DNA of 64,000 nt from Candidatus Latescibacterota bacterium (GTDB lineage: Bacteria > Latescibacterota > UBA2968 > UBA8231), in assembly GCA_965206595.1 (NCBI GenBank), contig OZ242214.1:6400001-6464000 (forward strand), written 5' to 3'. A program made the position numbers and the translations under genes. The notes below the pieces were generated by a model. The model did no database searches, had not been told where the DNA came from, and was given only the letters and a program-made list of their open reading frames with translations. How positions within the stretch are numbered: the stretch's first letter is position 1; each line of letters begins with the position of its first letter. Positions 1 to 64,000 of this stretch are shown in pieces.

Positions 1-834
1 CTGCGCCGCGGCTTCCTCCCCGGCCCTGAACTGGCCCACCTCGACCTTGAACAAGGGCTCGTGGAAGTTGATCTCCACATCGTCCCGGCCGAGCCGCTCG
101 ACCGCCTTGCGGCGGAACGCCTCGGCATCCGTCAGGTCGAGAGACTCGTAGATGAGGACCCTCCATCCGGGCTCGCGCCCGCGCCCGGGGTCCTCCGGCC
201 CGGGGAGGTCCTGCTCGGGCTCCTCTCCGGGGGGAGGGCTTTTTTCGTTCGGCGGTTCCACCTGCCCAGCGGCAGGGAAGCGGACGACGAAGGCATCGGC
301 GAAGTCGCTTTTCATTTCCGCGATTCGCGCCCGCAGCACCTGGGCCGCGTCAGGGCGGGCAAATCGACCTGCCCTGACGGCATGCAGACCGTTGTGCGGG
401 AAGACGGTTACCTCCACTCCCAACTGCCGCTGCAACGATTCGGCAAGCTGCCGCGCCGCGGTTTCACTGCTCAGAGCGACGACCTGGACGCGATATGCCC
501 CCGGCGTATCCGGCACGGCGCTGCCGCCCCAGGGCCGTTCCTCGGCGGAAGTCTGGTCCGGTCTGACTTCCTGCACCGGGGACTCCGCTGCAGGCGCCTC
601 GGTTCGCTGGGAGGGCGGCGCGAACGCGGGCTCGATCAGCAGCAGATCGTCCCGCACCGACCGCGGATCGAACTCCTCCGCAAGCGGGGGGGCGCCCTCG
701 GTCTGCCGCGGGGCGGGTTGCTGCACTTGTTGCGCCCGGCCTGCGCAGCCGCTGCCGACGGTAAGCGCCCACAGCAGCAGCCCCGCGGAAACGCGGACCC
801 AGGAAACGCAAGGCACGCGGCGACGGCTATTCAT
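1..834 (-). CDS. SPOR-domain lipoprotein (3' end runs off the window)
   Basis: Manual translation from ATG 834 (overlaps mtnA stop): MNSRRRVPCVSWVRVSAGLLLWALTVGSGC lipobox, then SPOR-like segments YRVQVVALSSETAARQLA and FKVEVGQF. Not in the ORF track because it is open at the edge. Confidence 0.7.
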   Translation of the reverse strand, partial: MNSRRRVPCVSWVRVSAGLLLWALTVGSGCAGRAQQVQQPAPRQTEGAPPLAEEFDPRSVRDDLLLIEPAFAPPSQRTEAPAAESPVQEVRPDQTSAEERPWGGSAVPDTPGAYRVQVVALSSETAARQLAESLQRQLGVEVTVFPHNGLHAVRAGRFARPDAAQVLRARIAEMKSDFADAFVVRFPAAGQVEPPNEKSPPPGEEPEQDLPGPEDPGRGREPGWRVLIYESLDLTDAEAFRRKAVERLGRDDVEINFHEPLFKVEVGQFRAGEEAAAQ

Positions 835-1894
835 GCTTTCCGTTCCAGATGCTCAAGGCGGCATCGAAAGATGGCCGCGCCACGCCGTGCTCGGTGATGA
901 TGGCGTCGATGAGGCTGTGCGGCGTCACGTCGAAGGCCGGGTTCAAAACCTCGACTCCCCGCGGGGTATTGGCCGCTACCGGCCCCCCGCTCACCTCCTC
1001 CGGGGACCTCTCTTCGATGGGGATCTCGGCTCCTGACCGCAGCTGGAAATCGACGGTCGACATCGGGGCGGCCACGTAGAAGGGGATTCCGTGCTCGCGC
1101 GCGACCACCGCCAATCCATACGTGCCGATCTTGTTGGCGACATCACCGTTGGCGGCGACGCGGTCGGCGCCGACGATGACACTGGAAATCTTCTCGGCTC
1201 TCATGACGGCCGCGGCGGCCCCGTCGCAGATCACGGTTACGTCGATTCCGTTCTGCATAAGTTCCCATGCCGTCAGCCGCGAACCCTGCAGCAGCGGCCT
1301 CGTCTCGTCTGCGAAAACCCGCACCCGCTTGCCTTGCTGAGCCGCGCCGTACACAACACCGAGCGCGGTGCCCCAGCCAGCCGTCGCAAGGGACCCGGCG
1401 TTGCAGTGGGTGAGGACCTTGTCGCCATCGGACAACAGGCCGGACCCGTGTTCCCCGATGCGCCTGCAGACCGCGCGGTCCTCCTCACGGATGCGGTGAG
1501 CAGCTGCGAGCAGATCGCGGGCAAGCCGTTCCTCATCGAGAGATCCCTCGCCTGCACATCGCCCAATCGTGTCGCGCATCTGCTGCAACGCCCAGAACAG
1601 GTTCACGGCAGTCGGCCGCGTACCGGCGAGCCGTTTCAAGGCCTCCTCGACACGCCCAGAGAAGTCCGCTTTTCCGAGGGCATTGCGGGCCTCCAGAGCA
1701 ACTCCGTAGGCCGCGGCGACGCCGATGGCCGGGGCTCCCCGCACTCTGAGGACCTCGATGCTTTCGGCGACCATTTCTGCGTCGGTGCAGTCGACGTAGA
1801 CAACCTCCGCGGGCAGTCGCGTTTGATCTAGCAGGCGCAGGACGGGCTCTTTCCCGCCCCCGGGCTCGATCCACTCGACTGTTTCGATCCTCAC
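827..1894 (-). CDS. mtnA: S-methyl-5-thioribose-1-phosphate isomerase
   Basis: Motifs LLDQTRLP, VRGAPAIG, TRPTAVNL, LTHCNAG, DETRPLLQGSRLT, NKIGTY, NPAFDVTP; GTG start at 1894 overlaps rsfS stop. Confidence 0.95.
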   Translation of the reverse strand: MRIETVEWIEPGGGKEPVLRLLDQTRLPAEVVYVDCTDAEMVAESIEVLRVRGAPAIGVAAAYGVALEARNALGKADFSGRVEEALKRLAGTRPTAVNLFWALQQMRDTIGRCAGEGSLDEERLARDLLAAAHRIREEDRAVCRRIGEHGSGLLSDGDKVLTHCNAGSLATAGWGTALGVVYGAAQQGKRVRVFADETRPLLQGSRLTAWELMQNGIDVTVICDGAAAAVMRAEKISSVIVGADRVAANGDVANKIGTYGLAVVAREHGIPFYVAAPMSTVDFQLRSGAEIPIEERSPEEVSGGPVAANTPRGVEVLNPAFDVTPHSLIDAIITEHGVARPSFDAALSIWNGKHE

Positions 1895-2310
1895 GTCGTC
1901 TCGATAACCCCGGACGCTGCCGGAAGCCGCGGCGATTCGGACAGATCGCACTCCAACGCCACATGCTCGGCGTCTCCCCAAAGACGCTCCAATTCGTAAT
2001 ACTCCCGGGCCTGCGGAAGGAAAACGTGGACCACGATATCCACTAGGTCGATCAGCACCCAGCGGCATTGCTCCATCCCCTCGACATGCCAAGGCTTGTT
2101 GCCCGCCGCTCTCAGGGACTCGACGAGAGCGGTGACGAGGGCCTTTACATGGGGGTCCGAAGAAGCGCTGCAGATAACAAAACAGTCGGCTGCATCGCTG
2201 ACCGTCCTCAGGTCCAGAACCAGGATGTCCTCCGCCTTTTTCTCCTGAAGAATTCCGGCGATGAGCGACAGCCTTGGATCTTGTGACAGAGGATCGGGGA
2301 GGCACTCCAA
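1891..2310 (-). CDS. rsfS: Ribosome silencing factor RsfS (Iojap)
   Basis: EKKAEDILVLDL, WVLIDLVDIVVHVF, REYYELERLWGDA; start approximate. Confidence 0.93.
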   Translation of the reverse strand: MECLPDPLSQDPRLSLIAGILQEKKAEDILVLDLRTVSDAADCFVICSASSDPHVKALVTALVESLRAAGNKPWHVEGMEQCRWVLIDLVDIVVHVFLPQAREYYELERLWGDAEHVALECDLSESPRLPAASGVIETT

Positions 2311-2341
2311 ACGCGAATTCAGCTGTTCGGCCCTCTTTGGT

Positions 2342-2785
2342 CTACTCCAGCAGTTGGAGCTTTCTGTAATCCTTGCCAACGATAATGCGGATATCCTCGA
2401 GACGGTAGTCGTCCTCACTGATTTGCTGGATGAAGTTGGGGATTCCGAGCAATGAGGCGACCTGCCGGGTCTTTTCGAGGTCTCCGTCGCGATCGATCAC
2501 GATCGATTCAAGGTAGCCGAAACTGTCGGCGTTACCCTCCTCGATTACGTCGAGGCCCAGTGACTGCGCCTTTTCCCTCATGCGGGCGGCGACGCCCAAG
2601 TCCCCGCAGCCGTTCAGGACCGAAACGCGAGCGAACAGTACCGGAACCGGCGCGGCCTGGGGCGGTTCAGAAACCGGCACGACCGGCTCTACCGGTTCCT
2701 CGACTTGGAATCGCGGCCAGATGGAGGCCGCCAGAAGAAAGGCTCCCGCCAGGCTGCCAAGGAGCCACAATGCTTTGTCCCGCAC
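2342..2785 (-). CDS. LytR C-terminal domain membrane protein
   Basis: N-terminal TM helix; VSVLNGCGDLGVA...GNAD...IRIIVGKDY typical of LytR_C. Confidence 0.85.
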   Translation of the reverse strand: MRDKALWLLGSLAGAFLLAASIWPRFQVEEPVEPVVPVSEPPQAAPVPVLFARVSVLNGCGDLGVAARMREKAQSLGLDVIEEGNADSFGYLESIVIDRDGDLEKTRQVASLLGIPNFIQQISEDDYRLEDIRIIVGKDYRKLQLLE

Positions 2786-2915
2786 AGAATCAGGGGATTA
2801 TTAACGATGCTTTGGGGATGACTACAAATCAAGCTGAACTCGTCCATAAAGTCAAACAAAAAAAGACATTTACGGACGATCCGGAGGAGCTGCCCAGCCC
2901 CTTGGGAACGGGTGC

Positions 2916-3050
2916 CTATGGAGGTTCAGGTCCGAGAAGCCCCATGCCGATGCGGACGGCGAGATAGAGCGACGCGACCGCGCTCAGCGCTCGCGCGCAA
3001 CGGTCGGCTATCAGGGAAACCATGCAGATTGTAAGTTCATCAGAGTGCAC
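2916..3050 (-). CDS. Candidate small hydrophobic protein (35-44 aa), possibly leaderless
   Basis: GTG 3050 or ATG 3023 to TAG 2916: (VHSDELTIC)MVSLIADRCARALSAVASLYLAVRIGMGLLGPEPP, directly downstream of a consensus promoter. Confidence 0.35.
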   Translation of the reverse strand: MHSDELTICMVSLIADRCARALSAVASLYLAVRIGMGLLGPEPP

Positions 3051-3056
3051 ATATGT

Positions 3057-3085
3057 ATCTTAATGAACATAGTTTCAGGTGTCAA
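3057..3085 (-). promoter_or_regulatory. sigma70-type promoter
   Basis: Minus strand TTGACA (3085-3080), 17 bp, TAAGAT (3062-3057). Confidence 0.7.
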
Positions 3086-3332
3086 GTGATCTCCCGAAAA
3101 TTGGGGCCGGCCGCCTTGTCTGTGAGGAATATCTGGAAATGCAGGAGGCAACCGTTACGCCATTGCCCCCGGGGCGCACGTCCGAGTACGACAAGGCGAG
3201 GACCACCGGCATCCCCTTTTCAAATACGGGGACCCGTCCGGGTCTCGGGAGGTGAAATTCATGTGTCCCGCCCTCGGAGTTCGAGTTCCAGATTGGTCCG
3301 GGGAGATGCCCGGACAGGCAGGATTCCGGAAC

Positions 3333-6062
3333 CTAGAACAGCCCGGAGTACTTGATCGTCATGATGTAGTCCTGGGTCCCTTTACGTTTGACCAGTGGCC
3401 TGGAATCGTAGATATCCCACCCGAACCCGAAGAGGAGCCGGTCCTTGTAGGCGGACAGGGCGATCCCGAGGCTGACGGCAATGGCGTTGTCCGTCGACAG
3501 CGCCTCCAGCACGTTCCCGATGGCGGTCAGGTGGATGCCGGACACCGACGGGTTGTCGGGATTGTGCCATCCCGCAAAAGCGATTCCAGGCAGCCCGATA
3601 AGCCTTTCGGTCTCTCCTTCCACCTTTTTTCCGTCGCGCCCGGTGTAGTCGCGGCCCGGGCGGATCGTCAGGAAGGAGACCAGGGGCTTTGCTTCGAACT
3701 CCCACTTCCAGCCCCCCACTTCGAACACCTGCGATATCGCCTGCGGAGCGGCGCCGGGGTGGCTGCGCGTCGTGATCTTGAGGCGGACCTGCTTCATTCC
3801 GGCTTCCTCAAGGCGGAGGTTGAGGGCCTCGGCCGGCACCAGACTCTGGTCGTCGTCGTAGATGTTGACCTCGAGCCGTTTCGAAGGGCCTACAGGACCG
3901 TACCCCTCGTCCAGCTCGACCCACTCCACCTCCATCCGCCTCCCGACGAGGGCGGCTTTCAAGGAGTCCGGTACGGAGAAAGCAAGATCGATGCGGGTCC
4001 CGTCGACGACGACGACCGGGGTACCGGTCCAGGGCACCGGCAGGGGTCGCGACCGCGATTTCCTCGAGGCCGTCACCGCGGACACCTGCGTCAGGTAGAT
4101 CGTCCCCAGGGCTCCGTGGCCCTTCAGTTTGACAGGCTGGGCTTTGTCGCGCACGTCGTTGCTCACCAGCAGGATCTCAGCGAAATGGTCGCCGAGGGAC
4201 CGGGGGGAGAACGAAACCTGCAGTCTGGTCGACTCTTCGGGCTGCAGCGAGAAGGACGCCGGTTCCAGGGAGGCCTCGCGACTCAAGGTGCTGGCGGCGA
4301 CCCGCAGGGCGGTGTCGCCGATGTTGGTGGCGACCAGGGTTCGCGTCCCGGTCTCCCCTAGGACGACGTAGCCGAAATCCAGGGGCCCGGAGGGGTGCAA
4401 CTCGATCTCGGCGGCGATGCCGGTACCGTTGAGGAGGATGTCGAAGGTCTCGCTCCCCTCCTCCCAGAAGCCTTCGAGGCGCAAGGTGCCGCTGCGCGGC
4501 CCGCGAAGCGTCGGCGTGAAGGTGACCTTGAGGGGCAACGACCGCAGGCTGTTGGCGGGCAGTCCGTACTCGTCGTCGGCCGACACCTGCGTGTACACGG
4601 TGAAATCGGAGCTCGTAGACAGCACCCGCGTAACGGTGAAATCGGCGTTGCCGACGTTGGTCAGGTCGATGACGGCATGGCTGGCCTCTCCGACCGGCAC
4701 GCGCCCGAACTCAGCCGCGGTCGGGCTCAGCTCCAGGTAGCGCCCCGTCCCGGTCAGAGGCAGCACCGTGCGCCCTTTTTCGGTCGCGACCTCGAGCAGG
4801 GCATCGCGAAGTCCCCTCGCCTGCGGGCTGAAGCTGAGACCTGCGCTCACACTTTCACCCGGCTGCAGCAGGTACGAGCTGCTCTCGACCCCGAACTCCT
4901 CCCCTTCCCCTTTCACCTCGACGGAGACCCTGAAAGCGCTGCCGCCGCGGTTCCAGATCAACAGCGGCTGTCTCAAGGTCTTGCCGATGGCGGCGCTGCC
5001 CATATCGATCGCCCCGTCCCCCACCACGACGATTTCCGGGGGGCCGACGAAGGCGGTTCCCTTCAGGGGTAGCGAAATCCGGGGGCGTTCAGGGTCGCTG
5101 GTAGCCAGGGACAGGGTTCCCGTGGACACCCCCGGAAAGGCGGGATTGAAGGCGACCTCGAAATCGCCGCGTCCTCCCGGTTTCAGAATCAGCGTGTCAT
5201 TGGCGGCAGAAAGAGAGAAGCTCTCTCCCGACAGCGCGAGACCCGAGATCTCGAGGGGGGCGCGGCCATGGTTGAGAAGGGTGACCGCGGCGCTGCTCCG
5301 GCGGCCGGCCTCGAGACGGCCGAAATCGAGGCCGACTTCCGGCAGGGGGGAGACTGCGGCGGCCGCGGCCAACCCCTCTCCGCCTACCTCCACCTCCACC
5401 CTGTCAGGGATCATTTCCGGGGCCTCGACGATCAGGCGGTCGACCACGAGGCCGTCCGTTGGCGGGGTGAATTCGAGCGTCACCACGACGGATGCACCAG
5501 GCTCCAGGGAGAGCTGGTCGGGGGGGAGGGCGGCGAACGGTCCCGTGCCGCTGGCGAGGTAGATACTGTCGATCTGCAGCGGCACCGGACCGCTGTTGCT
5601 CAGCAGGAGAGTGCGCCTCGCGGACGCACCCACGGCGACGGAGTCGAACTCGATTTCCAGGGGATCGAGAACCAGCCCGGGGCGCGCCGCGGTCGCCGTG
5701 ACAGGTACGGCGAGACCGTCAGAGCCGAACAGCTGTTCCACCTCGACGGCGATCTCGGACCGGTAGACACCCGGCTTCGTGGCCGCGAAAGCGATCGCGA
5801 TCTCCCGCTCACTCCCCTTCTCGATGGTGAGGGACTCCACCGGCATGGAGAAGGGCTCCCCTGCGGAAAGGCGTACCTCGATGGCCTCGTGGGCTTTGTT
5901 GACCAGGGTGATCTTGGATTCGACGCGAAGTCCGACCTGGACGGTTCCGAAGTCGACGCTCCTGGGTCGCACGGAAACCTGTTCGGCACCGACGCTCGCG
6001 GCGAGCGCGAGCAAGGTCGCGACGAATCGGGTACTGCGATGGAGTGAGGGGGCCGGACCCAT
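3333..6062 (-). CDS. Secreted protein with six ASH / choice-of-anchor-D Ig-like repeats and an unassigned C-terminal domain
   Basis: Signal peptide; six repeats starting PRSVDFGTVQVG, PLEIEFDSVAVG, EVGLDFGRLEAG, GAIDMGSAAIG, PTAAEFGRVPVG, SGPLDFGYVVLG, each followed by an (L/I/T)-x-N or TN-x-G-like strand motif. Confidence 0.8.
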   Translation of the reverse strand: MGPAPSLHRSTRFVATLLALAASVGAEQVSVRPRSVDFGTVQVGLRVESKITLVNKAHEAIEVRLSAGEPFSMPVESLTIEKGSEREIAIAFAATKPGVYRSEIAVEVEQLFGSDGLAVPVTATAARPGLVLDPLEIEFDSVAVGASARRTLLLSNSGPVPLQIDSIYLASGTGPFAALPPDQLSLEPGASVVVTLEFTPPTDGLVVDRLIVEAPEMIPDRVEVEVGGEGLAAAAAVSPLPEVGLDFGRLEAGRRSSAAVTLLNHGRAPLEISGLALSGESFSLSAANDTLILKPGGRGDFEVAFNPAFPGVSTGTLSLATSDPERPRISLPLKGTAFVGPPEIVVVGDGAIDMGSAAIGKTLRQPLLIWNRGGSAFRVSVEVKGEGEEFGVESSSYLLQPGESVSAGLSFSPQARGLRDALLEVATEKGRTVLPLTGTGRYLELSPTAAEFGRVPVGEASHAVIDLTNVGNADFTVTRVLSTSSDFTVYTQVSADDEYGLPANSLRSLPLKVTFTPTLRGPRSGTLRLEGFWEEGSETFDILLNGTGIAAEIELHPSGPLDFGYVVLGETGTRTLVATNIGDTALRVAASTLSREASLEPASFSLQPEESTRLQVSFSPRSLGDHFAEILLVSNDVRDKAQPVKLKGHGALGTIYLTQVSAVTASRKSRSRPLPVPWTGTPVVVVDGTRIDLAFSVPDSLKAALVGRRMEVEWVELDEGYGPVGPSKRLEVNIYDDDQSLVPAEALNLRLEEAGMKQVRLKITTRSHPGAAPQAISQVFEVGGWKWEFEAKPLVSFLTIRPGRDYTGRDGKKVEGETERLIGLPGIAFAGWHNPDNPSVSGIHLTAIGNVLEALSTDNAIAVSLGIALSAYKDRLLFGFGWDIYDSRPLVKRKGTQDYIMTIKYSGLF

Positions 6063-6352
6063 ATCCGCTGGCGGTCACGAAAAAAAGAGCGACCAACTCA
6101 CCAGAATGCCGGAAAAAACTTTGTCGAAGTTCCACGTTCAGAGGAAGTGGAAAACTTCCGCAGGGGCAATCTTTCGTGAATTCAGGTCGCTCTCGTGTGG
6201 GCAAAGATAAAATCGCCAACGCAAGTGTCAAGAAACCGGCACCATTCCGAGCCGCTCTCAATTGGCGGCAAGCAGTGGATGAAAGAAGCCCCCGGGACCA
6301 CTGCAGGGCGGGTGGTGCGAAAACGACGGCACTCCGCGGGGCGCGCCTGCCC

Positions 6353-7561
6353 CTACGCGATCAGCTTGCGCAGACCCCTCACAAGGCGATCCATCCCTTC
6401 GGCAACGGTGTCCGGCTCGAGGGCCCCGTAGGCGACACGGAGGTAGCAGCCATCCGTCATCCCGAATCCTGATCCGGGAATGGCGGCGACCTTGAACTCC
6501 CTCACCAGGCGTTCGACAACCGCCATCGAATCGAGGTCGCAATGCAGGCGAACGAGCAGGTAGAAGGCGCCATTCGACTTCGGCACCGTGCACAGGTCGT
6601 CCACTTCGGTGAGCCGCTCCAGACAGAGCCGCCGCACCTGGGAGAGCTTCTCGACGTGGCGGCGGCAGTACTCGAGTCCAGCATCGAGGGCTCCAGAAGC
6701 CGCGGCCTGGGAAACGACGGGGGGACAGATCAGGATCGTGTCCTGGCTCTTCTCGAGCGCCCGCAGCAGGTGGCGAGGGATCGCCATGTAGCCGACACGC
6801 CAGCTGGCCAGGCTGTACGACTTCGAGAAGGAAAACAGTGAGATCGTGTGCACCTCGGTGTCGGGCAGAGAGCCCACCGAGAAGTGATCTGCCCCATCGT
6901 AGGTGAAGTACTCGTAGGCTTCGTCGCTGAAGTGGTAGAGTCCGTGCCTTCGGCACAGATCATTGATCCTCTGCAGGACCGCCCGCGGGTAGACAACTCC
7001 CGCGGGGTTGTTGGGAGAAATGGTTACGACGGCGCGAGTGCGCGGGGACAGACGGGCTTCGACGGTGTCGGGGTCGAGCTGATAATCCGATCCTGTCGGC
7101 GCCAGCACCGGCCGGCAGTTCGCCATGGTTATGGCCATCTCGTGGTTGAAGTAGAACGGCGACGCGATCACAACCTCGTCACCGGGGTCGCAGATCGACA
7201 GCAAGGCGTGATAGAAGGCCATGTTGCTGCCGGCGGTGACTACGAGGGCCTGCCCGTCGCCGTCGCCGACGCCGATCCCGTTTTCGCGGTGGAGCTTGGC
7301 GATCAGCTTCTCGCGCAGCGGCGGAATCCCCGACGCCGCCTGGTAGTGATGGTGTTCGATTTCTCCGCCGAAACGGGAGACCGCCTCCAACGCCTGCGGC
7401 GGCGGCCGGTAGTGGACGACTCCCTGTCCGAGCGAGATGGTGCCGGGGTTGGCGCGGATCAGCACCGCGACGTCGGGAATGACCGGACTGAGCACCCCGG
7501 CCATGCGCCGCGATTGCTCCATGGCGCACCCCGACCACCCGATGTCGCCTGCGTCTCTCAC
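6353..7561 (-). CDS. PLP-dependent aminotransferase class I/II
   Basis: ISLGQG, TISPNNPAG, SDEAY, SFSKSYSLASWRVGY (PLP lysine); start may be ATG 7522. Confidence 0.92.
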   Translation of the reverse strand: MRDAGDIGWSGCAMEQSRRMAGVLSPVIPDVAVLIRANPGTISLGQGVVHYRPPPQALEAVSRFGGEIEHHHYQAASGIPPLREKLIAKLHRENGIGVGDGDGQALVVTAGSNMAFYHALLSICDPGDEVVIASPFYFNHEMAITMANCRPVLAPTGSDYQLDPDTVEARLSPRTRAVVTISPNNPAGVVYPRAVLQRINDLCRRHGLYHFSDEAYEYFTYDGADHFSVGSLPDTEVHTISLFSFSKSYSLASWRVGYMAIPRHLLRALEKSQDTILICPPVVSQAAASGALDAGLEYCRRHVEKLSQVRRLCLERLTEVDDLCTVPKSNGAFYLLVRLHCDLDSMAVVERLVREFKVAAIPGSGFGMTDGCYLRVAYGALEPDTVAEGMDRLVRGLRKLIA

Positions 7562-8469
7562 TGCTCAAGGACCTGCTGCAGCAGGTCGTACAGGCGATCG
7601 AGCTCCGCCCTGGTAATATCGTCGAGCTCGAATGAGAGGGGGCGGCGGTGATGCTGCCGGGAGAACAGACCCTGGCGATGGAGCATATGGCGACCGGCGA
7701 TTATGAAGCCGTCGAGCCCGCCCTGAAGCTGCAGGGTCGCGAGTGCGCAGATGGGAAACCAGAGGTCGTAGATCCTTTCCTCCTCCCCCGACTCCAGGGC
7801 CTGCCAGAGCGCCACCAGCCCGGCTAGCATTTCCACTCCCGGAATGGTTCCGGTTACGCCGCGGCGATGGGAGTCGATCAGGAGCACCCCGCCGCTCCCT
7901 TCGAAGATGCCGGCGCGCCCCGCGGTGCTCGCACGCAACGCAGAGATCGCCGGGCCGAGCGGGGTCGCCTCCGGTTTGAAGAGGATGCGGTCCCCGTACT
8001 GGTGAAACAGGTCGGCCTGGAACTGCACGCTCATCGGACTGCCGACGTACGAACTGGCATCTTGGACGAACATGGGAATTTCAACGGCCTCGAGAATCGC
8101 CTCGAAGTAGGCGAGCAGCTCGGTCTGCGGCAGGGCTCGCGTGACCGGCGGAAGGACCATCGTCGCCGCAGCTCCTCCCTGTTCGGCGGCACGCGCGTAG
8201 AGAACCGCCTGCGCGGTGCTCTCCGCACCGACGTTGACGATGACCGGACCCCTTCCCGCGGCGAACTTCACCAGTTCCGCCGGGAGCCGGAGACGCTCTT
8301 CCCCGGCAAGGCGCAGCAGGTCGGAAACCAGGGCGAGACAGAAGCCGTCGGCGCCGAGAGCGAAGATGTGGTCGACCTCCCTTTGCAGGGATGCGTAGTC
8401 GATCGAGAGGTCGGTGTGGTAAGGCATGCTGACGACCGGCAGGACGCCGCCGAACCCTTGCCCGGTCAC
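7558..8469 (-). CDS. Dihydrodipicolinate synthase / class I aldolase family protein
   Basis: GVLPVVSMPY...IDYASL, VIVNVGAEST, Schiff-base K in LFKPE. Confidence 0.85.
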   Translation of the reverse strand: MTGQGFGGVLPVVSMPYHTDLSIDYASLQREVDHIFALGADGFCLALVSDLLRLAGEERLRLPAELVKFAAGRGPVIVNVGAESTAQAVLYARAAEQGGAAATMVLPPVTRALPQTELLAYFEAILEAVEIPMFVQDASSYVGSPMSVQFQADLFHQYGDRILFKPEATPLGPAISALRASTAGRAGIFEGSGGVLLIDSHRRGVTGTIPGVEMLAGLVALWQALESGEEERIYDLWFPICALATLQLQGGLDGFIIAGRHMLHRQGLFSRQHHRRPLSFELDDITRAELDRLYDLLQQVLEQ

Positions 8470-9314
8470 GGCCTTCTCCCGCCCGCCCGAACCGCGTCGT
8501 GCAGCAGCTGTTCTATTCCAGCGTTTGCGGCGGCCATGAACAGGGGGAACTTTCCCCGCCTCATGTAGGCGGGCACCCCGCCCCCCCTGACGAAGCAGCG
8601 CGCGCCCGCTTCCTCCGCTATCAACGAGGGGGGGCCTACGTCATACACCTCGACCTGGCGCGTGAGATAGGCGCACAGCTCTCCCTCGGCCAGCAGGGTG
8701 AGAACCAGGGCCGCGCCGATCGGGTGCTCGCGCGGCTCCAGTGCGGGGCGCACCAGCTCCTGGTATTGGCGCGCCTTCGACGAGACGAAAGCCGCCTTCG
8801 TCCCTGGGGTGCGCGGCAGCCGCAGCCGGCTAGGCCGGCGGTTTCCGGCCTGCACCCAGGCTCCCCGGCCGCGAATCGCGGTGAAGATCTTGCCCTCATC
8901 CGGACGGGCGACTATCGCCGCCTGCATCAGGCCGTTCCGGCACAGCCCGACGGACAGGTGATACGGTGCATCGCCGCGCTGAAAGTGCAAGGTGCCGTCG
9001 ATCGGGTCTAGGATGAGAGCGTAATCGCTGCGATTGCCGCGGAAGCGGCGCTTAAGGGCGGTGTCCTCCTCGGCTATACAGCGAATCTCCGGGTAGCGTT
9101 GCAACACCACCGCCAGGATGATCTCCTGCAGGGCGCCGTCCAGCGCCGTGAGCACGCCCGACGCCTCCTGCGCCTTCGACCCGGTGAGACTGGTGTCGGC
9201 CGCCTTTCCCAGATCGGCGACCCGGCCGTAGAAAATCAGCGACGCCTCGGCGCACTGTCGCACGACAGGCAGCAGGATATCGACGAACTCCCGTGGATCG
9301 ATCTGTCGGGACAT
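8466..9314 (-). CDS. Inositol monophosphatase family protein
   Basis: IAEE, ILDPIDGTLHF, YDVGPPSLIAEEAG. Confidence 0.88.
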   Translation of the reverse strand: MSRQIDPREFVDILLPVVRQCAEASLIFYGRVADLGKAADTSLTGSKAQEASGVLTALDGALQEIILAVVLQRYPEIRCIAEEDTALKRRFRGNRSDYALILDPIDGTLHFQRGDAPYHLSVGLCRNGLMQAAIVARPDEGKIFTAIRGRGAWVQAGNRRPSRLRLPRTPGTKAAFVSSKARQYQELVRPALEPREHPIGAALVLTLLAEGELCAYLTRQVEVYDVGPPSLIAEEAGARCFVRGGGVPAYMRRGKFPLFMAAANAGIEQLLHDAVRAGGRRP

Positions 9315-9393
9315 GGGGTTTCCTGGAACGAAACGGGCCCCGGAACGAAAACTCCCGGGGCCCCGATGAGGCAGGTTTTGCCGCGCGGGGCCG

Positions 9394-11706
9394 TCAGCCG
9401 GCCGCTTCCTGATACTGCTCCGAATGCCGCTGCAGGGCCGCCACGATCCGGTCCGGGCTCATCGGCAGTTCGCGCAGGCGGACGCCGACAGCGTCGTAGA
9501 TGGCGTTGGCGATCGCCGCCATCGGAGGAACCAGGGGAACCTCGCCGACGCCGCGGATCCCGTGCGGGCTGGCGGGGTTGTTCACTTCCACCAGTATGCA
9601 GTCGACCATCGGCAAATCGAGAGTGGTGGGCATGCGGTAGTCGAGAAAGGTCGGATTCGCCATGGTGCCGTCCTCCCCGTAGAAATACCCCTCGGTCAAA
9701 GCCCAGCCGATCCCCTGAACGACGCCGCCCTGGATCTGCCCCTCTACATACGAGGGGTGGATGGCCTTGCCGACGTCCTGGGCCGCGGTGTAGCGGAGGA
9801 TCCTGACCTTGCCAGTCTCGGGGTCGACCTCGACATCGACGGCGTGCGTCGCGAAGGCATTGCCCGGGCCCGAAGCGTTGATCGCACCGGTGCCCTCGAT
9901 AGGGCCGCCCGTCGACCCCTGCTCGGCGGCGACCTCGTTGAAAGTCAGCCCCTTGCTCGAATCCGACTTGCAGACGAAACGGCCGTTGGCGAACTCAACG
10001 TCCCCCTCCTCGACCTCCAGTTGGAGGGCGGCGCGCACGCGCATCTTTTCCTTGACGTCCTCGGCGGCGAGATAGCAGGCGTGGCCGGTTGCGTAACAGA
10101 CGCGGCTGCCACCCGTGCCGTCGGTGTAGCCGATCGAATCGGTGTCGACGACCATCGGGTTCACCTGGTCGGCGGAAAGACCGAGAGTCTCGGCCACGAT
10201 CATCGCCATGGCGGCGCGCGTGCCGCCGATGTCGGCCGAGCCTTCCTGCAAGGTCACGGTACCGTCCGTTGCCACGACGATGGTCGCTGCCGACTGCCCG
10301 CCGCCGTTGAACCAGAAACCGGAGGCAACGCCGCGGCCCTGGTTTAGACCGCCCGGGGCCGGGCTCCGGTAGTGGTCGGAACCGACGATGGAGGCGACGG
10401 TTTCCTCGCAACCGATCTCCCCGTAGACCGTGCCGTCCGCCCTGCGAGTGCCCTTGCGGGCCGAGTTCCGGTGCCGCAACTCCAGTGGGTCCATGCCGAT
10501 TTTTTCGGCGAGCTCGTCGATCACGGTCTCCGACGCGAAAGCGGCGTTCGGAGCCCCCGGGGCGCGGTAGGCACTCGACTTGGGTTTGTTGACGACGACG
10601 TCGTAGGCGTCGATGGTGACGTTCGGAATGTTGTACGGGGCGAGAATGCACTGCGAACCGGCGCCGACGGCCGAGCCGGGATAGGCGCCGGCTTCGTACA
10701 CCATGTAGCAGTGGGCGGCGACGAGGCGGCCGTCATTGGTCACCCCCATCCTGATGCGCTGGAACGACCCTGGCGCCGGCCCGGTCGCCTCGAAAACCTC
10801 GCTCCGGCTCATCAGCATCTTCACCGGGTGGCCGGTCTTGTGCGACATCACCGCGGCCGCAGGTTCCATGTAGATCGGGAATTTGCCGCCGAACCCGCCG
10901 CCGATCTCGCAGGGGATCACCTTGACCTTCGAGATCGGCAGCTGCAGCACTTCGGCAAGCTGGGCGCGAATCTGGAACGGCCCCTGGGTGCTGACCCAGA
11001 CGGTGACCGAGCCGTCTTCCTTCCAGAAGACGGTCGTGTTGTGGGGCTCGATGTAACCCTGATGAACGGTGGCAGTGTGGAACTCCCGCTCGACGACCAC
11101 GTCGGCCTGGGCAAAACCTTCCTCGAGGTCCCCCATCTTATGCTGGTTGTAGCTGGCGATGTTGCTCTTCCTTCCCGAATCCTCCCCCAGGGACTGGGTA
11201 TTGCGGTTATCGTCGAGCAGGGGCGCCCCCTCTTCCATCGCTTTGCGCACGTCGACTACGGCCGGCAGGGGTTCGTACTCGACCTCGATCAGGGCAAGTG
11301 CCTCTTCTGCGATGTGCGGGCTCGTCGCCGCGACCGCGGCGACCGCATGGCCCTTGTAGAGCACCTTGTCCGATGCCAGGCTGTTCTGGGCGATCTCGCG
11401 GATGTTGACTAGGGTTTCCCCTATGTCGGACAGCTTGTCGACGGTCTCGACGAGATCGTCGGCGGTGGCGACGGCCCGGACCCCTTCAACCTCGAGGGCC
11501 CTGCTCGTATCGATGGAAAGGATGCGCGCGTGGGCGTGGGGGCTGCGAAGCACCTTTCCGTAGAGCGTGTCGGGAAGCCTCACATCCGCTCCGTAGACCG
11601 CGCGGCCGGTCACCTTGTCGTGGCCGTCATGGCGGACAGGACGGGTACCGATGACCTTGTACTTGCCGTCGCTGGTGTAGTCGGGATAATGCGGTTTCGT
11701 TGCCAT
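9394..11706 (-). CDS. Xanthine dehydrogenase / aldehyde oxidoreductase family molybdopterin-binding subunit
   Basis: KVTGRAVYGAD, RSPHAHARI, HQGYIEPH, IGGGFGGK, AYRAPG, EGQIQGGVVQGIG, RGVGE; RBS and ATG at 11706. Confidence 0.93.
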   Translation of the reverse strand: MATKPHYPDYTSDGKYKVIGTRPVRHDGHDKVTGRAVYGADVRLPDTLYGKVLRSPHAHARILSIDTSRALEVEGVRAVATADDLVETVDKLSDIGETLVNIREIAQNSLASDKVLYKGHAVAAVAATSPHIAEEALALIEVEYEPLPAVVDVRKAMEEGAPLLDDNRNTQSLGEDSGRKSNIASYNQHKMGDLEEGFAQADVVVEREFHTATVHQGYIEPHNTTVFWKEDGSVTVWVSTQGPFQIRAQLAEVLQLPISKVKVIPCEIGGGFGGKFPIYMEPAAAVMSHKTGHPVKMLMSRSEVFEATGPAPGSFQRIRMGVTNDGRLVAAHCYMVYEAGAYPGSAVGAGSQCILAPYNIPNVTIDAYDVVVNKPKSSAYRAPGAPNAAFASETVIDELAEKIGMDPLELRHRNSARKGTRRADGTVYGEIGCEETVASIVGSDHYRSPAPGGLNQGRGVASGFWFNGGGQSAATIVVATDGTVTLQEGSADIGGTRAAMAMIVAETLGLSADQVNPMVVDTDSIGYTDGTGGSRVCYATGHACYLAAEDVKEKMRVRAALQLEVEEGDVEFANGRFVCKSDSSKGLTFNEVAAEQGSTGGPIEGTGAINASGPGNAFATHAVDVEVDPETGKVRILRYTAAQDVGKAIHPSYVEGQIQGGVVQGIGWALTEGYFYGEDGTMANPTFLDYRMPTTLDLPMVDCILVEVNNPASPHGIRGVGEVPLVPPMAAIANAIYDAVGVRLRELPMSPDRIVAALQRHSEQYQEAAG

Positions 11707-11739
11707 GTCGTTCTCTTTCTCGCCGATGGCTGGTTTATA

Positions 11740-11824
11740 TGGTGCGGAAGCGGGGATTCGAACCCCGACGCCCGAAGGCACTGCCCCCTCAAGACAGCGT
11801 GTCTACCAATTCCACCACTTCCGC
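11740..11824 (-). tRNA. tRNA-Leu(GAG)
   Basis: GCGGAAGTGGTGGAATTGGTAGACACG-CTGTC-TT-GAG-GG-GGCAG, long variable arm, GGTTCGAATCC, CCA end. Confidence 0.96.
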
Positions 11825-11851
11825 ACGATTCCGAAATCCTCCGGGGATTGG

Positions 11852-12256
11852 CTACTCCTGCGAGCCCTCGCCCCCCGCCGTCTCCACGGCCTCGGTTACG
11901 CCCCCGAGCACAGACGGATTCTCGACCTCCTCACCGACGGTTTCCTGGAAATTCGGGAGTTGGCTCTGTGGCACCCCACCCTCCTGCAGCATTCTTTCGG
12001 TAGCCGTCATCGGCTGCTCGTCGGAGCTGCTCCACATGAACGACTGCACGAGGCAGCTTACCAGAAAAGCGGTGGCGAGCGCACTGGTCGTTTTGGAGAG
12101 AAAGGTCGCTGCAGTGCGGCCCCCGAGAACCGAAGACGAACTCAACCCTCCTCCCACGGAGGCGGCCAGGCCGCCGCCTTTGCCCGATTGCATGAGCACG
12201 GCAACGACGAGGAGGATGGCGATCAGAACGTGAAGAATCGTGAGCAGGACAATCAT
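11852..12256 (-). CDS. secG: Preprotein translocase subunit SecG
   Basis: Two TM helices, LMQSGKGGGLA linker, tpiA-secG-tRNA-Leu synteny. Confidence 0.93.
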   Translation of the reverse strand: MIVLLTILHVLIAILLVVAVLMQSGKGGGLAASVGGGLSSSSVLGGRTAATFLSKTTSALATAFLVSCLVQSFMWSSSDEQPMTATERMLQEGGVPQSQLPNFQETVGEEVENPSVLGGVTEAVETAGGEGSQE

Positions 12257-12260
12257 GGCG

Positions 12261-13022
<762 letters not shown>

Positions 13023-13105
13023 GGACGGGACCTACCGCTGTCTTGCGACAGGCTGTGCTGGTTCCTGCGCTCGCAATTCCGCGTGAATTCGGCCGCCGCT
13101 GCATC

Positions 13106-13235
13106 TTGAGGGGAAATCGCTGTTCGATCCAATCCAGTTCATCTGTGGACTTTTCCCCTCAATCCCGGCTCACTGCGTTGCTTTCGCTCGCCGTACACCC
13201 CCGGTACGGCTCGTTCAGGCGCCTTGCGAGCCGGG
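13106..13235. repeat. Nested inverted repeats between pgk and tpiA
   Basis: TTGAGGGGAAA (13106-16)/TTTCCCCTCAA (13152-62); CCCGGCTC (13164-71)/GAGCCGGG (13228-35) enclosing GCCGTAC (13190-96)/GTACGGC (13204-10). Confidence 0.6.
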
Positions 13236-13300
13236 CGCTTCGACGAAAGGACGCAGTTGGTCCTCGCCCTCGTTCGTACGCTTACTTACGCCCGCAGATA

Positions 13301-14500
13301 CTAGGCATCTGAAAGGGCTGCCGCTCCCGGCAGCTCGAAACCGGCGAGGCATTCGAGCGAAGCGCCCCCCCCGGTAGAGACGTGGGTCATGCGGTCGGCT
13401 ACCCCGGCCTGCGCCACCGCGGCCGCGGTATCCCCTCCTCCGATGATGGTCACCGCGCCTGATTCCCAGCCGGCCCGTTCCAGGCAGCGGGCCATCGAGA
13501 GCGTAGCGTTCGCGAACGGCTCTACCTCGAAAACACCAAGGGGTCCGTTCCAGACGACCGTGCCCGCCTTGCTTGCCCGGTCTTCGAACAGAGAGCTCGT
13601 TTCCGGTCCTACATCCAGCCCTTGCAGGCCTTCCGGGATGGCGTCGGCGGCGACCACCTCGGTATCGACACCCGCAACGATGCGGCCGGCTACGACGAGG
13701 TCCACCGGCAGCAGCAGCTCGACGCCACTGCTTTCCGCTTGGCGCAGCAGCTCGACGGCCACCACCACGGAAGCCGGGTCGAACAGGGAGTCGCCGATCT
13801 CAAGACCCCGTGCTTTGAGAAAGGTGTAGGACATGCCTCCGCCAATGAGCAGAGTATCCACCTTGGCCATCAGGTTGCGGACCACCTCGATCTTGTCAAC
13901 CACCTTGGCACCCCCCAGGATAGCGACAAAAGGCCTTTGGGGATCGGCGATGGCGTCCTGGAGGTACTGCAACTCCTTTTTCATCAGGTAGCCGCTGATT
14001 GCCTCGTCGAAGAAATGGGTTACTCCCTCCGTGGAAGCGTGGGCGCGATGGGCGGCGCCGAATGCGTCGTTGACGTAGAGATCCCCGAGGCCGGCCAGCT
14101 GCCCCGCGAAGTCGGGGTCGTTCTCCTCTTCTTCGGGGTGGAAGCGCAGGTTTTCCAGCAGGATCACCTGCCCAGGCTTGAGGTCCGCGGCCATGCGCCG
14201 CGTTTCTTCGCCGATGCAGTCCGGCGCCAGGTGGACCGAGGTTCCCAGCAGCTGATGCAACAGGCTGGCCACCGGGGCGAGCGTGAGGTCGGGCCGGTGC
14301 TGTCCCCTGGGGCGGCCGAGGTGGGACATGAGCACGAGCGAGGCCCCCTTTTCCAGAAGATGCCACAGGGTCGGCAGCGCCGCCTTCACGCGCGTGTCGT
14401 CGGTAATGTTGCGGTCGGCGTCTATCGGCACGTTGAAATCTACACGCACCAGAACGCACTTGCCTGCTACATCGACGTCGTCAATCGTTTTTTTCGGCAT
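13301..14500 (-). CDS. pgk: Phosphoglycerate kinase
   Basis: VRVDFNVP, SHLGRP, LENLRF, DAFGAAHRAHAS, WNGPLGVFE, HVSTGGGASLE. Confidence 0.98.
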   Translation of the reverse strand: MPKKTIDDVDVAGKCVLVRVDFNVPIDADRNITDDTRVKAALPTLWHLLEKGASLVLMSHLGRPRGQHRPDLTLAPVASLLHQLLGTSVHLAPDCIGEETRRMAADLKPGQVILLENLRFHPEEEENDPDFAGQLAGLGDLYVNDAFGAAHRAHASTEGVTHFFDEAISGYLMKKELQYLQDAIADPQRPFVAILGGAKVVDKIEVVRNLMAKVDTLLIGGGMSYTFLKARGLEIGDSLFDPASVVVAVELLRQAESSGVELLLPVDLVVAGRIVAGVDTEVVAADAIPEGLQGLDVGPETSSLFEDRASKAGTVVWNGPLGVFEVEPFANATLSMARCLERAGWESGAVTIIGGGDTAAAVAQAGVADRMTHVSTGGGASLECLAGFELPGAAALSDA

Positions 14501-14563
14501 GGGCTGTCTCCGCGGGCTTCTGCCCGGCCTTGCCATTAAAAAACAGTGTCCGCATTCGCTGAG

Positions 14564-15482
14564 TCACCCGAAAAAAACTCGCGCGATGTCGAAAAGATCC
14601 TCACCTACCATCTTCAGCTCTCCGATCCCTTCCCCGAGGGGGATGGGCACGACCTCATTCCCCTGCAGGCTCACCATCTTGCCGAAGTCGGCGGCGGCGA
14701 CCAGGTCTATGGCGGCGATTCCGAACCGGGTTCCCAGAACGCGATCGAAAGCCGTCGGGGTGCCGCCGCGCTGCAAATGACCCAGAACGATAACCCTGGT
14801 TTCGTAGCCTGTCCGCTTTGCGATCTCCTCCCCCACCAGATGTCCCACCCCGCCCAGTTTCAGGTGGCCGAACTCGTCCCTGCCCCGCGATGAAACCACG
14901 TGGTCGTCCGTTCCCTCGATCTTCACTCCCTCCGCAACCACGACGATGCTGAAGTCCTTCCCGCGCTCGTGGCGCTTCTGAATCGACGCGACGATCTCGG
15001 TGATCGAGTACGCCTGCTCGGGAATCAGGATCATGTCCGCTCCCCCGGCGATGCCGGCGTGGACGGCGATCCAGCCGCTGTGCCTTCCCATCACTTCGAC
15101 GACCATCACCCTGTTGTGGGATTCGGCTGTCGTGTGAATGCGATCCAGCGCCTCGGTGACGATGTTGACCGCGGTGTCGAAACCGAAGGTGTAGTCCGTT
15201 TTGCTGATGTCGTTGTCAATCGTCTTGGGGACCCCGACCACGGGAGCATCCATCTCCGTGAGCTGGTGTGCGACCGTAAGGGTATCGTCCCCCCCTATGG
15301 CGATCAGGGCGTCGAGTTTCATGCGCTTGATGTTTTCGACGACGATATCGCCGCCATCGGGATCCTTGAACGGGGCGGTACCCGTACTCGACGATACCTT
15401 TGCGGACCGCGGCGCGAATGACGGCATTGAGTCCGGGACAGTCGCCACCACCGGTAAGAATTCCGACGGTCTTTTTCGGCAA
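14564..15482 (-). pseudogene. pfkA: 6-phosphofructokinase (PPi-type signature), interrupted by an internal deletion plus frameshift near 15376
   Basis: N-terminus VGILTGGGDCPGLNAVIRA in one frame (RBS AGGAG, TTG 15482); PFKD...IGGDDT, PKTIDND, EVMGRHSGW, GHLQRGG in another; the GGTILG segment is absent. Confidence 0.85.
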
Positions 15483-15712
15483 TTTCCACTCCTGTTTCTG
15501 CAAAATGCGTGGGAAATCCGCCCCGGTAGCGAGCCCCTTCTCCGATGGGTTTCCTCTCCTTCAGGAGGGGGCGAGAGATCCTCTGCCCGTCGCGCCCCGC
15601 CGCAGCAGGCCGGCCCCTCGATGGCCCTCGGAAAACCGCTGTCCGGCAGGGCGATGCGAGGGAGCGGCAATTCTATCTCGCCCTATGGGTAACGTCAAGA
15701 CGGACGGGACTT

Positions 15713-16525
15713 TCAGGCTTCTTTCAGAGGTGCCGAAGCGAGCGCCAGGACGACCACGGAAGCCCCCCGTGCGGCGAGGGATTCCGCGCATGCCCCGATT
15801 GTCGAGCCGGTCGTTATCACATCGTCGACCAGGCCCGCGACAACCCCTCGAGGGAGGTCGGATGCCGCGAATGCGGAGCTGAGGTTTTTCACGCGTTCCG
15901 CCGCCGTCAATTTCGCCTGCTGACGAGTCGCCACGACCCTCCTGACCTTGTCAGCGGCGACCGGCTTGCCGCTTGCCGCGGCGATGCCGCGCGCAATGAG
16001 CAGGCTCTGGTTGAACCCGCGTTCGCGCAGCCGGGTCGGGTGAAGCGGCACCGGGACCAGCAGGTCGATGCATCCGAGCTCCACGAACCCGGGCAGTGAT
16101 GCCAGGTGCATGCCCAGCTCCACCGCCAGCCTGCGATTGCCGGCGAACTTGATCGCATGGACGGCCTCCCTCAGGGCGCCTGCGAACGGCCCCAGCACCA
16201 GGGCGCGCTCGATCACCGGAGGCCAGTTCCGGCACTGGGAACAGTTGTTCAGGGAAGAACCGGGGTCACCTGGCAACGCCCCGGTCCGCGCACGAACGCC
16301 ACTGCAGCGAGGACACCGGTTCGGAAGCGGCTGGACGATCTCATCGCGGCAGGAAGGACACAGGGCCCGTTCCACCGAAACGACGGGTTCCCGGCAGACT
16401 GCGCAGTGCGGCGGGTAGACGAAATCGAGGAGACACCTGGCGCCGGCGCGAAGAGTGTGTGCGATCCGCGTCGCCTCCGTTTCCAATGGGTCGCATTCAT
16501 GGGCGGCGGGGGAGTTGCTGGCCAT
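15713..16525 (-). CDS. comF: ComF family amidophosphoribosyltransferase-like protein
   Basis: Cys-pair zinc ribbon, VPVPLH..RLRERGFNQS, LVDDVITTGST. Confidence 0.9.
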   Translation of the reverse strand: MASNSPAAHECDPLETEATRIAHTLRAGARCLLDFVYPPHCAVCREPVVSVERALCPSCRDEIVQPLPNRCPRCSGVRARTGALPGDPGSSLNNCSQCRNWPPVIERALVLGPFAGALREAVHAIKFAGNRRLAVELGMHLASLPGFVELGCIDLLVPVPLHPTRLRERGFNQSLLIARGIAAASGKPVAADKVRRVVATRQQAKLTAAERVKNLSSAFAASDLPRGVVAGLVDDVITTGSTIGACAESLAARGASVVVLALASAPLKEA

Positions 16526-16764
16526 GGTGGCGGGATCGCATCAACAACCGTGCCCGCCGGGAATTCCGCGCCGCCTGGCTCCCTCCCACACCGAACCGAC
16601 ACGGAGTGACTTTACCAGGAATTCTTCTTCTCCTCCTCCCGTCGCCGCCTGAGTCCGGGGTTTTTTAGGTAGCTGCATGCAATTGACGCCGATGTCGCAG
16701 GACCATTATGCTCTTCCACTCCGCATCCCACTCACCACCCCGAAGTCACCCGCGAGCAACCAGC

Positions 16765-19683
16765 ATGACCCGATCGTTGGCCTTGGCATGGCGGATCGCG
16801 GCCGCGCTCGCCGTCGCCATTCCCTCCTGGTCAGAGCCCAAGCTCATCGAGGCGTCGGACCCGTCGGACCCGATGGCCGTTCACGTCTACCGCCTGAAGA
16901 ACGGCCTGACCGTATATCTCAGCGAAAACGATCAGAAACCCAGGTTTCACGCCGAGATCGCGGTCAGGGCCGGCAGCAAGCACGACCCCGAAATATCCAC
17001 CGGAATCGCCCATTACCTCGAGCACATGCTGTTCAAGGGCACCACCCGCCTCGGCACGCTCGACTACGAGACGGAGCGGGTCCATCTCGACAGCATCACT
17101 ACCCTCTACGAACACCGCTTCGCCGAGACCGATTCGACACGGCGCCGGCATCTCTACGCCCGTATCAACGAACAGGGGCAGCTCGGATCGCGGTACGCGG
17201 TCCCCGGCGAGCTCGACCGGATCTACGCGGCCCTCGGGGGGGAAGGTCTCAATGCCCACACTTGGATCGAAGAGACGGTGTACAAGGTCGACCTGCCGGC
17301 GAATCGACTTTCCCATTGGGCCCGGCTGGAGGCGGAGCGCTTCTCGCAGCCGGTGTTCAGACTGTTCCAGACCGAGCTCGAAACCGTGTACGAGGAGAAA
17401 AACCGCTCCCTCGACAACAAGGACCGCCTCCTCCGGGAGGCGGTGAACCGCCGCCTCTACAAGGTTCATCCCTACGGGCAGCAGACCACCCTCGGCTCGC
17501 TCGAGCACCTGAAGAACCCGTCGCTCGAGCTGATGTACGAGTATTACCGCACTTGGTACGTGCCGAACAACATGGCGGTGATCATCTCGGGCGACATCGC
17601 CATCGGGGAAACGATCGCCCTGATCGACAGCGAGTTCTCCGACTGGGAACCGCGGCGCCTGCCGAAGCCGAGGAAGTGGAAGGAAAAGCAGCTGAAGGAA
17701 GTCGAACGCCTCGAGGTCGTCTACCCGGGGGAGGAGTACGTGCTGCTGGCCTTTCGCACCGCCCCGAGCACGCACGCGCACACCGAGGCGCTGCAGGTGC
17801 TCGATTACATACTCGACAACGCCACCGCCGGGCTCATCGACCTCAACCTCAACCAGAAGCAGCTGGTGCGGCGCGCCGGCTCCTGGACGACGTCCCACCA
17901 CAACAGCAACGACTGCGGAGCCCAGTATCTGTACGGGGTTCCCAAGGAGGGGCAGACCCTGGGGGAAGTCGAGGCGCTCCTGCTCGAGCAGGTGGAGCTG
18001 ATCAAGTCGGGGGAGTTCGAAGACTGGATCATTCCCGCCATCGTCACCGACTGGAAGAAGGGATACCGCCTCAGGCTCGAGGAGAACGGCTCCCGAGTCG
18101 GCCTGATGAACGAGGCATTCCTGTCGTTTCAGGATTGGGGCCGCGCCCGCCGCAAGCTCGAGCGCATGGCGAAGCTGCGCCGGAAGGACATCGTCAAGGT
18201 AGCGAGGAAGTACTTCAGCAGCGGCTACGTCGCCGGCTACCGCCGCGACGGCAAGCAGGAGCTTCCCGAGATCGAGAAACCGGTACTGGATCCCATCGAC
18301 GTCGACCCTTCCAGGCAGTCCGCCTTCGCCGCCGAGGTCCTCGTGCTTCCGAGCGAAGAGATCGAGCCGGTGTTCGTGGAATCCGGCAGGGATTTCACCA
18401 GGAAGAAGCTGCGCCAGGGAGTCGCTCTTTACTACGCCGCCAATCCGCTGAACGACCTGTTTTCATTCGAGATATCGGTCGACGTCGGCAAGCTGGCGGA
18501 CGAGCGGCTGGGGGTGGCCGGGCGGCTCCTCGACAAGTCGGGTGCCGGCGACCTGAGCGCCGGGGAGCTGAAGAAGGAGTGGTACCGCCTGGGAACGGAG
18601 TTCTCCTTCTCTCCGGGCAGTCACGCGACGGCGATTTCGATCTCCGGGCTGGACGAAAACTTCGCGGCCTCGATCGATCTGATGATGGAGATCCTGAACC
18701 GGGCGGCGGCCCCCGGCAGCACCCTGGATGAACTGATCGAAATCATCCTGGCAGAGCGGCAGGATGCGGTCAAGGATCACAACACCGTTCACCGTGCCCT
18801 GTTCCGCTACAACCGCCATGGAGGCAACTCTTCCTACCTGCGGGTCGTCCCGAACGAGCGGCTCCGGCGCCTGACAGTGGGGGAATTGCACGGGCTCGTG
18901 GCGAGCCTGTTGTCCTACCAGCACGACCTGTCTTATACCGGCTCGCTGCCCCTCGAGGAAGTGACGGCGACGCTGTCGCAACGGTACCCGCCTATGGCAG
19001 CCCAACTGAAACCTCCCCCCCCTTTCGAGGCCTTGGAGATACGTCGTCCGCATGAGACCGAAATCCTGTTTTTCGACAAGGAGATGGCCCAGGCTCTTGT
19101 GCGCATCGAATCCGGTGGGGAGACCTACGGCGAAAGCAGGCGCCCGCAGATCGACCTCTTCAACGAGTATTTCTACGGCGGCATGGCCGGCATTGTCTTC
19201 CAGGAACTAAGGGAAGCCAGGGCCCTGGCGTATTCGACCTGGGCCTGGCTGTTCCCGGGAACCCGCAAGGAGGACTACGACCTGTTCTCCGCCTATATCG
19301 GCTGCCAGGCGGACAAGACCCCCGAAGCGGTCGGGGTGTTCCTCGAGCTGATCGACGACATCCCCGCCTCGAAAGAGCGCTTCGCCTCGGCGCGAAAGGC
19401 GCTGTTAGAGCAGTACCGCACCCGCAGGCTCGGGTTCAGGGACGTGCTGGGGGCGGTGCATAAGTGGGAACTCCAGGAAGTCCCGGTCGATCCGAGACAA
19501 CAGCGCTTCGAACGGATCCGCTCCTCCTCGCTCGAGCGGCTGCTCGACTACCATGCCGAGCATATCGGCGGGCGGCCGAAGATGATCTCGGTCGTGGGGG
19601 ACGGATCGAAGATCGATGTCGACCGGCTCGCCCGGTACGGCAAGGTGGTTACCGTCGGAACCGAGGATATTTTCGGGTATTGA
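16765..19683 (+). CDS. M16 family (insulinase-like) zinc peptidase, secreted
   Basis: Signal peptide, LKNGLTVYL, TGIAHYLEHMLFKGT (HxxEH), NAHT, YVPNNM, FQELREARALAYS. Confidence 0.93.
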   Translation: MTRSLALAWRIAAALAVAIPSWSEPKLIEASDPSDPMAVHVYRLKNGLTVYLSENDQKPRFHAEIAVRAGSKHDPEISTGIAHYLEHMLFKGTTRLGTLDYETERVHLDSITTLYEHRFAETDSTRRRHLYARINEQGQLGSRYAVPGELDRIYAALGGEGLNAHTWIEETVYKVDLPANRLSHWARLEAERFSQPVFRLFQTELETVYEEKNRSLDNKDRLLREAVNRRLYKVHPYGQQTTLGSLEHLKNPSLELMYEYYRTWYVPNNMAVIISGDIAIGETIALIDSEFSDWEPRRLPKPRKWKEKQLKEVERLEVVYPGEEYVLLAFRTAPSTHAHTEALQVLDYILDNATAGLIDLNLNQKQLVRRAGSWTTSHHNSNDCGAQYLYGVPKEGQTLGEVEALLLEQVELIKSGEFEDWIIPAIVTDWKKGYRLRLEENGSRVGLMNEAFLSFQDWGRARRKLERMAKLRRKDIVKVARKYFSSGYVAGYRRDGKQELPEIEKPVLDPIDVDPSRQSAFAAEVLVLPSEEIEPVFVESGRDFTRKKLRQGVALYYAANPLNDLFSFEISVDVGKLADERLGVAGRLLDKSGAGDLSAGELKKEWYRLGTEFSFSPGSHATAISISGLDENFAASIDLMMEILNRAAAPGSTLDELIEIILAERQDAVKDHNTVHRALFRYNRHGGNSSYLRVVPNERLRRLTVGELHGLVASLLSYQHDLSYTGSLPLEEVTATLSQRYPPMAAQLKPPPPFEALEIRRPHETEILFFDKEMAQALVRIESGGETYGESRRPQIDLFNEYFYGGMAGIVFQELREARALAYSTWAWLFPGTRKEDYDLFSAYIGCQADKTPEAVGVFLELIDDIPASKERFASARKALLEQYRTRRLGFRDVLGAVHKWELQEVPVDPRQQRFERIRSSSLERLLDYHAEHIGGRPKMISVVGDGSKIDVDRLARYGKVVTVGTEDIFGY

Positions 19684-19723
19684 AAAACGAGTGCGTCCCG
19701 TGTTTGCCCCCCCGGCTCCTTTG

Positions 19724-19752
19724 TTGACAGGGAATAAGCCCCCATCTAGGTT
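19724..19752 (+). promoter_or_regulatory. sigma70 promoter of tRNA-Met
   Basis: TTGACA, 17 bp, TAGGTT, 11 bp upstream of the tRNA. Confidence 0.7.
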
Positions 19753-19763
19753 TCGATTTCCGG

Positions 19764-19840
19764 GGCGGCGTAGCTCAGTTGGTTAGAGCAGTGGAATCAT
19801 AATCCACGTGTCGGGGGTTCGAGTCCCTCCGCCGCTACCA
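19764..19840 (+). tRNA. tRNA-Met(CAT), probably elongator
   Basis: GGCGGCGTAGCTCAGTTGGTTAGAGCA-GTGGA-AT-CAT-AA-TCCAC...GGTTCGAGTCC...CGCCGCTACCA; lacks the initiator GGG/CCC anticodon stem. Confidence 0.93.
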
Positions 19841-19859
19841 TACAAATGCCCGGCCGCAG

Positions 19860-19888
19860 GCATTCGAGTGCCCTCGAATGCTTTTTTT
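19860..19888 (+). terminator. Intrinsic terminator after tRNA-Met
   Basis: GCATTCGAG-tgcc-CTCGAATGC followed by T7. Confidence 0.85.
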
Positions 19889-20138
19889 ATGCCCTTTCCA
19901 GACCTGACAGGTCAGCTGGCAGCCCTCGCACTGACTCTGCCCTGGGTCGGGCTGGCTGTGGCGTTATTGGCGAGCCACTCTCTCGGACAGCGGATGACAA
20001 TCGGAGTTGCAGCTGGTCTCGCCGGCACCGTTGCGACGGCACATCGGCTGGCGAGTTGGGGGCTCCTCGACCATGGGGCCCGTGGAACCGATTCGGGCCG
20101 GGACGCCGGAGCGTGCGGCCCCGGCTTCGCGTCACCCC

Positions 20139-20700
20139 TCAGGAGCGGTCAACCCAGTGGCGGAAGAGCGGTCTCATCTCTGCGGGCAGCCGGTCGAACA
20201 CCTCGGCCGGAACCAGGGGACTACGTTCTCCGACAGCCCCCCGGCCCGGCGTCTCCCGAAGGGTTGTAGCCGAGCCGGTGGGATCCCGGCACCACGAGGG
20301 TGCCCGTATCCGCGGTGAATGGAGTGAGCATCCAGATCGTCCTCAGGTGCAGGTTCGCATCGGCGCACGGCGCCTGAACGTGCCCTGCCTTCTGTTGATT
20401 GAACGGCCAGTCGGCGTGCCAGGAGCCCCGTTCTCTCACCATGCAGGGGGGTTGTACGACACCCGCACGTGCTCCCCCAGGAGGGCCGGCCCAGCAGGCG
20501 AGACTCGGCGAGGTAGGGGGCCGAAGGACTGGTCGAAGTTGATCAGGCCGGACACCTTGTCGAGGCGGCTGCGCGGATCGTCGATCTTGCGGGCCGCGAC
20601 CGTGGCCAGGACGCTGCCCGCGCTCCCCGCCGACCGCGCCGGCCGGAATCACGCCTTCGAGCACGCAGAATCCGTCCTCGTCAATCCGGGTCCGGTGCGG
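20139..20700 (-). pseudogene. Degraded phytanoyl-CoA dioxygenase (PhyH) family gene
   Basis: Fragments DGFCVLEGVIP, WHADWPFNQ, IWMLTPFT..TGTLVVPGSHR and, in another frame, EVFDRLPAEMRPLFRHWVDRS*; the distal His region is missing. Confidence 0.7.
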
Positions 20701-20758
20701 GCGGGCGGTCACGGAATCCCTCGGCCTGGAGAACGAACAGCGGATTCCACGGGACGGG

Positions 20759-21781
20759 CTACCATGCGAGCCGCTGCGGCGCCCCGTCATCCTGCAAAGA
20801 TCGCTGCGCCGCCTCGAGCACCCGCACTACGCGCAGCCCGTCCCGCCCGTCGCTGCGCGGGGTTTTCCGTGAGCGAATGCAGTCGGCAAAATGCTGCGCC
20901 TCGAGGCGCAGGGGCTCGGCCATGTGGATGTGGGGGATCACGATGTCACCCAGCCGCAGGGTAATGGCATCGCCGTAGCTTTCGTACTCCTCGCGCTCGG
21001 CGGCCTTGTCGTAGATGCGCACCTTCTCGGTGCTCTCCATGTCGTCGAACACCGCCATTTTGCGGCTTCCCACGATCGTGAGCTTGCGGATCTTGTGCGG
21101 ATCGAGCCAAGACAGCTGCAGCTGCGCCATCTTCCCGTCGGGGAAATGCAGGTTGACGAAAACGACGTCCTCCACTCCCCGCCGCAGGTAGGACTCGCCG
21201 CGGGCGCTCACCGTGTCGGGGACCTGGCCCAGCAGGTAGAGCATCACCGACAGGTCGTGCGGCGCGAAGCTCCACAAGGCGTTCTCGTCGCGGCGCACGA
21301 TGCCGAGGTTCACCCGCTGCGAGTAGAGGTAGAATATCTCTCCCAGCTCCCCCCGGACGATCATCTCCTTGAGGAAATCTACCGCGGGGTGGTACTCCAG
21401 CAGGTGTCCGACCATCAGGGTGCGCCCCTGCCTTTCCCCCAGCTCCACCAGTTCTTCGGCCTCGCCGCTGGACAGGGTCATCGGCTTTTCGACGAACACG
21501 TGCTTGCCCGCCTCCAGTGCCGCCCTGGCCGCGGCAAAATGGCGTATCGCCGGCACCGCCAGCACCACTGCCTCCACTTCGCCGTCGGCCAGCACCTCGT
21601 CGTACGACGACGCCACCTCAGTATCCGGGTACTGCGCTCGCATCCCCTTGCGGATATCGGCATTGGCGTCGCAGACGGTCTTCAAACGGATATCGGGAAT
21701 GCTGTCGAAAACCCGCACAAGGTTCCTGCCCCAGTAACCGGCTCCCACGCAGGCCAGCGTCGTCCGATCCCCTGCACTCAC
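20759..21781 (-). CDS. Gfo/Idh/MocA family oxidoreductase
   Basis: VGAGYWGRN, GKHVFVEKPM, WSFAPHD. Confidence 0.92.
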   Translation of the reverse strand: MSAGDRTTLACVGAGYWGRNLVRVFDSIPDIRLKTVCDANADIRKGMRAQYPDTEVASSYDEVLADGEVEAVVLAVPAIRHFAAARAALEAGKHVFVEKPMTLSSGEAEELVELGERQGRTLMVGHLLEYHPAVDFLKEMIVRGELGEIFYLYSQRVNLGIVRRDENALWSFAPHDLSVMLYLLGQVPDTVSARGESYLRRGVEDVVFVNLHFPDGKMAQLQLSWLDPHKIRKLTIVGSRKMAVFDDMESTEKVRIYDKAAEREEYESYGDAITLRLGDIVIPHIHMAEPLRLEAQHFADCIRSRKTPRSDGRDGLRVVRVLEAAQRSLQDDGAPQRLAW

Positions 21782-23082
21782 AGCCCCCTCACTTTCGCCG
21801 CTTCCCCGAGCGGTCCCAGGACGTTGCGGGTATCGACGATCAGTTGCGCCTTGCAGGCAACACGGCTCCAGTCGCAGGCCGAGTGCGCCGTCACTATCAC
21901 GACGCAGTCGGCCGCCTCGAGCTCCTCTCCCTCCAGCTCGACGGAGGCGAGATCTTCCCCGTATTCAACGGAGAGCCTGGGGACGTGCGGGTCGTGGTAG
22001 GACACCTCCGCTCCCCTGCGCCGCAGCAGCTCGATGATGCGCACTGCGGGACTCTCGCGGACGTCGTCGACATCCGCCTTGTAGGCGACGCCTATGACCA
22101 GGATCTGCGACCCCTTCACCGCCCGCCTCTCGTCGTTGAGGGCGCCGGCGACCTTCTCCAGAACGTGATGCGGCATGTGCGCGTTCACCTTGTCCGCGAG
22201 ATCGATGAATCTCGTCTCGTAGTCCAGGCTGCGCATCTTCCAGGAGAGGTACAGCGGGTCGATGGGCAGGCAGTGTCCCCCCAGCCCGGGACCGGGGGAG
22301 AACTGCATGAAGCCGAACGGCTTGGTCGCCGCGGCCTCGATGATCTCCCAGACGTCGAGCCCCAGCCGGTCGCAGATCAGGGCGATCTCGTTGACCAGTC
22401 CGACATTTACGGAGCGGTAGGTGTTCTCCAGCAGCTTGACCATCTCCGCGGCGGCAGGAGAGGAGACCGGGACGACGACCTCGACCGCGTGCTTGTAGAG
22501 AGCCGCAGCCGCGGCGCTGCACTTCGGGGTCAGTCCTCCGATCACCTTGGGGGTGTTCCGCGTAGTCCAGCGCCGATTTCCCGGATCGACACGTTCCGGC
22601 GAGAAGGCGAGAAAGAAATCCTCGCCAGGCAGGGCGCCATCGACGCACAGCCTCGGGAGGATCAATTCCTCCGTCGAACCCGGGTACGTCGTGCTCTCGA
22701 GAACGACGAGCATTCCCGGGTGCGTGTAGCGCGCGATCTCGTCGCAGGCGGAAACTATGTAGGAGATGTCCGGGGCCTTCGTCTTGCTCAGCGGCGTGGG
22801 AACGCAGATGCAGACGCAATCCACCTCCTTGAGCACGCTGAAATCGGTGCCTGCCGAGAGCATTCCGGCGTCGACCAGCCGTTTGAGCTCGCCGCCGGCC
22901 ACCTCGGACACGTAGGAATCGCCGGCGTTGACTCGACCAGCCCTTTCCGGGTCGACGTCGATGCCGAAGGTGCGGATGCCGCCGCGTGCGAACTCCACCG
23001 AGAGCGGCAGGCCGACGTAGCCTATGCCGAGAACGGCCAGCCGCGCTTCCCGGCGTTCGATCTTTTCGATCAGGGCGCTCAT
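21778..23082 (-). CDS. Nucleotide-sugar (UDP-GlcNAc/ManNAc type) dehydrogenase
   Basis: GIGYVGLPL, CVPTP, ESTTYPG, SPERVDPG, KLLENTYR, PGPGLGGHCLPIDP, GVAYK..DVRESP. Confidence 0.93.
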   Translation of the reverse strand: MSALIEKIERREARLAVLGIGYVGLPLSVEFARGGIRTFGIDVDPERAGRVNAGDSYVSEVAGGELKRLVDAGMLSAGTDFSVLKEVDCVCICVPTPLSKTKAPDISYIVSACDEIARYTHPGMLVVLESTTYPGSTEELILPRLCVDGALPGEDFFLAFSPERVDPGNRRWTTRNTPKVIGGLTPKCSAAAAALYKHAVEVVVPVSSPAAAEMVKLLENTYRSVNVGLVNEIALICDRLGLDVWEIIEAAATKPFGFMQFSPGPGLGGHCLPIDPLYLSWKMRSLDYETRFIDLADKVNAHMPHHVLEKVAGALNDERRAVKGSQILVIGVAYKADVDDVRESPAVRIIELLRRRGAEVSYHDPHVPRLSVEYGEDLASVELEGEELEAADCVVIVTAHSACDWSRVACKAQLIVDTRNVLGPLGEAAKVRGL

Positions 23083-24050
23083 GGAGCCGTTCTCCAGATC
23101 CAGTCGCCGGCGCTTCTGCCTTCGTTTCTGTACCAGGTAACGGTGCGCTCGATTCCCTCGCGCGCCGGAACGCGGGGCACGTACCCCAGCATTCGGCGCG
23201 CCTTGTCGATGCCGGCGAGGGAGCGCCTGATGTCGCCGGGACGTTCCGGTCCGTGACGGATGTCTCCCTCTGTCTGCAGCAGTTCCCTGAGGATTTCGAC
23301 CACCTCGTTCAGGCTGGTGGTAGCGCCGCACCCCACGTTGAAGACCTCCCCGCTGACCCCCTCGGCTTCCAGGGCCCTGGTGTTCGCGTCGACTACGTTC
23401 TTGACGTAGGTGAAGTCCCGCGCAAAGGTGCCGTCGCCGTTGATGGTCAGCGGCCTGCCCTCGATCAGCCCCACCGTGAAGATGGCGATGACCGCGGCGT
23501 ACGCGGAGCCGGGATCCATACCGGGGCCGAAAGCGTTGAAATACCTCAGGGACACCGTTTCGAGACCGTACAGCTGCGAAAAAACCCGGCAGTAGAACTC
23601 GCCCGTCAACTTGGAAACCGCGTACGGAGAAATCGGCTTCGGCACCATGTCCTCGGTGTTCGGCACGGTCTCGGTGTCGCCGTACACCGAGCAGGAAGAG
23701 GCGTTGACGAGCCGTTTCACCCCGGCATCCCGCGCCGCCTCGAGCAGGTTGAGGGTGCCGCCGACGTTGACGTCGTTGGTGGTAACCGGATCCTCCACCG
23801 ACTGCGGCACCGACGGCACCGCCGCCTGGTGGAGGACGAAGTCGACCCCGTCGACCGCTTCGCGCACGGTCCGCCGGCTGCGCAGGTCTCCCCCGACGAT
23901 CTCGATCCCGCCGGCGAACGGCTCGATGCGTTCCTGCCTGCCGGAAGAGAAATTGTCGAGGACGCGGACGCGGTGTCCTTTCGCCAGCAGCTCCTCGACC
24001 AGGTGTGAACCGATAAACCCGGCGCCCCCGGTTACCAGTGTCGACGTCAT
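23079..24050 (-). CDS. NAD-dependent epimerase/dehydratase (extended SDR)
   Basis: VTGGAGFIGSH, HQAAVPSVP, YAVSK, RYFNAFGP. Confidence 0.93.
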   Translation of the reverse strand: MTSTLVTGGAGFIGSHLVEELLAKGHRVRVLDNFSSGRQERIEPFAGGIEIVGGDLRSRRTVREAVDGVDFVLHQAAVPSVPQSVEDPVTTNDVNVGGTLNLLEAARDAGVKRLVNASSCSVYGDTETVPNTEDMVPKPISPYAVSKLTGEFYCRVFSQLYGLETVSLRYFNAFGPGMDPGSAYAAVIAIFTVGLIEGRPLTINGDGTFARDFTYVKNVVDANTRALEAEGVSGEVFNVGCGATTSLNEVVEILRELLQTEGDIRHGPERPGDIRRSLAGIDKARRMLGYVPRVPAREGIERTVTWYRNEGRSAGDWIWRTAP

Positions 24051-25027
24051 TCCGTTCCTCGTTTTTTCGTTGCCGGACATCCCTTTTTCGAAGTGCAGGC
24101 CGTTGGGTGGGCCTCCATCCACGCCCGGGTCCTTTCAAGACCTTCGCGGAGGTCCACCGATGGTTTCCAGCCTGTGAGAGCCGCGGCCTTGGAGCCGTCC
24201 CCCACCATCCCCGAGGGCTCGCCCGAGGGATGCTCAGGCTCCCGGGTGGCCACCCGGTCTCCGGCGATCATTTCCGCCAGCTCCCCGAGGCGCACCCCGC
24301 GGCCGCTGGCGGCGTTGAGCACCTCTCCCTCGCAGCGCCGCGAGAGCCCGGCCTCGGCTATCAGGGCGGCGCAGTCTTCCACGTACACGAAATCCCGGGT
24401 CTCCATCCCGTCCCCGCCAAGGACCAGGGATTCACCCGCCATCGCCCGCCGTTGCAGGCGAGCGACCACGCCGCCTTCCCCCTCGCCCCTCTGGAAGGGC
24501 CCGTAGATGTCGAACGGCCGCACGACGACGACGGGATGGCGGTAAGCCCGGTGGTATCCGAGGCAAAGGTTTTCGGCCGCCAGCTTGCATGCGGCGTACG
24601 GGGATCCGGGGGCCGGGGGATGATCCTCGGCAATGGCCCAACCGCCATCGCAGACCCGGGAGGTGCTGACCAAAACCATTTTGCAGTCGTACTCGCGGCA
24701 CATTTCGAGCAGCCGCATGGTGCCGCCAACGACGCAGTCGAAGGTCTCCTGCGGTTCTTCGAGCGACTTCCGAGCATCGGTTCCGGAGGCGAGATGAAAG
24801 CAGCACTCGAGGCCGCGGAAGAAAAGCTCGTACAAAGTTCCGGGATTCCGGACGTCCCCCCGGATCAGCCCCTCGAATCCGGGACGGCCGGAGAACTCGG
24901 CGAGGTTGGCGCGGCACCCCCCCGACAGATTGTCGAGGACGATGACCCGCTTGCCGCGTTGCAGCAACCCGGAAACCAGCCAGCGACCGATGAATCCGGC
25001 CCCGCCGGTTACCAGACAGAGTCCCAT
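24047..25027 (-). CDS. NAD-dependent epimerase/dehydratase (divergent copy)
   Basis: VTGGAGFIG, YAACK, RPFDIYGP, RDFVYVED. Confidence 0.85.
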   Translation of the reverse strand: MGLCLVTGGAGFIGRWLVSGLLQRGKRVIVLDNLSGGCRANLAEFSGRPGFEGLIRGDVRNPGTLYELFFRGLECCFHLASGTDARKSLEEPQETFDCVVGGTMRLLEMCREYDCKMVLVSTSRVCDGGWAIAEDHPPAPGSPYAACKLAAENLCLGYHRAYRHPVVVVRPFDIYGPFQRGEGEGGVVARLQRRAMAGESLVLGGDGMETRDFVYVEDCAALIAEAGLSRRCEGEVLNAASGRGVRLGELAEMIAGDRVATREPEHPSGEPSGMVGDGSKAAALTGWKPSVDLREGLERTRAWMEAHPTACTSKKGCPATKKRGTE

Positions 25028-25190
25028 TCCGCCCGTCTGCGCGGATCGGCCCCGGCTGACAACGGCAGCCGTAAGATGCCCTTTCTCCCGCCCTCCGGTT
25101 TGATGATGTCTCGCCGAGTAATTAGAATTTTCCGCGTTTTCAGATTACTGTATCATTCAAAAATACATAAACTTGCGAGAATTTCACCCC

Positions 25191-26681
25191 ATGCCGAACC
25201 GCATCCGCAAAACCATGCGGAAGAACGGCCTGCCCCTGGCAGCGGCCGCTTTCGCCCTCGTCCTGCTCGTCGATCCACCCGCCCAGGCCGCGCCCCTCTC
25301 GCTGCGGGAATGCATGGATCTCGCGACCAGAAAGAATCTCGGGTACCTCAGCGACCTTCGCGATGTCGAGGCCACCCGGGAGCAGCTGCGCCAGGCGCGC
25401 TCCCAATTCGGGCTGGGCATCGACGCTTCCTTCGACCTGCCTACCTATACGGAGAGCCGCCAGCTCCAGGACAACGTCGCCCTGATCCAGAGAGTCCGTG
25501 AAGAGAACACCAATATGGTATACCGGGGCCGGACGACCTTGTCGCAACAGGTTCCTCAGGTCGGCAGGTTCAGTGTCACCGCCGCCGGCTCGCGCCAGGA
25601 TTTCAGCTCCAACCGCCGCTTGGACCGGCGCGAGTTCATCGGCGATCTCCAGGTCGCGTACACGCGCGACCTCCTGTTCACACCGGCCGCGGAAATCCAG
25701 CTGCAACAGGCCCAACTCGGGCTCTCGATCAGCCGATCCAACCTGTACCGCCGTGAGCTCCAGCTCGAGGAGCGGGTCACCAACTCCTTCTACGACCTCG
25801 TACAGGCGATGCGCGAGCTCGAGATCCAGAAGCAGCGGCTCGAGCAGTCGACGGCGGCCCTCGATCTCGCCCTGCGCAAGTTCGAGATCGGGCTCATCGC
25901 CGAAGTGGAGGCGCTCCGCCTCAAGGTCGAGAAGCTCAGGGCGGAGGCGGAATTCACCAGGGCGCAGACGCAGATCGAAAGCCAGCGCGACCGCTTGCGG
26001 GAGATACTCGGGATCGAGATGGACGAACCGCTCGAGGTGCTGACCGCGGTCGATCACCAAGTGGTGCCGATCGCCGAAGGACCGGCCGTCGAGATCGGAC
26101 TGCGCCGGCGCAGCGACCTGCGCCAGGCGGAGTGGTCGCGTCGCTCCTCGGAGCTCTCGCTCAGGGATCTCGAGCAGCAGCTGGGCCCGACTGCGCAGCT
26201 GACCACGCGGCTGACGCTGCTGGGACAGGGCCCGGAGGCTAGCGACATCAGCAGTACCTTCGAGCGCAGTTTTGTCGAAGCAGGCATCCGCATGGAACTG
26301 CCGCTCGTCGACGGTGGGGAGCGGCGCGCCCGCGTGCGCAGGGCGGAGATCGACCTGGAGAAATCACAGCTGAACCAGAAGTCGGTCGAGCGCGGGATCG
26401 TGCGCGAAATCCGCGACGCCGTGCGCACCGTCGGCGAAGCGAAACAGCAGATCGAGCTGGGACGGGAAGAGCTGGAAGTCGCCGAACGGACCTACGACGT
26501 GGAGCGCAGCCGTTTCGAGTTGGGGCTTGCCGACAGCCAGGAACTGCTGCAGGCGCAGACAACCCTGACCCAGGCACGGCTGGACGGGCTGCGCGAGGCG
26601 ATAGACTACCAGCGCGCGCTCGCCGGTCTGCGGGTCGCCACCATGGCCGACCTCGCGGAGTTGAGCGCGCCGGGGGAGTAG
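25191..26681 (+). CDS. TolC family outer membrane protein
   Basis: Signal peptide, LSLRECMDLATRKN, two helical repeats ending KFEIGLIA and RFELGLAD. Confidence 0.88.
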   Translation: MPNRIRKTMRKNGLPLAAAAFALVLLVDPPAQAAPLSLRECMDLATRKNLGYLSDLRDVEATREQLRQARSQFGLGIDASFDLPTYTESRQLQDNVALIQRVREENTNMVYRGRTTLSQQVPQVGRFSVTAAGSRQDFSSNRRLDRREFIGDLQVAYTRDLLFTPAAEIQLQQAQLGLSISRSNLYRRELQLEERVTNSFYDLVQAMRELEIQKQRLEQSTAALDLALRKFEIGLIAEVEALRLKVEKLRAEAEFTRAQTQIESQRDRLREILGIEMDEPLEVLTAVDHQVVPIAEGPAVEIGLRRRSDLRQAEWSRRSSELSLRDLEQQLGPTAQLTTRLTLLGQGPEASDISSTFERSFVEAGIRMELPLVDGGERRARVRRAEIDLEKSQLNQKSVERGIVREIRDAVRTVGEAKQQIELGREELEVAERTYDVERSRFELGLADSQELLQAQTTLTQARLDGLREAIDYQRALAGLRVATMADLAELSAPGE

Positions 26682-26685
26682 GTCT

Positions 26686-27174
26686 TCAGCTGTCGTCGTT
26701 CGAATCCATCAGGGGATGGCTGAACTCCTCGTCCTCGCCGAAAATCATGCGCCGCGGCCTCAGGCGGGTGTAGTTCGGGATCTGATTCTTCTCTTCGGCT
26801 TCCTGGCAAGCGACGCACAGGCGTGCGGTCGGCAGGGCGTTGAGCCGCAGGGGCGGGATAAGCGGGCAGGTCGGGCACAACTCAAGCGGGGTCTCCAGAC
26901 AGGCCTCGCACTTTCCGTAGGTGTTGGTTTCGAGCTTTTCGAGGGCGAGGGTGATCTCCTCCAGCTCGCGGCGCTCCGTATCTCCCAACGCGACCAGCAG
27001 CTCCATGGTTCCCGCTTCCACGGCGCGGTCGAGATCGTCCGCCTTGGGATCCTGCAGGTGGTCGATTTCGGTCTCGTTTCCCTGCAGATCGGCGATCAAC
27101 TCGGCGCGGCGATCGAGAAGCTGCTTCTTCATCTTCTGGCGTTCTTTTTTGTTAAGCGCCGTTTTTTCAACCAT
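26686..27174 (-). CDS. DksA/TraR family transcription factor
   Basis: Coiled coil with DDLDRA (DxxDxA) tip, TYGKCEAC...RLNALPTARLCVAC. Confidence 0.88.
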   Translation of the reverse strand: MVEKTALNKKERQKMKKQLLDRRAELIADLQGNETEIDHLQDPKADDLDRAVEAGTMELLVALGDTERRELEEITLALEKLETNTYGKCEACLETPLELCPTCPLIPPLRLNALPTARLCVACQEAEEKNQIPNYTRLRPRRMIFGEDEEFSHPLMDSNDDS

Positions 27175-27320
27175 CCTGTTCTCCCCTGGAGGCCCCGCGG
27201 TTCCCTGCGGGGCGTGAATCGTGGGCGAGCGCCCGGGATCCGCCCGTCGCTCGCGAAGTTCCAGCGGTCCCTGTTTGCCGGAACTGGCCAGATCCATTCG
27301 ATACTCTGATTTTTTCGAGC

Positions 27321-28073
27321 TCAATCCCGAAGGCGGCGAAGCTTGTCGCGCAACGAGGCGGCGAGCTCGAATTTCTCTTCCTCTACCGCTGCCCGAAGAT
27401 CGGCATCGAGCCTCTCTCTCCGGCTCAAGGGCCGGTTCCCTTCCACTTCCTTTTCCCACTTTCTGAGAAACTGCAGTTCCTCGCATTCATCCTGGCCGGG
27501 TTCTCCCTGGGCCTCCAGGAGCTGCTCGATCTCTCCGATTCCCCCGCGAATCTCCTGCAGCGCATCCCCGTGCTCCTTCTCCTCGAGCAGCTGCAGGGCA
27601 CGTGCCTGGATTCGGTGCGTGGTTACGAAAACCCGGTACTGATCGGAAATCCGGCGGTCCTCTTCATGTTCGGCGTACTGCTGGCACATGTCGAGAATAC
27701 CGAGATTGTGCTCGGCGTCCTCCTCGGCCCGCTCGTATTCCTTGAGCTCGAAAAAGCTGATGCGCCGCCAGTAGTACTGCATCGCCTCCCGGCTCAGGGC
27801 CCAGCAGTCCTCCCGCGACAACGAGAAGCCGCGCTTGCCGCCGCCCCTGACCGCCTCCCGCAGCTTGCCCTGGTAATAGCTGAGAAGGGAGCGACTGTTG
27901 TGGGGCCGGGACCCGTCCGGACGATCCGTCCACTCCAGCTGCATCAGCCCAAGGTCGACGCGAATCTGGATCTTGCGTCTGCGGTCGCTCCCGTCAAGGG
28001 CGCGAACGATGAGTTCTCCCGGCTTGTAGTTCCAGGCCTCGAGTATGCTGCTGATGTCCTTGTCCCTGATCAC
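27321..28073 (-). CDS. UVR (UvrB/UvrC motif) domain protein of unknown function, copy 1
   Basis: KIQIRVDLGLMQL..RPDGSRPH; C-terminal LRAAVEEEKFELAASLRDKL. Confidence 0.8.
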   Translation of the reverse strand: MIRDKDISSILEAWNYKPGELIVRALDGSDRRRKIQIRVDLGLMQLEWTDRPDGSRPHNSRSLLSYYQGKLREAVRGGGKRGFSLSREDCWALSREAMQYYWRRISFFELKEYERAEEDAEHNLGILDMCQQYAEHEEDRRISDQYRVFVTTHRIQARALQLLEEKEHGDALQEIRGGIGEIEQLLEAQGEPGQDECEELQFLRKWEKEVEGNRPLSRRERLDADLRAAVEEEKFELAASLRDKLRRLRD

Positions 28074-28180
28074 GTCGGGATTCGTTTCGGTGAAGCTGCC
28101 GGAGGAAGGGGGGGCGAAGGCAGGCAACGGATCGATTTTTGGCAAAAGGCCGGCCAGTATAGAGCCCCCCTGGCACCTTG

Positions 28181-29023
28181 TCAACTTCCAGGGGGAGATT
28201 CCGTCCCATCCGGGCCGGCCCGGATCTCCTCTACGATGGCCAGCAGTTCCTTCTCCAGGCTCGCGGTCGAGGGCTTGTCGAGGCGGTCTCGAATGACAGG
28301 AAGGGCCTGGTCGCCGACCATCACCAGCGAGGAGTGGGCTAGGGCCCTCTCACGAGGAGTGGTCTCTTCGGCGCGGCCCGGGCTCTCCACCTGGGTACCG
28401 AACATCGTGATCCGCGGCATACTCTCCCCGAACATTCCGGTGGCCAGACCCGGATCTCCGAACAGCTCCATCGGCCCGCGCAGCGAATCGCGAAGAGCGG
28501 CGAGGTCGGTCTCCTCACCGGTGAAGACCCCCTTGGGAGAGCGCCGTTCTTCCTGCAGCATCAGCACGTCGTAGTAGACCAGGGCATTGACGAGGATGTC
28601 CGCGGCCTCGGTTCCTCCGAGCTGCCCCAGCACCGGGATGGCCGCCATGCGCAACTCGACGTTGGGATCGTTCAGGGAGCGATCGAGCAGTTTCCCGATC
28701 GGCTTGACGGCGCTGCGGTCTCCGATCTTCCCGAGCGAGACCATGGCCGTCCCCTTGAGGGTGGTTCGCTGATCGTACTCACCCAGCACCCCGATCAGGG
28801 CCTGGACCGCGGCGGGCTCCCCGATTTCCCCGAGCACCTCCGCGGCCTTCCGGCGCGTCGCGTAGGGATAGTCCGGGCGCGAAACGATCTCAATCAGCTT
28901 GTCGAGCTTTTTCGTGTCTCCCGCTTCGTACGCCTTGTGCATGCGGGATACGTTGCTGCATGAAAGCAGAAAGCAGACCGCCGGGACGACGGCCAGCGAG
29001 GTTGTTGCTGGCAGCAAGCGCAT
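28181..29023 (-). CDS. HEAT-repeat lipoprotein
   Basis: Lipobox FLLSC; repeats RRKAAEVLGEIG, TAMVSLGKIG, AAIPVLGQLG. Confidence 0.8.
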   Translation of the reverse strand: MRLLPATTSLAVVPAVCFLLSCSNVSRMHKAYEAGDTKKLDKLIEIVSRPDYPYATRRKAAEVLGEIGEPAAVQALIGVLGEYDQRTTLKGTAMVSLGKIGDRSAVKPIGKLLDRSLNDPNVELRMAAIPVLGQLGGTEAADILVNALVYYDVLMLQEERRSPKGVFTGEETDLAALRDSLRGPMELFGDPGLATGMFGESMPRITMFGTQVESPGRAEETTPRERALAHSSLVMVGDQALPVIRDRLDKPSTASLEKELLAIVEEIRAGPDGTESPPGS

Positions 29024-29059
29024 CGGGGATATTCTCCCCCCCTTTCGGAGCATAGAATC

Positions 29060-29866
29060 GTGATGAACCAGACGTCTGTACACAATCGCCAACCCATTCC
29101 GGGAGTTAAAGATATGGTCGCGGTATCGAGCGGCAAGGGGGGCGTCGGCAAGTCGACGATCGCGACCAATCTCGCTGTCGCCATTGCCGCCGAGGGGGCC
29201 GCGGTGGGGCTGATCGACTCCGACATATACGGCCCCAACGTTCCGGAAATGCTCGGCCTCGAAGGCCGCCCGGCCGTCGACCCCGGAAGCAACCGGATCA
29301 GACCGGCAAGCGCGCACGGGATAAAGGTGATCTCCATGGGAATGCTGATCGATCCCGGAGTTCCCGTGATCTGGCGCGGGCCGATGCTGGCGAAAATGAT
29401 GAATCAGTTTCTCTTCCAGGTCGACTGGGGGGATATCGACGTCATGCTGCTGGACCTGCCCCCGGGAACCGGGGATGTGCAGATCACGCTGACCCAGATC
29501 GCGCCCCTCACCGGGGCCGTCATCGTCACAACTCCGTCGGAGATCGCGCTGGAAGACGTGCGCCGCGGGGTGCTGATGTTCCGCCAGACCGACGTTCCTC
29601 TGCTCGGACTGATCGAGAACATGTGCGAGTTCGCCTGCGATCACTGCGGCCATCGCACCAACCTGTTCGGCGAGGGAGGCGGCAGGAAGCTCGCCGCGGC
29701 CTTCGGCATCGACCTGTTGGCTCAGTTGCCTCTCGATCCCCGCGTAGGCCAGTGTTCCGATGAGGGAACCCCGTTCGCCGCGGCGTACCGAGACGACCCG
29801 ACGAGCGAGCTGTTTCGGAAGACCGCGAGGTCCCTCTTGGAACGCCTGGGGGAATCGAAGGTATAG
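29060..29866 (+). CDS. apbC: Mrp/ApbC/NBP35 Fe-S carrier ATPase
   Basis: SGKGGVGKST, DSDIYGPN, WRGPM, DLPPGTGD, ENM..F.CDHC. Confidence 0.93.
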   Translation: MMNQTSVHNRQPIPGVKDMVAVSSGKGGVGKSTIATNLAVAIAAEGAAVGLIDSDIYGPNVPEMLGLEGRPAVDPGSNRIRPASAHGIKVISMGMLIDPGVPVIWRGPMLAKMMNQFLFQVDWGDIDVMLLDLPPGTGDVQITLTQIAPLTGAVIVTTPSEIALEDVRRGVLMFRQTDVPLLGLIENMCEFACDHCGHRTNLFGEGGGRKLAAAFGIDLLAQLPLDPRVGQCSDEGTPFAAAYRDDPTSELFRKTARSLLERLGESKV

Positions 29867-29963
29867 CGGGGCGGGATGAAGGTAGCCCCGCCTGATTGTT
29901 CGCCTCGGGTCGCAGCCGGGCACATCAGACTTCTGCGCCCGATCACCGTGCAGATCGTCGGCT

Positions 29964-32279
29964 TCAGCGCACCCTGAACTCCGCCCGCCTCTCGGATTCG
30001 TTTCCGCACCGGTCCCGGGCGGCGACGCGCAGCACGTGCCTTCCCGGCTGCAGGTCCGCTTCGGGACGGTAGAGCAGCAGGCTGGCCTCCGGGTCGTACT
30101 CGAAAATCACCCCCATTCCATCGAGCTCCATGACGAGGTCGGTCTCGGCGCCGATCCCCGAACCGGAGTCGGCGACCCTGGCCGAGAGGAGGCCCGGGCT
30201 GCGCTCCAGAACGGCACCGCCGGGGGGGGTCAACCCGGAAACCGCCGGAGGGGTTTCGTCGGCCAGCACTGCGAACCGTCCGAGGTTCCTGACCCTGGCG
30301 CCGATCCGGGTCGATCCCCGGCTCAGCCGGTTGCCTGCGAATCCCCAGCCCCCCTTCCTCCCCTGCCTGTAGACGGCGAGCTTTCCGGGCTCACCGCCAT
30401 CCTCCGGAACGGGGAATGATACCTCGACATGCTTGTCGAAACTTGCCAGCACAGGTCCGAAGGCGTATCCGGGGCCGGTGCTCTTCAGCTCCTTCGTTCC
30501 GGACGCTGCGAATGGGGAGGCCTGGGGATAGACGGGTCCATAGGCGCTTGTCGCGGCGAAGCGGAGAGAAACGGCTCCCTGTGCGAACGCCAGGTCGACC
30601 GCTTCCCCCGGAACCGCAGGGCGCAGATTCAGCGGGATCTCGAGCCGCGCCGAGGGGCGGTCAGGAGGTGCCGCGACCAGCAGGGGGACGGGGCCTGCGG
30701 GAAGGCCCGAAGCGCCCAGAAGACCGGCTGCTGCTCCCCGCAGGGCGCGCAGGTCCGCTGTCAGCTCGAATTGTCGAGGGCCTTCCTGGCGCACACGGAG
30801 GGCCGCGGCGGGAACGGGCACCGGGCTCCGCGAGGCACCCGGGCCCTTTATTTCCAGCGCAACTGCAGGGGCCGCCGACAGGTGCGCGTCGCTGGTCAGA
30901 ACGACGGTGACGTACTCCCCGTGGGCCTGGACCGGCGCCGCGGTCAGCCGCGCCGATGCAGCCGGCTCCGCGGTGAGGAATACGGCGTCGCGACCGCCGT
31001 CGGGATCGCTTGCCGCCAGCTCCCAGACCGCCCCCGGACCCCCTCCCTCGAGCGCGAAGGAGTAGGGGCCCCGTCCCACCCGAACCTCCTGCCGCACAAC
31101 AGGCAGCGCCTTTCCGCCTTCCATCGGGGACAGCGATACGATGACGCGGTCGTCGTCGGCATCGGCGACCTCCATCTCGGCGAACCAGTGGTCGCCATCG
31201 ACGGCGAGAAGCCGCGGGTTGAGGATGGCGGGGCCGGCGTTTACCAGCAGCCGGCAGCGAGCCGCGGCCCTGTTGCCGGCGGCGTCGAACGACTCGATCT
31301 CCAGCAGGTGCGACCCCTTCCCCAGGACCGGTTCGGAACCGCTCCCCGGTTCGCCGCCGCACTGCAGTATCCCCGCTGCCTCCTCTTTCGGACGGTAGAA
31401 CGGCAGGCGGTTCCCCGGCAGGCGAAAGAGGTTGAAATAGGTGCGCAGGGCCCCGCCGGAGGGAATGCGGAAGCGGTCGAGGCGCATCTGGTAGCCATCG
31501 GAGTAAGAGACCGAGGCGTAACGCGCGGAAAACCGCTCGACCCCGTCGACGAGCAGGCGGTTGCCGAGAGGCGCGAGCTTGTTGGCCGCCCCGTCGGCGC
31601 GGTCGTACCCCTCGACGGCGATCCCGATCCTGCCGAAAACCCTCACCGGGCCGGGGGCCGCGAACCTGCCCGCTGCCGCATCCGGGCGCAACTCCACCGA
31701 AACGGGGTGGGAGCGTCCGTTCACGCGGCTTGCCCAGTCCATCGGCACCAGGGCGATCCGCTGCAGGGTCGGTGCCTTCGTGTCGGTTACGGAGTAGCCG
31801 TGGAGCAGCGGGTTGAGGGGGACGTTGCCGGCATTGCGAATCTCCAGATGCAGGTGGGGCGGTCCCGCCCCGCTTTGGCCGCTGCGGGCGATCACCTCCC
31901 CGCGCGCAACCGGAAGCTCCCCCTCCCCGAACCAGAGGTCCACGCTGTAGCTGCCCGCCTCCTGCTGCGCCGCACGAACCCGTTGCGCCAGCACCTTCGA
32001 GAACGACTCGAGGTGGGCGTAGACCGCGGTCCGACCGTCGCGGAGCTTCTGATACACGGCGCGTCCGTACCCCCAGGGAGAGGTGCGGACGCGGATGACG
32101 TGCCCGGCGGCCACTGCCCGCACCTCGCACCCGGTCCGGCCCCAGGTCTTGAGATCGATGCCGGCATGAAACGCGGAGGACCGGGTTTCCCCGAAGGTCG
32201 AGGAGAGAGCGGGATCGAGGCCGAGCGGCCACAGAAGGGCAGACTCGGCAGCGGCGGAACCGGGGCCGGCTGCGAGCAT
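29964..32279 (-). CDS. M23 family metallopeptidase with long C-terminal extension
   Basis: SSTFGETRSSAFHAGIDLK, VYAHL, PHLHLEIR; true start probably somewhat upstream of ATG 32279. Confidence 0.88.
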   Translation of the reverse strand: MLAAGPGSAAAESALLWPLGLDPALSSTFGETRSSAFHAGIDLKTWGRTGCEVRAVAAGHVIRVRTSPWGYGRAVYQKLRDGRTAVYAHLESFSKVLAQRVRAAQQEAGSYSVDLWFGEGELPVARGEVIARSGQSGAGPPHLHLEIRNAGNVPLNPLLHGYSVTDTKAPTLQRIALVPMDWASRVNGRSHPVSVELRPDAAAGRFAAPGPVRVFGRIGIAVEGYDRADGAANKLAPLGNRLLVDGVERFSARYASVSYSDGYQMRLDRFRIPSGGALRTYFNLFRLPGNRLPFYRPKEEAAGILQCGGEPGSGSEPVLGKGSHLLEIESFDAAGNRAAARCRLLVNAGPAILNPRLLAVDGDHWFAEMEVADADDDRVIVSLSPMEGGKALPVVRQEVRVGRGPYSFALEGGGPGAVWELAASDPDGGRDAVFLTAEPAASARLTAAPVQAHGEYVTVVLTSDAHLSAAPAVALEIKGPGASRSPVPVPAAALRVRQEGPRQFELTADLRALRGAAAGLLGASGLPAGPVPLLVAAPPDRPSARLEIPLNLRPAVPGEAVDLAFAQGAVSLRFAATSAYGPVYPQASPFAASGTKELKSTGPGYAFGPVLASFDKHVEVSFPVPEDGGEPGKLAVYRQGRKGGWGFAGNRLSRGSTRIGARVRNLGRFAVLADETPPAVSGLTPPGGAVLERSPGLLSARVADSGSGIGAETDLVMELDGMGVIFEYDPEASLLLYRPEADLQPGRHVLRVAARDRCGNESERRAEFRVR

Positions 32280-32401
32280 GACAGCGCCCGCTGTGAGCAG
32301 TGCCTTGATGAAATCGCCCTGTATTCGAGGTGCTGCCGCAATCCGGGTGCCGCCGGTCCGGAACCGGCTGTTCGACAGGCTTCCTGGAACAGGCAAGGCA
32401 G

Positions 32402-33076
32402 CTACCGCGATCCGTCGGGGAATACCTCGAGGGCGATGCGCTCGCCCTCCACCGACAGGTAGTGGAGCGGCTCCTCGGTCCAGGACCCGGTGTTGAGATA
32501 GCGCCGGCCGTCCCGGTGCATCTCCATGGCCGCGTGGGTATGGCCGCAGGTGACGGCGCGGTGGCCGCTCGATTCCGCCCTGCTGATCGCCTTCCCGGCC
32601 ACGTGCTCGTTCAGTACGCCGTAGAGGAATCCCCACTTCTTGGCGTAGAGGGCGACGTGGACGTCCGGCATGCCGGCGAATACGAGGGCGCGGTGGAACA
32701 GCTTGAAGAGCGCCTTGAACAGGCGGTGGCGGGGCATCACCTCGTCGAGGTCATGGCCGTGAACGACCAGCAGCTGTCGCCCGATCTCCCACTGGTTTTC
32801 GAAACGGATCCCGCCCGGGTCCGGCAGCGCCAAATCGCGGTCGTGGTTGCCGCGCACCCAGATCACCGGGCGGCTGTGCGACTCGGCGACGAGGCGCCGG
32901 AGAACGGCGTCGTGCTCGGGGCAAAGGGGCTCGCCCGGATCGTCGACAATGTCCCCGTTCAGAATCAGCGCCGCCTCGAAGGGCAGTTCGTCCAGCCAGG
33001 CGAGGAACTGGGTGTTGCAGAAGTGCCTGTCCCCTAGATGGAGGTCGCTGACGACGAAGGATACCGGGGCGGTCAT
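32402..33076 (-). CDS. Metallophosphoesterase (LpxH-like calcineurin fold)
   Basis: SDLHLG, NGDIVD, RGNHD, VHGH, CGHTH, YLNTGSW. Confidence 0.88.
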   Translation of the reverse strand: MTAPVSFVVSDLHLGDRHFCNTQFLAWLDELPFEAALILNGDIVDDPGEPLCPEHDAVLRRLVAESHSRPVIWVRGNHDRDLALPDPGGIRFENQWEIGRQLLVVHGHDLDEVMPRHRLFKALFKLFHRALVFAGMPDVHVALYAKKWGFLYGVLNEHVAGKAISRAESSGHRAVTCGHTHAAMEMHRDGRRYLNTGSWTEEPLHYLSVEGERIALEVFPDGSR

Positions 33077-33171
33077 GGTTTGCCGCCTCGAGGAGCAGCT
33101 TCGAAATTGGGGTGGCAACACCTTCCGGCTCGCAATCCGGAAGGTCGCAATCGGGAGGGTTCTGGTGTTGC

Positions 33172-34698
33172 ATGCGGGATATATCGGCGGCTGAATTGAA
33201 TTACGCCACAGGTCCGGAAAGGCGCAAAGAACCCGCCTCCGGAGCGGTGCGCGCCGCTTTGCTCGAGCACCTCTCCCGCCTCCTGCCCGACCCCGGGAAG
33301 TGCGACGCCTTTGTCGATCACATGAGCTTTCCCGCTCCCCCTTCGGTCCGCGTCAATCCACTGATGCTCCAGGCGCCGCAGCTGCGGCAGGCCTGCGCGG
33401 CCATCGGCCAGGGAGTTTCCTGGTCGCCGGACGTCTTCGCGCTCGACGGAATGGAAGGCCGCCTCGGAACCGCTCTCGAGCACCTCCTCGGCGGCTGTTA
33501 CATACAGGCCAAGGCGGCGACCCTCGCCGTTGCCGTCCTCGACCCGCAGCCGGGAGAGCGAGTCCTCGATCTCGCCGCGGCGCCGGGGGGAAAATCGACC
33601 CAGATCGCCGCGGCCATGGAGAACAGCGGTCTACTCTTCGCCAACGAGCCGAACCGCCGCCGCCTTTCTGCACTGGTCGGCAACCTCGAGCGCTGCGGGG
33701 TGCACAACTGCGTCCTCACGCAGGCTCCGGGAACGGTGCTGGCCCGCTATTTCCACAACTGCTTCGACCGCGTCCTGCTCGACGCTCCCTGCAGCGGCGA
33801 CGGGATCCTGCGCAAGGACGAGGGAGTGCTGCGCTACTGGTCCCCCGAAGACGCCGTCCGCAAGAGCTGGCAGCAGCTCGGACTGGCGCGGGCGGCCTTC
33901 CACATGCTGCGCCCTGGCGGATCCCTGGTCTACTCCTCCTGCTCGCTGTCGACCGAGGAGAACGAGGACGTCCTTCTCGCCCTTCTGCGCACCTATCCGG
34001 AGCAGGCCGAGGTGACCCCGATCAACCAACCAGAACTCGGCCCCCCGCTTGCCGGTGACGCCGCTTCCGACTACCCGGACAGCTTTCGCGGAACGGCGCG
34101 CGTCTGGCCCCATCTCCAGGATACGGAAGGGGCCTGGGTCGCCCGGGTCCGCAAGCTGGCTGCAACCGAATGGAAGGTTGTCGAGGGGAACGCAGGCGGC
34201 CGCTTCGAGCAACCTGAACCTGCAGCGGACAGAGGTGCGCTCGACGGCCTGGAAGAGCGCTGGGGATTCCGGGTTTCCATCCCCGCAGACGGCATCCTGA
34301 CGGCCGGGCCCAGGCACTTCCAAGTACAACCCCGGTCCTGGGAGGCCTTCGCCGGGCTTCCCTTTTACGTGCGCAGCGGCATGAAGGTCGCCAGCATCCA
34401 CAAGGGCCATCCCTACCTCACCCACCAGGCGGCGACCCTGTGGGGAGCGGAGATGACGCGCCGCCTGCTGCCGCTGGAGTGGGCGGACGTCCGCTCCCTG
34501 TTCGCCGGCAGGGACATCGATCTCGAAGGGAGGAAGGTGGACGCCGGGGAAGTGCTTCTCAACCATGGGCCGTGGTCGCTGGCGCGAGGTCTCGTGCACG
34601 CCGACGGCAGCTTGACGGGGTTCCTGCCCAGGTCGCTGCGGACCGGGACTCTCACCAGGATTCGCGACTGGGGCGGCGGCGAGCGGCCCCGGGCCTGA
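33172..34698 (+). CDS. RsmB/RsmF (NOL1/NOP2) RNA m5C methyltransferase
   Basis: VLDLAAAPGGKS, LLDAPCSG, VYSSCS, ENEDV. Confidence 0.9.
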   Translation: MRDISAAELNYATGPERRKEPASGAVRAALLEHLSRLLPDPGKCDAFVDHMSFPAPPSVRVNPLMLQAPQLRQACAAIGQGVSWSPDVFALDGMEGRLGTALEHLLGGCYIQAKAATLAVAVLDPQPGERVLDLAAAPGGKSTQIAAAMENSGLLFANEPNRRRLSALVGNLERCGVHNCVLTQAPGTVLARYFHNCFDRVLLDAPCSGDGILRKDEGVLRYWSPEDAVRKSWQQLGLARAAFHMLRPGGSLVYSSCSLSTEENEDVLLALLRTYPEQAEVTPINQPELGPPLAGDAASDYPDSFRGTARVWPHLQDTEGAWVARVRKLAATEWKVVEGNAGGRFEQPEPAADRGALDGLEERWGFRVSIPADGILTAGPRHFQVQPRSWEAFAGLPFYVRSGMKVASIHKGHPYLTHQAATLWGAEMTRRLLPLEWADVRSLFAGRDIDLEGRKVDAGEVLLNHGPWSLARGLVHADGSLTGFLPRSLRTGTLTRIRDWGGGERPRA

Positions 34699-35011
34699 GG
34701 CGGCGGCTCCGATTGGCACTCGGTTCCCTGCGCCACCCGGGCGGTTTTGTTGAACCCCGCATTCCCGGCCAGGCCGGCAGGCCGCCAAGGGACCAGGTCT
34801 TCAGGGAGGTGTCTCCGGAGTGGCACCTGCAATGGGTGCGGCCGGACCGACGCAGAGGGCCGGAAGCAACCTGGCCGGAAGCAGACCAGCCCATACCCCA
34901 GTCGGATGATGGGCAGAATCCCGCAATTCCGGCGCCCGGGTTCGAACGACAAGAAAGACGGTACCTGACCGGCTCACTGGTTTCCTGCCAGCAAGTAGCC
35001 CAATTCTGAAT

Positions 35012-36265
35012 ATGGCTGGCGCGGAATCCGCTTCCCCCATGCTCCCGGGTCGAACTGTGAAATGGACGGTTCACGGCCTGCTTACGGATTTTATGCGAGC
35101 CGGGAGCAGCGGCCGGCCGCACACATTCGGTAACCCTGCCGCTCTCTGCGCGGGCAGCGGCAAAACACAATGGCAGCAGACCGAAACGAACCTCCCCGGC
35201 AGGGTACCCACTGTCCCGCGGCTGGTTTCCCTCCTTCTTCTGCTGTTCCAGGCCCCGGACCTGACGCCGGCAGCCGCCCGGGAGGGCTCTGCAGCCGAAT
35301 GGCAGAAGGGGATCACCTTTACACACCTGTACCGCCCGCACAACAACCTCCTGTCGGAGCGGTCCCGGCAGTCGCTCGAACATCTGCGCTCTCAGGTCGG
35401 GGCGGAGTGGATCGCCCTGAACCCGTTCGGGTACCAGCGCGACGTCGACGATCCGAACGTCCTGTTCGGAGGGGACCCTCCCGACGCACACCTGCGCCAC
35501 GCCATCGCCGGCGCCCACGAGCTCGGCCTCAAGGTGATGCTCAAACCGCACATCTGGCTGCACCACCAGAGCGCCGAGCGCTGGCGGGGGACCATCGCCA
35601 TGAAAACCGAGGAGGACTGGGAAGCCTGGTTCCGGAGCTACGGGAACTTCATCCTCCACTACGCCGCCATCGCCCAGGCGGAGGGCGTCGAGATCTTCTG
35701 CATCGGAGTCGAGCTGGCGCGCACCGCGATCGAGCGGGAGCAGGACTGGCGGGCCCTCGTCGCCGAGATCCGGAAGCGCTACCGCGGGCGGCTGGTGTAC
35801 GCGGCCAACTGGTGGCAGGAGTACGACCGCATCGGTTTCTGGGACGCCCTCGACTACATCGGCGTCAACGCCTTCTTCCCGCTCAGCGACGTCCCCGACC
35901 CCTCGGCCGAGACGCTGCGCGCCAACGCCGAGGCGGTCGCCGGGGAGTTGGCGCTGCTGCATCAGCGCACCGGCAAGCCGGTGCTGTTCACGGAGGTCGG
36001 ATTCAAGAGCACCCGCGGCACCAGCATGCGGCCCTGGCTGTGGCCGCGGCGGTTCGAGCCGGAAATCGACCTCGAGGCCCAGTCGCGCTGCTACGAGGCG
36101 GTGCTGCAGGTCTTCTGGAGCAAACCTTGGTTTTCCGGGATGTACTGGTGGAAGTGGTTCAGCGACCTCGACCGCGGCGGCGCCTCCCACCCCGGGTTCA
36201 CCCCGCGAAGAAAGCCGGCGGAGTCCGTCCTCGCAGAGTGGTACCGCAAACCGAGGCCGAGATGA
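35012..36265 (+). CDS. Glycoside hydrolase family 113-like TIM barrel protein
   Basis: GLKVMLKPHIW, IGVEL, VYAANW, GVNAFFPL, FTEVGF, YWWKW; real start probably near 35200. Confidence 0.8.
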   Translation: MAGAESASPMLPGRTVKWTVHGLLTDFMRAGSSGRPHTFGNPAALCAGSGKTQWQQTETNLPGRVPTVPRLVSLLLLLFQAPDLTPAAAREGSAAEWQKGITFTHLYRPHNNLLSERSRQSLEHLRSQVGAEWIALNPFGYQRDVDDPNVLFGGDPPDAHLRHAIAGAHELGLKVMLKPHIWLHHQSAERWRGTIAMKTEEDWEAWFRSYGNFILHYAAIAQAEGVEIFCIGVELARTAIEREQDWRALVAEIRKRYRGRLVYAANWWQEYDRIGFWDALDYIGVNAFFPLSDVPDPSAETLRANAEAVAGELALLHQRTGKPVLFTEVGFKSTRGTSMRPWLWPRRFEPEIDLEAQSRCYEAVLQVFWSKPWFSGMYWWKWFSDLDRGGASHPGFTPRRKPAESVLAEWYRKPRPR

Positions 36266-36779
36266 ACTGTGTGCCTTCTGCAGCCCCGGGGGCCTGAACG
36301 CCGGGGACGCCCGCTCAACTGCGAGCTGGTACTCCCCCGCCAGCTCCGCTTCGATCCGGAACCGAGGTCTTGAGGACCGCCAGGGCCGCGGGATACACCA
36401 GGCCATGGACGAGGGAGGGCGAAGCAGGCCCTTTGGGATTCGCGCGGAACCGCGGCCCTGGCTCGAACTTCACGATACACAGCTTCACCGACGAGGAGCT
36501 TCCCCGCTCCCGGAAAACGCCTGGGCGAACAGCTGACAATCGATCCGGGTACTGCCGGGTCGGCTCTTCCAAAGAGTTCCAGCCCACCAGGGGAAAGCCT
36601 TTCGTTCCCCTGCGGAACATCTTTCCCACCCCGGCCGGCAGGCCTTCACCCGCGAGTTTCCACACACCCACCATATGCGGGGCCCCTCCGGCCGGTCGCC
36701 CCCAGATCCGGAGGTCTTCCCAGCATCAGATCCGCATTGTTCCCCGAAACGGTGGTTGTATTCCATCGGTCTCGACGCA

Positions 36780-36795
36780 TGGCACGCGGTTTGCC
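36780..36795 (+). promoter_or_regulatory. sigma54 (-24/-12) promoter with no downstream ORF
   Basis: TGGCAC-GCGGT-TTGC, exact GG-N10-GC spacing. Confidence 0.7.
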
Positions 36796-36805
36796 GGAGG
36801 GAACC

Positions 36806-36912
36806 CAGATCCATCTCCTCCTGTGGTTCGGGATCCGAAGGCAGAGTCTCCCCTTCGCATCCATCTGCAACTCCTCTCGCAGATGGAGCCTTCGGATCCC
36901 GCTTTTTTTTTT
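36806..36912 (+). ncRNA. Candidate sigma54-dependent small RNA
   Basis: Between the sigma54 box and a 14-bp stem (36829-42/36888-901) followed by T10; inner 9-bp hairpin; three CUCC motifs in unpaired regions. Confidence 0.55.
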
Positions 36913-37525
36913 ACGATTCCTGGCGCCAGGCGGGAAACAGCTCCTGCCGGATTCCCAGCAGGTTGAGAATGCGTCCGGCCATGAAGTCGGCCAGATCGTC
37001 GAACGATTTGGGCTTCTGGTAGAAGGCCGGCATGGCGGGAACCACGGTAGCGCCGGCCTCGGCGAGCGCCGTAAGGTTGCGCAGCTGGATCAGGTTCAGC
37101 GGGGTCTCTCGCGGCACCAGGATCAGCGGCCGCCGCTCCTTCAGGGCGACGTCGGCGGCGCGCTCGATCAGGTTGGAGGAGGAGCCGCAGGCGATCGCTG
37201 CGAAGGTCTTCGCCGAACAGGGAATGACCACCATCCCGTCCAACGCCACCGAGCCGCTGGCGAGCGCCGATGTCAGGTCGTTGACCCCGTACTCGACGAG
37301 AGTGCCCGCAGCGACGTCGTCTCCGTACAGTCGCTGGAGAAACTGCTGCACCGACTCCTTGTCGGGCTTCAGGCCCATCTCTTCGTGCAGGATGTAGCGC
37401 CCGTACCGCGACAGTACCAGGTGGGCCTCATGGCCACCCTGCAGCAGGGCGCGCAGGAAGCGGCAGGCGTAGATGCCGCCGCTCGCACCGGTGACGGCAA
37501 CGGCGATTCTCCTGGTTTCACTCAT
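36911..37525 (-). CDS. ubiX: Flavin prenyltransferase UbiX
   Basis: [44 protein letters not shown]. Confidence 0.95.
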
Positions 37526-39545
37526 CGGCTTCGCCTTTACGACTCCCCGGTCCCTGCTGGTTCGCGGCACCGGCCCGCAGGGTCTCGATGATGGCGTCGA
37601 CGTCGTAGACGCAGCCGCCCCAGGTGCCGCCGCCGACGTTCTGGAGCGCCGCCCACAGCCTCGTGTCGTCAGGCAGTTCCTCCTCGGCGGCAAGGTCGGG
37701 GCGCGGTGGGCGCTGCCGCAGCACCTCTTCCCCGCGCCCGGCTCCGAACTCGACCCCGGCTTCGCCGACGAGGTCGAGGCGTCCGCGCAGCCCGCGGGTG
37801 TCGATCTCGATGCCGACCAAGTCCCCGTCCCGCAGCTTGCCGAGCGGTCCGCCGCCCAGGGCCTCGGGTCCGATGTGGCCGACGCAGGCACCGGTCGAGA
37901 ACCCGGAGAAACGCGCGTCGGTCAGGACCGCCACCCGGCTTCCGTAGTCGAGGTACTTCAGCGCCGTCGTCACCTGGGCGATCTCCTCCATGCCGGTGCC
38001 CAAGGGGCCGCAGCTCAGCAGCACCATCACGTCCCCGGGCTCGATCCGCTGCGCCTTGAGGGCGGCGACCGCGGCGCGCTCGGTAGTAAATATCTTCGCC
38101 GGTCCTGTGTGCCGGTAACAGCCCTCTCCGTCGAGCACTGCCGGGTCGATCGACGTGCTCTTCACCACCGATCCCTCCGGCGCCAGGTTGCCGCGCGGGA
38201 AGCAGACGGTGCTGGTCAGGCCTTTGCCGCGGGCAGCTTCCGGCGACATGATCACCTCGTCCGGGTCGACGCCGTCGGCCGCGCGCAACACCTCCCTGAA
38301 GCGGGCACGGCGCTCGCTGTTCTCCCACCAGTCGAGGTTCTCCCCGAGCGGCTTTCCGGTCGCGGTCAGGGCCTCTTCCTCGAGCAGCCCGAGGGCGCGC
38401 AGGTGCAGCATCACCTCCGGCACCCCTCCAGCGAGGAAGGCGCGCACGGTCGGGTGGTACTGCGGTCCGTTCGGCAGCACGTCGACGAGGCGGGGAACCA
38501 GGCGGTTGAGGCGGTCCCAGTCCTCGACGGTAGGGCGCGGTCGCCCGGCGGCGTAGGCGATCGCCGGAACGTGCAGGATCAGGTTGGTCGAGCCGCCGAA
38601 GGCGGCGTGGGTGACCATGGCGTTGTGGAACGCCGCATCGGTCAGCAGGTCCCGCGAGGCGATCCCGGCACTTTCCAACGCCCTCACTGCCCGCGCCGTG
38701 CGCGTCGCCATGTCGTACCACACCGGTTCCCCGGAAGGAGCGAGGGCGGCGTGCGGCAGGGTCAGCCCGAGCGCCTCGGCGACGACCTGCGAGGTCGCGG
38801 CGGTGCCGAGAAACTGGCAGCCGCCCCCGGCGGTGGCGCAGGCCCGGCAGCCGTAGTCGTTGACCTCGTCGATGGTGATCTCGCCGTGGGCGAGGCGCAC
38901 CCCGACCGATTGGATCTTGCCGGCGTCTTCACCGTGCTCCGGGGGCAGGGTGACCCCCCCGGGGATCACGGCGACTGGAAGGTCGCGGGTCCCGGCGAGG
39001 GCGATCAGCACCGCCGGCAGCCCCTTGTCGCAGGTGCCGACGCCGATGACGCCGCGGCGAGTCGGCAGCGAGCGGATCAGGCGCCTCATCACCAGGGCGG
39101 CGTCGTTGCGGTACGGCAGGCTGTCGAACATCCCCGCGGTCCCCTGGGAGCGGCCGTCGCACGGGTCGGAGCAGTAGGCGGCGAACGGAATCCCCCCCAG
39201 CCGCCGGATCTCGCGGGCGGCCGCCTCCATCAGCAGCCCCACCTCCCAGTGGCCGGTGTGGTAGCCGAGAGCGACCGGGGAACCGTCCGGCGCCCGGATC
39301 CCCCCCATGGTGCTGATGATGAGGAACTCGCTGCGCCCCAGCTCCGAGGGGTCCCAGCCCATGCCGGCGTTCTGGCTGTAAGCGAAGATGTCGCCGCTCG
39401 GGGAGCCGGTCACCTGCTCGATCTGCAGCGGCAGCCTGCCCTCCGGCCCCGGCGCCCGGGTGCGCACCTCGAATACGTCGTCTCGGGAGGGGGCCTCGAC
39501 GATCTGCTCGAACCCCGGAAGCTGTCCGTTGCGGTTTTGCGTCAT
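37518..39545 (-). CDS. YjhG/YagF-type sugar-acid (xylonate) dehydratase, IlvD/Edd family
   Basis: [54 protein letters not shown]. Confidence 0.92.
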
Positions 39546-39555
39546 GATGGATCGA

Positions 39556-40452
39556 TCACACCGGTTGCAGTCCCGGCCACTCGCCGAGAAGCAGGAGGTC
39601 GGCCAGGGTGAAGAGGAAGAAGACCATGCTGACGATGCTGTTCATCGTCATGAAGGCGGTGTTGACCTTGGTCAGGTCGTCCGGCCGCACCAGCCGGTGC
39701 TCGTAGAACAGCAGGGCGGCGATCAGCGCCACCCCGGCGATGTAGAGAAACTCGAGAGGCATCAGGGCCCCGAGGGCGAGCATGAAGAGGACGGCGAGGC
39801 CGTGAAGTCCGCGTGCGAAGTTCAGGGCGCCGCGCAGGCCGAAGCGAACCGGGATCGAGTGCAGGCCGCTGTCGCGGTCGAAGTCCCGGTCCTGGCAGGC
39901 GTAGAGGATGTCGAACCCCGCCACCCAGAAGAGCACGGCCAGTCCGAGAACCAGGGGCGGAAGCGCGATGCCTCCGGTCACGGCGATCCAGGCCCCCACC
40001 GGGGCGAGCGCGAGACTGATGCCGAGCACGAGGTGGGAAACCCAGGTGAAGCGCTTGGTCCAGGAGTAGAAGAAGACGATTCCGAGGGCCACGGGCGAGA
40101 GTGTGAAGCAGAGCGGGTTGAGGTTGTACGCGGCCACGGCCAGGAGCGCGGAGGAGACGGCGACGAAGAGGGCCGCGGAGGTGACGGACATCGCCCCGCT
40201 CGGAAGCTCCCGGTTGCGGGTGCGGGGATTGGCGGCGTCGATGTGACGGTCGGCGACCCGGTTGAAACCCATGGCGGCGCTGCGCGCCGCGACCATGGCG
40301 ACGACGATCCAGCCGGCCTGGCTCCAGGAGAAGCCGGAGGTCGCCGCGGCCAGGGCGGCCCCGCTCAGGGCGAACGGCAGCGCGAAGATGCTGTGCGAGA
40401 ACCGGATCATGCGGCCGTACAGCGGTATCTGGGCGAGCAGTGATACGGTCAC
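39556..40452 (-). CDS. UbiA-family prenyltransferase (MqnP-like)
   Basis: [50 protein letters not shown]. Confidence 0.92.
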
Positions 40453-41375
40453 TGGTTCTGGTTGGCCGCCGCGGTTGCCGGCTCGCCGCTGCCGGCTGCC
40501 GGGAAGAACCGCAGCTCCGGCACGCGCTCGATTTCTCCGTGCAGAAGGGCGAGCCGGAAGAACTCGCGCACCCCGGAAAGCTCCGCTTCCCCGAGATCGT
40601 AGGAGACGTGCTCGCGCAGGTAGCGCTCGTAGAGTTCGACGGAGCCGGCGCGCTCGCGCTGGAACTGGCGCGCGATGCGCGGTATGTCCGCTTCCCCCTG
40701 GCCGCGCGCTTCGATGAGGCGGCGCGCCTGCAGCGGATCGAGGGCACCTTCCCTGCCTGCCCAGCAGGCGAACACGAAGGGAAGCCCGGTGAGGTCTGCC
40801 CACTCGCGGCCGAGATCGAGACTGTGGCGCAGGGCCGGGCTGTTCCCCCCGCCCGCCGGAGATCCCCCCTCCCGTTCCGAAGCGCCGAACAGCGGCAGCA
40901 CCGGGTCGCCGATCAGCAGCGCGGCGTCGGCCCGATGGAGCATTTCGTCGAGGTCGGGGGCGGCGTGCTCAAACGCCGGACGCAGGCCGTACTTCTCCGC
41001 CAGCAGGATGCGCAGCAGGGCGACGGAGGTCTGCGAACTGACGTCGACGGCGACGGTGCGGACGGCTCCGAGATCGCCGCGGAAGAACAGGCGCACCGTC
41101 AGCACCTCCCCCCGGCAGCCGACGGCGACCCCGGGGACCAGCGCGTACCGGACCGGGCTGAGGGCGTATTCGATGATCGGCACCAGCCCGAGGTCGATGC
41201 GGCCGGCGCGCAGGTCGCGGGAGCAGGCCGAGGGCAGGTCGTACACGAGGGAGAACGGGCCCTCGTGAAGGCAGTCCTCGAGGGCCGCGGTCAGGGGCCT
41301 CGAGTTGAGGAAGCTCACCGCCCCCAGGCGCACGGGCCGTTGCGGGGGCTGGCTTTGCAGGGGGGGCGGGGGCAT
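40449..41375 (-). CDS. mqnA: Chorismate dehydratase
   Basis: GAVSFLNSRPL, SSQTSVALL, ALLIGDP, DLGREW..LTGLPFVFACW. Confidence 0.92.
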   Translation of the reverse strand: MPPPPLQSQPPQRPVRLGAVSFLNSRPLTAALEDCLHEGPFSLVYDLPSACSRDLRAGRIDLGLVPIIEYALSPVRYALVPGVAVGCRGEVLTVRLFFRGDLGAVRTVAVDVSSQTSVALLRILLAEKYGLRPAFEHAAPDLDEMLHRADAALLIGDPVLPLFGASEREGGSPAGGGNSPALRHSLDLGREWADLTGLPFVFACWAGREGALDPLQARRLIEARGQGEADIPRIARQFQRERAGSVELYERYLREHVSYDLGEAELSGVREFFRLALLHGEIERVPELRFFPAAGSGEPATAAANQNQ

Positions 41376-41505
41376 GGCAGTCACCGGGGGCAGGCAGCGA
41401 GGTCCCCGGGGCAGTGTCGCAGGGGCGGCGCGCCGCCGGAAGCGCCAGGACGCCTCCCGACCGGAATGCCTGGGCGGGCTCCCGGCGCCGCGGACGAGCG
41501 CCGGC

Positions 41506-42669
41506 TCATGAAGCCGCGGCGACCGGCTCTCCGACGCCGGCCGCGGCCGGCGGCACCGCGGGGGTGGCGACGAACTCGTAGCGGGTGTTGCGCCGTTGCG
41601 GCCGGTACCCGGCATCGCGGATCAACCGCTCGATGGCCGGCAGGTCCATTTCGTTGGTGTGACTCGTGCCCGCGGCGCTGACGACGTTCTCCTCGAGCAT
41701 GGTGCTGCCGAAGTCGTTGATCCCGTAGCGCAGGCTGACCTGGGCGATTTTGGGACCCTGCGTCACCCACGAGGCCTGGAGGTTGTCGACGTTGTCGAGG
41801 AACAGGCGCGCCACGGCCACCGTACGCAGGTGGTCGAAGCCGGTCGCCCTGACCCCGTTCCAGCGCCCCGGGTCGGCGCCGAGGGCCGTCTCGTCCGGCT
41901 GGAAGCTCCAGGCTATGAAGGCGGTGAACCCGCCGGTCTCGTCCTGCAGGTCGCGGATCCGCTGCAGGTGCTCTACGCGGTGCTCGACCGTCTCGACGTG
42001 GCCGTACATCATCGTCGCCGTGGTGCGCATGCCGAGGCCGTGAGCGATCCGGTGCACCTCGAGCCACTCGTCGCTGCGGTCCTTGCGGAAGCCGATGACG
42101 TCGCGCACGCCGTCGTCGAGGATCTCGGCCCCGGCTCCGGGAATCGAGTCGAGGCCGGCGGACCGCAGCCGGGAAATCGTCTCTTCGAGGGAGAGCCGCG
42201 AAATGTGGGCGATGTAGATGATCTCCGTCGCCGACAGGCAGTGGAGCTGCACCATCGGGTAGCGGTCGCGGATCCCGGAGAGCAGCTCCTCGTAGTAGGC
42301 GAGCTTCAACCTGGGGTTGAGGCCCCCCTGCATCAGGATCTCGCAGGACTTCGGCTCCGTCCCGCCGAAGGCGACGAGCTCGTCGATCTTGGCGTGGATC
42401 TGCTCGTTCGGGAGCACGTACCCCTCGTCGGACCCCGGGGGGCGGTAGAAGGCGCAGAAGTCGCAACGGACCCAGCAGACGTTGGTGTAGTTGATGTTGC
42501 GGCCGACGTTGTAGGTGACGACCGGCTCGGGGTGTTTCCGCGTCCTGACCCGGTTCGCCAGGATTCCGAGCTCGGCGAGGTTGGGGTGGGCGAACAGGCG
42601 CCTGACGTCCTCCGTACCCAGGCGTTCCCCCGAGAAGATCCTGCCGTCAATGTCGGCTATCGCGCTCAC
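41506..42669 (-). CDS. mqnC: Cyclic dehypoxanthine futalosine synthase (radical SAM)
   Basis: RNINYTNVCWVRCDFCAF, LMQGGLNP, PGAGAEIL, QASWVTQG, DFGSTMLEENVV. Confidence 0.93.
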   Translation of the reverse strand: MSAIADIDGRIFSGERLGTEDVRRLFAHPNLAELGILANRVRTRKHPEPVVTYNVGRNINYTNVCWVRCDFCAFYRPPGSDEGYVLPNEQIHAKIDELVAFGGTEPKSCEILMQGGLNPRLKLAYYEELLSGIRDRYPMVQLHCLSATEIIYIAHISRLSLEETISRLRSAGLDSIPGAGAEILDDGVRDVIGFRKDRSDEWLEVHRIAHGLGMRTTATMMYGHVETVEHRVEHLQRIRDLQDETGGFTAFIAWSFQPDETALGADPGRWNGVRATGFDHLRTVAVARLFLDNVDNLQASWVTQGPKIAQVSLRYGINDFGSTMLEENVVSAAGTSHTNEMDLPAIERLIRDAGYRPQRRNTRYEFVATPAVPPAAAGVGEPVAAAS

Positions 42670-42674
42670 CCGGA

Positions 42675-43799
42675 TTACCCGGCCGCCTCGACGGTCTCCT
42701 GCGCGGGCTCGACGACGTTGTAGAGGCTGTCCCTTTCCACCGGCTCGCGTCCGGCCTCGACGATGCGGTCGAGAAGCTCCTTGCGCGACAGGCGCTGCCG
42801 CGTCTCCTCGAAGCTGCGCCTAGTGATCTCGTAGTCCATCACCGTGCCGTCGATGTCGTTGGCGCCGTACCACAGGGCGACCTGCGAGACCTCGATCGTG
42901 TTCATGATCCAGAAGGTCTTGATGTGCGGGAAGTTGTCGAGCATCAGGCGCCCGACGGCGATCTCCTTGAGATCGAGAGCTCCTGAGGGTCCGGGCAGAT
43001 GGTCGATGGCGGTGCGCTCGGGGTGGAAGGAGAGCGGGATGTAGGCGAGGAAGCCGCCGGTCTCCTCCTGGAGATCGCGCAGACGCGCCAGGTGGTAGAC
43101 CTTCTCCCCAGTGTTCTCGACGTGCCCGTAGAGCATGGTGGCGTTGGTCGGCAACCCGGCCCGGTGGGCGGCGGCGGCGATGCGCAGCCAGTCCTCGCTG
43201 TCGGACTTGGTCCAGAAGAGGTCCTCGTGGACGCGGTCGCTGAAGACCTCGGCGCCGCCTCCCGGTATCGACTCCAGCCCGGCCTCCTTCAGGTCGACGA
43301 GCACCTCTTCGAGAGAACGTTTTGCGATGCGCTGGATCTGGGCCAGCTCGATCATCGTGAACGCCTTGAGGTGCGCCTGGGGCCTGGCCTCCTTCATCGC
43401 CCTCAGCAAATCGAGGTAGTACTCGTAGGGCAGCCTGGGATTGACTCCGCCTACCATGTGGATCTCGGTGATCGGGGCATCGGCGTACTCCCGCACCCGG
43501 GCGGCGGCCTGCTGCGGCTGCAGGACGTAGCCGCCCTCGTCCTTCGGGGTGACGTAGAAGGAGCAGAACTTGCACAGCTTGTTGCAGATGTTGGTGTAGT
43601 TGACGTGCTGGTTGCGCACGTAGTAGGTCGCGTCTCCGTGCAGGCGCTCGCGCACTATGTTGGCGAGCCAGGCGAGGACGGGAAGGTCGTCGCAGGCGTA
43701 CAGGCTCACGCCGTCGTCGAAGGTCAGGCGCTCACCCTCGGCGACCTTGCGATGGATTCCGGTCAGTCCGGCGGTCGCGACTGCTGCCTCGAAGCTCAA
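42675..43799 (-). CDS. mqnE: Aminodeoxyfutalosine synthase (radical SAM)
   Basis: NYTNICNKLCKFCSF, EIHMVGG, PGGGAEVF, NATMLYGH, RLMLDNFPHIKTFW; start TTG 43799 (frame open to 43925). Confidence 0.92.
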   Translation of the reverse strand: MSFEAAVATAGLTGIHRKVAEGERLTFDDGVSLYACDDLPVLAWLANIVRERLHGDATYYVRNQHVNYTNICNKLCKFCSFYVTPKDEGGYVLQPQQAAARVREYADAPITEIHMVGGVNPRLPYEYYLDLLRAMKEARPQAHLKAFTMIELAQIQRIAKRSLEEVLVDLKEAGLESIPGGGAEVFSDRVHEDLFWTKSDSEDWLRIAAAAHRAGLPTNATMLYGHVENTGEKVYHLARLRDLQEETGGFLAYIPLSFHPERTAIDHLPGPSGALDLKEIAVGRLMLDNFPHIKTFWIMNTIEVSQVALWYGANDIDGTVMDYEITRRSFEETRQRLSRKELLDRIVEAGREPVERDSLYNVVEPAQETVEAAG

Positions 43800-43921
43800 A
43801 ATCGTTCTGTCTGTGGGGAGTGAGGGCAGCGAGAGCTTCCGCCGCGGTTCGAATTGGGATCGGCGGTCGCCTGGCGGCGTCCGCAACCATCGCAAAAGTA
43901 TATCCCCCGGGAGGGGGTGGG

Positions 43922-44671
43922 TCAATCGGATTTGCGGCCCTGGTAGACGGCGCAGATACCCAGGGTCAGGGCGGTCGCCTTCGTGTCGGTGAACCCGGCC
44001 GCTTCCATCAGCTCGAGGAACCCCTTCCCCTGCGGAAAGCTGCCGACCGAGCGCGGCAGGTAGGAATAGGCCTCCCTGTTGCCGGAGATCAGCCCGCCGA
44101 CGAGCGGCAGCACGCGGTGGAAGTAGAAGCCGTAGAGCTGGCGGAACCCCGGCAGGGTCGGCTCGGTGAACTCGAGCACGATCACCTCGCCGCCGGGCCG
44201 CAGAACGCGCTCAGCCTCGGCGAGGCCGGCGCCGAGGCTGCCGAAGTTGCGCGCCCCGAAGGCGACGGTGACGAGGTCGAAGCAGCGGTCGCGGAAGGGC
44301 AGCATCTCCGCGTCCCCCGCCATCAGGACGGGGCCCGTTTTGCCTGCCCCCCCGAGCTTGGTTCGGGCGATGCGGACCATGTCGATGGCGACATCCACCC
44401 CGACGACCCGCCCGGGAGCGAGGCGCCCGGCGGCGCGCGCGAAATCCCCGGTGCCGGTGGCGAGGTCGAGGACCCGGGCGGGGCCTCGGCGGCGCACCGC
44501 GGCAAGGGCCCGGCGGCGCCAGTACAGGTCGACGCCGCAGCTCAGCAGGTGGTTGAGCAGATCGTAGCGCCCGGCAATGGCGTTGAACATCTGCTGAATT
44601 CGCCGCTTGCGAGCCCGTACCAATTCCGTATCGTCAGCCACGACCGCCCCGTTGAACGTGTTGAACCTCAT
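43922..44671 (-). CDS. ubiE: Demethylmenaquinone methyltransferase UbiE/MenG
   Basis: MFNAIAGRYDLLNHLLS, LDLATGTGD, VAFGARN, YSYLPRSV. Confidence 0.93.
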   Translation of the reverse strand: MRFNTFNGAVVADDTELVRARKRRIQQMFNAIAGRYDLLNHLLSCGVDLYWRRRALAAVRRRGPARVLDLATGTGDFARAAGRLAPGRVVGVDVAIDMVRIARTKLGGAGKTGPVLMAGDAEMLPFRDRCFDLVTVAFGARNFGSLGAGLAEAERVLRPGGEVIVLEFTEPTLPGFRQLYGFYFHRVLPLVGGLISGNREAYSYLPRSVGSFPQGKGFLELMEAAGFTDTKATALTLGICAVYQGRKSD

Positions 44672-44711
44672 CGAGCCGCGGCAACCCTATCCCGCGGCAA
44701 GAGGCCTGTCA

Positions 44712-45500
44712 ATGAACCAAAGCAGTGGGCAAGAGCCCGGCGAGGGACGCAGCGAGCGGGAGATCCTGCTCGGCGACCGGATGGCCGCCCTCGGCCGGCT
44801 CGCCGCCTCGGTCGCCCACGAAGTCCGCAACCCCCTCGGCGCCATCGACATCCAGCTGCAGTTGCTGCAGGAGGAGCTGCGGGCAGGAGGCGGTACCGCG
44901 GAGCGCGCCGGCGAGCGCCTCGACACGGCGCGGGCGGAGCTGCGGCGGCTCGACAGGATCGTGCAGAACTTCCTGCGCTTCTCGCGCCCGCCGGCGCTAC
45001 ACCTCGCCCGGGTATCGCTAGCCGAGCTGCTGGCGCGGCTCCGCGAGCTGATCGAACCGGAGGCGCGCGAGCGCGGAATCGCCCTGGGGCTGCGCCTCGA
45101 CGAAGAGGGGGAGGCCGCGGTCATAGACGCCGACGAGAACCTGCTGAGTCAGGCGTTCCTCAACCTCCTGATCAACGCCCTGCAAGCCTGCGACGGCACC
45201 GGCGGGGAGCGCCGCCGCAGCGCCGCGGGGGTCGAGATCGGCCTGCGCGTCCCCGACGACCGCAGCGCCCTGGTGACCATCGGCGACCGCGGTTGCGGCA
45301 TACCGCGAGGCGATCTGGAGAGGATCTTCGAGTACTACTATACTACGAAGGACACGGGCACCGGACTGGGGCTCTCCATCGCCCAACGGATTGTCGACCA
45401 GCACCAGGGCAGCCTCGAAGTGGAGAGCGAGGAGGGAGCGGGAACCACGGTGTCCGTACGACTTCCCCTCACGGTTTCAGCGGAAAAACCACTCGGATGA
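44712..45500 (+). CDS. Histidine kinase (HisKA + HATPase only)
   Basis: VAHEVRNPL H-box, NLLINALQA, DRGCGI, YTTK..GTGLGL. Confidence 0.9.
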   Translation: MNQSSGQEPGEGRSEREILLGDRMAALGRLAASVAHEVRNPLGAIDIQLQLLQEELRAGGGTAERAGERLDTARAELRRLDRIVQNFLRFSRPPALHLARVSLAELLARLRELIEPEARERGIALGLRLDEEGEAAVIDADENLLSQAFLNLLINALQACDGTGGERRRSAAGVEIGLRVPDDRSALVTIGDRGCGIPRGDLERIFEYYYTTKDTGTGLGLSIAQRIVDQHQGSLEVESEEGAGTTVSVRLPLTVSAEKPLG

Positions 45501-46888
45501 AAGACCACAGCAACTCGCGGGCGCGCCTCCTCATCGCCGATGACGAGGTCTTCATCCGCGAGGGGCTGCAGGACGCCCTGCGGGAGCCGGGCCTCGACCT
45601 CCAGACCGCCGCGGACGGCCGCGAAGTGCGCCGCCGGCTGCGCAAGGGGGCCTTCGACGTCATCCTCCTCGACCTGCGCATGCCGGGGGTCTCCGGCATG
45701 GACCTGCTCGAGGAAATCCACGAGCAGCACCCGGAATCGAACGTCGTCATCCTCACAGCCCACGGCAGCGTCAACACCGCGGTCGAGGCGATGAAGAAGG
45801 GGGCCTTCGATTTCGTCACCAAGCCGGTCGACCTTACCCACGTCCGCCTCATCGTCAGCCGCGCCCTCGACCGCGTCCGGCTCGTACGCGAGAACCGCGA
45901 GCTGCACGACCGCCTCGGGCGCGGAGACAGCGACGACCCGTTCCGGCGCATCGTGCGCCGCAGCGCTTCCATGCAGCAGGCGACACGTACGGTAAAGCAG
46001 GTGGCCCTGTCCGACGTCCCGGTGCTGCTCAGGGGGGAGACCGGGTCCGGCAAGGAGCTGATCGCACGCACGATCCACGAGCGCAGCCGCCGGCGCGAGG
46101 GGCCGTTCGTTGCCGTCAACTGCGGCGGCTTCACCCAGGACCTGTTCGGCAGCGAGCTGTTCGGGCACAAGCGCGGGGCTTTCACAGGAGCCCACGTCGA
46201 CCGGCCGGGCCGCTTCGCGCTGGCCGAGAAGGGCACCCTGTTCCTCGACGAAGTCGGCGAAATTCCCCTGAAGAACCAGGTCGAGCTACTGCGCGCCCTC
46301 GAGAACCGCGAGTTCCAGCCGCTCGGCGACACCAAGGTCCACAAGGCGGACGTGCGCGTCATCGCCGCCACCAACCGCCACCTCGAAACCGCAGTCAGCG
46401 AGGGCGAGTTCCGCGAGGACCTCTTCTACCGCCTGAACGTCGTGCCGATCGAAGTCCCCCCTCTCAGGGAGCGGCGCGAGGACATCCCCCTGCTCGTCGA
46501 GACCTTCTTCGACGAGGCCTGCCGGGCCTACGATCAGCCCCGCAAGAAAGCCGGCAAGGAGGCCGTCGATCTCTTCGTCTCCTACTACTGGCCGGGAAAC
46601 GTGCGCGAGCTGCGCAACGTTATCCAGCGGCTGGTGATAACCTGCCCCGAGACCATCATCGAGCCGCAGCATCTGCGCGAGGCTCTGGGCGAGGCCGCGG
46701 TCGACCAGCCTGGCGCCGTAACGGGGGAATTCACCATCTCCCTCGGCTCCTCCATCGAGGACGTCGAAGCGGAGCTGATCCGGCAGACGCTGCAGCGGGT
46801 AACCTCCAACCGCCGCGAGGCCGCGGAGATGCTGGGAATCAGCGTGCGCTCCCTGCAGTACAAGCTCAAGCAGTACAAGCTGACCTGA
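45497..46888 (+). CDS. sigma54-dependent response regulator (NtrC/AtoC family)
   Basis: Receiver LIADD/LLDLRMP, GETGSGKE, GAFTGA, FLDEV, WPGNVREL, C-terminal HTH. Confidence 0.95.
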   Translation: MKDHSNSRARLLIADDEVFIREGLQDALREPGLDLQTAADGREVRRRLRKGAFDVILLDLRMPGVSGMDLLEEIHEQHPESNVVILTAHGSVNTAVEAMKKGAFDFVTKPVDLTHVRLIVSRALDRVRLVRENRELHDRLGRGDSDDPFRRIVRRSASMQQATRTVKQVALSDVPVLLRGETGSGKELIARTIHERSRRREGPFVAVNCGGFTQDLFGSELFGHKRGAFTGAHVDRPGRFALAEKGTLFLDEVGEIPLKNQVELLRALENREFQPLGDTKVHKADVRVIAATNRHLETAVSEGEFREDLFYRLNVVPIEVPPLRERREDIPLLVETFFDEACRAYDQPRKKAGKEAVDLFVSYYWPGNVRELRNVIQRLVITCPETIIEPQHLREALGEAAVDQPGAVTGEFTISLGSSIEDVEAELIRQTLQRVTSNRREAAEMLGISVRSLQYKLKQYKLT

Positions 46889-46893
46889 TCCTC

Positions 46894-46919
46894 TTGCGCA
46901 TGAATGCAATTCTTGCACC
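46894..46919. promoter_or_regulatory. Candidate enhancer-binding site (TGCA dyads)
   Basis: TTGCGCATGAATGCAATTCTTGCACC about 110-135 bp upstream of a sigma54 box, with an A-rich tract between. Confidence 0.5.
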
Positions 46920-47027
46920 AAACTCCCCCTACCGTGTGCAGCATCGCAGGCACAAGGTCGAAGCGCCCTACCGGTAATTCGCGTAACACAAGAAAAAACA
47001 GCAAATAAACAGTACTATCGCCCCCCG

Positions 47028-47043
47028 TGGCACCGAGTTTGCA
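47028..47043 (+). promoter_or_regulatory. sigma54 promoter upstream of the PTS-IIA/sigma70 operon
   Basis: TGGCAC-CGAGT-TTGCA. Confidence 0.8.
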
Positions 47044-47265
47044 GCGTTCTTTTCCGGCCGGGAGCTCATGCGGTCCCCGGCCGAACCAGGTTCCGAAAAC
47101 GACGGCGGTTCCGCCCGTCAGGCCCTTGAATCCCACCGCGCCGGTTCGTTCAGCGACACGCCGGCCGGAGCAGGCACGATATCCCTCTCGATACTGCGCA
47201 AATTATGCAGCCCTCGAACGCCGGCAGTTCGATCTTCGTAGGGTCATAATAAACAACCGGTTACG

Positions 47266-47877
47266 ATGATTTTTAGCGACGCCCTGGACAGCGACGCAGA
47301 TTTTGCAGCAGACAGCCCTTCGGGGACCATCACCGCCATGCCCGGACTGCTCGAAAAGACCATGATGGTCCCCCGCCTCCGCTCCGATTCCAAGATCGGG
47401 GCCATCAAACAGCTCGTTGACCGCCTCTACCGCGGCGGGCTGCTCAACGACAGCCTCAGCTTCCTGCAGGCGGTTCTCGAACGGGAGAACCTCGACAGCA
47501 CGGTGATCGGAGGCACTATCGCCCTGCCCCATGCCCGCGCCCGCAGCGTCACCGGCCTGGGGATGGCGTTGGGTGTGTGCGAGGAGCCGATCTACTATCC
47601 GAGCGGCGACGACCTCTGCGCGGTGCGGGCGGTCTGCGTGATCGCCGTGCCGATGGACTCACCGCGCCAGTACCTCGGTCTGCTCTCCCACCTCGCCTGG
47701 GCTTTCGGCGACAGGGACTTCATGCACCGCCTTCTCGCCGCCCCCTCGGCGCAGGGGATGAGCGAGTTGATGTCGGCCCGGTTGAGCGTTGCCGGCGAGA
47801 GAACAGCGGCCAACGTCGGGGGATTCCTCCCCGCAGGCGCCGCCGTTGCGGGCGCGAGCCCGGGAGCCGGCGGATAG
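47266..47877 (+). CDS. PTS EIIA (PtsN/Fru-type) domain protein
   Basis: VLERE..DSTVIGGTIALPHAR with the phospho-His retained; start may be 47338. Confidence 0.85.
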   Translation: MIFSDALDSDADFAADSPSGTITAMPGLLEKTMMVPRLRSDSKIGAIKQLVDRLYRGGLLNDSLSFLQAVLERENLDSTVIGGTIALPHARARSVTGLGMALGVCEEPIYYPSGDDLCAVRAVCVIAVPMDSPRQYLGLLSHLAWAFGDRDFMHRLLAAPSAQGMSELMSARLSVAGERTAANVGGFLPAGAAVAGASPGAGG

Positions 47878-48729
47878 ATGGCCTACTCCAAAAGATTCAG
47901 GGAAGAAGAAGGCTCGCTACGCCTCTATTTCGAGGACCTCGGCGATTCGACCCCGCTGACGCGGGAACGGGAGGTCGAGCTCTCGGAGCGGATCAAGGCG
48001 GGAGACCTGCAGGCCCGGAACGAGCTGGTGCAGGCGAATCTCCGCTTCGTCATCGACGTCGCCAAGCAGTACCAGAACCGAGGCCTGGGATTGTCCGACC
48101 TGATCAGCGCCGGAAACCTCGGGCTGATGAGGGCCGCGGAGCGTTTCGACGGCGAGCGCGGCTTCAAGTTCATCTCCTACGCCGTCTGGTGGATCAGGCA
48201 GTCGATCCAGCAGGCGATCGCCGACCACGGCCGCACCGTGCGCCTGCCCCTCGACAAGCTCGCCCTGCTCAAGAACATCCGCAAAGCGTCCATGCGGCTC
48301 GGCACCGATCGCGAGTCCGAGCCGTACATTGAGGAGATCGCCCAGGAGCTCGAACTGCCCGAGGAGGATGTCCTCGACGCGATTCTGAGCGCCCGCAGCG
48401 TGCGCTCGCTGGACGAGAGCTTCGAAGAGGACGGGGACCGCGGCCTCCTGAGCGTCCTCGTCGACGAGAGTCAGGTCTCGCCGGACTCCGACCTGATGGA
48501 GGACTCGTCGCGCAGCCGGATAGAGGAGATCCTCGCCAGCCTCGACGAGCGCGAGCTGCTCATCATCAGGCTGTACTACGGGTTCGGCGGCAACGAAGGA
48601 ATGAGCCTGGAGAAGATCGGCGGGCGCTTGAACCTGACCAGGGAGCGGGTCCGGCAGCTCAAGGAACGCGCCCTTAACAAGCTGCGGCATCCCAGCCGCT
48701 ACAACGCGCTGATGGCGGTCTGCGACTAA
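47878..48729 (+). CDS. RpoD/RpoS-like alternative sigma70 factor lacking region 1.1
   Basis: LVQANLRFV, DLISAGNLGL, KFISYAVWWIRQ, LTRERVRQ. Confidence 0.93.
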   Translation: MAYSKRFREEEGSLRLYFEDLGDSTPLTREREVELSERIKAGDLQARNELVQANLRFVIDVAKQYQNRGLGLSDLISAGNLGLMRAAERFDGERGFKFISYAVWWIRQSIQQAIADHGRTVRLPLDKLALLKNIRKASMRLGTDRESEPYIEEIAQELELPEEDVLDAILSARSVRSLDESFEEDGDRGLLSVLVDESQVSPDSDLMEDSSRSRIEEILASLDERELLIIRLYYGFGGNEGMSLEKIGGRLNLTRERVRQLKERALNKLRHPSRYNALMAVCD

Positions 48730-48773
48730 TCGCCGATCCCCGGGCATAGCGCCCCGGACAGGGGCCTCGGCAG

Positions 48774-48811
48774 ACGAGCCGGAAATCCCGGATCCCGGCT
48801 CGTTTTTCTTT
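48774..48811 (+). terminator. Intrinsic terminator
   Basis: ACGAGCCGG...CCGGCTCGT followed by a T-rich tract. Confidence 0.6.
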
Positions 48812-48840
48812 GGTCCCGGGGGGCAGACCCGGCAGGTGAC

Positions 48841-49410
48841 ATGAACGGAACTACCCGGAACATCTGCGTGTACTGCGGCTCGAAGTTCGGCCGCGGGGAG
48901 GAGTACCGGCGCGAGGCCGAGGCCCTGGGCAGCGCCATCGCCCGCCTGGGAACGGGGTTGGTGTACGGGGGTGGCGACGTCGGGCTGATGGGGGTTGTCG
49001 CCGGGTCCGCTCTCGCCGCCGGGGGCCGCGTCGTCGGGGTGATCCCCCGGGCCCTGCAGGAGCAGGAGCTCGCCCACGGAAAGCTGCACGAGCTGATCGT
49101 CGCCGGGGACATGCACGAGCGCAAGGCGCTCATGGCCGCCCGCGCCGACGCCTTCGCGGCGTTGCCGGGGGCCTACGGCACACTGGAGGAGCTGTTCGAG
49201 GTCCTCGCCTGGTCACAGCTCGGTTTCCACGCCAAACCGGTGGGCCTGCTCAACACGGGCGGCTACTTCGACCACCTGGTCGCCTTCCTCGACGAGGCGG
49301 TCGAGCGGCAGTTCCTCAGCCCCGGAAACCGGTCGCTGCTGCGCGTCGAAACCGACCCCGTGGCCCTCGTCCGGGCGCTCGCGGCGGATCCTGGCGCCGG
49401 GAGCGGGTGA
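48841..49410 (+). CDS. LOG family nucleotide phosphoribohydrolase
   Basis: ICVYCGS, LVYGGG..GLMG, MHERK, LPGAYGTLEEL. Confidence 0.92.
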   Translation: MNGTTRNICVYCGSKFGRGEEYRREAEALGSAIARLGTGLVYGGGDVGLMGVVAGSALAAGGRVVGVIPRALQEQELAHGKLHELIVAGDMHERKALMAARADAFAALPGAYGTLEELFEVLAWSQLGFHAKPVGLLNTGGYFDHLVAFLDEAVERQFLSPGNRSLLRVETDPVALVRALAADPGAGSG

Positions 49411-49449
49411 GGATTCCTGGTCGGGTGTGCCCCGGAGCGGGAGGCGGGG

Positions 49450-50208
49450 CTACATCCCCTTGAGGCGGTCGCGGATGGTCGCGGCGCGCTCGAAGTCCTC
49501 GCGCTCAACCGCCTCCTGCAGGGCGCGCCTGAGCTTCTCTTCCTTGCTGAGCGGCTTGTTCTCCTGCAGCTCCTCTTCGAGCTCGTCGAGCGCCTGCAGC
49601 GAGCGTTCCTTCTCGGCGAAGAACTCCTCCGCCTCGACCTCGGGCAGGTCGTCGATCTCTTCGCGCGCCCGCCCGACCAGGACGAGGGCCTCGTCGTAGT
49701 CGCCGTTACGGGAGGCGAGCTTCGCCTTGGCGGCCGCGTGGATACGCAGGACGTAGGGCCACCACTTCTGGAGGTTCATGCGGTCGTCTTCGTGCGAGGC
49801 GTAGCGGTGCACGAAGCGGAACAGCTCCATGTTGCGCTCGGTATCCCTGATGACGCGGTCGTAGTCCTTGAGCTGCAGCAGGAAGACGTAGCGGCCGTAC
49901 ACCCGGGCCCCCTCGTCGAACAGCTCCTGGCAGCTTTCGCGGCCGAGGCTGAAGCCGTCGTCGCGCCCGGAATTGCGGCTCCGGTAGCTCTCCAAGGCGC
50001 CGCGGTAGTGGTCGAGGACGAAGTCGGAATCGTGCGGCCGCTTGCCGTCGGGACGCCCGTCGAGATTCAGCTGCAGGATGCCCTGGAAGGCTCCCTGGTC
50101 GACCCGAACCTGGATCTTCTGAATGCCGTCGTCCCCGACAATCTTGCGGACGTTCGAGTCCGGATCGTACTCCCAGTTCTCCAACAGCTTGAGCAGATCC
50201 TTGTCCAT
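49450..50208 (-). CDS. UVR domain protein of unknown function, copy 2
   Basis: KIQVRVDQG...GILQLNLDGRPDGKRPH; C-terminal LQEAVEREDFERAATIRDRL. Confidence 0.8.
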   Translation of the reverse strand: MDKDLLKLLENWEYDPDSNVRKIVGDDGIQKIQVRVDQGAFQGILQLNLDGRPDGKRPHDSDFVLDHYRGALESYRSRNSGRDDGFSLGRESCQELFDEGARVYGRYVFLLQLKDYDRVIRDTERNMELFRFVHRYASHEDDRMNLQKWWPYVLRIHAAAKAKLASRNGDYDEALVLVGRAREEIDDLPEVEAEEFFAEKERSLQALDELEEELQENKPLSKEEKLRRALQEAVEREDFERAATIRDRLKGM

Positions 50209-50303
50209 GGCATTACCTGCGGGATAGCAGCAGTCCTGGTCCGACAGCTGCCGTACGATATCCCGGCACCCGGCAAAAGTCAACCGGCGGTCCGGGGGAG
50301 CTT

Positions 50304-50332
50304 TTGACATCCTCCGGATGCGTCCATATCCT
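50304..50332 (+). promoter_or_regulatory. sigma70 promoter of the GAF-sigma54 activator
   Basis: TTGACA, 17 bp, TATCCT. Confidence 0.7.
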
Positions 50333-50337
50333 GGAAT

Positions 50338-50353
50338 ACTACATTTTTGTAGT
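50338..50353. promoter_or_regulatory. Palindromic operator (KACA-N4-TGTM box) over the predicted +1
   Basis: ACTACA-TTTT-TGTAGT. Confidence 0.65.
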
Positions 50354-50428
50354 CAATTTTGTTTGAATCGACGATTTTGGCGCTTCGCCGAAAGTCGCAC
50401 CGTTACCTCTACGGAAAGGTGGCCTGTC

Positions 50429-51970
<1,542 letters not shown>

Positions 51971-52130
51971 TACCTTGGCCGGACTGCCCGGAATCAGCCT
52001 CCGCGGCATCCCCGAACCGGGCTGTTTCCTTCAGACCGGCACACCCGCGCGGACATCTCCCGAGGCATCCGTTGCGAGCCCACACAAGGTGCTCCTCGCG
52101 GAAAAACGGACTCCCCCCTTTCCGGATTTC

Positions 52131-52172
52131 TACAATTTTGTCCTATTAAAGCTGTATAGTGACATAATTGTA
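52131..52172. promoter_or_regulatory. Paired upstream activator boxes for amtB
   Basis: TACAATTTTGTC (52131-42) and GACATAATTGTA (52161-72), 30 bp apart. Confidence 0.7.
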
Positions 52173-52264
52173 TCTGTCTTTCGCCGCAGTCGAAATGCGG
52201 ACAGACGAGTCCAACCTGTTGTAAAAACGGGACTTGCGTTTTCTGTACGGAAAACCCCCACGTC

Positions 52265-52280
52265 TGGCACCAAGTTTGCA
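52265..52280 (+). promoter_or_regulatory. sigma54 promoter of amtB
   Basis: TGGCAC-CAAGT-TTGCA. Confidence 0.88.
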
Positions 52281-52355
52281 TCGGGTGTGGCTGTGATCGG
52301 TCACGCGATATCGATCGTACCATCCTTTTCCAAACCGCATCGAAAGGAGTCGCGA

Positions 52356-53588
52356 ATGCGGACCCTGTTCGTTCCTCTGGCACTGGCCGCGGCGATGGCG
52401 CCGGCCGCTGCCGCTGCCGAAACCCCGGACATCGCCACTCAGCTCTCCGGACTCGCGTCCCAGATCGACTGGTACTGGACCTGTGTAGCCGCCTTCCTCG
52501 TGTTCTTCATGCAGGCGGGATTCGCCCTCGTCGAGTCCGGGTTCACGCGCGCCAAGAACACCGTCAACATCCTGATGAAGAACCTGATGGACTTCTCCGT
52601 CGGGGCCATCGCCTTCTGGGCCGTCGGTTTCGGGCTGATGTTCAGCGCCACCACCGGGCTCTTCGGCTGGGGGGAGTTCTTCCCCAACCCCGACGTCAAC
52701 GCCTTCGGTGAAGATCCGAACTGGATGTACTCCTTTCTGATCTTCCAGACCGTGTTCGCGGCCACCGCGGCGACCATCGTTTCCGGCGCCATGGCGGAGC
52801 GCACCCGGTTCTCCTCCTATCTCATCTACAGCGTCGTCATCACCGGGATCATCTACCCGATCACCGGTTCCTGGGCCTGGGGCGGACTCTGGCACGGCGG
52901 CGGCTGGCTCGAGGGGCTGGGGTTCGTCGACTTCGCCGGCTCCACCGTCGTCCACAGCGTCGGCGGCTGGGCCGCCCTGGCAGGTGCCATCGTTCTCGGG
53001 GCGCGCAAGGGCAAGTTCAACCCCGACGGCAGCGCCAACGCCATCGTCGGCCACAGCATGCCGCTGGCCGCCATGGGGGTGTTCATCCTCTGGCTCGGCT
53101 GGTTCGGCTTCAACGCCGGCTGCTACACGATGACCCCGATCGGGGGGCTGCTGACCGGTTTCCTCGCGGGAATCCTGGTGGTCTTCTCCGTCCTCTTTTT
53201 CGACAGGATCAAGGTCGACGATCCGGTGGGCGCCATCTCCGTGCACGGGGTGTGCGGCGCCTGGGGCACCTTCGCCTGCGCCATTCCCCTCTTCTGCCGG
53301 CCCGGCGAGGCCGCCAGCGTCGCCACCCAGCTGACCGGCATCGGCGCCATCTTCCTCTTCACCTTCGTCGCCTCCCTCGCCCTGTTCTCGACGATCAAGG
53401 CGACCTTCGGCCTCAGGGTCTCTCCGGAGGACGAGGAGGAGGGCCTCGACCTCGCCGAGCACGGCATGAGCGCCTACCACGATCAGTCGCTCGACTCCCT
53501 GATCAAGGCGGCCGGAGCCGCCGAGGGCGGCAGGATCGTCATCGAGCCGGCACCGCGGGGTGCCGGCGTCAACCCCGAAACCACCTGA
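52356..53588 (+). CDS. amtB: Ammonium transporter with an apparent in-frame internal deletion near 53120
   Basis: FMQAGFALVESG, DFAGSTVVH, WFGFNAG, DDPVGAISVHG, EEEGLD; the segment normally between FNAG and ITAG is missing. Confidence 0.9.
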   Translation: MRTLFVPLALAAAMAPAAAAAETPDIATQLSGLASQIDWYWTCVAAFLVFFMQAGFALVESGFTRAKNTVNILMKNLMDFSVGAIAFWAVGFGLMFSATTGLFGWGEFFPNPDVNAFGEDPNWMYSFLIFQTVFAATAATIVSGAMAERTRFSSYLIYSVVITGIIYPITGSWAWGGLWHGGGWLEGLGFVDFAGSTVVHSVGGWAALAGAIVLGARKGKFNPDGSANAIVGHSMPLAAMGVFILWLGWFGFNAGCYTMTPIGGLLTGFLAGILVVFSVLFFDRIKVDDPVGAISVHGVCGAWGTFACAIPLFCRPGEAASVATQLTGIGAIFLFTFVASLALFSTIKATFGLRVSPEDEEEGLDLAEHGMSAYHDQSLDSLIKAAGAAEGGRIVIEPAPRGAGVNPETT

Positions 53589-53618
53589 AGGCCTCGGAGC
53601 CCGAAGGAAGGAGAGAGC

Positions 53619-53957
53619 ATGTACAAGATCGAAGCGTTCCTGCGTCCCAACGCCCTGGAGAAGGTCCAGGAGGGGCTCGCCGGAATCGGTATCGCGGGGA
53701 TGTCGGTGCTGGAGGTGCGGGGATTCGGCCGCCAGCGCGGCCACCGCGAGATCTACCGGGGAGCCGAATACGCCGTCGACTTCGTCTCCAAGATCAAGAT
53801 CGAGATCGTGGTCAGGGAGAACGAGCGCGACCAGGCGGTGTCGAAGATCGCCGAGGCCGCCCAGACCGGAAACGTCGGCGACGGCAAGGTGTTCGTCGTG
53901 CCGGTCGACCAAGCCGTGCGCATCCGCACCGGGGAGACCGGGGACAGCGCCCTGTAG
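53619..53957 (+). CDS. glnK: PII nitrogen regulatory protein
   Basis: 112 aa, GFGRQRG, YRGAEY T-loop, TGNVGDGKVFV, IRTGE; adjacent to amtB. Confidence 0.93.
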   Translation: MYKIEAFLRPNALEKVQEGLAGIGIAGMSVLEVRGFGRQRGHREIYRGAEYAVDFVSKIKIEIVVRENERDQAVSKIAEAAQTGNVGDGKVFVVPVDQAVRIRTGETGDSAL

Positions 53958-54160
53958 GTCGCGACCAGGAGCCGGAGACCGCCGCCGCCGCCCGCCAGAA
54001 TCCACCTCCCGTGGGTACTCAAGGGTGCAGTACCAGGGTGGCGGCGGCGCTCCTTTACCAAAGCTCCTATCTATAAACGGAATTAAACCTTTTCATTAAG
54101 CACCAATCCCTTGAGCCCGGCACCTGCAAGGGGTGTCATACACCAAACAGGAGGAGAAAG

Positions 54161-54811
54161 ATGGCAAGGAGGATTCTCACAGCAGTCTTTGCAACCGCGC
54201 TGGCCGCGGCCGTTTCCGGGCCGGCGCATGCCGGCTTCGGAGTCGGCGCCGACGCGGCGTCGCGCTACATCTGGCGCGGCCTCAGCCTCGACGACAGCTT
54301 CGTCATACAGCCGTACCTGTCGTACGCGACCGAGGCCGGCATCGAGATCGGGGCCTGGTCGTCCTGGTCGCTGACCTCGAGCGGCGCCAACGAGAACGAC
54401 CTGTATGTCAGCTACTCGACGGGGCCGGTCTCGATCGCCCTGACCGACTACTACTTCCCCAACGGGGAGGGAACGGAGTTCTTCGACTACAGCGACGACG
54501 CGGCGATTCACCAGCTCGAGGCCATGGTTTCCTTCGCCAGCGGACCGCTGAGCCTGACCGGCGCCCTGATCTTCCTCGGGGCCGCGGGCACGACCCCGGT
54601 CTACGCCGAGGTCGGCTACGAGTTCATGTCGGGGGACGACGTCTCCGCCGGCCTGTTCGCCGCCCTGGGCACCGAGTCGTACTACACCAGCTCCGGTGAC
54701 CCGGCGCTCATCAACGTCGGCATCGGCGTGTCGATGGGGGACTACTCCGCCCAGTACATCCTGAACCCCGATACCGAGCAGTCCTACCTGGTGTTGATGA
54801 AGGGCCTGTAG
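54161..54811 (+). CDS. Small outer-membrane beta-barrel / putative porin
   Basis: Signal peptide (AHA), ASRYIWRG..IQP, ENDLYVSY, TDYYFP, alternating beta-strand pattern. Confidence 0.7.
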   Translation: MARRILTAVFATALAAAVSGPAHAGFGVGADAASRYIWRGLSLDDSFVIQPYLSYATEAGIEIGAWSSWSLTSSGANENDLYVSYSTGPVSIALTDYYFPNGEGTEFFDYSDDAAIHQLEAMVSFASGPLSLTGALIFLGAAGTTPVYAEVGYEFMSGDDVSAGLFAALGTESYYTSSGDPALINVGIGVSMGDYSAQYILNPDTEQSYLVLMKGL

Positions 54812-55045
54812 CAACCGCGACAGCGGACAGGCCGCGCGACCGCCCGCAACGGCGGTGTCCAGGGAAGCCCCGGGGGCCGGTTGCCCCGGGGCTTCTCGCA
54901 TGAGGCGCCTTCCGGAATCGGCTGTTGCCCCCGTTTGATGCAGGTTTGGCGCCCTCTATATTCACGGGCTGTTTTTAACCGGCCGGATTCGCGATTCCAG
55001 CACTGCGGACTGCTCACGCACCCTTTACTCCACGGAGGAACACCA

Positions 55046-56536
55046 ATGGCAATAGCCAAACCGAAAACCAAAGCTTCGCCGAAGTCGAAAGCGAAAGCGA
55101 AAGCCAAGGCGGCCCCGGCCGCCACCGCGAGGTCGGTCGTCGCCAACGCCAAGGCACAGGGCGTGCAGATGATCGACTTCAAGTTCGTCGACTTCCCCGG
55201 CACCTGGCAGCACTTCTCGATTCCCGCCTCGAAGCTGGAAGAGGATATGTTCAGCGAGGGCCTCGGGTTCGACGGTTCCAGCATTCGCGGCTGGAAGTCG
55301 ATCGACGAGAGCGACATGCTCGTCATGCCCGATCCGACCACCGCCTTCCGCGACCCCTTCTGCGAAATCCCGACCCTGTCGATCATCTGCGATATCGTCG
55401 ACCCGATCACGCGCGAGGACTACGGCCGCGACCCCCGCAACGTCGCCAAGCGGGCCGAGGCCTTCCTGAAGTCAACCGGCATCGCCGACACCGCGTACTT
55501 CGGGCCGGAAGCGGAGTTCTTCATCTTCGACAGCATCCAGTACGACCAGAACGCGCACTCCTCCTTCCACTTCATCGACTCCGTCGAGGGGCGCTGGAAC
55601 TCCGGCGCCGACGAGCAGCCGAACCTCGGGTACAAGCCGCCGTACAAAGGGGGCTATTTTCCGGTACCCCCTCACGACTCGCAGCAGGACCTGCGCTCGG
55701 AGATGGTGCTGACGATGATGGAAGCCGGCGTCGACGTCGAGGTCCACCACCACGAGGTCGGCACCGCCGGACAGGGTGAGATCGACATCCGCTTCTGCCC
55801 GCTGGTCAGCTGCGGCGACCAGATGATGATCTACAAGTACGTCATCAAGAACGTCGCAAAAAAGCACGGCAAGACGGCGACCTTCATGCCCAAGCCGCTG
55901 TTCGAGGACAACGGCACCGGCATGCACACCCACCAGAGCCTGTGGAAGGGGGGCCGGCCGCTGTTCGCCGGCAACGGCTACGCCGGCCTCAGCGAGATGG
56001 CCCTGCACTACATCGGCGGCCTGCTCAAGCACGCCCGCTCCATTCTCGCCTTCACCAACCCGACCACCAACTCGTACCGCCGCCTGGTTCCCGGGTACGA
56101 AGCGCCGGTGAACCTCGCCTACTCGCAGCGCAACCGCAGCGCCGCCTGCCGCATCCCGATGTACTCGGCCAGCCCCAAGGCCAAGCGGGTCGAGTTCCGC
56201 TGCCCCGACCCCAGCTGCAACCTCTACCTCGGCATGTCCGCCATGCTGATGGCCGGTCTCGACGGGGTGCTCAACAAGATCGATCCGGGCGACCCGATGG
56301 ACACCGACATCTACGAGCTCTCCGCGGAGGAGCGTGCCTCGGTGCCCCTGACCCCGGCGTCGCTCGAGGAAGCCATGGACGCCCTCGAGGAGGATCACGA
56401 GTACCTGCTCAAGGGGGACGTGTTCACCGAGGACGTGATCCAGGCCTGGATCGACTACAAGCGGAAAGAGGAGATCGACGCCATACGGGTGCGCCCGCAT
56501 CCGTACGAGTTCGCCCTCTACTACGACATGGTGTAG
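55046..56536 (+). CDS. glnA: Type I glutamine synthetase
   Basis: [43 protein letters not shown], adenylylation-loop DIYEL; RBS GGAGG. Confidence 0.98.
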
Positions 56537-56593
56537 GTCTGCAAGGCGACTCTCCGGCCGGCGTCGAAGCAGGGCGCCGGCCGCCTCGGAAGA

Positions 56594-56631
56594 AGGCAGG
56601 CCGTCCCGGCGACGGCCTGCCTCTTTTTTTT
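56594..56631 (+). terminator. Intrinsic terminator after glnA
   Basis: AGGCAGGCCGTC-ccggc-GACGGCCTGCCT then C and T8. Confidence 0.88.
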
Positions 56632-56654
56632 CCTGCCACGGAAGCCCTCGCGCC

Positions 56655-57551
56655 GTGACCCCCGAACCCGGACCCCCTGTCGGAGCGCATTCCCTCGTGG
56701 CCGTGGAGCGCTGCGGCGGCGTCTCGAGACTGACCCGCTGCCGCTCCGTCGCCCCGCTCAAGCTTCTCAACCCGCGCGCCGCGGAAGGGTACTGCCCGGT
56801 GATCCTCTCCTCCTACGGCGGCGGCTTGGTCGAGGGGGATGCCGTCGACCTCGAGGTGCGCTGCGGACCGCGGGCGGACCTGTTCCTCGGCACCCAGGCC
56901 CTGGGCAAGGTGTACAGGTGCCCGGCGGGCACCGGCTGCCGCCAGGAGCTGCGCGGCGCCGTCGCCGACGGCGCAACCGCGGTGGTCATGCCGGATCCGG
57001 TGGTGCCTTTCGCCGGCAGCATCTACCGCCAGCGGCAGCACTGGAGCCTTGAGGGGGATGCCGTGCTCCTGCTCGTGGACGGCCACACCGCCGGCAGGGC
57101 CCTGCGCGGCGAGCGCTTCGCCTACCGCGAGTACCGCTCGGACATCGACGTCCTCGTCGACGGGCGGGCCGTCCTCCTGGAGCGCTATTGCTCGCGGCCC
57201 GACGAGCTGCCCCCCGACTCGGCCGGGGCCTTCGGCCGCGGCACCGCCCTCCTCAACGCCTGCGCCGTCGGCCGCGCCGACAGCCGCCGTTTCCGCTCCC
57301 TGACAGAGCGGCTGGAAGAGAGCATCCGCCCTGCCGCCGCGGCCGGCCCCGCGGCGCCGGGGGAGGCCGGCTGTCTCGTCGCCCACTCCCGGCCGCGCGG
57401 GGAGGTCTGGGTGCTGCGGGCCCTGGCGGACCGGTGCGAGTCCCTCGATCCCCTGCGCCGGCTCCTCGGGGAAGCGGCCGGCATCCTGCTCGGAGGCAAG
57501 CCGGTCGAAAGACTGTTCGGCCGGCCTCCCTCCTGCCCTGGACGACAATAA
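56655..57551 (+). CDS. ureD: Urease accessory protein UreD/UreH
   Basis: [46 protein letters not shown]. Confidence 0.88.
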
Positions 57552-57585
57552 TGTCCTTACGAGGATTTCTGACTACAGAAATGTC
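57544..57585. promoter_or_regulatory. Paired upstream activator boxes for the ABC/urease operon
   Basis: GACAATAATGTC (57544-55) and TACAGAAATGTC (57574-85), 30 bp apart. Confidence 0.65.
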
Positions 57586-57719
57586 CGCTCACCGCACCGA
57601 CTGCCGTTCCCCCCGGTAGACTTCGGCGCCCACCGAAAAAATCACCTCGGGCACAACCCTATACCGGACAAACAGTTGCGCCGGCTGCTCCGACCGCTTC
57701 CGGAAGCGGGTCCGCAGCC

Positions 57720-57734
57720 TGGCCCCGGATTGCA
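57720..57734 (+). promoter_or_regulatory. Imperfect sigma54-like box (one base short)
   Basis: TGGCCCCGGATTGCA has GG-N9-GC instead of N10. Confidence 0.3.
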
Positions 57735-57798
57735 GACCGTCCCACGTTCCCAACAACACGCCTGTTCCGCGCTGCGGATTCAACCCAAGGAGGATTTC

Positions 57799-58600
57799 AT
57801 GGCACGCACCCGGCTCTGGCGGACAGCACTGCTGACCGCCGGCTTCATCGTCACCACGGCCGCCACCGGCCTCGACGCCAAGCTCAAGATCGGCTACAGC
57901 GACTGGCCCGGCTGGGTCGCCTGGGAGATCGGCATCCAGAAGGGCTGGTTCGCCGAAGCGGGGGTCGACGCGGAGTTCATCTGGTTCGAGTACGTCCCCT
58001 CGATGGACGCCTTCGCCGCCGGCCAGATCGACGCGGTGGCAATGACCAACGGGGACGCCATGGTCACCGGTTCGGCCGGCAAGGCCTGCAAGGGGATCAT
58101 CCTCAACGACTACAGCAACGGCAACGACATGGTCGTAGCGCGGCCGGGAATCGGCACGGTGGCGGAGCTAAAGGGAATGAAGGTCGGCGTCGAACTCGGC
58201 TTCGTCTCCCACCTGCTGCTGCTGACGGCGCTCGAAGCCAACGGCATGCAGGAAAGCGACGTCGAGCTGATGAACATTCCGACCCACGAGACCCCGCAGG
58301 CCCTCGCCTCCAAGGGGGTCGACGCCATCGTCGCCTGGCAGCCCAACTCGGGACAGGCCCTCAACCTGGTCGCCGGCTCGAAGCCGGTCTTCACCAGCGC
58401 TGACGCCCCTGGCATCATCTACGATCTGCTCTACGTCAGCAGCGAGAGCCTGGCGGCAAACCGCGACGACTGGATGAAGGTGGTCGAAGTCTGGTACCGG
58501 ATCGTCGACTACCTCGCCGACGAGTCGAACCGCGAGGAAGCCCTGGGGATCATGGGCGCCCGGGTCGGCCTCACCCCGGAGCAGTACGCCCCCTTCCTAC
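57799..58600 (+). CDS. ABC transporter substrate-binding protein (SsuA/THI5-like, putative urea type), C-terminus apparently lost
   Basis: Signal peptide, [37 protein letters not shown]; family-like sequence ends at YAPFL and the frame runs on without a proper stop. Confidence 0.8.
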
Positions 58601-58609
58601 GGCCCGGGA

Positions 58610-59521
58610 GTGGTGGCGAGGATCTTCGATACCGAAAGCCTGGAGAAGCTCCTCGACCGCTTCGGCATCCGCGGCGACCCGGTCTTCGTCAAGGTGACCT
58701 GGCACGGGTACGCCCCCGGCACCTACACCGACCCGGTGGCCCTCGACCAGCTTCTGACCGCCCTCGACGGCCGCGCCGTCCTTCTCGAGGGGCACAGCGC
58801 CGGCCGCAACGACGGCTCCGACCCCGGGGTCGAGTGGCCGGACGGCCGCCGCCACCGGCGCTGGATACGGGAGCAGGAGGCGGAGTACCTGCGCCGCACC
58901 GGGCTCCAGGAGGTGATCGACCGCCACGGCGCCCACTACCTCAACGTCACCGAGGCGTTCTGGGACGGACAGTGCGCCGGCGCCAGCGAGGTGGGCGGCC
59001 TGCTGCGCGCCGCCGGGGTCGAGCTCGCCCACCCGGAGCTCGCCGGTTTCGTGCCCCGCCTGCTGCTCGACTACCGCGGCGCTCCCCTGCTTTCGTTCGC
59101 CCGCTTCAAGGGGGCCACGCGGCTGAGCATCTCCAACCTGTTCGGGTTGATCCCGGCGCCGCTGCGCAGCGACTGGCACGGCCCCGATCCGGCCTGCTTC
59201 GCCTCGGTGTGCTGCGACCTCGCCAGGATGTACGGCGCCCTGTTCGACTGCTTCGGGCTGGCCGAATCGCTCAACGTCGCCGTCCGCTGGGGCCGCACCG
59301 GGCTCTACCGCAGCCGCTGGGGCAACTACGACCTCCTCCCCCGCCCCGGCGTCGTCACCCTGAGCTCCGGGCTGGTCGCCGCCGACGTGCTGGCGAGCCG
59401 GCTCCAGGGTCACGACGTCCGCAGGAGCCTCTTCTTCGACGTCGTCGGCCGCCGTCTAGGCCTGCCTCCCGGATGTGCCGAGGCTCCGCTCGACGGCGAG
59501 CTGAAAAGGCTGTTCGCCTGA
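58610..59521 (+). CDS. Uncharacterised protein, weakly DUF362-like
   Basis: GC3-rich ORF; VFVKVTW...[34 protein letters not shown] resemble the DUF362 layout. Confidence 0.6.
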
Positions 59522-59528
59522 ACCTGCC

Positions 59529-60503
59529 ATGGAACCCCGCGGCCACTGGCTCGCCGTCGGAAAGCAGCTTGCCCCGCGGCGGCGCCTCGGACTGGGGATG
59601 CTGTCGTTCCTGCTCCCGCTGTCGCTGTGGGGGGCGGTCAGCTACGTGCCCTGGGTGTGGGGGCCGCAGGTCAAGGTCATCGACCCCGGGGAGGTCGGCT
59701 ACTTCGAAACCGGCATGCGCGTCGACCGCGAGCTGTTCGCCCGCGAGAACGCGGCCGTGGGCGAGCAGGGAAAGGCGGAAGCCACCGGGCGGCGCTGCAA
59801 TCCGGTGTACCTGCCGGCTCCCCACGAGGTCGCCGCGGCCTTCGTCACCGCTTTCACGACGCCGCCGGTCAGGCGCGGCGGGCCCTGGCTCCACGAGAGC
59901 ATCGCCCACAGCATCCGCGTCATCTTCTACGGGTTCGTGCTGTCGGCCTTCATCGGCGTGCCCCTGGGGATCCTGTGCGGCACCTTCCACTTCTTCGCCC
60001 GCCTCACCGAGCCGTTCGTCGACTTCATCCGCTACATGCCGGCGCCGGCCTTCGGCGCCCTCGTCGTCGCCTTCGTCGGCATCAACGGACGCCTCCAAGG
60101 TCGCCATCATCTTCATCGGCACCTTCTTCCAGATGGTGCTCGTCGTCGGCAACACCACCCGCCTGCTCGAGACCTCCCTGATCGAGGCGGCGCAGACCCT
60201 GGGGGCGCGGCGCAAGCAGCTGATCCTGCACGTGATCGTCCCCGGGATCCTGCCCAACCTCTTCCGCGACCTGCGCATCCTGCTCGGGTGGGCCTGGACC
60301 TACCTGATCGTCGCCGAGCTGATCGGGGCCAGCTCCGGGATCAGCTACTTCATCAACCAGCAGGCTAAGTACCGGAACTACGACAACGTCTTCGCCGCCA
60401 TCGTCATGATCGGCATCATCGGGCTGACCACCGACCAGATCCTCGGGCTCATCGAGCGCTTCCTGTTTCCCTGGGAACGCGGCAGCCGCGGGCTGTCTTC
60501 CTC

Positions 60504-60507
<4 letters not shown>
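59529..60507 (+). CDS. ABC transporter permease, frameshifted near 60088
   Basis: [15 protein letters not shown] in one frame; [29 protein letters not shown] in the next; ATC AAC GGAC GCC has one extra G. Confidence 0.85.
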
Positions 60508-61404
<897 letters not shown>

Positions 61405-61410
61405 TAGCGC

Positions 61411-62161
61411 ATGCGACTGTCACCTAGGGAGATCGACAAGCTCGTCCTTCACGGGGCCGGCTTCGTCAGCCAGAAGCGCTACGCCCGGGGGCTGCGGCTC
61501 AACTACCCGGAGGCGGTTGCCCTGATCGCCACGCAGCTACTCGAGTTCATCCGCGACGGCGGCAGCGTCGCCGACCTGATGGACCGGGGCAAACGGCTGC
61601 TCGGCACCGCCGACGTCCTGCCCGGGGTGCCTGAGATGGTCGGCGAGGTGCAAGTCGAGGGGACTTTCCCGGACGGCACCAAGCTGGTGACCGTGCACGA
61701 CCCGATCTGCAGCGAGCGCGGCGACCCGCAGCTCGCCCTCCACGGGTCGGGCCTGGAACGCACCTCCACGGCCCCCTGGTCGCCGGACAACTCCACCGGC
61801 GCGGCGCCGGGAGAGGTGTCACCCGCCGCCGGGGAGATCGAGATCAACAGCGGCAGGGAGACGGTCCGGCTCGAGGTCGCCAACCTCGGGGACCGGCCGG
61901 TCCAGGTCGGGTCCCACTACCCCTTTTTCGAGACCAACCCGCAGTTGAGCTTCGACCGCGAGCGCGCCTTCGGCTTCCGCCTCGACATCCCCAGCGGCAC
62001 CGCGGTCCGCTTCGAGCCGGGAGAGCTCAAGACCGTCGCCCTCGTCGCCCTCGACGGGCGCCGCCGGGTGTTCGGCGGCAACGGCCTCACCAACGGCGAG
62101 GCCAGCGACGAGCGGCGGGGACCGGCCCTTGCCCGGGCGCGCTCGCGCGCCCGCCACCTGA
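61411..62161 (+). CDS. ureAB: Fused urease gamma-beta subunit
   Basis: [34 protein letters not shown], then [26 protein letters not shown]; the in-frame stop is at 62277, the likely true stop near 62161 is out of frame. Confidence 0.9.
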
Positions 62162-62180
62162 CACCCTGGAGAACGACCGC

Positions 62181-63894
62181 ATGGCACGAACACTGGACCG
62201 GCGCGCCTACACCGACATGTACGGACCGACCACCGGGGACCGGGTCCGCCTCGGCGACACCGCGCTCGAGGTGGTAGTCGAAGAGGACGCCACCCTTTAC
62301 GGCGAGGAGTGCAAGTTCGGCGGCGGCAAGGTGCTGCGCGACGGCATGGGGCAGGCCGCCGGGGCGACCGGGGAGGAAGCCCTCGACCTGCTGATCACCA
62401 ACGCCCTCGTCATCGACCACGGCGGCATCCGCAAGGCGGACGTCGGCATCAAGGGGGGCCGCATCCTCGGGGTCGGCAAGGCCGGCAACCCCGATATCAT
62501 GCCGGCCGTCGATGCCGGGATGGTCGCCGGGGTGACCACGGAGGTGATCGCCGGCGAGGGGCTGATCCTGACCGCGGGGGCGCTCGACGTCCACGTCCAT
62601 TTCATCTGCCCGCAGCAGGTGGAGGAAGCGGTCGCCTCCGGGATCACGACGATGATCGGCGGCGGCACCGGTCCGGCCACCGGCACCAACGCCACCACCT
62701 GCACCCCGGGGGCCTTCCACCTCGAGACCATGCTCAGGGCGAGCGACGCCTGGCCGTTGAACTTCGGCTTCCTCGGCAAGGGAAACTCCTCCTTCCCGGA
62801 GGGGCTGCGCGAACAGGTCCGGGCCGGGGCCTGCGGTCTCAAGCTGCACGAGGACTGGGGCACCACCCCCGCGGCCATCGACACCTGCCTCTCCGTGGCC
62901 GAGGAGGAGGACGTCCAGGTCGCCATCCACACCGACACCCTCAACGAGTCCGGCTTCGTCGAGCAGTCGCGGCAGGCGTTCAAGGGCCGCACCATCCACA
63001 CCTACCACACGGAAGGGGCCGGGGGCGGGCACGCCCCGGACATCATACGGCTGTGCGGAGAGGCGAACGTGCTCCCCTCCTCGACCAATCCGACGCGGCC
63101 CTTCACGGTCAACACCATCGACGAGCACCTCGACATGCTGATGGTCTGCCACCACCTCGACAGGAACATCCCCGAGGACGTCGCCTTCGCCGAAAGCCGC
63201 ATCCGCAAAGAGACCATCGCCGCCGAGGACATCCTCCACGACATCGGGGCGTTCTCCATCATCGCCTCGGACAGCCAGGCCATGGGACGGGTAGGCGAGG
63301 TCGTCTGCCGGACCTGGCTAGACCGCCCACAAGATGAAGCTGCAGCGCGGCCCCCTTGCCGGGGACCGGGGGACCGGCGCCGACAACCTCAGGGTGAGAC
63401 GCTACATCGCCAAGTACACCATCAACCCGGCGATCGCCCACGGCGTCAGCCGCCACGTCGGCTCGGTCGAGGCGGGCAAGCTCGCCGACCTCGTGCTCCG
63501 GAAGCCGGCCTGCTTCGGGTCGCGGCCGGAAATAGTCGTCAAGGGCGGGGTCATCGCCTGGTCCCAGATGGGGGATGCCAACGCCTCGATCCCGACCCCC
63601 GAGCCGGTCCTTCCCAGGCCGATGTTCGGCGCCTTCGGCAACGCCATAGGTCGGACGTCCCTGAGCTTCGTCTCGCGGAACGGAGCCGAGGCCGCCGCCG
63701 GGTACAGGCTTGCAAAGGAGGTCGCCCCGGTCGAGTCCTGCCGGGGGCTGGAGAAGAGGGACATGATCCTCAACGACCTCACCCCGGAGATCGAGGTCGA
63801 CCCGGAGACCTACGAGGTGCGCGCCGACGGAGAGGTGCTGACCTGCGAGCCCGCGGCCAAGCTGCCCCTCGCCCAGCTCTACAACCTCTTCTGA
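62181..63894 (+). CDS. ureC: Urease alpha subunit, frameshifted at ~63319
   Basis: [48 protein letters not shown]; TGG CTAG ACC has an extra T relative to W-Q-T; continues [10 protein letters not shown]...LAQLYNLF. Confidence 0.95.
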
Positions 63895-64000
63895 GCGGCA
63901 GCCGGTCCTGTTGGACGTGCAGAAAGCCCCGGGGCAAAGATGGAAACCGGTTGATGAAGGGCCAGACTCCATGAGAACGGACTCCACCATCGAGACGGGC

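Follow-up and report, generated by a model that had tools for sequence, protein, structure and literature searches.

The window under study, a stretch of 64,000 nt, comes from a single-contig genome of 7.05 Mb and 64% G+C, and the locus of interest lies in a region of approximately 640 nt without a credible gene, bounded by a GH113 glycoside hydrolase gene (35012-36265, + strand) and by a convergent gene for a UbiX-type flavin prenyltransferase (36911-37510, minus strand; Pfam Flavoprotein, 6.9e-43). The latter, whose TAA stop codon occupies positions 36911-36913, is a neighbour that lies outside the RNA described below; it closes a futalosine-type menaquinone operon, which extends to ~44671 and encodes, in order, UbiE, two radical SAM proteins of the CofH/MqnC/E type, VitK2_biosynth, UbiA, an IlvD/Edd-like dehydratase, and UbiX. 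An initial annotation of this DNA had placed in the gap an ‘orphan’ sigma-54 promoter that drives a structured small RNA (sRNA) on the plus strand, where it saw no credible gene; three mechanically called open reading frames (ORFs) across it were tested and gave no Pfam match, and the promoter box, the stem, the inner hairpin, the C/U-rich tracts, and the run of ten T residues are all located where they had been described. Contigs from two metatranscriptome runs (6% of words in common) carry the ubiX and ilvD-like parts of a relative; they cover only positions 37062-37308 and 37555-37900, at 90-99% identity, with 36780-36912 outside their coverage.

The predicted sRNA, of ~105 nt, spans positions 36806-36912 of the + strand, its start being deduced from promoter geometry together with a conserved CAGA(C/U) motif, and its end from the T-run. 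All of its elements are read on the same strand. It opens with a hairpin that is weak in the MFE fold (SL1, 36808-36829, loop CUCCUCCU) and that carries in its loop the tract CTCCTCC, or CUCCUCC in the RNA (36815-36821). The main hairpin (36829-36901), recognized through both folding and covariation, includes a 14-bp outer helix in which CGGGATCCGAAGGC (36829-36842) pairs with GCCTTCGGATCCCG (36888-36901), a C-rich internal loop (36843-36859) that holds a second C/U-rich tract, CTCCCCTTC/CUCCCCUUC (36848-36856), and an inner 9-bp hairpin (36860-36868 paired with 36879-36887), whose apical loop, AACTCCTCTC/AACUCCUCUC (36869-36878), holds CUCCUC. The T10 run (36903-36912) forms the tail of an intrinsic terminator and overlaps the stop codon of ubiX. 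No ORF inside the RNA is conserved in position or frame.

Folded as the + strand, the RNA reaches -44.4 kcal/mol (z = -5.78), and none of 200 shuffled sequences folds equally well; the minus strand, at -49.9 kcal/mol (z = -6.85), folds as well or better, and folding energy therefore cannot choose the strand. The T-run is informative in this respect: on the + strand the G+C-rich, 14-bp helix is followed by one C and T10, as in an intrinsic terminator, and no T-run follows the stem on the minus strand, in agreement with the initial view that the tract fits plus-strand termination. A simple terminator scan calls nothing at the site, since its loop limit of 8 nt is far exceeded by what the outer helix encloses. 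In the other two species of the genus the run is T9 and T8, and in many relatives the U-tract is weak or not clearly present. One DNA sequencing run contains a T9 variant of the run. The arrangement found in this window is the short form of the RNA, in which the promoter precedes the main hairpin by 28-50 nt; in the long form this distance is 82-148 nt and extra hairpins are present, one of which, in g13, duplicates the inner CUCCUC hairpin. Most relatives with the short form also have an SL1-like 5' hairpin whose loop is rich in C/U, but two genomes (G004 and G020) lack the hairpin, and in two others (G010 and G029) the loop is of the GAAAGA type.

Upstream of the predicted start, the sigma-54 type box TGGCACGCGGTTTGC, that is TGGCAC-GCGGT-TTGC (36780-36794, + strand), is an exact match, with the -24 GG at 36781-36782 and the -12 GC at 36793-36794. 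The window contains three exact boxes, where 0.08 are expected and where three are reached in only one of 100 shuffles; with one mismatch allowed, there are four against 3.36 expected, which represents no enrichment. As exact boxes number 23 throughout the genome, one box alone is weak evidence. Conservation of the promoter in close relatives, on which the initial annotation had made its reading depend, was found throughout: the box lies upstream of the RNA in all 37 other RNA-bearing genomes, being exact in 31 (TGGCAC-N5-TTGC, same strand, no more than 220 nt upstream) and carrying one mismatch in six, where GGGCAC, TGGTAC, or TGGCAT stands at the usual distance. The N5 spacer varies freely among genomes. 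Since the covariance model with which the RNA was sought spans the hairpin only, the promoter constitutes an independent test of the RNA. The motif CAGA(C/U) is conserved approximately 11 nt after TTGC, a position that would fit a fixed transcription start near 36806, the start proposed at the outset.

The consensus itself looks functional in this organism, because the other two exact boxes in the window, each of which directly follows an enhancer-binding protein gene, precede an ammonium transporter gene and a PTS EIIA-2/sigma-70-family pair, respectively. The genome encodes one rpoN (one Sigma54_DBD match) and at least 20 enhancer-binding proteins (20 Sigma54_activat matches), and a scan for sigma-70-like promoters between 36200 and 37100 yielded none. 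The region immediately upstream of the box (36560-36779, + strand) is a candidate enhancer or activator-binding region: in an alignment of the 230 nt upstream from 30 genomes, blocks of the type GGAAnnTTTTTC ... A..TTTT.CC are shared, with the window copy starting at ~36590, and further conserved blocks lie closer to the promoter. In this genus the blocks occur in a G+C-shifted form, and the AT-rich spacer of the relatives, which may be ‘IHF-like’, is missing. These blocks look like protein-binding sites more than RNA structure, given that the inverted repeat within them is not preserved in g14 or g16, a finding that also led to the rejection of a hairpin terminator at this place. The block-0 pattern has one occurrence in the whole genome, at the RNA locus; in two relatives (G010 and G005) the block-3 motif occurs nowhere but at the RNA locus, and a search in three others (G016, G004, and G020) did not detect it. 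Being unique to the RNA locus in the window's own genome and in these two relatives, the upstream blocks define no regulon, and a search for an upstream motif common to the other 22 exact boxes of the genome returned only matches of 8-13 nt, at chance level. No enhancer-binding protein gene adjoins the RNA in the contexts examined; the nearest one here, of the response-regulator type, is ~7 kb away and precedes a sigma-54 box of its own.

The distribution of the RNA was followed by several routes. Of 60 relatives searched by blastn with the 146-nt site, 12 gave a match; one of these 12 (L019, family f2, E 4.8e-5) possesses neither hairpin nor promoter and was rejected as false. The covariance model scores the copy in its own genome at 102.1 bits and finds it to be the sole one on the + strand, neither blastn nor the model detecting a second copy; a 25-bit minus-strand ‘match’ in this genome was discarded as the shadow of the same hairpin. 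One copy each is present in 37 of the 75 other genomes of the family, which represent 16 of its 18 genera, with a patchy presence in g14 (4 of 31 genomes) and g18 (3 of 10). In an even sample of the phylum the model matches 35 of 63 family genomes against one of 87 outside the family, this single match (G038, family f3, 29.6 bits) being a plain hairpin without promoter that was likewise rejected. Where the model is negative within the family, the situations differ: in one genome (G019) a diverged C-rich RNA lies behind a retained exact box, in three (G012, G031, and G074) the syntenic place is without a box, and one (G023) gave no ubiX match. An exact-pattern scan of the genomes of 185,579 species returned 115 stretches, and the model confirmed 16 of 80 among the matches listed. 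These 16 records are all metagenome-assembled genomes, labelled by their submitters as Candidatus Latescibacterota (7), Gemmatimonadota-type (6), Handelsmanbacteria (1), and ‘uncultured bacterium’ (2), and the lineage is therefore an uncultured one with unsettled labels. The organism studied here is likewise represented by metagenome assemblies alone. As regards known families, an Rfam search at gathering thresholds returned nothing at the locus, an E-value search (E up to 10) gave eight matches, all sub-threshold, and at the loci of seven relatives (E up to 0.1) the only match was ar7, with 31.2 bits against a cut-off of 60.

The initial annotation had suggested that covariation of homologues be used as a check of the structure, and this check supports it. 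In a seed alignment of 12 sequences, made without the covariance model and with a consensus of 21 pairs, six of the 21 pairs already show compensatory changes. In the larger alignment of 32 sequences (A2) 15 of the 21 pairs are compensatory and 98.3% of cells pair, pairing figures that are inflated by the fitting of this alignment to the model; the observed values were reached by none of 500 shuffles, and slid controls, in which pairing partners were moved by 1-3 columns, gave at most four compensatory pairs. The same covariation was already present in the seed alignment, which owes nothing to the model. The sequence of the outer helix is conserved far beyond the needs of pairing, an observation that may point to a bound protein or to a site of processing. 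At the level of the gene, we consider it highly probable that positions 36780-36912 of the + strand constitute an independent small RNA gene.

Within the apical loop, CTCCTC is invariant in the 12-sequence seed and almost invariant overall, and the tract is at least 70% unpaired in the MFE folds of all 30 homologues folded; the three exposed C/U-rich tracts pointed out initially withstand, along with strand, start, and structure, the comparison with relatives. The 3' tail of the 16S rRNA, CCTCCTTTCT, ends in ...GGATCACCTCCTTTCT/...CACCTCCTTTCT, and the organism makes use of Shine-Dalgarno (SD) sequences: at the first starts of 3091 long, GC3-filtered ORFs, SD words peak at positions -14 to -9, where their frequency per site is 0.098, compared with 0.012 at internal ATGs. 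The predicted RNA displays in single-stranded form motifs complementary to the SD, and does so in an organism that employs SD sequences. Hfq was not found in the genome. A genome-wide duplex scan against 3089 roughly called starts of the organism's own genome, biased by the SD-based choice of start codons, proved non-specific at 64% G+C and left no target nameable; the enhancer-binding protein gene that ranked sixth was rejected, its site being internal to the receiver-domain coding region. The invariant seed measures only 6 nt and fits any strong SD sequence, which counts against a specific pairing.

The explanation that best accommodates the whole, and to which we would assign a slight balance of probability, is that of a ~105-nt, sigma-54-driven regulatory RNA that acts by anti-SD pairing. 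RNA polymerase carrying sigma-54 would bind the -24/-12 box, and an enhancer-binding protein, probably positioned on the conserved upstream blocks, would open the promoter upon a signal. Transcription would begin near 36806 and end at the long hairpin and T10 run that abut the convergent ubiX gene. The resulting molecule would expose three unpaired C/U-rich tracts, CUCCUCC, CUCCCCUUC, and CUCCUC, which match the organism's 16S rRNA 3' tail in sequence type, and these loops could base-pair, independently of Hfq, with the purine-rich SD regions of several mRNAs, the binding of the 30S subunit being thereby blocked. We infer transcription, activator, pairing, and targets alike, and regard the anti-SD pairing mechanism, taken by itself, as evenly poised between being right and being wrong. 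The occlusion of ribosome-binding sites proposed in the initial annotation is plausible, as judged from sequence, and would be consistent with both the SD usage of the organism and the complementarity of the loops.

The main rival to this explanation, which we deem unlikely, is that the C/U-rich loops serve as a sponge that titrates a pyrimidine-binding RNA-binding protein, in the manner of CrcZ, which is sigma-54/CbrB dependent and titrates Hfq/Crc, or of CsrB, which titrates CsrA. Motif-bearing hairpins vary in number from two to five between genera, the inner one being duplicated in the g13 long forms, as sponge RNAs typically show; specific pairing would need a longer motif than the invariant one, and the outer helix displays the excess of conservation mentioned above. 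In addition, a search for CsrA (PF02599, E up to 0.01) gave no match in this single-contig genome, the same search having found it in three control genomes, and in a genome that lacks both Hfq and CsrA another global RNA-binding protein may therefore fill such a role. However, we know of no candidate protein, and the contexts examined show no conserved neighbouring gene for one; moreover, sRNAs that pair through multiple seeds, such as ar14/NfeR1, also repeat anti-SD loops, according to PMC10746234. A related notion, also improbable in our estimate, would see the RNA as a decoy switched by sigma-54, carrying 3-5 copies of the anti-SD tail of the 16S rRNA and acting either by global competition for SD sequences or by soaking up a pyrimidine-binding RNA-binding protein. 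Were the decoy to act by SD competition, translation would shift towards SD-poor mRNAs, and if the decoy reading were true, the almost invariant GGGAUCCG.../...CGGAUCCC helix would be a handle for a protein or a nuclease. The protein-soaking variant of the decoy concerns a lineage devoid of both Hfq and CsrA.

A further possibility concerns a small ORF that accompanies the RNA in some relatives. In 16 of the 38 RNA-bearing genomes, from eight genera, homologous ORFs of 33-71 codons begin on the same strand, downstream of the hairpin by 11-34 nt; they have an SD-like stretch of purines ahead of them and encode a small membrane protein with a basic N-terminus and one hydrophobic helix that matches no Pfam family above cut-off. 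The tails of the RNA are less rich in T where the ORF is present (4.75 T residues in 16 nt, against 7.09 where it is absent), which suggests read-through. One could envisage the RNA as having evolved as the sigma-54-driven 5' leader of this membrane-protein gene, with C/U-rich tracts that mask its ribosome-binding site in cis, and consider that in the genus studied here the ORF was lost, leaving a remnant or an RNA of reduced role. We find this account quite unlikely: promoter, helix, and loops are intact in the 22 of 38 genomes where no ORF follows, including all three of this genus, whose species possess a T8-T10 terminator that here abuts ubiX; none of the three genomes of the genus encodes a member of the protein family (best hmmsearch E in the window's own genome, 5.9); and none of eight unlinked paralogues of the ORF examined has a sigma-54 box or a leader with C/U-rich tracts. 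What is constant is the RNA, the ORF being optional, and the RNA must have some activity of its own. The epithet ‘orphan’ given to the promoter is accordingly apt for this genus only, where no ORF follows, and fails for the 16 genomes that bear one. In these ORF-bearing relatives, the RNA may in addition serve as a leader or as part of a transcript with two functions.

The menaquinone operon supplies another potential role, which we hold to be very unlikely, either as a 3' stabilizer of its transcript, read from the minus strand, or, on the + strand, as an RNA that engages the 3' end of the operon through an antisense effect or through transcription interference. The gene order around the RNA is conserved over 17 contexts: a gene for an RsmB/F-type methyltransferase is upstream in all 17, GH113 stands between it and the RNA in seven, and in 15 ubiX follows the RNA in convergent orientation. 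To this position of ubiX may be added, in favour of such a role, the overlap of the T-run with the ubiX stop codon in this genus and the better folding energy of the minus strand. Nevertheless, the distance between RNA and ubiX ranges from 0 to ~800 nt among contexts, and g7 retains the RNA although its downstream genes differ; conservation is highest in the loops and the promoter, rather than along the full antisense overlap, and the stem has no U-tract behind it on the minus strand. As for the alternative offered by the initial annotation, in which the minus-strand 3' UTR of ubiX would bind CsrA/RsmA through the GGA present in the complement of the C/U-rich loops, it is disfavoured to the point of being extremely improbable by the missing CsrA family match and by the location of both the conserved promoter and the T-run on the + strand.

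Regulation by anti-SD pairing, to which we return as the preferred explanation, is not in itself a new kind of mechanism; what the locus holds is a previously uncatalogued sRNA family, absent from Rfam and kept across one family of uncultured bacteria. Its candidacy for a new Rfam family is well supported, by 38 members with conserved synteny as well as by a seed alignment and a covariance model. Its input can be read in the sigma-54 promoter and the long conserved region that would control it, and its output in the anti-SD loops. To our knowledge, sigma-54-controlled riboregulation is known only from Proteobacteria, Campylobacterota, and Myxococcota, a range that this RNA would widen, and almost nothing is known to us of RNA-based regulation in uncultured lineages of this group; a full-text search of the literature retrieved no relevant paper linking Latescibacter* with sRNAs. 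Furthermore, the existence of stand-alone and small-ORF-bearing forms of one RNA offers a natural comparison.

Among known systems, those closest in mode of control are Qrr1-5 of Vibrio, GlmY/GlmZ, CrcZ/CrcY, and Pxr, which resemble this RNA in being stand-alone sRNA genes behind a -24/-12 promoter that requires an enhancer-binding protein. GlmY/GlmZ, CrcZ, and Pxr are sigma-54 dependent. The locus shares with this class a conserved, correctly spaced box, in a genome that has rpoN and enhancer-binding proteins. None of these RNAs, however, is among the eight Rfam matches (E up to 10), and there is no likeness in sequence or structure; they belong to Proteobacteria or Myxococcota, and most need Hfq or another known protein, whereas this genome is without Hfq. 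A further difference is that no activator is encoded beside the RNA here.

In mode of action, parallels are found in Gram-positive bacteria, where RoxS/RsaE, IsrR, and LhrC employ C-rich unpaired loops to pair with the G-rich ribosome-binding regions of many mRNAs, independently of Hfq. We know of no sigma-54 dependence for these three RNAs or for 6C, and all four are unrelated to this RNA in sequence, lineage, and promoter type. The 6C RNA of Mycobacterium is presented as an sRNA with C-rich loops in PMC6486639. The alphaproteobacterial anti-SD sRNAs ar14/NfeR1 (RF02344) and CcsR1 (RF02791) are also short and expose C/U-rich anti-SD motifs on several hairpins, and ar14 is the best Rfam match to the locus, at 25.7 bits (E 0.012), a score that lies well under its gathering cut-off of 58.8; CcsR1 reaches 11.6 bits (E 8.6) against 65.3, and no ar14 match was obtained at the loci of seven relatives (E up to 0.1). 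In PMC10746234, ar14 is described as having three hairpins, each with an unpaired CCUCCUCCC, a 9-mer that is absent here, where the tracts are CUCCUCC, CUCCCCUUC, and CUCCUC (motif CUCCUC or CUCCCC), and where they occupy two hairpin loops and one internal loop of a long helix. The same paper reports for NfeR1 a promoter without sigma-54 signature (PMC10746234), in contrast to the conserved sigma-54 promoter of this RNA, which moreover stems from a different phylum than ar14 and CcsR1. The likeness to ar14/NfeR1, CcsR, and the Gram-positive C-rich-loop sRNAs would thus be one of function only, and not of membership.

Lastly, CT-rich ‘insulator’ motifs located downstream of sigma-54 promoters pair with a nearby SD and silence translation, as stated in bioRxiv 10.1101/086108, which describes them as unstructured, 3-5 nt long, and within 25 nt of an SD. 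The tracts discussed here differ in being embedded in a conserved, co-varying hairpin of 70 nt and in having, within this genus, no downstream gene; by analogy, an ‘insulator’ mode could nonetheless operate in those relatives in which the RNA is followed by the small ORF.

The RNA predicted behind the sigma-54 box, at 36806-36912 on the plus strand, belongs to a wider family than is captured by model R1, the covariance model built on its main hairpin, since a relative of another genus in the same family (genome G019, genus g18, locus L187) keeps an exact TGGCACAGCCGTTGC at the syntenic place downstream of ubiX, and the C-rich RNA behind it has diverged and is not matched by the model. The T10 run at 36903 is represented by a T9 variant in one DNA sequencing run (X4) compared with the window. 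Upstream of the promoter, conserved sequence blocks extend over ~230 nt (36560-36779, plus strand); these are seen in 30 genomes and occur at the RNA locus alone, and the AT-rich spacer present in the upstream region of relatives is missing in this genus.

The convergent operon, encoded on the minus strand at 36911-44671, is a futalosine-type menaquinone operon whose synteny is kept across the family, and includes UbiE, two radical-SAM proteins resembling MqnC/E, an MqnD-like protein (VitK2_biosynth), UbiA, a dehydratase of the IlvD/Edd type, and UbiX. In relatives, the RNA can also be followed by genes for small single-helix proteins of 33-71 aa, which are encoded at this place in 16 of 38 genomes (L024:1599-1802, L027:1622-1834 and L190:623-823, among other loci). 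This protein family, which corresponds to no Pfam family, is present in 26 of the 76 family genomes, with no members in this genus among them. Unlinked paralogues also exist, and 7 of the 8 examined directly follow a conserved gene whose product ends in ...YNYSAVVEA...GGPFNP...YH.

Elsewhere in the window, tRNA genes lie at 11743-11824 (minus strand) and 19764-19837 (plus strand), and an Rfam match to 5_ureB_sRNA (RF02514; 49.4 bits, above the gathering score of 40) at 62334-62628 on the minus strand is probably antisense to a urease gene. Outside it, three enhancer-binding protein genes of the same genome (G000:C1, near 520200, 6473221 and 6972728) are near-identical around an internal GTG, which suggests a repeated, perhaps mobile, element that carries such a gene.

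Enhancer-binding protein genes also accompany the two other exact sigma-54 boxes of the window, both on the plus strand. The second box (47028-47042, with 43820-46888 and 47266-48729) directly follows a gene of the response-regulator type, and downstream of it lie genes for a PTS EIIA-2 (PtsN-like) protein and a sigma-70-family sigma factor. The third (52265-52279, with 50318-51970 and an ATG at 52357) is preceded by a GAF-domain enhancer-binding protein gene and followed by an ammonium transporter gene with an AAGGAG ribosome-binding site, an arrangement that is a classic one for nitrogen control.
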